This document shows positions 1 through 32,000 of a DNA stretch of 32,000 nucleotides, one piece after another (the first letter of the stretch is position 1; each line of letters opens with the position of its first letter). A program made the translations under genes and the position numbers. The DNA is taken from the NCBI GenBank assembly GCA_019056805.1, contig DXJG01000001.1:1-32000 (forward strand). Reading direction: 5' to 3'. The notes below the pieces were generated by a model that made no database searches, was not told the DNA's origin, and saw only the letters and a list, made by a program, of their open reading frames with translations. This DNA is from Candidatus Baldrarchaeota archaeon (GTDB lineage: Archaea; Asgardarchaeota; Baldrarchaeia; Baldrarchaeales; DXJG01).

Positions 1-352
1 CCTACGGGACTTTCACCCTCTATGGTGTGACGTTCCAGTCAACTTCGGCTTCCCAACCTGGACCTTAGGAAATGCCCTACAACACCACATCTCCCTTTCG
101 GGATTCAGTTTGCTCTGTTCCGCGTTCAGTCGCCCCTACTAACGGAATCCCTGTTGGTTTCTTTTCCTGCGGGTACTAAGATGCTTCAATTCCCCGCGTT
201 CCCGACCCTTACGGGTCGCCCTAACGGGCAGGAAGTCCCATTCGGGAATCCCATGTTCAAAGGCTGTATGCGCCTCGCATGGGCTTATCGCAGCTTACCA
301 CGCCCTTCATCGGCGTTCCAAGCCAAGCCATCCCCCAGATAGGATAGTGGAT
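1..352 (-). rRNA. rrl: 23S rRNA, 5' portion (continues beyond the left edge of the window; 5' end approximate)
   Basis: The reverse complement reads ...CTGGGGGATGGCTTGGCTTGGAACGCCGATGAAGGGCGTGGTAAGCTGCGATAAG...GAATTGAAGCATCTTAGTACCCGCAGGAAAAGAAA..., the conserved domain I start of archaeal 23S rRNA. It is GC-rich against an AT-rich background. Confidence 0.97.
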
Positions 353-359
353 AAACAGA

Positions 360-450
360 ATATCTGGATATCACCAGACACAGGGGCTTATGCACGACCT
401 TCATCTAAAATCCAGTCCTTCATCCATAACCTTGCGATTATGGATTGCAC
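360..450 (-). other. Pre-23S spacer with probable processing-stem arm and small hairpins
   Basis: Minus-strand GATGAAGGTCGTGCATAAGC (386-405) resembles the conserved archaeal pre-23S spacer segment. Hairpins TCTGG-N6-CCAGA (363-378) and CCATAA-N8-TTATGG (424-443). The partner arm would lie downstream of the 23S, outside the window. Confidence 0.55.
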
Positions 451-455
451 CTACA

Positions 456-529
456 TGGACCCGGCGGGATTTGAACCCACGGCCTCCGCCTTGCAAGGGC
501 GGCGCTCTACCAGACTGAGCTACGGGCCC
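456..529 (-). tRNA. tRNA-Ala(UGC), no intron, CCA not encoded
   Basis: GGGCCCGTAGCTCAGTCTGGTAGAGCGCCGCCCTTGCAAGGCGGAGGCCGTGGGTTCAAATCCCGCCGGGTCCA: complete cloverleaf, anticodon TGC, G3:U70 pair. Confidence 0.98.
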
Positions 530-641
530 ATATCATTTAGTTGTGTAAGTTGTTTGTTTTTTAATTTTTTCTCTGATATTTATTGGGTTGTGTTTTGTGA
601 TTTGAGTTTGTAAATGAGATTGCTTTGGTGGGTGATGTTGT

Positions 642-1733
642 TTATGGTATTATTTCTGTTGTGTTGTTGTATAGGGGATAGTTAAACTCTTCTTGTTCTA
701 TGGTTCCCTTTTGTATTAGTTTTTTTATTTTTGGTATTGTTTTTGTTAGTTCGTGTATTAGGTGTTTTGTTATGTTACATATTTTTTTGAATCCTTCTAT
801 TCCCCATAGCTTTGTTTTGTTTGCAAATAGGCATCTTCCTCCGCATATTGAATATAGTTTGCATGTTGTGCATGGTTCTTCGATGGTAACTTTATATGGG
901 AGTTCTTTTGGTTCTGAGTTCGATATGTTTCCAATATTGTTCCATTCGAATTCTGGGGCGATTGGACATGCTGTTATTTTTCCTGATGTTGTTATTGTGA
1001 ATGCGTTTATGCCGGCGCCACATCTTAATTCTGTTTTTTCATCGTTTAATAACGTTTTCATGATTCCTATGAATGGTACAATTCCTAGAACTCTTCCTTC
1101 TTTCTCCATTTTCTGGATCCAATATTTAATTAGTTTAGTGATTCCCTGGTTGTATTTTTTTGTCCATTTGTCGAAGTTTTTGTATCTTTGGTACGGTGGT
1201 AGATCCCATTGTACGTCTAGCTGCCAATGTACGTGATTAAATCTCGGGTTTTTTAGTTCAATGAGGTGTTTTACATCTTCGCATATGTTTGTTTTCTCGG
1301 AGACCGCCATTCTTGCTATTAAATCTCCTCTATATCCTCTTTCTTGTACGGTTCTTACATTTTTAATTATTAAATCGTATGTGTTTTTGCCTCGATAGTA
1401 TTCTGTTGTTTCTTTTCTTCCGTCGATCGATACTAGGATAGTGTCAAATTTGTGTAAATATTTTGGTTTTAATTTGTGTAGGAATATTCCGTTTGTTTGG
1501 AGTATATAGCGCTTCGCTGGTATTTCGTCCATTATTTTTTCCATGAGGGATAGTCTTAGGAGGGGTTCTCCTCCGTAGAATGCAATCGTTGGTTCGGGGT
1601 CTTTTTGTATGAAGTTTTTTAGAGTTTTTATGTTGTATGTGATTTCTATTGGTTCTATGTCTGGGTTTGGTTGATTTCCACAGTATTTGCATTTTAAGTT
1701 GCATTTTTGTGTGAGAATTATGAAGTATAGCAT
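642..1733 (-). CDS. Radical SAM/SPASM protein, AF0577-like (TIGR04084-type)
   Basis: CNLKCKYC (CxxxCxxC), FYGGEPLL, and a C-terminal SPASM-like Cys set CGAG...ACP...CTTC..SICGGRC. Confidence 0.85.
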   Translation of the reverse strand: MLYFIILTQKCNLKCKYCGNQPNPDIEPIEITYNIKTLKNFIQKDPEPTIAFYGGEPLLRLSLMEKIMDEIPAKRYILQTNGIFLHKLKPKYLHKFDTILVSIDGRKETTEYYRGKNTYDLIIKNVRTVQERGYRGDLIARMAVSEKTNICEDVKHLIELKNPRFNHVHWQLDVQWDLPPYQRYKNFDKWTKKYNQGITKLIKYWIQKMEKEGRVLGIVPFIGIMKTLLNDEKTELRCGAGINAFTITTSGKITACPIAPEFEWNNIGNISNSEPKELPYKVTIEEPCTTCKLYSICGGRCLFANKTKLWGIEGFKKICNITKHLIHELTKTIPKIKKLIQKGTIEQEEFNYPLYNNTTEIIP

Positions 1734-1794
1734 GTGGCATGCCCACTTGTAAAAATGAATTAGGGGAGTGTTTAAGTTGGTTGATAAATGTTTG

Positions 1795-4251
1795 TTATAG
1801 TTTTAGGTATATGGTTTGGGTTGTTGTTTTGGTGGGTGTTATGATAATTTTTTGTAGGTTCTGTGGCTGTTTTGGTGCTCCGTAGTTAAGGTTTTGTATT
1901 TGGTGCATTTCTTTTAGGTCTTTTTCTACAGGTTTTAGTTCTTGTGGTATCCATGCTTCTGATATAGGTGTTCTTAGGGCTTTTCCATGGTCTTTCTTAT
2001 ACTTCCATATGGCGCTGTTTACTGCTGTTAAGATTAGTGTTATTTCTGTTAGTGGTGTTTCCCATTCTGGATTTGGTTGTGGGAATTTTTCTAGATGAAT
2101 GCTTTTGTTTGGTGAATAAAGTTCTCTGTAGATCTTTTCTGTTATGAAGGGTGTTATTGGAGCTAGTAGTTTTAGTATTGTTTTCAGTACTGTGTGGAGT
2201 GTGTACCATGCCGCTTGTTGTTCTTCCTCTGTGAATTTTTCCTCTCTGTTGTATGCTCTGGATTTTACTAGCTCGATGTAGTGGGATGCAAATATTTCCC
2301 ATGTGAAGCTTCTGGTTTTTGTTGCTGGTGCTTGGAAATCTAGTTTTTCGTATCCTTCTTTTGCTTCTCTTATTAGTTTGTTTAGTTCTCCTAGTATCCA
2401 TTGGTCTGTTGCTGTCAACTCAGGTGTTTTCTCGGGTATTGGGAAAGTTGATATGAATCTGGCTATGTTCCAGAGTTTTACTAGGAATTTGTATGCTCCT
2501 CCTACTCTTTGTTCGGAGAATCTTATGTCTGATCCTAGTCCTGCTTCCATGCTTCCCCAAAGTCTTATTGCATCTACTCCGTATTTTTTGATTAGTGGTT
2601 CTGGCATTACTATGTTTCCTTTTGATTTTGACATTGCTTCACCTTTTTCGTCTACTACCATGCCGCTTATCCATATTTCTCTGAATGCCGGCGATTTTAG
2701 TAGCTGGTATGTTCTTAGTATGGAGTAGTAAAGCCATGTTCTTACTATGTCTTTTCCTTGTGGTCTAATTGAACATGGAAATGCTTTTTTGAAAAATTCT
2801 GGGTCTTTCTTGTATTTTAATATTACAAGTTGTGATATACCTGAGTCAAACCATGTGTCGAAGGTTCTAGTTTCTCCTTTGAAACCTTTTGTTGATCCGC
2901 AGTGTGGGCATTGATTGATTGGTGGGTCTTCTCTCCATGGTTGGTAATATTTTCCTGGGGGTGGTGTGATAGGTTTTCCACATTCCTTGCAGTACCAAAG
3001 TGGAATTTCTGTGCCATAGTATCTTCTTCTACTTATTGGCCAGTCTGTTGTTACTGAGTTAATCCAGTTTATGAGTAGTTGTTTGTGATGTGGTGGATAG
3101 AACTTTATTTTATCTATTATTTTTAGTAAATCCTCGAGAAATTCTATTTGTTTAAGGTAATATTCTGGCATTGCTATAAATTCTATTGGGTCTTTAGATC
3201 TCCAGCAGATAGGGGTTCTATGTACTATTTTTTCTTGTTTAATTAGTAGACCTTGTTCTTTTAAGTCTTTAATTATTTGTTCTCTAGCTTCTTGTACTGT
3301 TAGTCCAGCGTATTTTCCTGCTGCTTCTGTCATTTTTCCATCGACATTAATTGCTATTGTCGGTTTTAATTTTAGTTCTCTGAATAATCTTACATCTCCA
3401 TAGTCTCCGTAAGAACATATCATTACTGCTCCTGTTCCAAACTCTGGGTTGGCTTCTTTATGTGGTATTATAGGTACTTCTATGCCGTAAATTGGAACAA
3501 TTGCGGTTTTTCCATGTAAATGTTTATACCTATCGTCTTCGGGATGTACAATTACACATCCACAAGCGCACAAAAGTTCTGGGCGGGTTGTTGCAATTAT
3601 AAGATCTTCTCCTGTTTCCTTTACCTTGAACTTAATGTAGTTTAGGAAAGACTCTACTTCTTTGTATTCTACTTCTGCATCTGCGATTGTTGTATGGCAT
3701 ACGGGACACCAGTTGTTTGGTCTGTTAGCTTCGTATACTAGTCCCTTTTTCCATAGTTCTATGAATGTTTCTTGTGTTATTTTACGATATTCAGGGCTAT
3801 CTGTACGGTAGATGTCCTCTGATTTAAATGAGTTACAGCTAAGTCCTAGTCTTTTTGCTAATGATACAATTTCCCCCTCGTATTTATCTAATAGCCCCTT
3901 GCAAAGTTTTATGAATTTTTCTCGCGGGGTTTCACGCATTCTAATATTATATTGTTTTTCTACCTGCACCTCTATGGGTAACCCGTTTCTATCTACACCA
4001 AAGGGAAAGAGAACTTCGTATCCTTGCATTCTCCTGTAGCGTGCAATCATATCTATCTGACTATAATGTACTGCTCCACCTATATGCCATTTACCAGAAG
4101 CGTAGGGAGGGGGAGTGTCAACAGAATAGATAGGTTTTTCTGTTTCTTCATTAAATTTGTATGTTTGTTCTTTTTCCCAAAGTTTGATTATTTCTTCTTC
4201 TACTTCTGGTTTCCAACGTTTTTCTTTTAGTTTAGGTTTCAAAATGCTCAT
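1795..4251 (-). CDS. valS: Valyl-tRNA synthetase
   Basis: DTPPPYASG, HIGH-like WHIGG, editing-domain ATTRPE, W.ISRRRYYG, DTWFDS, KMSKS-like AMSKSKGN; 818 aa; GGTGA Shine-Dalgarno (SD) sequence upstream. Confidence 0.95.
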   Translation of the reverse strand: MSILKPKLKEKRWKPEVEEEIIKLWEKEQTYKFNEETEKPIYSVDTPPPYASGKWHIGGAVHYSQIDMIARYRRMQGYEVLFPFGVDRNGLPIEVQVEKQYNIRMRETPREKFIKLCKGLLDKYEGEIVSLAKRLGLSCNSFKSEDIYRTDSPEYRKITQETFIELWKKGLVYEANRPNNWCPVCHTTIADAEVEYKEVESFLNYIKFKVKETGEDLIIATTRPELLCACGCVIVHPEDDRYKHLHGKTAIVPIYGIEVPIIPHKEANPEFGTGAVMICSYGDYGDVRLFRELKLKPTIAINVDGKMTEAAGKYAGLTVQEAREQIIKDLKEQGLLIKQEKIVHRTPICWRSKDPIEFIAMPEYYLKQIEFLEDLLKIIDKIKFYPPHHKQLLINWINSVTTDWPISRRRYYGTEIPLWYCKECGKPITPPPGKYYQPWREDPPINQCPHCGSTKGFKGETRTFDTWFDSGISQLVILKYKKDPEFFKKAFPCSIRPQGKDIVRTWLYYSILRTYQLLKSPAFREIWISGMVVDEKGEAMSKSKGNIVMPEPLIKKYGVDAIRLWGSMEAGLGSDIRFSEQRVGGAYKFLVKLWNIARFISTFPIPEKTPELTATDQWILGELNKLIREAKEGYEKLDFQAPATKTRSFTWEIFASHYIELVKSRAYNREEKFTEEEQQAAWYTLHTVLKTILKLLAPITPFITEKIYRELYSPNKSIHLEKFPQPNPEWETPLTEITLILTAVNSAIWKYKKDHGKALRTPISEAWIPQELKPVEKDLKEMHQIQNLNYGAPKQPQNLQKIIITPTKTTTQTIYLKL

Positions 4252-4542
4252 ATCTACTCACCACGTAGCTGTTTGAAAATTTAATGAGTAAAATCCTCAT
4301 TTTTATAAGCAAAAATTTAAAACAATTATACAATAGCTTTATGGAAGGTGTTGAAGAGTATAGTGAAAAGGGAAACTTATGTAGAGACTTTAGAGCACCT
4401 CCAGTTCACCGCGTTAACCTCCACATACACTAGAAATAACCCTTTACATCATATTAATTAAACTTTTCGTGATAAGTTTAAATTTATGGGTAACTTCCTT
4501 TAACAACTCTTCATGTAAAATATCTAATTGGAGGATTAAAGA

Positions 4543-5226
4543 TTGAAAATTGTAATTAAGATCGGAGGGTCATTAATTCAGCTTGGAGAAGAAATTGACC
4601 TAGAATTGATTTCTAAATATGCTGAAGTAATCAGGAGATTAAAAAGGGAAGGACATAAACTGGTAATTGTTGTCGGAGGGGGTGTTATAGCTCGAAAATA
4701 CATAGAAACTATGAGGAAATTAAAAGCTCCTGAATCTGTTTGTGACTTATTGGGTATAAAGATCGCTAGATTAAATGCTTATATTTTAATTTCAGCGATA
4801 AGAAATGATGTTTATCCTAAAGTCCCGGAAACTCTTGAAGAAGCCATTTCTGTATTTTCTATGGGGAAAATTGTTGTTATGGGTGGTTTGCAGCCTGGTC
4901 AATCAACAAATGCTGTAGCGGCCCTGCTTGCTGAATCAATAAGAGCGGATATTCTTGTAAATGCAACAACTGTAGACGGTGTCTATACTGCTCCTCCAGA
5001 AACCCCGGGAGCTAAAAAACTTGATCAGGTAACTACAGACCAGCTTATGGAGATTATGCAGAGTTCGACTGAATTTAAAGCTGGAGAATATAGACTTTTC
5101 GATCCTTTGGCTATTCTTATAGTGCGTAGAGCAAGATTACCGGTAAAAATCATTGATGGACGTGACCCACAAAATATTTTGAAAGCTATAAGGGGAGAAA
5201 AAGTAGGGACAACAGTAATACCTTAG
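4543..5226 (+). CDS. pyrH: UMP kinase
   Basis: KIGGSL, VVGGG..AR, GGLQPGQST, VDGVY, FDPLA motifs of archaeal PyrH. TTG start with a GGAGG SD at 4530-4534. Confidence 0.95.
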   Translation: MKIVIKIGGSLIQLGEEIDLELISKYAEVIRRLKREGHKLVIVVGGGVIARKYIETMRKLKAPESVCDLLGIKIARLNAYILISAIRNDVYPKVPETLEEAISVFSMGKIVVMGGLQPGQSTNAVAALLAESIRADILVNATTVDGVYTAPPETPGAKKLDQVTTDQLMEIMQSSTEFKAGEYRLFDPLAILIVRRARLPVKIIDGRDPQNILKAIRGEKVGTTVIP

Positions 5227-5391
5227 TAAAAGTATATTATGATTTAATATTAAATTAGTTTGATAAGTTGGAGATGTCTCCTACTCGGCAGGGTTTTCAC
5301 TCGCTTAAAAACTCTTCTAGTGAATAGAGGTCACAATTATTAAATCAACTAAGAGTTTTATTCTCTTCTCTGTCTAATGGGTTTGAAATTT

Positions 5392-5550
5392 TGGTGCGGG
5401 GGGTGGGATTTGAACCCACGTAGGCTTGCGCGGTTTATTTCCTCTACGCCAGCGGATCTTGAGTTTCGGCCAGGTTTTTAGGGGGCCTGTCCGCCGCCTT
5501 TGATCGAGCCCCTTGATATTTGGTCTTTGACCTGGCTCGGCCACCCCCGC
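5392..5550 (-). tRNA. tRNA-Leu(CAA) with three introns (5500-5526, 5465-5490, 5426-5443); CCA encoded
   Basis: Removing the 27-, 26- and 18-nt inserts gives GCGGGGGTGGCCGAGCCAGGTCAAAGGCGGCGGACTCAAGATCCGCTGGCGTAGGCCTACGTGGGTTCAAATCCCACCCCCCGCACCA (88 nt, type II tRNA). Each junction folds as a bulge-helix-bulge (BHB). Confidence 0.93.
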
Positions 5551-5577
5551 GCAGTCTACTTTTATCTACCGTACTTC

Positions 5578-5593
5578 ATATATATTGTTTTCT
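5578..5593 (-). promoter_or_regulatory. Candidate BRE/TATA promoter of tRNA-Leu
   Basis: Minus-strand GAAAACAATATATAT about 28-42 nt upstream of tRNA G1. Confidence 0.5.
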
Positions 5594-5712
5594 TGTATTA
5601 TAGAGTTAGATTTTAAATTTTCAATATTTTTTGATTGTATGTGAGGTTCATTGTGAACTTCTATCAAATTATCAAATTATGTTATGGCGAATGATTTGTT
5701 GGAGGCAGCAGT

Positions 5713-6909
5713 GTGGAAAATTTGAATGAAAAAGCTGAAGAGTTAGCATTGAGATACAAATTTCCTGTTGACATTGTTATAAGATGGTTAGAGCGGTATG
5801 GAAAACGGGCAGAGAAAATTTTAGCGGCATTAAAGACTCCTCCTAATAGATTTTCGATTCGTGTGAATTTATTAAAATCTAGAACTGAGGATGTTGTTGA
5901 TTTTTTGGAACGAAAAGGAATTAAAGTAGAATTGCACAAAGATTTAGAGGAAGTTTTATTTCTAAAGGTAAAAGGTCCTTTTAAACTTCCCAAAGTTGAT
6001 AAGTTTGTTGTTGCTGATAAAAAAGCAGCTGAAAGCGTTTTGATGGGTGCTCATTTATTTGCGCCTGGGGTATTGCAAGCTAAGGGTGTGGTAAGGGGAG
6101 ATAGAGTAGCGGTTGTGGACGAATATGGGCAGATTGTTGGGGTCGGAATTGCTATAATGGATGGTAAAGACATGGTTAAAGTTGGTAGAGGAATTGCCGT
6201 GGAGATTGTCCATTCTCTTTTTAATGTTCCAAGTTTCAGGGGATCTGAGATTTTCGAAGAGGGTTTAATATATCCTCAAAGTTTCCCAGCTATTGTTGTA
6301 AGTAGGGTGTTGGACCCCGAGCCTGGAGATTTTGTTGTTGATATGTGCGCTGCTCCTGGTGGTAAAACTTCGCATATTGCTCAATTGATGAATAATTCTG
6401 GAAAAATTCTTGCCGTTGATAGATCTGAAGCTAAAATTAGGGGTTTAAAAGAAAATCTAATGAGACTTGGTGTTAAAATTGTCGATGCCTATGTAGGTGA
6501 TGCTAGGGAGCTTCCAGTTAGGTTTCCTTCTCTTAAGGCTGATAAGGTCCTTTTAGATCCTCCTTGTTCAGCTTTGGGCGTTCGACCTAAACTTTACGAA
6601 ACGCGGGGTGTAAAAGATATTTTAACTCTATCTGCTTATCAACGTTCTTTTCTTCGGGCTGCTGTGAAAATACTTAGAAAAGGAGGAGTTCTTGTTTATA
6701 GTACTTGTACTCTTAGCCCTGAAGAAAATGAGTTGAATGTAAAGTATGCCATTAACGAATTAAGATTAGAGCTTGAGGAGCAAAAGTATTTTTATGGTTG
6801 TGAGGGTGAGAAATTTATTTCACAATGTAATTTAGTTCAAAGATTTTATCCCGACTTACATGATACTCCTGGATTTTTTATTGCTAAATTTAGGAAGAAG
6901 GTTGATTAG
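5713..6909 (+). CDS. RsmB/NOL1/NOP2/Sun family RNA m5C methyltransferase with PUA domain
   Basis: PUA segment (GAHLFAPGV), DMCAAPGGKT, DPPCSALG (motif IV Cys), YSTCTL (motif VI Cys), PGFFIA. Confidence 0.92.
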   Translation: MENLNEKAEELALRYKFPVDIVIRWLERYGKRAEKILAALKTPPNRFSIRVNLLKSRTEDVVDFLERKGIKVELHKDLEEVLFLKVKGPFKLPKVDKFVVADKKAAESVLMGAHLFAPGVLQAKGVVRGDRVAVVDEYGQIVGVGIAIMDGKDMVKVGRGIAVEIVHSLFNVPSFRGSEIFEEGLIYPQSFPAIVVSRVLDPEPGDFVVDMCAAPGGKTSHIAQLMNNSGKILAVDRSEAKIRGLKENLMRLGVKIVDAYVGDARELPVRFPSLKADKVLLDPPCSALGVRPKLYETRGVKDILTLSAYQRSFLRAAVKILRKGGVLVYSTCTLSPEENELNVKYAINELRLELEEQKYFYGCEGEKFISQCNLVQRFYPDLHDTPGFFIAKFRKKVD

Positions 6910-7535
6910 CGGGATACTTGTATTAATCTGAGAAGGTATTTTACTGGTATTCCATTCAATTCGTCGGAACATTTTTTATCGACAAAAACAATTACTCCTA
7001 TTGGTCTAGCTTCTAGGTCTCTTAGACTTTCTATGGCGTGTTGTACTGTTATTCCTGTTGTAATTACATCGCTAACAATCAGGACTTTCTTGTTTTTCAC
7101 TGTTGCGAATGTAGGATTTATGATTCCTGTGATTTGTTTTTGCTTCTCTTTTATTTCGGAACTGTGTCTTGGTCTTATAATTGCAAATTCCTTTTTTAGT
7201 TCCTCTGATATTTGTAGGGCAAGTGGTACTCCTCCTGTTTCCATCCCAGCTATTACGTCAGGTTCTTCTATTTCTCCACTGTTTATTAGTTCTTCTAGTA
7301 GATGAGCCATCACTTTTCCTACATATTTTAATCTTACTGGGTCTTTCCCTATATTACTCCAGTCTACATATATGTCTCCTACGATTGGTATTCTTTCTTT
7401 TTCTCTCTCTGCGTGTAGTACAAGCCATATTGCTGTGTCTTTTTGTACATTTAATGCATTTGCGATCTCTTCTGTTGATAATCCTTTATCTCTGAGTTCT
7501 TTTGCTTTTTCTATAAGTTCTCTCAAGCTTTTCAT
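6906..7535 (-). CDS. gfcR: HTH-phosphoribosyltransferase (orotate PRTase-like, GfcR-type) regulator
   Basis: N-terminal HTH (LIEKAKELRDKGLSTEEIANALNV...AIWL), then a PRTase fold (G..TGGVPLA; VSDVITTG). An AGGAG SD favours the ATG at 7535; alternative start 7544. Confidence 0.8.
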   Translation of the reverse strand: MKSLRELIEKAKELRDKGLSTEEIANALNVQKDTAIWLVLHAEREKERIPIVGDIYVDWSNIGKDPVRLKYVGKVMAHLLEELINSGEIEEPDVIAGMETGGVPLALQISEELKKEFAIIRPRHSSEIKEKQKQITGIINPTFATVKNKKVLIVSDVITTGITVQHAIESLRDLEARPIGVIVFVDKKCSDELNGIPVKYLLRLIQVSR

Positions 7536-8064
7536 TCTTTTCATCTCCTAATAATTTCTTTTGCACAGCTTTCCTTTTTATTTTTTCACCACATACATCA
7601 CATATTTCTTTGGTGTAATTGGGTGGGAATTTTTTTCTACATGCTGGACAGTAAATTTCCCAAGAAATAAGATATTTTATACCTTTTTGAAATAGAGAAA
7701 CGAACTCTACGCTTAATTTTTTCGCTATATTTTGAATGGAATAGTCGTCCGTTACAATAATTACTTTATTTTTCTTTTTCTTGTAGTCAAGAGCTAGTGC
7801 CAGTAATTTTTTGTCTGTTTCTGAGATGTAGGGTAGATCTCCGGTTTCCTTTGCTATGTGTTCAATTTTTTTAATGGATTCTAAACTTGGTGATTTTATT
7901 TTAATTTTTTCAGCTTGAACATATGTTTCTAAAATGTCTCTCGTCTTTTCGTTTAAAATTTCATTTAAAATTTCTGGGACGGTAACATATTCTGTTTCCG
8001 GCAAATAAGAGAAAAATTTTCCTATAAAAGCAGAAGCATCAAGAATTAAAATCTTTTTGTTCAA
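7486..8064 (-). CDS. nob1: Nob1 PIN endonuclease (small-subunit rRNA maturation)
   Basis: LDASAFI, SETD..LLALA, TDDYSIQN, C-terminal Zn ribbon CPAC...CDVCG. Confidence 0.92.
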   Translation of the reverse strand: MNKKILILDASAFIGKFFSYLPETEYVTVPEILNEILNEKTRDILETYVQAEKIKIKSPSLESIKKIEHIAKETGDLPYISETDKKLLALALDYKKKKNKVIIVTDDYSIQNIAKKLSVEFVSLFQKGIKYLISWEIYCPACRKKFPPNYTKEICDVCGEKIKRKAVQKKLLGDEKNEKLERTYRKSKRTQR

Positions 8065-8905
8065 TATCTTCGCCTCTATAGAATAATCTTTTTCGAATTC
8101 TTCTGTATATATCCACTGGTTTTATTCTCGCAAACAATGCTGGTGTAGCTGATCTTTTTATTTTGATTGTGGCGTTTGGAGAGAGGTCGTATTGGAATTG
8201 TCCATCAATTACCAACAATGCTTCGGTACTAGGTTTTAGTAATTTAATTGTTACAGTGCTTTCTGAAGGAACGATTAGGGGTTTTAACGTAAGGCCAAGG
8301 GGGCAAATAGGGATTATTATAAATGCTTTTACTCTTGGGTCGATAATTGCTCCTCCAGCAGACAAGGCATATGCGGTGGATCCTATTGGTGTTGCAACTA
8401 ATAGTCCATCTGCTTTTTCCGATGATACATTTTTATCATCAACCTTAACTTGAAAATGAAGTAGTTTTGCGGGTTGTTTTGAAGTTATTAAAACTTCGTT
8501 TAGGGCATCTGGAAGTCTTTTGTCGTCAATTATTGATGTTATCCTTTCGCATTCCTCTATTTCAAAATCTCCGCTTAAAATTTTTTCAAGAGATTCTATT
8601 GCTCTACTCGGTTCGGTTTCTGTTAAAAATCCTAGGGTTCCCATATTGATTGAAAATATTGGACAGGAAGTTTTGAGGCGCGCTGCTGTTAGCAGAACTG
8701 TTCCATCTCCCCCTATCGTTATTACTAAATCTGATTTTACTTCCTCTAATGGCTGAAATGTCACATCACATCTTATTTTTTTAACCATTTTCTCATCTAA
8801 TATTATATGTACGTTTTTAGATTTGAGATAATTTATTATTTTTTCAACTAAATTAATAGCTTCTGTTTTATCCGGTCTTGCTGTAATAGCTATTGTTTTA
8901 ATCAT
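8039..8905 (-). CDS. nadK: NAD(+) kinase
   Basis: GGDGT, LGFLTE, ALNE, ADGLLVATPIGSTAYALSAGG. The start at 8905 follows a GGTGGAG SD; the ORF track extends to 8947. Confidence 0.95.
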   Translation of the reverse strand: MIKTIAITARPDKTEAINLVEKIINYLKSKNVHIILDEKMVKKIRCDVTFQPLEEVKSDLVITIGGDGTVLLTAARLKTSCPIFSINMGTLGFLTETEPSRAIESLEKILSGDFEIEECERITSIIDDKRLPDALNEVLITSKQPAKLLHFQVKVDDKNVSSEKADGLLVATPIGSTAYALSAGGAIIDPRVKAFIIIPICPLGLTLKPLIVPSESTVTIKLLKPSTEALLVIDGQFQYDLSPNATIKIKRSATPALFARIKPVDIYRRIRKRLFYRGEDIEQKDFNS

Positions 8906-9275
8906 CTCTCTCCACCAAGTTACTTTTTGAAGTACATCAGCCAACACGATGAAAGCACTCTAATTTCGGTAACCTTCAATTAATCAACGATTACTTTGAA
9001 TTTTACATACCAATATTAATTTTAGACGTGAATAGATTACATGGTGATCTATTTAAGTTTCGATTTTGAAACTTCTATTGTTGATTTAATTTTTAACTTT
9101 TTTAGTATTTGAATCGAATCCAATAACTATATATAGAGTGATACTCAGAACGATACCAAACTGCATTAGGTTCTACTTAAGCAAAGTTACTGGTAATTGT
9201 TGATGATGAAACTATATATGTAGCCAATAACTTAAAAATGGTTGAACCTTTATTCATGTGAGTAAGGTGAGTACA

Positions 9276-9674
9276 ATGTCATCAAAGGTAGTTGGTGTTG
9301 GAACATTAAGGGAAGGTAGCTACATTATAATTGATGGAGAACCATGTAGAATAGTGAGTTTGGAAAAAAGCAAGCCAGGAAAACATGGAGCTGCAAAAGC
9401 AAGAATAGTTGCAATAGGATTATTTGATGGTGTGAAGAGAAGTATAATAAAACCGGTAGATGCTAAGATTGAAGTTCCCATAGTAGATAAGCGTGTAGGT
9501 CAAGTTATATCACTTAGACCTTTAATGATCATGGATTTAGAGAATCCAGAAATATTTTTTGAAACAGAGATGCCTGAGGACGAAGAGCTAGCCTCAAAGT
9601 TAAAGGAAGGTGTCCAAGTAGAATATTGGAATATTTTGGGAAGAAAAAAGATTGTTCGTGTAAAATCGGGATAA
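9276..9674 (+). CDS. eif5a: Translation factor aIF5A
   Basis: Hypusination motif SKPGKHGAAKAR. A GGTGA SD precedes the ATG at 9276. Confidence 0.96.
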   Translation: MSSKVVGVGTLREGSYIIIDGEPCRIVSLEKSKPGKHGAAKARIVAIGLFDGVKRSIIKPVDAKIEVPIVDKRVGQVISLRPLMIMDLENPEIFFETEMPEDEELASKLKEGVQVEYWNILGRKKIVRVKSG

Positions 9675-9767
9675 ATGTTTGTGTCCGATGAAGAAAAGGG
9701 ACCATCGGATTTGATGAAGACCCCTATGAGTACGGAGGACTAATTCACTGTATAATCAAAGAACAAA

Positions 9768-10250
9768 TTACTTTATTTCTATACGAAACTTTTTAACCTT
9801 CTTTGGAAGTCTGATTTCTAATATTCCTTGTTTGAATCTTGCTTGAGCTCTCTTAGGATCCACTTTACTTGGTAATTTTATTAGTTTCTTAAATTTCTGG
9901 AATTCCACTTCTTCTTGAACAGTTCCCCATCGATTGAATTTTATGCTCTTCTTCATAGTAGCTTGAATTTCTAAAGTGTCTGAAGTTGCATTTATTTTTA
10001 TGGCATCTTTGTCTACACAAGGCAAGTCTACTGTCACAATAACGTCATCTTCAGTTTCTTGAATGTCAACAAGTGGTTCTAAGCACTTTTCTTTTAAGTT
10101 AAACATCGGTTTCTCTACATCAAACGATTCAAATACTTCTTCAAATGCATCTCTAATCCTTTGCCTTACATCCTCAAAAATGTCATATATTCTTTCGAAA
10201 ATATCTTTCCTTTTTTCTTTCTCCCCCATTTCAATCACCTGTTTAAACAT
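9768..10250 (-). CDS. Small heat-shock protein (Hsp20/alpha-crystallin)
   Basis: EPLVDI.ET.D.V.V.VDLP.V.K..I, I.LP..VDP..A.A.F..GILEIRLPK, and a C-terminal IxI motif (IEI). Alternative start 10229. Confidence 0.92.
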   Translation of the reverse strand: MFKQVIEMGEKEKRKDIFERIYDIFEDVRQRIRDAFEEVFESFDVEKPMFNLKEKCLEPLVDIQETEDDVIVTVDLPCVDKDAIKINATSDTLEIQATMKKSIKFNRWGTVQEEVEFQKFKKLIKLPSKVDPKRAQARFKQGILEIRLPKKVKKFRIEIK

Positions 10251-11001
10251 ACATCATTGGCGGAATACCATGTTCCTGAGATTTACCCATCCGAGCCATA
10301 GTTTGTGAGGTTGTCCTCATTAAATCTCTCAATCTTATTCTAAGTTCCTCTGCTCTCTCTAAAAGAGGCTTAATATCAATGTCTACACCTAAAATCCTAG
10401 ATAATACAGTTACTACCGATGCTGCAGCCCCTGGATCAGGATAACGAGCAAAAGCCTGAGCAGATAATAGCACTGCGTTTACATTCTTATTATAACATTC
10501 CATAAACATCGCGGCGTAGGGTCCTACCATCATTCCTTCTTCTAGTTTTTTGATTCCTAACTGTTCAACTACACGTTCTGCTTTTTCTCCACATACTGCT
10601 GTAAAAACATCTGGTTTTTCGATGTCCATTCGATTTGGTACGGGTAGTCCTCCTATCATTAGAAGTATGTCAGCTTTGTTTTCTTTGGCCCAGTTAACTA
10701 TTTTGGATGAAAGTGGGAATATTGCTGCGGGTGGGATGGGAATTTCGGATAAGATGAGGAACGTATTATTATAACTGTAAATTCTAACGGGAAATGCTGG
10801 TTTACCTTTGTGGAGGATTATTAATGGTGGAAATAATGATGAGCGGAGATATCCAACTTCTTCCATTTTTAATGTTTCTACTAGAAACATACTTGCGATT
10901 GTTCCTACTAGACCAACTTCAGGGAATCCAAGTATGATTTTTGAATTTTCGGTATTTATTGTCTTTTTATGCACAATTTCTATCGTACTTTCGTTTTCCA
11001 T
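10243..11001 (-). CDS. Proteasome assembly chaperone family protein (PAC2/PbaB-like)
   Basis: GFPEVGLVGTIA, SEIPIP, YPDPGAAA, VDIDI.PLLE.AEE, C-terminal MMYV (HbYX-like). Confidence 0.9.
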   Translation of the reverse strand: MENESTIEIVHKKTINTENSKIILGFPEVGLVGTIASMFLVETLKMEEVGYLRSSLFPPLIILHKGKPAFPVRIYSYNNTFLILSEIPIPPAAIFPLSSKIVNWAKENKADILLMIGGLPVPNRMDIEKPDVFTAVCGEKAERVVEQLGIKKLEEGMMVGPYAAMFMECYNKNVNAVLLSAQAFARYPDPGAAASVVTVLSRILGVDIDIKPLLERAEELRIRLRDLMRTTSQTMARMGKSQEHGIPPMMYV

Positions 11002-11218
11002 ATTTTACACCACTTTAGCTTGTACTTTTTTCATTTTATTTTTAGCCTTTTAGGGCTTAAAATTTTATCTCAGCTTTTTATTAGTATTTAGAATTTAGAT
11101 TTTTGTTGTCATTTAAAATCTTGATTATTTCATTTCATTATTTCATTTGAAAGATAATTTTTTATTTGGCATAAGACTTTCAAATGTATGATTCACTTTT
11201 CTAGCGAGGGTTATTATC

Positions 11219-12562
11219 TTGGTTCTCGAGAAATTGGGAAAATCTTTGCATGAAGCTATAAGAAAACTATTAAGGGCGCCACTTGTAGATGAAAAAACCA
11301 TTAAAGAGCTAGTAAGGGACATCCAAAGATCTCTTTTACAGGCTGATGTTAATGTTGAACTGGTTCTAAAACTCTCTAAAAATATTGAGAAACGTGCGTT
11401 ATCTGAAGAAGTTCCTCCTGGAATTTCAAGAAGAGAATACATCGTACAAATTGTATACGATGAATTAACAAAGTTTTTAGGTAAAACTCCTGTTCCACCA
11501 AGAATTAAGCCTGGAAAACCCAATGTGGTTATGCTTGTTGGAATTCAAGGCAGTGGAAAAACTACTTCCGCTGCTAAACTTGCTAGATATTTTCAAAAGA
11601 AGGGTTTAAAGGTTGCTTTAGTATGTGCAGATACCTATAGGCCAGGCGCTTTTGAGCAACTTTCACAATTGGCTAATCAGATAAATATCCCGATTTATGG
11701 CGAGCCAAATGAAAGAAATTCAGTTAAAATAGCTAAAAATGGCATTAAGAAATTTTCCGCTGAAGGATACGAAGTTATAATTGTAGACACTGCTGGAAGA
11801 CATAAAGAAGAAGAAAGATTAATGAAAGAAATGAAGGAAATAGCTAATGCTATAAAACCTGATGAAATCATCCTTGTAATTGATGGTACTCTTGGTCAAC
11901 AAGCTGCTTCTCAAGCTAAAGTCTTCCATGAAACGACACCTATCGGATCTATTTTAGTTACTAAATTGGATAGTTCAGCAAGGGGTGGAGGTGCCCTCTC
12001 AGCTGTTGCCGAGACTGGTGCTCCTATAAAATTTATTGGTACTGGTGAAAAGTTGGATGATATCGAGCTATTTGATCCTCCTCGTTTTGTAGGTAGATTA
12101 CTTGGTATGGGAGATATTAGAGGATTGCTGGAAAAAATACAGGAAGCGAAAATTGTTCCAGAGAAAGACGTTATCAAGTCTTTTATGACTGGGAAATTTA
12201 CATTAAAAGATATGTATTATCAGCTTGAGTCTGTAAGAAAAATGGGGCCTCTTAAAAAATTATGGGAATTTTTAGGTTTGGGTTATAGGTTGCCAGATGA
12301 TTTAAAGGAAGTTGCTGAAGAGAAATTAGATAAGTGGAAGGTTATTTTGCAGTCTATGACTCGGGAAGAATTGGAGAATCCTAAGATTATTAACCGTTCA
12401 CGTACAACTCGAATTGCTAGGGGCTCTGGAACCACTACTAGGGATGTTAAGGAACTTGTTGATCAATACTTTATGTTTAAAAAATTCTTCAAGCGAATGA
12501 TTAGGCGTAGAGTTCCTGGAATGCGTAAATTTCCCGGGTTTGACGCGCTAGGAAAGAAGTGA
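11219..12562 (+). CDS. srp54: Signal recognition particle protein SRP54
   Basis: LLQADVNV, GIQGSGKTT, DTAGRH, TKLDSSARGGGALS, M-domain SR..RIARGSG; TTG start. Confidence 0.98.
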   Translation: MVLEKLGKSLHEAIRKLLRAPLVDEKTIKELVRDIQRSLLQADVNVELVLKLSKNIEKRALSEEVPPGISRREYIVQIVYDELTKFLGKTPVPPRIKPGKPNVVMLVGIQGSGKTTSAAKLARYFQKKGLKVALVCADTYRPGAFEQLSQLANQINIPIYGEPNERNSVKIAKNGIKKFSAEGYEVIIVDTAGRHKEEERLMKEMKEIANAIKPDEIILVIDGTLGQQAASQAKVFHETTPIGSILVTKLDSSARGGGALSAVAETGAPIKFIGTGEKLDDIELFDPPRFVGRLLGMGDIRGLLEKIQEAKIVPEKDVIKSFMTGKFTLKDMYYQLESVRKMGPLKKLWEFLGLGYRLPDDLKEVAEEKLDKWKVILQSMTREELENPKIINRSRTTRIARGSGTTTRDVKELVDQYFMFKKFFKRMIRRRVPGMRKFPGFDALGKK

Positions 12563-12565
12563 CAA

Positions 12566-13933
12566 TTGTTGAGGGAGGGCGGCACGATAGAGAGTGATGT
12601 TTTAGAAAAAGCGTTGAGAATGTTGAAGAAATATCCTTTGTGTGATCATTGTTTAGGTCGCAGTTTTGCTTTACTGGGCACTTCTACCGATAATCGTATA
12701 AGAGGTTTTTCTATCAAAACTCTTTTAACTTTAGAAGCTCATAGACTTTTAGAAGAAGGAAATGAACTAGGATACGAAATTTTGAAGATTTTAGCAGTGA
12801 ATGGAAATTTTTTTATGGCAAAAGATCTGCTTAAAAAGAAAAGGGGCGAAGATGTACCTGCTGGGCCATCATGCTATATTTGTGGTAGCATATTTCAGAA
12901 AATAGAGGAGATTGTAAAGGCTATTATAAAAAAGGTAGAAAAATATGAATTTAATACATTTTTAGTGGGTTCTCGTGTAGATGTATCTATTTTGGAGAAA
13001 GAAGATGAGTTAAGAGCAAACATGGGACTCTCTTATGGCGAATCAATTAAAAGAGAAATAAACCGAGAAATAGGGAAAAAACTACAGGAAAAGATGAGTA
13101 AAAAAGCGGATTTTGAGAATCCAGATATTGTTATACTGGTCGTTATATCTAAGGATCTTTCATATGAAATAGACGTTAAAGTAAATCCTATTTTCATATA
13201 TGGACGTTATAGGAAACTTATCCGTGGTATACCTCAATCGACTTGGCTTTGTAAAAAATGTGGCGGGAAAGGTTGTGAACACTGTAATTGGACTGGGAAA
13301 AAACATCAAGAATCTGTAGAAGAACTTATAACAGCTCCAATATTAGACATTATAAAGGGTGAAGATATTATCTTTCATGGAGCAGGGAGAGAAGACATAG
13401 ACGCTAGGATGTTAGGTAATGGTAGGCCGTTCATTGTTGAAATAAAAAGACCTCTGAAACGATTCATTTCTCTGAAAGAGGTGGAAAAATACATAAACAA
13501 TTATGCAAAAGGTAAAATTGAAGTAAAGGATTTAAAATGGGCAAGTAGAGAAGACATTAGGAACCTTAAGGCTCTATCTCAGATAACGGCTAAAGTATAT
13601 AGAGTTTTGGTGGAAACAAAAAAGCCGGTATCTGAAGATGATATAAAAAAGCTAGAACAAGTGCTCAGTGGCGCTACCATTAAACAACGAACTCCACTAC
13701 GTGTAATTCATCGAAGAGCTGATAAGGTTCGTACAAAGGTTGTTTATGAAGTGAAAGCCAAAAAGATTGATGACACTCACTTTGAACTTATAATTAAATG
13801 TCAAGGAGGTTTATATGTAAAAGAACTCGTTTCGGGTGATGGAGGGCGTACTGTTCCAAGCGTTTCTGAAATTTTAGATAATCAGGCTACATGTGTCGAG
13901 TTAGACGTGTTAGATGTAGAGACAGTTACATGA
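12566..13933 (+). CDS. pus10: tRNA pseudouridine(54/55) synthase Pus10
   Basis: CDHCLGR, THUMP-like region, GRYRKLIRGIPQ, catalytic GAGREDIDARM, GGLYVKELVSGD.GRT.PS. Confidence 0.96.
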   Translation: MLREGGTIESDVLEKALRMLKKYPLCDHCLGRSFALLGTSTDNRIRGFSIKTLLTLEAHRLLEEGNELGYEILKILAVNGNFFMAKDLLKKKRGEDVPAGPSCYICGSIFQKIEEIVKAIIKKVEKYEFNTFLVGSRVDVSILEKEDELRANMGLSYGESIKREINREIGKKLQEKMSKKADFENPDIVILVVISKDLSYEIDVKVNPIFIYGRYRKLIRGIPQSTWLCKKCGGKGCEHCNWTGKKHQESVEELITAPILDIIKGEDIIFHGAGREDIDARMLGNGRPFIVEIKRPLKRFISLKEVEKYINNYAKGKIEVKDLKWASREDIRNLKALSQITAKVYRVLVETKKPVSEDDIKKLEQVLSGATIKQRTPLRVIHRRADKVRTKVVYEVKAKKIDDTHFELIIKCQGGLYVKELVSGDGGRTVPSVSEILDNQATCVELDVLDVETVT

Positions 13934-14032
13934 CATTATTCGAAAACCTTTTATTTTCCATCACTGCTTTCACTATGACACTGCTCAGTGTTGATAAGGT
14001 CAAATAATTTATCAGTTTGTGAGGCGACAACA

Positions 14033-14320
14033 ATGAAAAAATCGAAGGGATTTAGAAGCAGAACTAGAAAGTTATTAAGGAAACCTCCTAGAAAAAGAGG
14101 GCTTCCCCCCATTGGTAAAATGCTTAGAGAATATCAAATAGGAGATAGAGTACATATAATAATTGAACCTAGTGTTCATAAGGGAACACCACATCCTAGA
14201 TTTCACGGTAAGACTGGTGTTGTAATAGGGAAACGTGGCCGTGCATATATGATATCTGTTCGAGATGGAAAGGCTGAAAAAATCATATTCGCCCGTTCTG
14301 AACATCTTTCACCAGCCTAG
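14033..14320 (+). CDS. rpl21e: 50S ribosomal protein L21e
   Basis: MKKSKGFRSRTR...PHPRFHGKTG.V...GRAY; canonical position between pus10 and rpo4. Confidence 0.97.
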   Translation: MKKSKGFRSRTRKLLRKPPRKRGLPPIGKMLREYQIGDRVHIIIEPSVHKGTPHPRFHGKTGVVIGKRGRAYMISVRDGKAEKIIFARSEHLSPA

Positions 14321-14322
14321 AG

Positions 14323-14664
14323 GTGGATTATTTGCCGAAAAAAATAATAAAAGAAGAAATTTTAACGTTACCTGAAGTAAAACAGCTACTTGAAGAAAGA
14401 GCTAAGGAAGAATTAAGTTATATGCAAAGAATAACCTTGGATTACGTTTCTAAATTTTCAAAATTATCGGCTGAAGCGGCAAGACAGATGGTAAATGAGT
14501 TAATTGAAGAATTTAATTTAAAACCTGAAACAGCTGTGCAGATAGCTAATATATTACCGGATACTATTCATGAACTTAGGGTTCTTTTAACTACCGAGCC
14601 AAAAACTTTTACTTCAGATGAACTTAAAAAAATGATGGAAATATTAAAGAAGTATCAAAAATAA
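14323..14664 (+). CDS. rpo4: RNA polymerase subunit Rpo4 (F)
   Basis: E..L.Y.Q...LDY..KFSKL, AVQIANILP....ELR; conserved synteny. Confidence 0.93.
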   Translation: MDYLPKKIIKEEILTLPEVKQLLEERAKEELSYMQRITLDYVSKFSKLSAEAARQMVNELIEEFNLKPETAVQIANILPDTIHELRVLLTTEPKTFTSDELKKMMEILKKYQK

Positions 14665-14679
14665 TTTGAGAGATCTGGA

Positions 14680-15267
14680 ATGTACGCTCCGAGAAAGAAG
14701 TATGAAGAGTTTGCATATGTATTAGATTATTTACCGCAGGGTAGGCCGGATTATCGTAAACCAGTATATAGTAGAGAACCTATTGTTTTGGCAATAGGGG
14801 AAGATTTTTTCACTCTTCTAGAATTAGTTCCGAAAAAAGACGTGGATATTTCTCTTCATGAAAGAGTCTATATAGGTAAGGGTTTTAGGGATAAAATTGA
14901 CCATGTTAAGAGAAGAATAACTTATAATGACCTTACGGCGGCAGCCAAAGCGGAATTACCTTATGTTTTGGAAAAAATTGTTAGAGAAAGAGAATCTTTC
15001 TTTGTTGATTTCTTCAATAAGGCACAGCCGATAACGATGAGAATGCATCAATTAGAGCTCTTGCCAGGTATAGGGAAAAAGATTATGTGGGAGATTTTAG
15101 AAGAAAGAAAGAAAGCACCTTTTAAAAGTTTCGATGACTTGTCGTCCCGTGTAAAGATGCCTGACCCGGTAAAAACAATAGTAAAACGGATATTGACTGA
15201 ATTAGAAGGCGAAGATAAATATTATCTTTTTACTCGCCCATTTAAACCCCAGCAACGGACTGCTTAA
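14680..15267 (+). CDS. DUF655 family predicted RNA-binding protein (HhH)
   Basis: AYVLDYL..G, FTLLEL, RMHQLELLPGIGKK; conserved position after rpo4. Confidence 0.92.
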   Translation: MYAPRKKYEEFAYVLDYLPQGRPDYRKPVYSREPIVLAIGEDFFTLLELVPKKDVDISLHERVYIGKGFRDKIDHVKRRITYNDLTAAAKAELPYVLEKIVRERESFFVDFFNKAQPITMRMHQLELLPGIGKKIMWEILEERKKAPFKSFDDLSSRVKMPDPVKTIVKRILTELEGEDKYYLFTRPFKPQQRTA

Positions 15268-15269
15268 AA

Positions 15270-16133
15270 ATGACGCATTTATTCAGTGAAACCCTATTTT
15301 TGTTAAAGAAGTATAGTATTAAGCCGAGAAGAAGTTTGGGTCAACATTTTATTGTAAATGAAAATGTTGTTGAAAGGATGATAAATTATGCTGATGTAAA
15401 CTGTAATGATGTTGTTTTGGAGATTGGAGCAGGTCTAGGAACTTTAACCAGTAGGTTAGCCAAACATGCCAAAAAAGTCTACGCTGTAGAGGTAGATCCA
15501 AAATTATGTGAAGTTTTGCATGACAGGTTCTCGACAATCAATAATATTGAAGTTATATGTGAAGACGTCCTAGAAATGAATTTTCCATCAGATTTAAATA
15601 AAATTATTTCAAATCTTCCTTATTCAATAGCAACCCCAGTAACTTTCAAAATTTTAGACTCTTCTTTTCAATTAGCTATCCTTACTTACCAATTAGATGT
15701 AGCAAAAAGATTGGCAGCAAATCCTGGGACAAGAGATTACGGAAGACTTACAGTAGCGGTTTACTATAAAGTTGATGTACATTTCCTTGAAAAAGTATCA
15801 AAAAACGCTTTTTATCCTAGACCTAAAGTAGATTCTGCTATAGTGCTTCTAAAACCGAAACAAAAACCGTTTAATGTAATTGATGAGAAATATTTTCTAG
15901 ATACCGTAAGAGACCTTTTTTCCTATAGAAATAAAGTGTTAAAGAAAGCTTTAACTCTTCTTCTTTCTAAAAGGAATCTTAAAAAAGAGATATCAAAGGA
16001 AATTATAGAAGTTGTTGAGCGAGAAAAAATAAATCTCCAAAAGAGAGTATATACTTTAAGTCCCGCAGAGTTTGCTAAGATTGCAAATATCCTTTATTCC
16101 AAGACGGTGGAAGAGCCGCATGACCCCTGTTAA
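15270..16133 (+). CDS. rsmA: 16S rRNA adenine dimethyltransferase RsmA/KsgA/Dim1
   Basis: LGQHF, LEIGAGLG.LT, VEVD, SNLPYSI, YGRLTV, FYPRPKVDS. Confidence 0.96.
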   Translation: MTHLFSETLFLLKKYSIKPRRSLGQHFIVNENVVERMINYADVNCNDVVLEIGAGLGTLTSRLAKHAKKVYAVEVDPKLCEVLHDRFSTINNIEVICEDVLEMNFPSDLNKIISNLPYSIATPVTFKILDSSFQLAILTYQLDVAKRLAANPGTRDYGRLTVAVYYKVDVHFLEKVSKNAFYPRPKVDSAIVLLKPKQKPFNVIDEKYFLDTVRDLFSYRNKVLKKALTLLLSKRNLKKEISKEIIEVVEREKINLQKRVYTLSPAEFAKIANILYSKTVEEPHDPC

Positions 16134-16731
16134 AGTAGCCTTTTACGGCAAGTATAAATTTGAGATTTTTGATGGAGTCTACGAACCTGCTGAGGATTCT
16201 TTTCTTCTTGCTGACAATTTGCAAGTAAGATATGGAGATATAGTACTTGATCTTGGAACGGGCTGTGGAATCCTAGGGATAGTTGCAGCAGGAAAAGCGA
16301 AAAAAGTTGTGGCAACAGATATATCTCCAATTGCTGTAAAATGCGCTAAACATAATGCAAAAATTAATAACCTGGCCGATAAAGTGGATGTTAGGCTTGG
16401 AAATCTGTTTCAACCAATAAAATCTTCAGAAAGATTTGACTTAATAATTTTCAATCCACCTTATTTACCTAAATCTCCATATGATAACGATGATTGGATT
16501 TCAAAAACATGGAATGGAGGAAAAAGCGGTAGAGAAGTTATAGATAAATTTTTAGAAGAATTTGATAATTATTTAAAATATAAAGGGAAAGTTCAAATTG
16601 TACAGTCAAATTTCTCTAATCCGTGTCTAACAATAAAAAAACTTAAAGAAAAAGGGTTTTCAGTGCAGATAACTGCAAGCAAAAAATTGCCGTTTTTTGA
16701 AAAACTCTGCGTCCTTACAGCATGGAGATAG
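16120..16731 (+). CDS. HemK2/Mtq2-type SAM methyltransferase (putative aRF1 Gln methylase)
   Basis: VYEPAEDSFLL, LDLGTGCG, FNPPYLP, W.GG..GR.VI. The start at 16120 overlaps the end of rsmA. Confidence 0.9.
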   Translation: MTPVKVAFYGKYKFEIFDGVYEPAEDSFLLADNLQVRYGDIVLDLGTGCGILGIVAAGKAKKVVATDISPIAVKCAKHNAKINNLADKVDVRLGNLFQPIKSSERFDLIIFNPPYLPKSPYDNDDWISKTWNGGKSGREVIDKFLEEFDNYLKYKGKVQIVQSNFSNPCLTIKKLKEKGFSVQITASKKLPFFEKLCVLTAWR

Positions 16732-16742
16732 GAGGGATAAAT

Positions 16743-17909
16743 TTGCCCGCAAATTTACCACCGGAAGCATTAGCAAAACAAAGAAAATATCAGGAAGCAA
16801 AAACCATATCAGAGAAGATAAGAGCGCTTGAAGAATATATCGCTGCCATACCTAAGCATAAGGGTACGGAAAAGTTATTAATGCAACTTAAAAGGAAGTT
16901 AGCCAAGCTGAGGAAAGAGGCAGAGACGAGCTCTAAGCGAAGTGGGTGGAGTGGTGTATCTTTTCATGTTAAAAAGGAAGGAGCTGGGCAGGTAGTTCTT
17001 GTTGGTGTAACTTCTACTGGAAAAAGCGAATTACTTAAAGTTTTAACAGGATGCGATGTGGAAGTTGGTGATTATCCTTTTACCACAAAGCGTCCAGAAC
17101 CTGGTGTTACATACTATGAAGATGTACCTATTCAAGTTGTGGAAGTTCCAGCTCTTTTTGAAGGTGCTAGTTGTGGAAGTAGATTAGGATCACAAATACT
17201 TAGTGTTATTAGAAATGCAGATGTTGTGGCTCTTGTAGTTGATTTAACAATGGACATTGACTACCAAATGAAGGTATTAATGGAGGAATTAGCAAATGGT
17301 AAAATCTATCTTAATGCTACTCCTCCCCCTATAGAGGTTGAAAAAACTTCTGGGGGAGGAATAAACGTCGTGGGTAGTAATTGTCTTACGGATTGTAAGG
17401 TTGATGACATAGTGAACATACTCCGAAACCACGGGATATATAATGCCATAGTTAAAATATTTGGTCCCGTAACGTTACAGGACTTTATTAATACTTTAGA
17501 GGAAAGTATCACGTATAAACCGGCTCTTATTATAGCGACTAAAGGAGATCTACCTGGGACTAGTGATAATTATAAAAAATTGATGGGAAAATTTGGAGAC
17601 ATGTTTAGAATTGTTCCTGTATCCTCGAAGAAAGGAAAAGGACTTGATTTGTTAAAGAAAACTTTCTTTGAAATGTTAAATGTTGTTAGGGTGTACACAA
17701 GAGATCCTGCAAAAGGCGTGAGCGAAAAACCAATAATTTTAAAGAAGCCAGCAACGGTGGCCGATGTTGCAAAGAGAATTCATAAAAAGTTTATTGAAGA
17801 ATTTAAATTTGCACGTATTTGGAGAAAGTCTGAAAAAATTGAAGTTATGAAAGTTGGATTAGATTTTGAAGTTCAAGACTCTGATATTATTCAAATTTAT
17901 ACATCTTAA
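16743..17909 (+). CDS. DRG/OBG-family GTPase with C-terminal TGS domain
   Basis: N-terminal PKHKGTEKL, G1 GVTSTGKS, G2 YPFTT, G3-like EVPA, G4 TKGD, TGS (VA.RIHK.F...FKFARIW). The TTG at 16743 follows a GGAGG SD; the ORF track starts at 16722. Confidence 0.9.
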   Translation: MPANLPPEALAKQRKYQEAKTISEKIRALEEYIAAIPKHKGTEKLLMQLKRKLAKLRKEAETSSKRSGWSGVSFHVKKEGAGQVVLVGVTSTGKSELLKVLTGCDVEVGDYPFTTKRPEPGVTYYEDVPIQVVEVPALFEGASCGSRLGSQILSVIRNADVVALVVDLTMDIDYQMKVLMEELANGKIYLNATPPPIEVEKTSGGGINVVGSNCLTDCKVDDIVNILRNHGIYNAIVKIFGPVTLQDFINTLEESITYKPALIIATKGDLPGTSDNYKKLMGKFGDMFRIVPVSSKKGKGLDLLKKTFFEMLNVVRVYTRDPAKGVSEKPIILKKPATVADVAKRIHKKFIEEFKFARIWRKSEKIEVMKVGLDFEVQDSDIIQIYTS

Positions 17910-17912
17910 TTT

Positions 17913-18635
17913 GTGATAAAAATGGAAATTACTGTCATATTTCTTGGTGCTGAGAACGAAGGAAATATAGGTTCTTTAGCCAGGGTAATGAAAAATTTCG
18001 GATTAACTGATCTTATTTTAGTGTCTCCTAAAGTGATGATAGGAAAAGATGCTATAAAAGCAGCTATGCATGCTCAAGATGTTTTACGGTCAGCTAAAAT
18101 TGTTGAAAAATTTGAGGATGCTATTAAAAATGTGGATTTTGTAGTTGGAACAACGGCAAGGCTGGGATGGAATTATAATGTATTAAGAACCCCTATATAC
18201 CCGGATCAGTTGTCTAGACTGAAAGAAGTAGAGGGAAAAGTTGCTATAGTTTTTGGTAGAGAAAGTAGTGGTCTTACAAATGAAGAATTAAATAAATGTG
18301 ACATCGTATTAACTATCCCAGCAAATCCGGAATATCCTACACTTAATATTACACATGCCGCTGCTATTATATTTTATGAGATATTTAAAATGTTTAAAAA
18401 ATCTCAGGCGGAAAGATATAGGTGTGCCAGTAGAATTGAAAAGGAGAAAATTTTAGAGATATTTCACGAATTACTAAGAGAGATAGAGTATCCACAGGAA
18501 AAAACTCAGATAGCCTTTAGAATTTTTCGAAATATTATCGGCAGATCTTTTATATCTGGTAGAGAAGCACATACATTAATGGGTGTTTTTCGAAGAACCA
18601 TCATGGTAATAAAAAGGCTAAAGCAGAAGAAGTAA
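17913..18635 (+). CDS. trmJ: TrmJ/LasT SPOUT RNA 2'-O-methyltransferase
   Basis: GNIGSLARVMKNFG, VGTTAR, VFGRESSGLTNEEL..CD, YPTLNITHA. Alternative ATG at 17922. Confidence 0.9.
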   Translation: MIKMEITVIFLGAENEGNIGSLARVMKNFGLTDLILVSPKVMIGKDAIKAAMHAQDVLRSAKIVEKFEDAIKNVDFVVGTTARLGWNYNVLRTPIYPDQLSRLKEVEGKVAIVFGRESSGLTNEELNKCDIVLTIPANPEYPTLNITHAAAIIFYEIFKMFKKSQAERYRCASRIEKEKILEIFHELLREIEYPQEKTQIAFRIFRNIIGRSFISGREAHTLMGVFRRTIMVIKRLKQKK

Positions 18636-18652
18636 ATTTTACGGTAGTGTCA

Positions 18653-19186
18653 TTAGAAACCGAGTTTCTTTTTCAACTCTGGTGGTGCTTCTTCAACTAC
18701 AATTCTGCATTTCATTGGGAATTTCATTGCTGCCCTTCTTAAAGCCTCTATAGCAGCATCAACATTATCCTCGTTAACTCTTACAAAGACCAATCTTTGT
18801 CCCGCTTTAACTCTTGCAGCTGTTCCTATCGGCTTGCCAAAAGCTTTTCTCATACCGTCTTGAAGTCTATCAGCGCCTGCAAATGCCATCATTTTGTTTT
18901 CTCTCAGAACATGATGTGGATAAACTGTTATCTTTAAGTGAAAGTTTGATCGGCTTAGTTTGCCAGTTAAGTACTTGTTGGCAGCTATTCTTGCTGCTTC
19001 TAGTGCATTATGTCTGACTTGTCTGTTTTCTAGAGCTATAAGGCTTATTTTTACTTTAAAATCACCACTTGGGTTCCCCATATCGAATATTCTTATTTTT
19101 GGCGGTGGAAATCCTCTAATATACTCTTTTCTAGTATATGGTGGTCTATCAATTTTTCCATAGCATTTTGCTGGTCTTTCTGGCAT
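18653..19186 (-). CDS. rpl10e: 50S ribosomal protein L10e/uL16
   Basis: [36 protein letters not shown]...[22 protein letters not shown]. Confidence 0.98.
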
Positions 19187-19394
19187 ATTTGTGATCCTCC
19201 GAATTTGCTGAAGAATCGTAACACTAACGGTTTATTAACTTTATCCTCAATTGTTAAAAGCAAGGAAGAGGTAACACGAACTTAAACTTAGCTATGGTGC
19301 CAGATCCATATTTAATGTTGTTGGTTTCATAAAAAAAAAGTAGGATATTACATCAATTTCGAGTTAAAGATAAAATTTGAGGAGAACTCCCTAA

Positions 19395-20492
19395 ATGAAA
19401 GTAAATAATGAATTTTATCTACTAATAAAAACAGTCCCGGGTCTTGAAGATATAGCTGCAATGGAAGTAAAGAATTTACTTGGAAATGTAGATAAAATCA
19501 TAGTTCGACCTCACGGTATCATGGGTCGAATCTTAGTTAAAGTTAGTATTTCTCCTTTTAGATTTTGTCGGATTCTTAATGAAAAAGCAAAAAGTATCGA
19601 AAAGGTAGTTGTCCTACTAGGTATGTATAAAGTAAGTCGAACAAAAAAGGGTCTAGAGGACATATATGAAGTCGTTAAAGCATCAAAATTCAGTAATTTT
19701 CTAACTCCGCATGATAGCTTTGGAGTTCGACCTAGTAGGGAAGGAAAGCACGAATACACTTCGTTAGATATAGGAAAAGTTGGAGGAGATGCCGTAATAG
19801 ATGAAATGAAGGAAGTTTATGGATTAAGGCCTGCGGTGAATTTGAAACACCCTTCAATTATTATTTATTGTGATGTTGTTGGAGATACTTGTATGATTGG
19901 TATAGATACAACTGGTGACATGGCGCTACATAAAAGAGGGTACAGGGTTTTTGATCATCCAGCTGCTTTGAGACCAACTATAGCATATGCTATGATTAAA
20001 ATTGCTAACGTTAAAGAGGGTGAAATTTTGTTAGACCCTTTTTGTGGCGGCGGAACCATACTTATTGAAGCTGCTCGTCTCTATAGAAGCTTGAAAATTT
20101 TTGGGCTTGACATATTTGCAGAAAATATTAAAGGCGCATATCTTAATGCAATCAGCGCTGGAGTGGCTGAAAAAATCGCTTTCATTGTTGGAGATGCTAC
20201 TAAATTAGATAAAATTTTCAATATTAACATAGATAAAATTATTTGCAACCCTCCCTATGGTATACGTCAGTTAAGAGGAGAAAAGAGAAAAGAAATACCT
20301 CGACTTTATGATAAATTTTTGTTGTCTGCTTCGAAAATACTTGCTGATGATGGGCTAATATGTATTATAACTCCCAAGAAAAAAACCATTAAATTAGCTA
20401 TTGAAAAGTCTGAACTACAAATTTGCCATGAGAGAGAAATATATCACGGAGGATTAAAAGCCCACATTTTCACCTTAAAGAAGCAAAAATAA
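19395..20492 (+). CDS. THUMP-domain tRNA guanine-N2 methyltransferase (Trm14-like)
   Basis: GLEDIAA.E, THUMP segment, LHKRGYRV.DHPAAL..TIA, DPFCGGGTI, NPPYG. Confidence 0.85.
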   Translation: MKVNNEFYLLIKTVPGLEDIAAMEVKNLLGNVDKIIVRPHGIMGRILVKVSISPFRFCRILNEKAKSIEKVVVLLGMYKVSRTKKGLEDIYEVVKASKFSNFLTPHDSFGVRPSREGKHEYTSLDIGKVGGDAVIDEMKEVYGLRPAVNLKHPSIIIYCDVVGDTCMIGIDTTGDMALHKRGYRVFDHPAALRPTIAYAMIKIANVKEGEILLDPFCGGGTILIEAARLYRSLKIFGLDIFAENIKGAYLNAISAGVAEKIAFIVGDATKLDKIFNINIDKIICNPPYGIRQLRGEKRKEIPRLYDKFLLSASKILADDGLICIITPKKKTIKLAIEKSELQICHEREIYHGGLKAHIFTLKKQK

Positions 20493-20515
20493 GCTGCAAA
20501 ATAGAAATACTATCT

Positions 20516-21352
20516 TTATTTTATTGCCTTAGCTACTACTATTATGGATACTCCTAAATTTGCAAAAGAAGGATGTCTACTAAATTTTTCCTCAAATCTA
20601 TTTATTATCTTAAGATATAATGAAAGTAGTTTTCCCGTTTTTCTAATTATTGGTGGTGGAAGTATGGGAATAAGGACATGTACCCCTCTGACTTTTACTA
20701 TTTTAAATCCATTTTTATGTAAGATCTTTTCTACAAAAATACGATCAAAATAGTAATTAGTTATCCATTTAAGCCCTTCTGTATCTATGTATGGAAAATG
20801 GAGTTTTTTTACTCTTCCGTTTCTTAAAAGTTCGATTATTGTGTTTTTTTGTTCTTTAATACCATAAAATCCGCATATTCGCCATAGGGTTTCAAAGCTT
20901 TTCCAATTATCAAATTCAAGTATGAAAATACCGCCCTTTACCATGACTTGGTTAATTGAATGAATGACTTTATTGAAATGTAAAATATGATTTAGGACTC
21001 CCCCTAAACATATTACCGTATCAAAAATATCAGATCTAAGTGGGATATTCTCTGCAGATGCAATAATAAAATCTACGTTCTTGGCGTTGATTCTCCTTTT
21101 TTTAATCCTAGCAATTCTGATCATTCCTGATGAAACATCAATTCCGACGATTCTGGTCCCTTTATATCTGGATATTTCTAATGCCGGCCAACCGGTTCCA
21201 GTTCCGATATCTAGGACAAATTTGTTTGTGAAATTGAAGGATTTTATTTCTCTTTCATACTCTTTGTACATGTGGTCATCTAATAGATCATCTGGTGCAT
21301 CGTATAATGTTGATACTTCATCATAGAATTTTGCGACTATTTTTTCCTCCAT
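20516..21352 (-). CDS. Class I SAM-dependent methyltransferase (Methyltransf_11-like), substrate unknown
   Basis: VLDIGTGTG, GIDVS.GM, ASAENIP..SD.FD.V, LK.GG-like MVKGGIF. Confidence 0.85.
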   Translation of the reverse strand: MEEKIVAKFYDEVSTLYDAPDDLLDDHMYKEYEREIKSFNFTNKFVLDIGTGTGWPALEISRYKGTRIVGIDVSSGMIRIARIKKRRINAKNVDFIIASAENIPLRSDIFDTVICLGGVLNHILHFNKVIHSINQVMVKGGIFILEFDNWKSFETLWRICGFYGIKEQKNTIIELLRNGRVKKLHFPYIDTEGLKWITNYYFDRIFVEKILHKNGFKIVKVRGVHVLIPILPPPIIRKTGKLLSLYLKIINRFEEKFSRHPSFANLGVSIIVVAKAIK

Positions 21353-21482
21353 AACCCTTTCACAACTCGCTAATTGCGTATTTAGAAAATTTATACTAAT
21401 GAGACATTCTATCGTAGAATTACAAACAAGTGTTGAAGTAATAATTAAGATAAAATATAAAGGAACTGGGTTTTACTTTATT

Positions 21483-23267
21483 TTAGATTGGTGCTACTTG
21501 TAGGAGTGAATTGAACTCTTCTTCTAACTGTTTCTCTACTTTATCGAAGACTTCATCGACTTCTTCTATTGGTACTATTTTTAACCTTGCTATCCGTTCA
21601 CGGACTGGAAGGCTTGTAACTTTCTCCATTGGAATTCCTCGATCAATGGCTTCCTTAGCTTTTTCGTAGAAGCTTAGTATTATTTTTAGCATTCTATAGG
21701 CCTTCTTCAGAGGACAATATGTGTCTACTGGATGTAAGGCGCTTTGTTGAAGGTAGTCTTCTCTTATCATTCTTGCTGCTTCGAGAATTACCCTTTCACT
21801 TTCAGGTAGAGCATCTGGACCTACTAGTTGAACAATTTCTCTTAGTTCCTCTTCTCTCTGTAAAAGCCACATGGCGGTTCTTCGAAGTTCTGTCCAATCA
21901 TTGGCGACGTGTTCTCGGTACCATTCTTCTAGGTTTTCCAAATATAGCGAATAGCTGGTTAGCCAGTTAATTGCAGGGAAATGTCTTCTTGAAGCTAAGT
22001 CTTTATCTAAAGCCCAGAAAACTTTAACAATTCTGAGAGTATTTACGGTTACTGGTTCGGAAAAGTCTCCTCCAGGCGGTGAAACTGCGCCACAAACTGT
22101 AACCGATCCTGTCCTGGGTTTTGATCCTATGGTTTCTACTCTTCCGGCTCTTTCATAGAATTCAGCTAATCTTGATGCTAGATACGCGGGATATCCTTCC
22201 TCTCCTGGCATTTCTTCAAGTCTACCTGATATTTCTCTAAGCGCTTCTGCCCATCTTGATGTCGAATCCGCCATTAAGGCTACGTCATATCCCATATCTC
22301 TATAATACTCAGCAAGAGTTATTCCAGTGTAGATGGATGCTTCTCGTGCAGCGACTGGCATGTTGCTTGTGTTTGCTATGAGTATGGTTCTGTTCATTAG
22401 TGGTTCTCCTGTTCTTGGGTCTTTTAGCTTTGGAAAATCTTCTAATACTTCTGTCATTTCGTTTCCTCTTTCACCACATCCTATGTAGACTATAATGTCG
22501 GTGTCGGCCCATTTTGCAAGTTGGTGTAGCATTACGGTTTTACCAGTGCCGAAACCTCCGGGTATTGCTGCTGTTCCTCCTTTCGCCTGTGGGAATAGAG
22601 TGTCTATTATTCTTTGCCCTGTTATTAAGGGTACCTCGGTAGGTAGCTTATTTCTTATTGGTCTTGCTCTTCGAACTGGCCATTTCTGTAGCATTGCTAT
22701 TTCTTTTTCTTCGCCAAGAGGTGTTTTAATTTTTGCAATTGGTTCTTCTATGGTGTAGTCTCCCTCTGGTGCTATCCATGTCAATTCGCCACGGATTCCA
22801 ATTGGAATCATCACTTTGTGTGTTACCAATGTTGTTTCTGGTACTTCACCTATGATGTCTCCTTCGACTACCTTTTCTCCAGGTTTTGCCTGTGGTTTAA
22901 AATGCCATTTTTTGTCTCTTGGTAGTGCCTCGGTCTTTACTCCTCTTCTTATGAAATCTCCTGTTTCTCTTTTAATTTCTGGTAATGGTCGCTGTATTCC
23001 ATCAAATATTTGTCCTATTAGTCCTGGTCCAAGTTCGACGGATAGCGGAGATCCCGTTGCTACGACCTTTTCTCCAGGTTTTATTCCTGTTGTTTCTTCG
23101 TATACTTGTATGTAAGCTCGATCTCCAATTACTCTTATGACTTCTCCTATTAATTCCTCATTACCTACTCGGCAAACCTCGTACATTTTTACTCCTGTTA
23201 GGCCTTCTGCTTCTACAAGTGGTCCAGCAATTCTTGATATTGTACCTATTTTTTGCATTCTAAACAC
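21483..23267 (-). CDS. atpA: A/V-type ATP synthase subunit A
   Basis: Walker [46 protein letters not shown]...HFPAINW; no intein. Confidence 0.98.
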
Positions 23268-23285
23268 CTAACTTAAAATGTTAAT

Positions 23286-23630
23286 TTAAATTTCTTCTTC
23301 ACCTTTCTTTAACTTGAGTTCTACTCCTAATGTCGTTCTTATTAATTCACGAATCGGATCTACTTCCCTTTCTATTGGCCCATGTTTATCTGGTATCTCC
23401 ACAACTATTAGTGAAGGTTTTTTATAAAGTTCTTTTATTACATCCCTTAAATTATCGGCAATTCTTTCGGTTATTATTATTGTCCCGACGTCATCTCGTT
23501 TTGATAAACGTTCTAATAGTTCTCGAGCATCCTCTACTGATTTAACTGGATAAACTAGTCCCACGCCTGCCAATTTAAATCCAATTGCGGTGTCTTGATC
23601 TGCTACAACCGCTATTTTCATTTCTACCAT
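23286..23630 (-). CDS. atpF: A/V-type ATP synthase subunit F
   Basis: KIAVVAD.DTAIGFKLAGV, III.E.IA, VEIP; immediately upstream of atpA. Confidence 0.93.
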   Translation of the reverse strand: MVEMKIAVVADQDTAIGFKLAGVGLVYPVKSVEDARELLERLSKRDDVGTIIITERIADNLRDVIKELYKKPSLIVVEIPDKHGPIEREVDPIRELIRTTLGVELKLKKGEEEI

Positions 23631-23678
23631 CTCTTTTTATGGCGGGAATATTTTGTATATGGGATTTATAAACTTAAT

Positions 23679-24146
23679 TTAAAATTGTTTTTCAATATCT
23701 TCGTGTAGCATGACCATTCCGCAGTACTGGCAACGTAATTTTGTAGGATGCTCACTTATTACTGTGAATACCGGTTCTATTGGTTCTCTAGGGTTGTTTG
23801 ATATACAATTAGGATTAATGCACCTTATTATTCCTTTTATAACTTTTGGAAGCTTTACTTTGCTCTTTTCAACAACCTGATAATTTCTTACAATATTAAT
23901 TGTCGCCTTTGGAGCTATTAGTGCAATCATATTAACTTCACGTGGACTGAGTTCTCTACCCTCAATTTTCACAATATCTTTTTTACCTAACTTTTTGCTT
24001 GGAACATTCATAACTATACTAACTACATTGCCTTCTTTTCCAGTTATTCCTAGTATTCTCAATACGTTAAGCGCATTACCTTGCGTGATATGGTCTATCA
24101 CTGTACCATCTTTTATTTTTTCTACTCGAAGTTCTGACTCACTCAT
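23679..24146 (-). CDS. pyrI: Aspartate carbamoyltransferase regulatory chain
   Basis: [23 protein letters not shown], Zn site CINPNC...CQYC. Confidence 0.97.
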
Positions 24147-24222
24147 CTATGTACCCCCTTCACAAGACTGTTAGTAAAAAAGTTAATAATAATTTCTTTA
24201 GAAAATACCAATGGTGTGATAA

Positions 24223-25146
<924 letters not shown>

Positions 25147-25381
25147 AGGTTATCTCGACCTATTGTTTTCCGGAGTGTTTTTTATTTCTATTTCTAAGCG
25201 GTTTTCGTCGATACCAAAACCTAGGATAAGCTCTGGGTTGCAGTTTGAATACCTCCAACTCCCACCGAATTTCTTGAATTATTATAATATTCTATTCTTT
25301 AATATATTTTTTGAGAATAAACTCAAATTTTTTTGACAAAAACTTTGTAGAAAAAAGACACTTGTATTCTAAGACCTTTTA

Positions 25382-27661
25382 CTACTTAGTTAATTTACTG
25401 CCAACTAGAAAATTTAGAAAGTCTTGATCAATGTTTTTCGCATATATAGATGTATAGGGGCCTGTTAACCTAGTATTGTACATTAGTTCTTCAAATCCAC
25501 GGTTACAGATGGGACAGGCCCTTAAAATTCCTTGATTTATCTCTTTACAATTTAGACAATAGGTTGAGCTTCTTGTATACGCAAAGAGTCCGATGTTATT
25601 GGCAAGAATATTATTTGTAATATCCTTAAGTTCATTAAATTCTCTAGAATTATTGTCTAAGTTTATGTTAAGGATGTGTCCACCCCTTAGATATGTATGT
25701 GTACTATTTGCCAATTTTATTTTTTCAAGAGTAGAGAGATTCTCTGTTGCAGGAATTACGTTGGTGGAGTAAAAGGGTGGTGTAATATCCTTATAGTTTT
25801 TGAAAATTCCTTTATTCAATTTTAAAAATCGGAGAGAAGGTTCGACATCGGGTGATTCCATGAAATTTAATCTGAGGTCATGTTCTATGCTTATTTCTTC
25901 AGCTATTTTTTCGGAATTCTTCAATATTCTCATTAAAAAGTTTTGTGTATCTTTTTCGCTGATGGAATTTGAGGTATGAATTTGAGCCGCCTCAGGTAAA
26001 CCAACATAACCTATCATGTAAGTTGCTGTTTCCTCTCTAAAATAGGGTTCATTATCTATTTTAAGGTTTAATAGCGGTAATAGCTTGTCTATTGATGATC
26101 TTTTTCGTACTTCATCTCTCTTAATTAGAAATGCTTTTACTGCACAATTTATTGTGTCATTAAATTCTTCGAAGAATTTATCATCATCTCCTTTAGCGAG
26201 AAGTGCTGTTCTTACCATATTTATAGCTATCCAAGCCATACAACATGTTCTAATCGTGTCAATTTTCCAATTTCTTTTATAGTTTGAATCAAACCTGTGA
26301 AGTGATGCGCTGTAACTGGTATTAGGTAGTTGCCAATCTAAGGTTAGATTGGCATAAAGCGGCTGTCCTCTTTCGATGGAAAGCTTAAGAACTTTGTCAA
26401 ACTCCTCTAAATCTATGTTTCCTTTGCGAATTTTGAAAACTAGTTGTGGTTGAGTGTATGGAAGTCCACCATCTCTTCCTTTTCTAAAGATCTCTATTAA
26501 TGCTCTTAGTATATTTCTTGCTTCCTCCTGATATTCACCGTATGTACCGTCTTCCTTGCCTTCAAAGCTAATAGCTGGTTCATTTTCCAAAAAAGAAGGA
26601 ACTGAGAATTCTAAATTAAATGTAATAATTGTTTGATTCCATTTTCTGTTTAAAAATTCTATAATCTTTTTTAAAATATTTTTTATTTTTTCGTAGTTTA
26701 TTGATTTAAAAAGTGGTGCTAAGAATATATTAAAGAAGTCTATTGTTTGGAAAAAAGAGAAATGTGTATCAAATATATTGAAAAGGTTATAAAAGTACAA
26801 TGGAATGTCATAAACATCTCTTGGTGGTATTAATGGATTAAAAGTAATATTTTTAGAGTTTAGTGATATATCCATCTTTAAGATTAAAGAAAGATCGTGT
26901 TGAATACCGTAGGGTTTTAATATCCAATAGTTTGCTTGTGGTATATGTATCCTCCCGGATAAGTGCGCATCGGCCACTTTCCTGGGCAGTACCTTTAGTA
27001 AAAGATACTGTTCGAACACGGAATCTCCAGCAAGTCCTCTAGCCAGTTCTGGGTTTGGAAATGATGATTTTTTACCTGCATTTTTGACAAGTTGAGAAAC
27101 GTCATAAACTGGGAGTCCTAAACGTGTTAGTGAATGACGGTATTCTTCTAGTCCTTTTTCAAGCAAAATGGCGTTTACAAACTCTCTTATTAAGGGTGCG
27201 GTTAGATATTTTACTTTCAGTTTAAATAGTCTATCTTCAGCTTCTTTTGCTATTTCTTCAGCCAACTCTTGCGGTACCCCTGCCTCTCTTTTTAGTGCCT
27301 CAGCGATTTTACTTCGGTCAAATCGTTCCATTTTTAGCCTTGAAGTTCTGACAAATATTTCTCCGAATTCTCTTCTTCCAAAATCATCTAAAAGCCATAA
27401 AAAGTCTACTACATTCTCCCCCAGAGGAGTTAAAAAATATTTACCAGTTTTCTCATCAGATATTACGAGGTTTGCATCTCTAAGTTGATTCAGATGATAA
27501 GCAAACTTGCCTGCGTCTGTTTTTGGCGTCATGCCAAGTTCATACATTATTTCAGTAAAAGAAAGCAGTTTTTTTCTACTGAGAAGTTTAAGTATTTCAA
27601 CTCTTAGGGGACTAGATATTGCTGATAATACACGAAACGAAAAATCAAATTTTTCATTCAT
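25382..27661 (-). CDS. nrdD: ArsR-type wHTH + ATP-cone + class III ribonucleotide reductase (NrdD)-fold protein; catalytic residues appear lost
   Basis: Residues ~1-95 form a wHTH (SPLRVEILKLL...AGKFAYHL..L....LV...Y.LT..G). ATP cone VRTS...E.FDRSKIA...LTAPLIREFVNA.L. NrdD-like motifs LSGRIHI, QHDL, G.PY..P, DTIRT, IGYVGLPEA, GGHI, CxxC-CxxC, RLTG. Confidence 0.85.
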   Translation of the reverse strand: MNEKFDFSFRVLSAISSPLRVEILKLLSRKKLLSFTEIMYELGMTPKTDAGKFAYHLNQLRDANLVISDEKTGKYFLTPLGENVVDFLWLLDDFGRREFGEIFVRTSRLKMERFDRSKIAEALKREAGVPQELAEEIAKEAEDRLFKLKVKYLTAPLIREFVNAILLEKGLEEYRHSLTRLGLPVYDVSQLVKNAGKKSSFPNPELARGLAGDSVFEQYLLLKVLPRKVADAHLSGRIHIPQANYWILKPYGIQHDLSLILKMDISLNSKNITFNPLIPPRDVYDIPLYFYNLFNIFDTHFSFFQTIDFFNIFLAPLFKSINYEKIKNILKKIIEFLNRKWNQTIITFNLEFSVPSFLENEPAISFEGKEDGTYGEYQEEARNILRALIEIFRKGRDGGLPYTQPQLVFKIRKGNIDLEEFDKVLKLSIERGQPLYANLTLDWQLPNTSYSASLHRFDSNYKRNWKIDTIRTCCMAWIAINMVRTALLAKGDDDKFFEEFNDTINCAVKAFLIKRDEVRKRSSIDKLLPLLNLKIDNEPYFREETATYMIGYVGLPEAAQIHTSNSISEKDTQNFLMRILKNSEKIAEEISIEHDLRLNFMESPDVEPSLRFLKLNKGIFKNYKDITPPFYSTNVIPATENLSTLEKIKLANSTHTYLRGGHILNINLDNNSREFNELKDITNNILANNIGLFAYTRSSTYCLNCKEINQGILRACPICNRGFEELMYNTRLTGPYTSIYAKNIDQDFLNFLVGSKLTK

Positions 27662-27800
27662 AGTAATACACCTAACCTAACTGGAATTTTCGATGAATGT
27701 TTTTTTATGTAATTTAAGACCCTTTATGTTTCAATAAGAGAATTGATTTGTAAATATTAAATTATGTTAAAATTATTTAACGATTTACAGTTAAATGAAT

Positions 27801-28526
27801 TTATGTTAAGGGATTCAATTTTCTGAGTTTTTGAATAAGTGATTCAATATCTTCGATAAAAGATACGGCAAGAAGAATTCTTTCCTTTCTTGCCAGTTCA
27901 GTAACCATGGAATCTATTTTTCTAACACCATGTAAAACAATCAAGCTAGGTTTTTCTTGACTACCTCTAATAGCGACTAGTGGTAGTCTACCAGTACTGA
28001 TATTTGTGAATATTAGCGTACGTTGAACAGACGCTTCGAAAAGCTTAGTAAATGCCTCTCCTGAAAGTTCTCTCATTGCTAATCCGCCATCAATAATTGT
28101 GTACCCGTAAACGTCTTGTTCAAGTAATTCTTCACATGCAACAGGTTGAGCGTTTATTGCTTCACAAAAATGATCCATCTTGACAGGGGAAGCGAAATCT
28201 CTGATGTCTAAAATAATGTCTGTGGGAATCTCAACTCCCATTAATCTTCCAAACGCAGAAATAATTTGACCACCATTTTCCTCGTCAATTGTTAAAAGAA
28301 TATTAACAAATCTCTTAACAGTTTTTGCACCTGGAGATTTCCGTCTCCCGCTTTCGTAATCGCTTATAACTGACGGAGAAACACCTAATTTCTCTGCTAA
28401 AGTAACTTGAGAAACGTGGAATATCTCTCTCCATTTGCGCATGGTCTTACCGGGATCGTTCGAAAGAGATATTTCCCCTGCAATTCTTCTAGCAAGTCTT
28501 TCTTTAACAATGTTTGAAATGCTCAT
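27801..28526 (-). CDS. Conserved archaeal XRE/Cro-C1 HTH transcriptional regulator (COG1709-like)
   Basis: RIAGEI.LS.DPG.TMRKWREIF.VSQ..LA..LGVSPSVISDYESGRRKSPG, with C-terminal GYTIID and ALIFT-like motifs. Confidence 0.88.
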   Translation of the reverse strand: MSISNIVKERLARRIAGEISLSNDPGKTMRKWREIFHVSQVTLAEKLGVSPSVISDYESGRRKSPGAKTVKRFVNILLTIDEENGGQIISAFGRLMGVEIPTDIILDIRDFASPVKMDHFCEAINAQPVACEELLEQDVYGYTIIDGGLAMRELSGEAFTKLFEASVQRTLIFTNISTGRLPLVAIRGSQEKPSLIVLHGVRKIDSMVTELARKERILLAVSFIEDIESLIQKLRKLNPLT

Positions 28527-28883
28527 GTTTTAAGTTAAATAACGCCAATTACATAAGTTTTTCGATCATTAAGACAAGTGTCGAAAGGGTATAAGATAAG
28601 GATAAAAATTTAAAACTCTCTCTAAAGGTTATGGTCTCACTGTTCACACTTTTTAATTTGATAAATTGTATTAAGATTTGTTAATAATGTCCACTGACTG
28701 TTTTTATCCTTCCTTTTCTCAAAATTATAATGCTCGAGGAGAAATTATGCAAATATATAGTTCAACAATTGCTGTAATGAATAAGAAACACAAAATTTGG
28801 TATTTTTCCTTATCAATACACAAGCACTTTTTAATATTTAATGAATTTGAATGTTAAAAATTAGATAATCAATGAAAACGGTG

Positions 28884-28990
28884 TGGTGGGGCCGCCGGGA
28901 TTTGAACCCGGGACCAGCAGCTCCCGAAGCTGCCATCATACCAAGTTTCCCGCCCGATGAAAAACTCATCGAGCTCTAGACCACGGCCCC
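28884..28990 (-). tRNA. tRNA-Pro(CGG) with a 30-nt D-loop intron (28946-28975); CCA encoded
   Basis: The spliced product GGGGCCGTGGTCTAGCTTGGTATGATGGCAGCTTCGGGAGCTGCTGGTCCCGGGTTCAAATCCCGGCGGCCCCACCA forms a cloverleaf with anticodon CGG. The insert folds as a 9-bp hairpin within a relaxed BHB. Confidence 0.93.
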
Positions 28991-29123
28991 CACAATGCTA
29001 TACCACACGATATACATTTAATGACGTATGTTTAAGTTTAGCGGTCTCTAAAATATAAGAGTATTATTCTTCGCTCCTTACTGATTCTTTCACAAGTAGA
29101 GAGGATGTGTATTTTACAGTTTA

Positions 29124-30494
29124 TCATAGTTTTCCTTCTTTTCTTAAGATTCCTCTTGCGGCAAGGATTCCTGTTGCTGCCGCGGTCACAATTCCTCTGG
29201 AGAGACCTGCGCCGTCACCGGCGACAAAGATGTTTTCTACACTGGTTTCAAGGTTTTCGTTAACTTCAACTCTATTTGCGTAGAATTTAATTTCAGGAGC
29301 ATATATTAGTGCAGATGAACTAGCAACACCGGGCATCACGTAGTCTAGTTTCTCAAGTCCCTCTAGAATATCGGTAACAATTCTATGGGGTAAAGCCATA
29401 GCGACATCCCCAGGTGTTACGTCCCTCAATGTGGGCTTCACATTACTCCGATCAATTCGTGACCAAGTTGAACGTCTACCTTTTTTGAGATCTCCTAATC
29501 TTTGAAGAATTGGTTTTCCTCCACCTATGGTAGTTGCTAATTTGGCTATTGAGAATCCGTAGGCGGTTGTGTCTTCAAGCGGTTCGGTGAGTTCAACTCG
29601 AACTAGAAATGCAAAATTGGCATTTTCAGATTTTTGTTTGATTAGAGTGTGGCCGTTAACACCAACGATATCTCCGTAGACTTCTTGGACGACGAAGCCT
29701 CGATAATTAACGCAAAATACACGTGTAAGGTCATCGAAGGTTTTTGTATATACACGGAATTTTGGATCCTTGGCTATTTTTATTACTGGTTCCATTACAA
29801 CAGCTGGAACCTCTACCCTTACGCCTATATCTATTGGTTGTGGATGTGTTTTTATTCCAAGTTTTTTCGCTTGTTCCTGAAGCCATTGTGCTCCAATTCT
29901 TCCTGGAGCCACGATTATATATTTTGTTTGTATTTTTTGTCCATTTTCAAGCTTTACTTCTCCCTTTTTAAAGTCCACAACCTTCATTCCTAGTATGAAT
30001 TTTACGTTAACTTGTTCTAGTGCTTTTTTAAATTCTGCAATTACTTTAGGAGCGTTATCAGTGCCTATGTGTCTTTGCGGTATAGGTACAAATTCTATTC
30101 CTACGGCTGCGGCTTTTCTCATTAAGCTTTCTACTTGATCTGTGTTTGCTCTGTATATTTTTGAAGGTGCTCCGTATTTTAGAAAAACTTTATCCACTTC
30201 TTTCACGAGTTCCCATGCTTCATCTCTACTTACAAATTCTTCAAGATTCCCTCCAATATCAGGTCTTAAATTTAAAAGTCCACTTGAAAGAGTCCCGGCT
30301 CCTCCTACTCCACACATTATTTTACAGGGACTACATTTGCTGCAATAGGAATATATCATGGCTGGACATTTTCTTTTCGCTACATCAGGTCCCCAATCAA
30401 TTACAGTAATTTTCAGATTAGATTTAGTTGCCAATTCATGTGCAGCAAACATGCCTGCGGGCCCTGCACCTACTATTACTACGTCAGTTTTCAT
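29124..30494 (-). CDS. FAD/NAD(P)-dependent oxidoreductase (COG2509-like)
   Basis: Rossmann motif IVGAGPAG, Cys cluster CP....CSKCSPC...CGVGGAG, RHIGTD, DIGVRVE, YAPEIKFY, VAGDGAG. Confidence 0.88.
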   Translation of the reverse strand: MKTDVVIVGAGPAGMFAAHELATKSNLKITVIDWGPDVAKRKCPAMIYSYCSKCSPCKIMCGVGGAGTLSSGLLNLRPDIGGNLEEFVSRDEAWELVKEVDKVFLKYGAPSKIYRANTDQVESLMRKAAAVGIEFVPIPQRHIGTDNAPKVIAEFKKALEQVNVKFILGMKVVDFKKGEVKLENGQKIQTKYIIVAPGRIGAQWLQEQAKKLGIKTHPQPIDIGVRVEVPAVVMEPVIKIAKDPKFRVYTKTFDDLTRVFCVNYRGFVVQEVYGDIVGVNGHTLIKQKSENANFAFLVRVELTEPLEDTTAYGFSIAKLATTIGGGKPILQRLGDLKKGRRSTWSRIDRSNVKPTLRDVTPGDVAMALPHRIVTDILEGLEKLDYVMPGVASSSALIYAPEIKFYANRVEVNENLETSVENIFVAGDGAGLSRGIVTAAATGILAARGILRKEGKL

Positions 30495-30705
30495 TTTGCA
30501 CTCCCTCAGAAATTAAAGCCTTAATATTTGTGAGTTAAGATGATTTAACTGTTACGTAGCATAACCTCTGTAAATTTCGTTTTTGTTAAGTATTCCTAAA
30601 ACACTATATGTGAACGTTTAAAGAGGTATATTAATCGAAAATGTAATTGATATTTCCTATTTTTAGGCTGGTCAACTATTTACAATATTTTATAGTTTGA
30701 TTTTC

Positions 30706-31548
30706 TTATAGGAATTCTTTTCTTCGTAGAGAATCTAATTTTCCAAGGTATGTGCCATCTAAAAGATATATCTCTGTGTTCGATGGTTTTATGCAGTTTG
30801 ATTTAAATAAGGGCCCTAATAGTTGCTGTGTCGTATTAATTGGAATTCCTCCCAGCATTTTATTGTATGCTGGCATGATAATTATCTTTGTCATCGGAAT
30901 TATTACTCCAAAGAGTCTTTCGAATTGTTGAATCGGATCTCTCGATGCTTTAATTTTTTTGTATTTTAGGTATGCTTTTGCTACACAGTTTCTATCCCAC
31001 GTCGCTTTGATCCAAATTGGTTGTGTTATTTTGAATCCTGTTCCTGTGGTTAATTGAATCAATGGATGTGTATGGGCCATGATTAAAGAATTTGATCCTA
31101 GAAGTTTAGCATCTGGCCATGCATGACCGTGAATAAGTCCGATTGTTTTTTCATCTTCTTTTAAAATTACGCCTCGAGGTGAATATATTTTTACTTGAGG
31201 TGGAGTTATGGCCTTTAATTGTCCGTCATGATTGCCTGGTATTATTTCCACTTGAACCTCTTCGGAAAGGCTTAAAAGAAAATCGTAGATGCGAGTCGTT
31301 TCTTGATATCGAATGGTTGCAATTTCATGTTTTACATCTCCAAGTATTATCAATCGAGAAGGAGAAAGATTTTTTATTAATCGTTGAATGGAATTTAGAA
31401 GATTTTGTGTTTGAGATGGGATTTTAATTCCTGATTTTTCAAGTTCTTTTTCAAAACCTAAGTGTAGGTCTGCTATGCAAAGTATTTTTTCATTTTTTAG
31501 CTGTATTTGAAGAGCTGGGATGTTTGGAATAATTCTTATTTCTGTCAT
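30706..31548 (-). CDS. Calcineurin-like metallophosphoesterase (COG1407-like)
   Basis: ADLHLG, LGDVKH, GNHD, HGH, HTHP metal-binding motifs. Confidence 0.9.
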   Translation of the reverse strand: MTEIRIIPNIPALQIQLKNEKILCIADLHLGFEKELEKSGIKIPSQTQNLLNSIQRLIKNLSPSRLIILGDVKHEIATIRYQETTRIYDFLLSLSEEVQVEIIPGNHDGQLKAITPPQVKIYSPRGVILKEDEKTIGLIHGHAWPDAKLLGSNSLIMAHTHPLIQLTTGTGFKITQPIWIKATWDRNCVAKAYLKYKKIKASRDPIQQFERLFGVIIPMTKIIIMPAYNKMLGGIPINTTQQLLGPLFKSNCIKPSNTEIYLLDGTYLGKLDSLRRKEFL

Positions 31549-31614
31549 TTCATTACTATTACATGAGTTCGTGCATTATAAATTTGCGATGTGAATTTAG
31601 GAAGTGTCGTTAGA

Positions 31615-32000
31615 TTGTGGGAAGACGACTTGCTGATTAAGGAACTTGAAAGAAAAGGTGTCCTATCGGAAAGTTTGTTGGAACGGTTTGCTTTAAAATA
31701 TGGTAAGTTGTTTTGGCGAGCTATTAAGGCTGTTGAGGAAAAACGTATTTTGAAATATGTTTTTGAACCTAGTGGAAAATATTTGTGGATTGTTATAGGG
31801 AAAACAAGAAAGTATTTGGTTATACCAGATTTTTATTGCAGTTGTGATGATTTTTATTTTAATGTAGTTACTAGAAGAAAGAGGCAATTATGTTATCATA
31901 TACTTGCTAGGAGAATTGCTGAAATATTGGGATTATACGAAACAATTCGTGTTAGTGATACTCTCTATAAAGATCTTTTGAACGAAATTAAGTTATACAA
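31615..32000 (+). CDS. SWIM Zn-finger protein (COG5431-like), truncated at the window end
   Basis: My translation from TTG 31615 (alternative GTG 31591) is MWEDDLLIKELERKG...RAIKAVEEKRI.KY.FEPSG..LWIV.G....Y......YCSCDDFYFNV......CYHILA, open to the end of the window. It has a CxC...CxH motif and is missing from the ORF track. Confidence 0.85.
   Translation, partial: MWEDDLLIKELERKGVLSESLLERFALKYGKLFWRAIKAVEEKRILKYVFEPSGKYLWIVIGKTRKYLVIPDFYCSCDDFYFNVVTRRKRQLCYHILARRIAEILGLYETIRVSDTLYKDLLNEIKLY

Follow-up and report, generated by a model that had tools for sequence, protein, structure and literature searches.

The window analysed here is a stretch of 32,000 nucleotides of an uncultured Asgard archaeon, Candidatus Baldrarchaeota (class Baldrarchaeia; contig DXJG01000001.1, positions 1 to 32,000). 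Within it, positions 5550..5392, read on the minus strand, resemble a leucine tRNA broken at three places, none of them the site 37/38. The locus raises the question of whether this is a genuine gene from which three introns are removed, and, if so, by what means and in what order, and how far such a gene departs from what is already on record for archaea.

A tRNA-Leu(CAA) gene interrupted three times

The gene is 159 nt long, and pre-tRNA position i corresponds to window position 5551-i. The precursor begins with the acceptor strand GCGGGGG and ends with the T-arm, CCCCCGC, A73 and an encoded CCA (window 5394-5392). Exon 1 (5527..5550, pre-tRNA 1-24; this and all following segments on the minus strand) comprises the 5′ strand of the acceptor stem, U8, the 5′ strand of the D-stem and the D-loop as far as A21. 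It is followed by intron 1, of 27 nt (5500..5526, pre-tRNA 25-51), at site 21/22 on the border of D-loop and D-stem. Exon 2 (5491..5499, pre-tRNA 52-60) spans A22-G30 and thus supplies the 3′ strand of the D-stem, G26 and the first four bases of the anticodon stem, which is then interrupted at site 30/31 by the 26-nt intron 2 (5465..5490, pre-tRNA 61-86). A31, the anticodon loop CUCAAGA with the anticodon CAA at window 5461-5459, the 3′ strand of the anticodon stem and nucleotides 1-8 of the variable region make up exon 3 (5444..5464, pre-tRNA 87-107). Intron 3, of 18 nt (5426..5443, pre-tRNA 108-125), lies in the variable arm, and exon 4 (5392..5425, pre-tRNA 126-159) carries the rest of that arm, the T-arm, the 3′ strand of the acceptor stem, A73 and CCA.

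Removal of 27, 26 and 18 nt leaves an 88-nt sequence that ARAGORN reads as tRNA-Leu(CAA), with a full class II cloverleaf, A73 and CCA. ARAGORN and our own cloverleaf scorer concur on a 7-bp acceptor stem, U8, a D-arm with G18G19, a 5-bp anticodon stem with a 7-nt loop and U33, and the T-arm loop GUUCAAAU; the variable region of the spliced tRNA is given by ARAGORN as 14 nt with a 3-bp GC stem. Upstream, a candidate TATA-like A/T-rich box read from the sequence, ATATATAT, lies at 5578..5585 on the minus strand, 28-35 nt before the mature 5′ end, and other species of the genus have TTTATAAAT at an equal distance in its place.

The unspliced gene was not found by ARAGORN in its default mode or with -i, -i0,200, -io or -if. 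In the low-stringency mode (-ps) the program returned an 'Arg(ccg)' with a 65-nt intron, which we rejected as a false call. The Rfam tRNA model stayed below its cut-off on the gene (20.2 bits against 29, E 0.11) and matched the 3′ part only. The earlier note on this DNA, made from the sequence alone, had warned that standard annotation could miss the gene and had proposed ARAGORN in intron mode as a check; the warning is borne out by the Rfam model and by ARAGORN in both its default and its intron modes, and the check itself misses the unspliced gene while accepting the spliced 88-mer as Leu(CAA).

The solution was recovered independently by an enumerator of our own that was blind to the proposal. 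It collects every 4-bp helix that lies between two 3-nt bulges, deletes up to four of these candidates at a time in every combination and scores the remainder on cloverleaf geometry only. Thirteen BHB-like candidates were listed in the gene, and the best solution removed 25-51, 61-86 and 108-125 and left the anticodon CAA. Since the candidate rules are loose and yield many false solutions in AT-rich DNA, only GC-rich products accepted by ARAGORN were kept.

The identity, the anticodon, the three positions (21/22, 30/31 and variable arm), the lengths and the junctions that the earlier note had proposed stand with ARAGORN, with the enumerator and with an orthologue in Baldrarchaeum yapensis described below. 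We conclude that window 5550..5392 is a genuine tRNA-Leu(CAA) gene interrupted by three introns.

BHB motifs of the three introns

All of the BHB motifs listed in that note were found in the pre-tRNA sequence, and the central helix has four standard pairs, G-U counted, in each of the three introns. In intron 1 the helix GGUC(19-22)/GAUC(46-49) lies between bulges AAA and AAA, with an inner stem of 2 bp and an outer helix of 0 bp; its 3′ bulge forms the shorter strand of an internal loop, which the D-stem would close. Intron 2 has the helix CGGC(55-58)/GCCG(81-84), bulges GGA and AAA, a 4-bp inner stem CAGG/CCUG and two outer pairs (G54-C88 and G53-U89). The helix of intron 3, GCGU(102-105)/GCGC(120-123), is flanked by bulges AGA and AAG, by an inner GG/CC (2 bp) and by one outer pair.

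When flanking helices of at least 2 bp were demanded on both sides, intron 2 alone passed and introns 1 and 3 failed. Only intron 2 is thus a strict hBHBh′ motif, and introns 1 and 3 are relaxed, HBh′-type motifs; with outer helices of 0 and 1 bp, these two call for an enzyme of broad specificity, which is assumed here. A run of A's lets the junction of intron 1 shift, and a single A lets that of intron 2 shift by one position, with the product unchanged; the exact cut sites of these two introns therefore rest on the BHB rule.

Orthologues with and without the introns

The neighbouring ValRS assigns the genome to Candidatus Baldrarchaeota, being 92% identical to that of isolate Yap30.bin4.67 and 75% identical to that of B. 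yapensis. The three-intron gene recurs in two further genomes of the genus (G001 and G002), with 89-90% identity. In the alignment of the three congeners 1 of the 88 exon positions is variable (an A/G difference in the T-loop), against 16 of the 71 intron positions plus two indel columns. The intron changes all fall in hairpin loops or inner stems, and none affects a central helix or a bulge.

The orthologue of B. yapensis lies upstream of the same ValRS gene and has a single intron, at 30/31. This intron is 28 nt long and unrelated in sequence, and has the helix CGGC/GUCG and a 5-bp inner stem. Elsewhere the orthologue is uninterrupted: it reads GGTCAAAGGCGG unbroken, which is the junction predicted for intron 1, and GGCGTAGGCCTACG unbroken, which is the junction predicted for intron 3, and the predicted mature sequence differs from it by one base of the D-loop. 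At the level of sequence, then, an orthologue that lacks introns 1 and 3 shows exactly where the predicted junctions fall. Chance is excluded as a source of the three-intron structure by the blind enumerator, by the orthologue that reads the predicted junctions and by the disparity between exon and intron variation.

The 30/31 intron is shared within the order. Introns at 21/22 and in the variable arm were seen in this genus only, among the Leu(CAA) genes examined, and the same two sites also bear introns in other leucine isoacceptors. Three congeners and one outgroup orthologue thereby show two intron sites exactly as they read with and without the insert, and are useful material on the origin of introns.

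Among the contigs of four DNA runs, only that of the probable source sample spans the gene, unchanged, and the others break at the conserved 3′ exon. An apparent joint of 5425 to 5525, considered as an intron-less allele, was rejected: it has unidentified letters between its two sides, the sides are short, and it most likely stems from a paralogous Leu gene.

Central helices in other leucine tRNA genes

Of the five leucine isoacceptors encoded here, four have an intron at site 21/22. An exon strand GGUC is matched by GAUC, GAUU or GGCU in the intron, with the four pairs kept, and an exon strand GGAC, found in Leu(UAA) both here and in B. yapensis, by GUUU or GUCC. The change from GGUC to GGAC, with the accompanying shift of the intron strand, alters both sides of one pair. 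Three further genes retain three of the four pairs at this site. At site 30/31 the intron strand is GCCG here and GUCG in B. yapensis, both of which pair with CGGC, and the inner stems are unrelated (CAGG/CCUG, 4 bp, against CGGGG/CCCCG, 5 bp). In a distant Asgard genome (G006), Leu(UAA) is interrupted at the same phosphodiester of the variable arm by an intron with the same GCGU/GCGC helix and the bulges AGA and AAG, and the 5-bp inner stem and sequence of that intron are unrelated to those of intron 3. The leucine genes of this and related genomes thus show pairing-preserving changes in the central helices.

Splicing enzymes and proposed maturation

The genome has two genes with an EndA domain (two PF01974 matches), and it encodes RtcB. 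The EndA alpha subunit, of 184 aa, finds its best match end to end in the Aeropyrum pernix catalytic subunit 3P1Z_B (E 1.4e-44). It retains the His of GIDHAPF, and aligns with 3P1Z_B without a gap across the Crenarchaea-specific loop, K39 and K41 falling at the positions of A. pernix K44 and R46. The second, beta-like paralogue, of 178 aa, has Val at the catalytic His position, as would be expected for a structural subunit. Subunits were typed by the positions of the Methanocaldococcus jannaschii EndA triad.

In A. pernix EndA, the Crenarchaea-specific loop and its K44 confer cleavage of non-canonical and relaxed motifs (Hirata et al. 2011, PMC3241643), and an (alpha-beta)2 make-up of EndA has been reported for 44 of 60 Asgard genomes (Goswami et al. 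2026, preprint 10.64898/2026.10.13.758758). The likeness to the A. pernix (alpha-beta)2 enzyme (PDB 3P1Z) lies in the alpha loop, with Lys/Lys at K44/R46, and in the presence of a second, His-less paralogue; the difference is that the beta-like paralogue found here is closest to 1A79, the subunit of the M. jannaschii homotetramer, and not to a crenarchaeal beta subunit. The two paralogues fit an (alpha-beta)2-type make-up with putative broad specificity. The earlier note had deduced a broad-specificity endonuclease from the introns and suggested that endA be typed: typing points to a two-subunit set, a catalytic alpha and a His-less beta, and the deduction sits well with an alpha subunit that has the K39/K41 loop and a paralogue that has lost the His.

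With these components, maturation would proceed as follows. Each intron would pair with the exon directly upstream, forming a 4-bp helix between two 3-nt bulges; a heteromeric, (alpha-beta)2-type EndA would cut after the second nucleotide of each bulge; RtcB would join the four exons into an 88-nt class II tRNA with A73 and the encoded CCA; and the mature tRNA-Leu(CAA) would read UUG. We infer from the sequence that cleavage and ligation take place, and that they do so at these phosphodiesters. Very probably, then, the gene yields a 159-nt precursor from which three protein-spliced introns, none at 37/38, are removed by alpha/beta EndA and RtcB to give an 88-nt tRNA.

Precursor folding and the order of splicing

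In nearest-neighbour folding of the free RNA, the minimum free energy (MFE) structure of the precursor pairs exon positions 12-17 with intron positions 41-46 (CGAGCC/GGCUCG) and forms a mature-like anticodon stem that uses the first A of intron 2. Both the MFE structure and the ensemble disfavour the BHBs of introns 1 and 2 (BHB1 and BHB2), with pair probabilities below 2%, and the cost of forcing BHB1, BHB2 and BHB3 at 37 °C is 5.1, 3.1 and 1.9 kcal/mol, respectively. In this free-RNA model, therefore, BHB1 and BHB2 failed as preferred folds of the precursor. The result is a caveat and not a refutation, because the comparative data favour the BHB helices and because an enzyme can capture a minor conformer.

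The GGCUCG of intron 1 (window 5505-5510) is perfectly complementary to CGAGCC in the D-arm exon (5534-5539) and is kept in all three congeners, and the helix that they form (precursor 41-46 with 12-17) competes with the BHB of intron 1.

The earlier note had also suggested that splicing may be ordered, on the ground that the motifs of introns 1 and 2 use neighbouring or overlapping exon bases (G23-G24). In its strong form, intron 2 would have to leave before intron 1: BHB2 and the D-stem compete for G23, G24 and C25, and intron 1 has no possible outer helix other than the D-stem. Read from the sequence, the pairs of BHB2 join C25-C28 to the intron and G23/G24 to U33/C32, to the exclusion of the D-stem. 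In the model, moreover, BHB2 becomes costlier once intron 1 has been removed, by 6.0 kcal/mol here, 2.2 in G001 and 0.8 in G002 (37 °C), and the cost of BHB1 is nearly unchanged by removal of intron 2. The size of the effect on BHB2, however, is not conserved among the three congeners and is smaller at 70 °C; no two of the three BHB central helices overlap, and a single structure can hold all of them; and the energies are those of free RNA, with the enzyme ignored. In B. yapensis, moreover, the gene has an intron at 30/31 and none at 21/22, and forcing its BHB has a comparable cost in the model (4.4 kcal/mol); removal of intron 2 does not, therefore, require intron 1. An obligatory order is accordingly unlikely and is not indicated by the model, which suggests at most a weak bias for intron 2 to leave first. 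What survives of the suggestion is that BHB2 uses G23/G24 and that its modelled cost rises without intron 1; an effect that varies among congeners, and helices that can coexist, speak against the rest.

Retention of intron 3 and decay of the gene

The removal of all three introns was also weighed against the reading that the 18 nt of intron 3 are retained in an enlarged variable arm, which would leave two introns and a tRNA of 106 nt. Class II tRNAs tolerate long variable arms, and the outer helix of the intron 3 BHB is a single base pair. The insert nevertheless has complete helix and bulge geometry, and once it is taken out the variable arm matches exactly that of the orthologue without the intron and those of four other leucine isoacceptors here. 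Its loop evolves fast among the three congeners while helix and bulges are invariant, and in the distant Asgard Leu(UAA) the corresponding phosphodiester carries an unrelated insert that shares its helix and bulges. We consider retention very improbable and keep to the removal of three introns.

That the locus is instead a decaying pseudogene, neither spliced nor used, with UUG read by tRNA-Leu(UAA), is scarcely credible: standard finders reject the gene and a Leu(UAA) gene is present in the genome, but the exons are near-identical in three congeners while the intron loops diverge, every cloverleaf pair, A73 and CCA are intact, the candidate TATA-like box is kept at the same distance in congeners, and no other Leu(CAA) gene was found in the 91%-complete assembly.

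Possible origin of intron 3

Searched with BLAST against the genome, introns 1 and 2 found no relatives above chance. Intron 3, together with four exon bases, shares an exact 16-mer, GTAGAGGAAATAAACC, with the junction of a D-loop intron in tRNA-Thr(UGU) (G000:C9:4085-4206, plus strand; locus L130:1507-1628), the match lying within window 5422-5450. The blastn-short E-value against the genome is 0.006. Among 577 pairs of introns from different genes the 16-mer is the longest shared word, and 200 shuffles gave at most 12 nt. The two introns have a common layout of helix, AGA, GG, A-rich loop, CC, helix and AA.

These features raise the possibility that intron 3 is a recent gain, copied from the Thr(UGU) D-loop intron at a shared site directly after GUAG, with the 3′ half of the helix re-tuned from GCCA to GCGC. 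Since the motif itself dictates 9 of the 16 shared bases, the rest are A-rich and the loop of Leu intron 3 differs in the congeners, copying is only possible, rather than shown, and we regard it as doubtful. If true, it would be a concrete, datable transposition of a tRNA intron in an Asgard archaeon. No general signal of intron copying has been reported for Asgard tRNA genes (preprint 10.64898/2026.10.13.758758). In Thermoproteales, transposition of introns between tRNA genes is described by Fujishima et al. 2010, as cited in PMC4090602 and in the same preprint. The resemblance to those cases is that intron 3 and the Thr(UGU) intron lie at different positions in unrelated tRNAs and share a 16-nt word and a layout; the difference is that there is one such pair only here, and that its introns are short and A-rich.

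Other tRNA genes of the genome

No second Leu(CAA) gene was found in the 91%-complete assembly, and window 5550..5392 is the only one identified in it; UUG accounts for 12% of Leu codons in long ORFs. ARAGORN's other 'Leu caa' (C9:16939-17035) proved to be a tRNA-Asp(GUC) with one intron.

Twenty-six tRNA genes were resolved to a product accepted by ARAGORN: five without introns, ten with one, six with two and five with three. This census is partial, since Rfam marks 37 tRNA-like places and about ten of its matches lie outside the 26 resolved genes. Three-intron genes therefore number at least five in the genome, namely Leu(CAA), Leu(CAG), Ser(CGA), Ser(GCU) and one Met(CAU). tRNA-Leu(CAG) (G000:C6:68169-68316, plus strand; locus L126:20-167) is 148 nt long, with introns at about 15/16, 21/22 and 37/38; its spliced anticodon loop is CCCAGGA, with C33 in place of the near-universal U33. 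Spliced products accepted by ARAGORN were likewise obtained for the three-intron genes of tRNA-Ser(CGA) (G000:C6:65991-66156, plus strand), tRNA-Ser(GCU) (G000:C6:176417-176564, minus strand) and tRNA-Met(CAU) (G000:C9:2375-2533, plus strand). On the unspliced sequences of these three, ARAGORN gave miscalls, as Cys, Asp and Gly.

Two further tRNA genes were noticed in the window, both on the minus strand. tRNA-Pro(CGG) (28887-28990) has one non-canonical intron of 28 nt in the region of the D-arm (precursor 25-52); ARAGORN's own readings of it, a 73-nt Pro that lacks the 5′ part by default and Thr(ggt) in intron mode, were rejected. At the start of the window (1-530) lies the 5′ end of a 23S rRNA gene (1-359), preceded by an intron-less tRNA-Ala(UGC) (456-529), which is a spacer tRNA arrangement. 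At least 23 of the resolved tRNA genes end in an encoded CCA; the figure comes from a second enumerator in which CCA was required.

Finders thus lose an expected Leu(CAA), which falls below threshold. Since finders lose tRNAs that are split by introns, tRNA complements and inferences on codon reading drawn from such metagenome-assembled genomes will be wrong unless the introns are handled.

Comparison with known systems

Three-intron tRNAs were first described in Pyrobaculum (PMC4390854), and the earlier note regarded them as best known in Thermoproteales. That view is out of date, as multi-intron tRNAs of Asgard archaea have been published (PMC11291895; 10.64898/2026.10.13.758758). In complete genomes of Atabeyarchaeia and Freyarchaeia, introns occur in 92-95% of tRNA genes, and several in more than half (Valentin-Alvarado et al. 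2024, PMC11291895); an Atabeyarchaeia Leu(CAA) of 175 nt, with three introns observed, is among them (PMC11291895, Supplementary Data 4). In a survey of 90 Asgard genomes, 30% of the inserts, most of them in the D-arm, escaped annotation tools (Goswami et al. 2026, preprint 10.64898/2026.10.13.758758). Baldrarchaeia are named in the text of neither study, and a literature search for Baldrarchaeota with intron returned no paper. The present gene is accordingly a clean, comparatively validated case in a class without described tRNA introns in the literature searched.

Relative to the three-intron tRNA described earlier outside the Asgard archaea, the likeness is in three BHB introns per gene and in a broad-specificity heterotetrameric endonuclease, here predicted. 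The phylum and the isotype are different, and the gene described here is class II, has an intron in its variable arm and lacks one at 37/38. The likeness to Atabeyarchaeia and to Freyarchaeia/Jordiarchaeia is closer in phylum, which is the same, and in the presence of several short BHB introns per gene at non-canonical sites; theirs lie in the D-arm, the anticodon stem, the variable region and the T-arm, and many were missed by annotators. The two EndA paralogues, which are consistent with an (alpha-beta)2 enzyme, are a further point in common with the Asgard multi-intron systems. The present genome differs in belonging to another class, Baldrarchaeia, and in having about 1.4 introns per gene, as counted over the 26 resolved genes, against 2.0-2.4 in the focal families. 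Knowledge of mechanism is unchanged, as three-intron tRNAs, Leu(CAA) included, are on record in other Asgard archaea, and this genome holds at least four more. The three-intron tRNA-Leu(CAA) of Baldrarchaeia is a well-supported example of the published Asgard pattern and not a new kind.

Follow-up and report, generated by a model that had tools for sequence, protein, structure and literature searches.

The window, which is the whole stretch of 32,000 nucleotides analysed here, contains a long gene on the minus strand whose family is labelled "anaerobic ribonucleoside-triphosphate reductase" in the sources. Is its product, P0001, a class III ribonucleotide reductase (RNR), or is the scaffold of this enzyme used for another function? 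A sequence-only reading of this DNA had proposed the second: a catalytically dead RNR that is reused as a nucleotide-sensing, DNA-binding regulator.

Domain architecture of P0001

The open reading frame (25382-27661, minus strand) is uninterrupted and comprises 759 codons. In the Pfam search, P0001 matched DUF7347/HTH_5 at residues 11-87, ATP-cone at residues 104-174 (27.7 bits; cut-off, 25.8) and NRDD (PF13597) at residues 204-736 (216.6 bits). An ArsR-like winged helix-turn-helix (wHTH), an ATP-cone and an NrdD body had been read from the sequence as one frame, and both the Pfam domains and the intact 759-residue frame agree with this. Against the NrdD equivalog TIGR02487, P0001 scored 224.9 bits, which is under the cut-off of 326.35. 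The gene and its domains are as follows.

25382..27661, minus strand: whole gene, wHTH, ATP-cone and apparently catalytically dead NrdD-fold, 759 amino acids (P0001; ORF and translation, Pfam, AF2)
27368..27661, minus strand: ArsR/SmtB-type winged helix of five helices, residues 1-98 (Pfam DUF7347/HTH_5, AF2, Foldseek, dimer model, dN/dS 0.023)
27104..27355, minus strand: ATP-cone of the archaeal NrdD subtype, residues 103-186 (Pfam ATP-cone, conservation, dN/dS 0.013)
25562..27103, minus strand: alpha/beta-barrel body of NrdD type, catalytic residues lost, residues 187-700 (PF13597, fold matches, dN/dS 0.11-0.16)

The AF2 model of P0001 has a pLDDT of 86.7. Its best fold matches are class III RNRs, and Foldseek gave E values of 1e-25 to 1e-16 to 9d3x, 8p23, 4coj and 1hk8. 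According to the model and the fold matches, P0001 retains the NrdD fold with its ten-stranded barrel, from the cone through the C-terminal zinc ribbon. Structure prediction had been suggested as a check on the catalytic sites: the fold is kept in the prediction, and the tip of the predicted finger-loop hairpin (residues 451-455) contains no Cys.

Loss of the catalytic residues

The catalytic positions of P0001 were aligned to those of the intact NrdD from the same genome and of other archaeal NrdDs. The relevant sites are listed below.

26906..26908, minus strand: G252 in place of the beta-A strand Cys (alignments)
26297..26311, minus strand: SASLH, residues 451-455, tip of the predicted finger-loop hairpin (alignments; model strands 449-450 and 456-457)
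26240..26245, minus strand: C473-C474 pair at the RTG(N) position (family alignment)
25838..25858, minus strand: ESPDVEP, residues 602-608, remnant of TPAES with Val at the Glu position (alignments)
25505..25558, minus strand: CxxC...CxxC zinc ribbon, residues 702-719, kept (118/118 members)
25454..25471, minus strand: RLTGPY, residues 731-736, remnant of the glycyl-radical loop (alignment of 118 members)

By alignment, G252 stands where the beta-A Cys would be, as had been read by eye at this codon. None of the 118 family members has Cys in this column, yet it is present in 5/5 canonical sequences aligned. Active NrdDs possess the thiyl-radical Cys at their finger-loop tip (MGCR or MCCR). The loop of P0001 is SYSASLHRF, in which the invariant R456 follows SASLH, and residues 440-472, in or near the finger loop, contain no Cys. 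The earlier claim that the thiyl Cys is changed to Ser (26303-26305) holds for the loss of the Cys, but the exact residue is ambiguous. S453 is placed at this position by one alignment and by the predicted hairpin tip at 451-455; H455 is placed there by an alignment anchored on R456.

The other sites are changed as the sequence-only reading had described them. The TPAES segment is SPDVE in the alignments, and in RLTGPY, which stands in place of RxxGY, G734 is kept and the conserved Tyr after it is replaced by Pro. In addition, the NxN flap, which is ENAN in the genome's own NrdD, is KNAG in P0001. According to PMC11226230, these three elements (TPAES, the flap and the Tyr that follows the Gly) serve to bind the substrate and to transfer the radical. 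In the family, the glycyl-radical Gly is present in 68/118 members (absent in 50) and the following Tyr in 10/118 (absent in 108). All four zinc-ribbon Cys residues (702, 705, 716 and 719) are present in 118/118.

Might P0001 still be an enzyme, with altered chemistry that uses the kept Gly, the zinc site and C473-C474? G734 and the four zinc Cys residues are retained, and the Cys pair is on the strand after the finger loop. Nevertheless, we consider this very improbable. The thiyl Cys, the beta-A Cys, the NxN flap and the TPAES Glu are all missing, the Gly and Tyr are absent from many members (as counted above) and constraint is weakest in the catalytic core. Furthermore, column 473 is Gly in 111/118 members and the Cys pair is found solely in P0001 and its two closest relatives (P0003 and P0004); the pair was rejected as new chemistry because it is clade-specific. 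Judged from the alignments, it is well supported that P0001 is a pseudo-enzyme in which the residues for radical formation and use are missing.

The genuine RNR of the genome

A search of the genome for a second RNR and for nrdG, which had been proposed as a check, revealed an intact nrdD-nrdG pair (C6:160694-163066). It is on the same contig as the P0001 gene, 134 kb off. The intact NrdD scores 560 bits on PF13597 and carries no cone. The sole NrdG match above the cut-off (C6:160694-161251) adjoins it, and no match to a class I or class II RNR was found in the genome. There is no regulator gene beside nrdDG.

In comparison with a canonical class III NrdD, P0001 has an extra ArsR-type domain and has no adjacent activase. 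The lack of an adjoining nrdG had already been pointed out; the neighbours of the P0001 gene are genes for an HTH_3 protein and an FAD-dependent protein, pyrB and pyrI. Two other genomes, G052 (91% complete) and G044 (82% complete), carry the P0001 family gene together with a class II RNR only, and canonical nrdD was not found in them.

Selection and distribution of the family

The dN/dS value of the whole gene is 0.11. Because this value is low, the gene is maintained. By domain, the cone has the lowest value (0.013), followed by the winged helix (0.023) and the dead core (0.11-0.16). Both conservation and dN/dS mark the catalytic core as the least constrained part of P0001, so that the per-domain comparison suggested earlier places the strongest constraint on the cone and the winged helix. 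The P0001 family comprises at least 118 clusters in Asgard archaea, Methanomethylicia and Bathyarchaeia, and full-length orthologues are present in several archaeal phyla. The family probably arose by duplication of a cone-bearing archaeal nrdD gene.

A functionless duplicate of nrdD in decay would also have lost its catalytic residues, and the P0001 orthologue in G007 has in-frame stops. However, the frame of 759 codons is intact, dN/dS is low and the orthologues are full-length in several phyla. Decay is hardly credible here; both the selection values and the distribution of the family already contradict it. The pseudo-enzyme claim of the sequence-only reading is therefore upheld: the radical residues are gone in P0001 and in its family, the NrdD fold is kept, an intact nrdD-nrdG pair is encoded elsewhere in the genome and the gene is under purifying selection.

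The winged helix

The AF2 model of residues 1-100 has a pLDDT of 94.4, and Foldseek matched it to CzrA, CadC and DNA-bound NolR with TM scores of 0.72-0.77. The helix that would contact DNA is the following.

27476..27526, minus strand: putative recognition helix, residues 46-62, motif DAGKFAYHLxxL (alignments A1 and A2; helix in the model)

In this helix, the family shows no variation at A50, G51, F53, Y55 and H56 (alignments A1 and A2).

Pairing of the N-terminal module was modelled with two copies of residues 1-190. The dimer model scored 0.47, whereas the best of three controls scored 0.00. Of proteins solved as single chains, 1/23 reached a score of 0.47, against 20/30 of those solved as pairs of identical chains. 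At least 69% of the contacts were common to the runs, and the pLDDT of the partner was at least 75. The predicted interface is formed by helices 7-21 and 80-99, which correspond to ArsR helices 1 and 5. The complex model thus supports ArsR-type pairing of the two-chain module, although its pass may reflect likeness to known structures because ArsR/SmtB dimers have already been solved.

P0001 resembles ArsR/SmtB proteins (CzrA, CadC, SmtB, NolR and HlyU) in the full five-helix fold, the HTH_5 match and the predicted dimer. In the sequence, helix 5 (residues 79-99) is free of His and Cys, and helix 3 (residues 35-41) is free of Cys. Therefore, the metal-sensor sites are absent from P0001. Whereas the ArsR/SmtB metal sensors use a metal site, sensing in P0001 would fall to the fused cone and the NrdD body.

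The ATP-cone

The cone of P0001 is the sole ATP-cone (PF03477) match in this 91%-complete genome, with 27.7 and 33.1 bits against 25.8. It is also the most conserved domain of P0001: 40/86 columns are at least 90% conserved, as against about 10% in the core. Its motifs are VRTSR..E.FDR.KI ... YLTAPLIREFVNAIL ... YRH.LTRLGLPV. The cone resembles those of canonical archaeal NrdDs. In archaeal class III NrdDs with an N-terminal VRT-type cone (for example, the NrdD beside P0100), the cone and linker motifs VRTS..., LIRE.V and TRLG.P.YD and the QHDL strand match P0001. The sequence-only reading had described the cone as close to that of archaeal NrdD; this resemblance stands, with the correction that the canonical Lys-Arg pair is missing. 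P0001 has VRTSR where canonical cones carry xKRDG, that is, Thr-Ser for Lys-Arg, and because of this replacement the triphosphate-binding Lys-Arg pair of solved cones is absent. A sequence search of the PDB with the cone alone yielded just designed helical proteins and no solved ATP-cone. The equivalent of the specificity-site hairpin is poorly conserved in P0001 and has low model confidence.

Because the active NrdD of this genome is cone-less and the sole cone is in P0001, the dead subunit might work mainly at the protein level. It would pair with the active NrdD or another partner and lend it allosteric control, and the winged helix would be secondary or a tether. The dead core is under purifying selection, and in the PcNrdD dimer only one monomer is active at a time (PMC11226230), which are both in line with such pairing. 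However, the winged helix, which includes an invariant recognition helix, and the cone are equally constrained. In addition, the active NrdD in other genomes has a cone of its own, and in G052 and G044, at their stated completeness, no canonical nrdD was found as a partner. We regard pairing of this kind as quite unlikely.

Gene neighbourhoods

The genes that flank P0001 within the window include the following.

27801..28526, minus strand: gene for the HTH_3 protein, 241 amino acids, directly upstream of the P0001 gene (Pfam)
24223..25146, plus strand: pyrB, convergent with the P0001 gene (Pfam)

The HTH_3 gene recurs near P0001 family members in other phyla. A pyrB gene is beside the family gene also in G007, L052 and L054, and the L052 and L054 genes, which are pyrB-like, share 67-68% identity with the pyrB of the window. 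RNR genes are found at the same three loci: in L052 the family gene is followed by canonical nrdD and in L054 by grx-nrdD, in each case on the same strand, and in G007 it is convergent with nrdD. In Loki, Promethearchaeota and Methanomethylicia loci, the family gene follows genes for HMG-CoA synthase (HMGCS), thiolase and DUF35 on the same strand with a gap of 40-87 nt.

These arrangements raise another explanation, in which P0001 is a DNA-binding regulator that answers to a different signal or controls a different regulon and is not dedicated to RNR. It might be a growth or energy-charge switch on pyrimidine synthesis (pyrBI) or on the mevalonate-entry genes that adjoin the family gene in many archaea. 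The recurrent pyrB, the close HMGCS-thiolase-DUF35 genes and the presence of the family gene in G052 and G044, where canonical nrdD was not found, all favour it. We count the position after HMGCS-thiolase-DUF35 rather than after an RNR gene, in several phyla, against a role in RNR regulation. On the other hand, P0001 is derived from an RNR and has kept an RNR-type cone. Furthermore, the sets of neighbours resemble what is left of a single ancestral gene order (FAD-dependent protein, HTH_3, HMGCS trio, family gene, grx-nrdD and pyrB). If so, the neighbours need not be co-regulated. The promoters give one point on each side: the family gene's own promoter has no operator in common with nrdD, and no motif ties P0001 to the pyrB or HMGCS promoters. 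Overall, we judge regulation of such another regulon to be unlikely.

A palindrome at the nrdD promoter

The nrdD promoter contains a perfect 20-bp palindrome, TTATCAAA-TTTT-TTTGATAA. In the genome (G000) there is one perfect copy and no copy with one mismatch. The palindrome is identical at the nrdD promoter in G000, G018 and G039, which belong to one genus, and the flanks diverge. It is thus a candidate operator, and its link to P0001 is putative. The palindrome is A/T-rich and could instead belong to the promoter core or be a terminator of the upstream gene.

Two regions next to the P0001 gene were considered together with it.

25323..25336, strand not assigned: second copy of the 14-bp palindrome core TCAAATTTTTTTGA, 46 nt 3' of the P0001 stop codon (two copies in 1.92 Mb)
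27662..27800, minus strand: upstream intergenic region of the P0001 gene, 139 bp, presumed to be its own promoter (sequence)

The core TCAAATTTTTTTGA has exactly two copies in 1.92 Mb, the other being at the nrdD promoter. The copy near P0001 was dropped as evidence because it is absent from that place in the G018, G039 and Odin loci. A motif common to the family gene's own promoter and the nrdD promoter (G000, L052 and L054) was no better than shuffles. A regulon search with the 14-mer TATCWAAAAAATTT gave counts in G000 near those of the reversed-pattern control, and no regulon was obtained; further exact copies in G038, G063 and G069 are mostly inside ORFs. The inverted repeats between the family gene and nrdD in L052 and L054 are unlike the G000 palindrome. 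Similar A/T-rich strings at the grx-nrdD promoters of the f18 and f13 Asgard genomes look like BRE/TATA elements and may be just those. In G029 (same genus, 82% complete), neither a family member nor a palindrome with up to two mismatches was found; there are three matches with three mismatches, and the two examined are not near nrdD. No tandem sites like NrdR boxes were found.

Proposed function

P0001 has lost the radical chemistry, has an ArsR-type head and contains the only ATP-cone of the genome. Therefore, it is most likely a nucleotide-sensing gene regulator. We propose, with a probability of about 0.55, that P0001 is a non-catalytic paralogue of class III RNR that binds DNA and regulates genes in response to nucleotides; deoxynucleotide supply is the most likely process under its control. 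The regulator suggested in the sequence-only reading fits all the indirect evidence, from which we infer DNA binding, nucleotide sensing and targets. The Thr-Ser in place of Lys-Arg, the poorly conserved specificity hairpin and the lack of a shared promoter motif are counted against this proposal.

A regulator of this kind might work as follows. Two chains would pair via the ArsR-type helices, and probably also via the NrdD body. In such a pair, an inverted repeat would be contacted by two recognition helices. The cone would bind an adenine nucleotide (ATP or dATP), and the dead NrdD body would pass this on to the DNA-binding heads as a change in their geometry or oligomeric state. The target genes would then be transcribed in step with the nucleotide pool. 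Among the genes of this organism, the cone-less nrdD-nrdG operon with its genus-conserved palindrome is the strongest candidate target. If this is true, an active NrdD without a cone would gain overall-activity control at the level of transcription.

NrdR, the bacterial RNR repressor, likewise has a DNA-binding module joined to an ATP-cone. In some lineages, the P0001 family gene is also beside RNR genes. However, the head of NrdR is a zinc ribbon and that of P0001 is a winged helix. Moreover, the cone of P0001 is of the archaeal NrdD subtype without the canonical Lys-Arg, and a dead enzyme body of 570 amino acids is attached to it. P0001 is homologous to NrdR in the cone only, so the comparison is a reasonable functional analogy and not a demonstrated one. 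NrdR is rare in archaea (PMC9110341). Tentatively, archaea without NrdR might possess an analogue made from a dead RNR, in which the ArsR head sits on the palindrome of the RNR promoter, the cone reads the ATP/dATP ratio and the NrdD dimer relays the signal; we consider this detailed scheme possible but somewhat doubtful.

There are precedents for a winged helix combined with an inactive enzyme domain, namely NrtR (Nudix-like domain, NAD metabolism) and Bacillus PurR (phosphoribosyltransferase-like). In both, the former enzyme fold is the ligand-sensing part of the transcription factor of its own pathway. P0001 differs from them in that its scaffold, a glycyl-radical RNR, is far larger, and in that the ligand presumably binds to the appended cone and not to the former active site.

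We found no paper on the P0001 family in the literature. If P0001 is a regulator, the family is most likely an undescribed one that is mislabelled as an enzyme in databases. Because of the RNR label, metabolic reconstructions can credit a class III RNR to genomes in which no working one was found, such as G052 and G044. For the control of deoxynucleotide supply in archaea at the level of genes, the P0001 family is a concrete, testable and widespread candidate. If the proposal is true, the family would clearly exemplify the conversion of a radical enzyme into a sensor scaffold, and it could reveal how the signal of a cone passes through an RNR body without catalysis.

Domain composition and catalytic positions

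The gene under study (P0001) encodes a protein with an intact reading frame.

25382-27661, minus strand: P0001 gene, 759 residues, intact ORF (ORF and translation)

Pfam found all three parts that the sequence-only reading had proposed, namely an ArsR-type winged helix (residues 11-87; DUF7347, 38.4 bits; HTH_5, 35.2 bits), an ATP-cone (residues 104-174; 27.7 bits, above the cut-off of 25.8) and an NRDD body (residues 204-736; 216.6 bits). The NCBIfam NrdD equivalog gave 224.9 bits, well below its cut-off of 326.35. Catalytic positions were read from alignments to the intact NrdD of the source genome (P0002) and other archaeal NrdDs, and the active-site assignments are based on these alignments and predicted secondary structure. 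As shown by the alignments, G252 stands at the position of the beta-A strand Cys, in the very codon named earlier. The TPAES position reads SPDVE and the glycyl loop reads RLTGPY, both as first read; in the loop the Gly is retained and the Tyr at the next position is replaced by Pro. The NxN flap is KNAG, as against ENAN in P0002. In Prevotella copri NrdD, the NxN flap, the TPAES Glu and the Tyr after the Gly hold the substrate and the radical domain (PMC11226230). There is no Cys at all in the finger-loop region (residues 440-472) of P0001. The earlier proposal that the thiyl Cys had become Ser was therefore correct about the loss of Cys, and its Ser depends on the alignment: S453 is indicated by one alignment and by the predicted hairpin tip (451-455), H455 by an alignment anchored on the invariant R456, and the residue is non-Cys under both registers. 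P0001 is homologous to NrdD, yet lacks most of the catalytic features by which membership is judged. It is close to certain that ribonucleotide reduction has been lost. All four zinc-ribbon Cys residues are retained, as is the radical-loop Gly; that P0001 is a residual or altered enzyme is, in our judgement, very improbable.

A family of NrdD-like proteins without the beta-A Cys

A search of a large protein collection with P0001 gave 673 matches. The best 120 of these are nearly all 735-799 aa long and possess the same three Pfam parts. By source name, this best 120 span Odin-, Baldr-, Loki-, Hel-, Freya-, Njord- and Jordarchaeia as well as Methanomethylicota/Verstraetearchaeota and Bathyarchaeia, and "anaerobic ribonucleoside-triphosphate reductase" is the name given to most of them. 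The literature searched yielded no account of the family.

Residues in 118 full-length members of the P0001 family
Beta-A Cys: 0/118
Radical-loop Gly: 68/118
Tyr following the radical-loop Gly: 10/118
Zinc Cys, each of four: 118/118
R456: 117/118
N481: 118/118

About a dozen members, P0100 and P0113 among them, form a subclade whose finger loop is still TGCR. These proteins do not possess the beta-A Cys and TPAES, and the Gly is missing from most of them; the subclade looks like a less eroded stage of the family. The Cys473-Cys474 pair of P0001 (26240-26245) is limited to P0001 and its two closest relatives, and position 473 is Gly in 111 of the 118 members. Genomes of family f9 encode a shorter variant in ORFs of 650-712 aa (for example, G040:C35:127030-128037 and G064:C9:57218-58225), which matches residues 9-350 of P0001 at 33-40% identity and adjoins a separate canonical cone-bearing NrdD. 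This variant possibly represents another branch of the family, in trimmed form.

The ATP-cone and the winged-helix head

The cone motif of P0001 (VRTSR..E.FDR.KI ... YLTAPLIREFVNAIL ... YRH.LTRLGLPV) closely resembles that of canonical archaeal NrdD cones and is unlike the xKRDG type of class II enzymes in related genomes. In the P. copri cone, the triphosphates are held by Lys7, Arg8, Arg87 and Arg91 (PMC11226230). The likeness to archaeal NrdD cones noticed at first thus holds. The triphosphate-holding Lys-Arg positions of the P. copri cone, however, are Thr-Ser in P0001; because of this replacement, nucleotide binding by this cone subtype is presumptive. R105, R175 and R180 of the cone are invariant in the family. 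The equivalent of the specificity-site hairpin (around residues 255-285) is poorly conserved and modeled with low confidence. Therefore, the cone is the more likely sensor.

An AlphaFold2 model of P0001, built with 79 family sequences, had a mean pLDDT of 86.7 and a pTM of 0.75. Among solved structures, it is most like the class III RNRs of Streptococcus thermophilus, Prevotella copri, Thermotoga maritima and phage T4 (E 1e-25 to 1e-16). The structure prediction proposed as a check thus agrees with an NrdD fold whose finger loop, by sequence and model, has no Cys. A separate model of residues 1-100 (pLDDT 94.4) matched CzrA, CadC, SmtB, HlyU and DNA-bound NolR with TM 0.72-0.77, and because of these matches the head is predicted to be a full five-helix ArsR/SmtB module. 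Helix 3 of the head is free of Cys, and helix 5 of both His and Cys; therefore, the ArsR/SmtB metal sites are absent. A complex model of two copies of residues 1-190 scored 0.47, as compared with 0.00 for the best control out of three. Of 30 proteins solved as same-chain pairs, 20 attained this mark, as did 1 of 23 proteins solved as single chains. At least 69% of contacts are common to the runs, the partner pLDDT is at least 75, and the predicted interface consists of residues 7-21 and 80-99. The model supports binding of two N-terminal copies to each other, and this pass may reflect likeness because ArsR/SmtB dimers of such a kind are already solved. DNA binding by P0001 is likely.

Selection on the individual domains

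dN/dS (NG86) was determined against the L061 orthologue, whose protein is 89% identical.

dN/dS of the P0001 gene
Whole gene: 0.11
Winged helix: 0.023
Cone: 0.013
Core, two halves: 0.11 and 0.16
C-terminus: 0.15

Columns at least 90% conserved across the family number 40 of 86 in the cone, 15 of 83 in the winged helix and about 1 in 10 in the core. The comparison of domains that had been called for thus places the cone as most conserved and the core as least. The strongest constraint is on the two N-terminal modules. By these measures, the gene is maintained.

Ribonucleotide reductases of the source genome

The source assembly (G000) comprises 1.92 Mb in 18 contigs and is 91% complete. A second, intact RNR and nrdG, for which a search had been suggested, are both present: nrdD and a directly adjoining nrdG lie at C6:160694-163066, on the same contig as the P0001 gene. 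P0002 scores 560 bits and possesses the motifs AYCAGW, MCCRL, TPAES and RIVGYY. No class I or II RNR large subunit was found in this 91%-complete assembly, and no DNA-binding protein is encoded by the genes flanking nrdDG. The active NrdD does not possess a cone, and the P0001 gene gives the only ATP-cone match in the whole assembly; hence no NrdR is seen. With a cone-less NrdD, P0001 might act as its allosteric partner at the protein level. Two other genomes (G052 and G044) carry a P0001 orthologue and a class II RNR, and canonical nrdD was not found in either (91% and 82% complete, respectively). We regard such a partnership as quite unlikely.

A glutaredoxin or NrdH-like small gene precedes canonical nrdD in L054 (8466-8792; 108 aa), G038, G023, G012 and G007 (87-96 aa in the four translated); the nrdD of the source genome is not preceded by one. 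Class II RNR genes in related Asgard genomes (G023:C1:1195521-1198001, G012:C1:1427448-1429928 and G052:C78:9240-11858) are ORFs of 1155-1558 aa with the Pfam match in two pieces, suggesting that an intein or some other insertion interrupts the catalytic subunit.

Distribution and gene neighbours

Near-full-length orthologues were found in 13 genomes of five families, the source genome included, among 201 sampled genomes of the phylum. The G034 orthologue is split in two. The G007 orthologue (L027, G007:C56:74558-76684) directly follows pyrB, is convergent (tail-to-tail) with canonical nrdD, and contains in-frame stops, of which one TAA and one TGA are reported; a pseudogene is one possible reading, interruption by short BHB introns another. 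Canonical nrdD follows the family gene on the same strand in L052; in L054, a glutaredoxin gene and then nrdD follow it. These downstream NrdDs possess a Cys-Cys finger loop, TPAE, RxTGY, ENAN and a VRT-type cone. Because the tandem position adjoins nrdD, an origin of the family by duplication fits. For the maintained P0001 gene itself, decay of such a duplicate is almost certainly the wrong explanation.

pyrB orthologues are near the family gene in the source genome, the Odin loci, L052 and L054. In Loki, Promethearchaeota and Methanomethylicia loci, HMG-CoA synthase, thiolase and DUF35 genes precede it with a gap of 40-87 nt. Upstream of the P0001 gene (27801-30494) are genes for a 456-aa FAD-dependent protein (FAD-depend_C) and an HTH_3 protein of about 240 aa. 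This pair recurs farther upstream in Methanomethylicia and Promethearchaeota loci (L050, L053 and L047), where HMG-CoA synthase, thiolase and DUF35 stand between it and the family gene; the order is conserved across phyla. These neighbour sets appear to be fragments of a single ancient gene order. Regulation of another regulon, for example pyrimidine synthesis or mevalonate entry, is possible but unlikely.

A candidate operator

Two palindromic elements were found.

G000:C6:163168-163187 (L001:3334-3353), outside the window: perfect 20-bp palindrome TTATCAAA-TTTT-TTTGATAA, some 30-50 nt before the start codon of the intact nrdD
25323-25336: second copy of the 14-bp palindrome core TCAAATTTTTTTGA, 46 nt beyond the P0001 stop codon

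The nrdD palindrome is the same in three genomes of the genus (G000, G018 and G039), whose flanking promoter sequences have diverged, and in the source genome it is the only copy even when one mismatch is allowed. The 14-bp core occurs exactly twice in that genome. Its second copy, in the 235-bp gap between the convergent P0001 gene and pyrB, might be a T-rich terminator region, and related genomes do not conserve it. TATC[AT]AAAAAATTTTAGTAA is found upstream of grx-nrdD in genomes of another Asgard family; other exact copies of such strings fall mostly inside ORFs, and the A/T-rich strings at nrdD promoters could be promoter-core elements. Nothing beyond chance is shared between the promoter of the P0001 gene and that of nrdD. 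The nrdD palindrome is a candidate operator worth testing, to which P0001 might bind.

Proposed function

NrtR and Bacillus PurR are inactive enzyme folds joined to a winged helix that regulate their own pathway. By analogy, P0001 may follow the same general idea. P0001 is like NrdR in logic only, having another kind of DNA-binding domain and a different cone subtype. Archaea seldom possess NrdR (PMC9110341). We propose, with a probability of about 0.55, that P0001, built on a dead ribonucleotide reductase, regulates transcription in response to nucleotides. The cone would sense the nucleotide, and the most likely target would be deoxynucleotide supply, which P0001 may thereby regulate.
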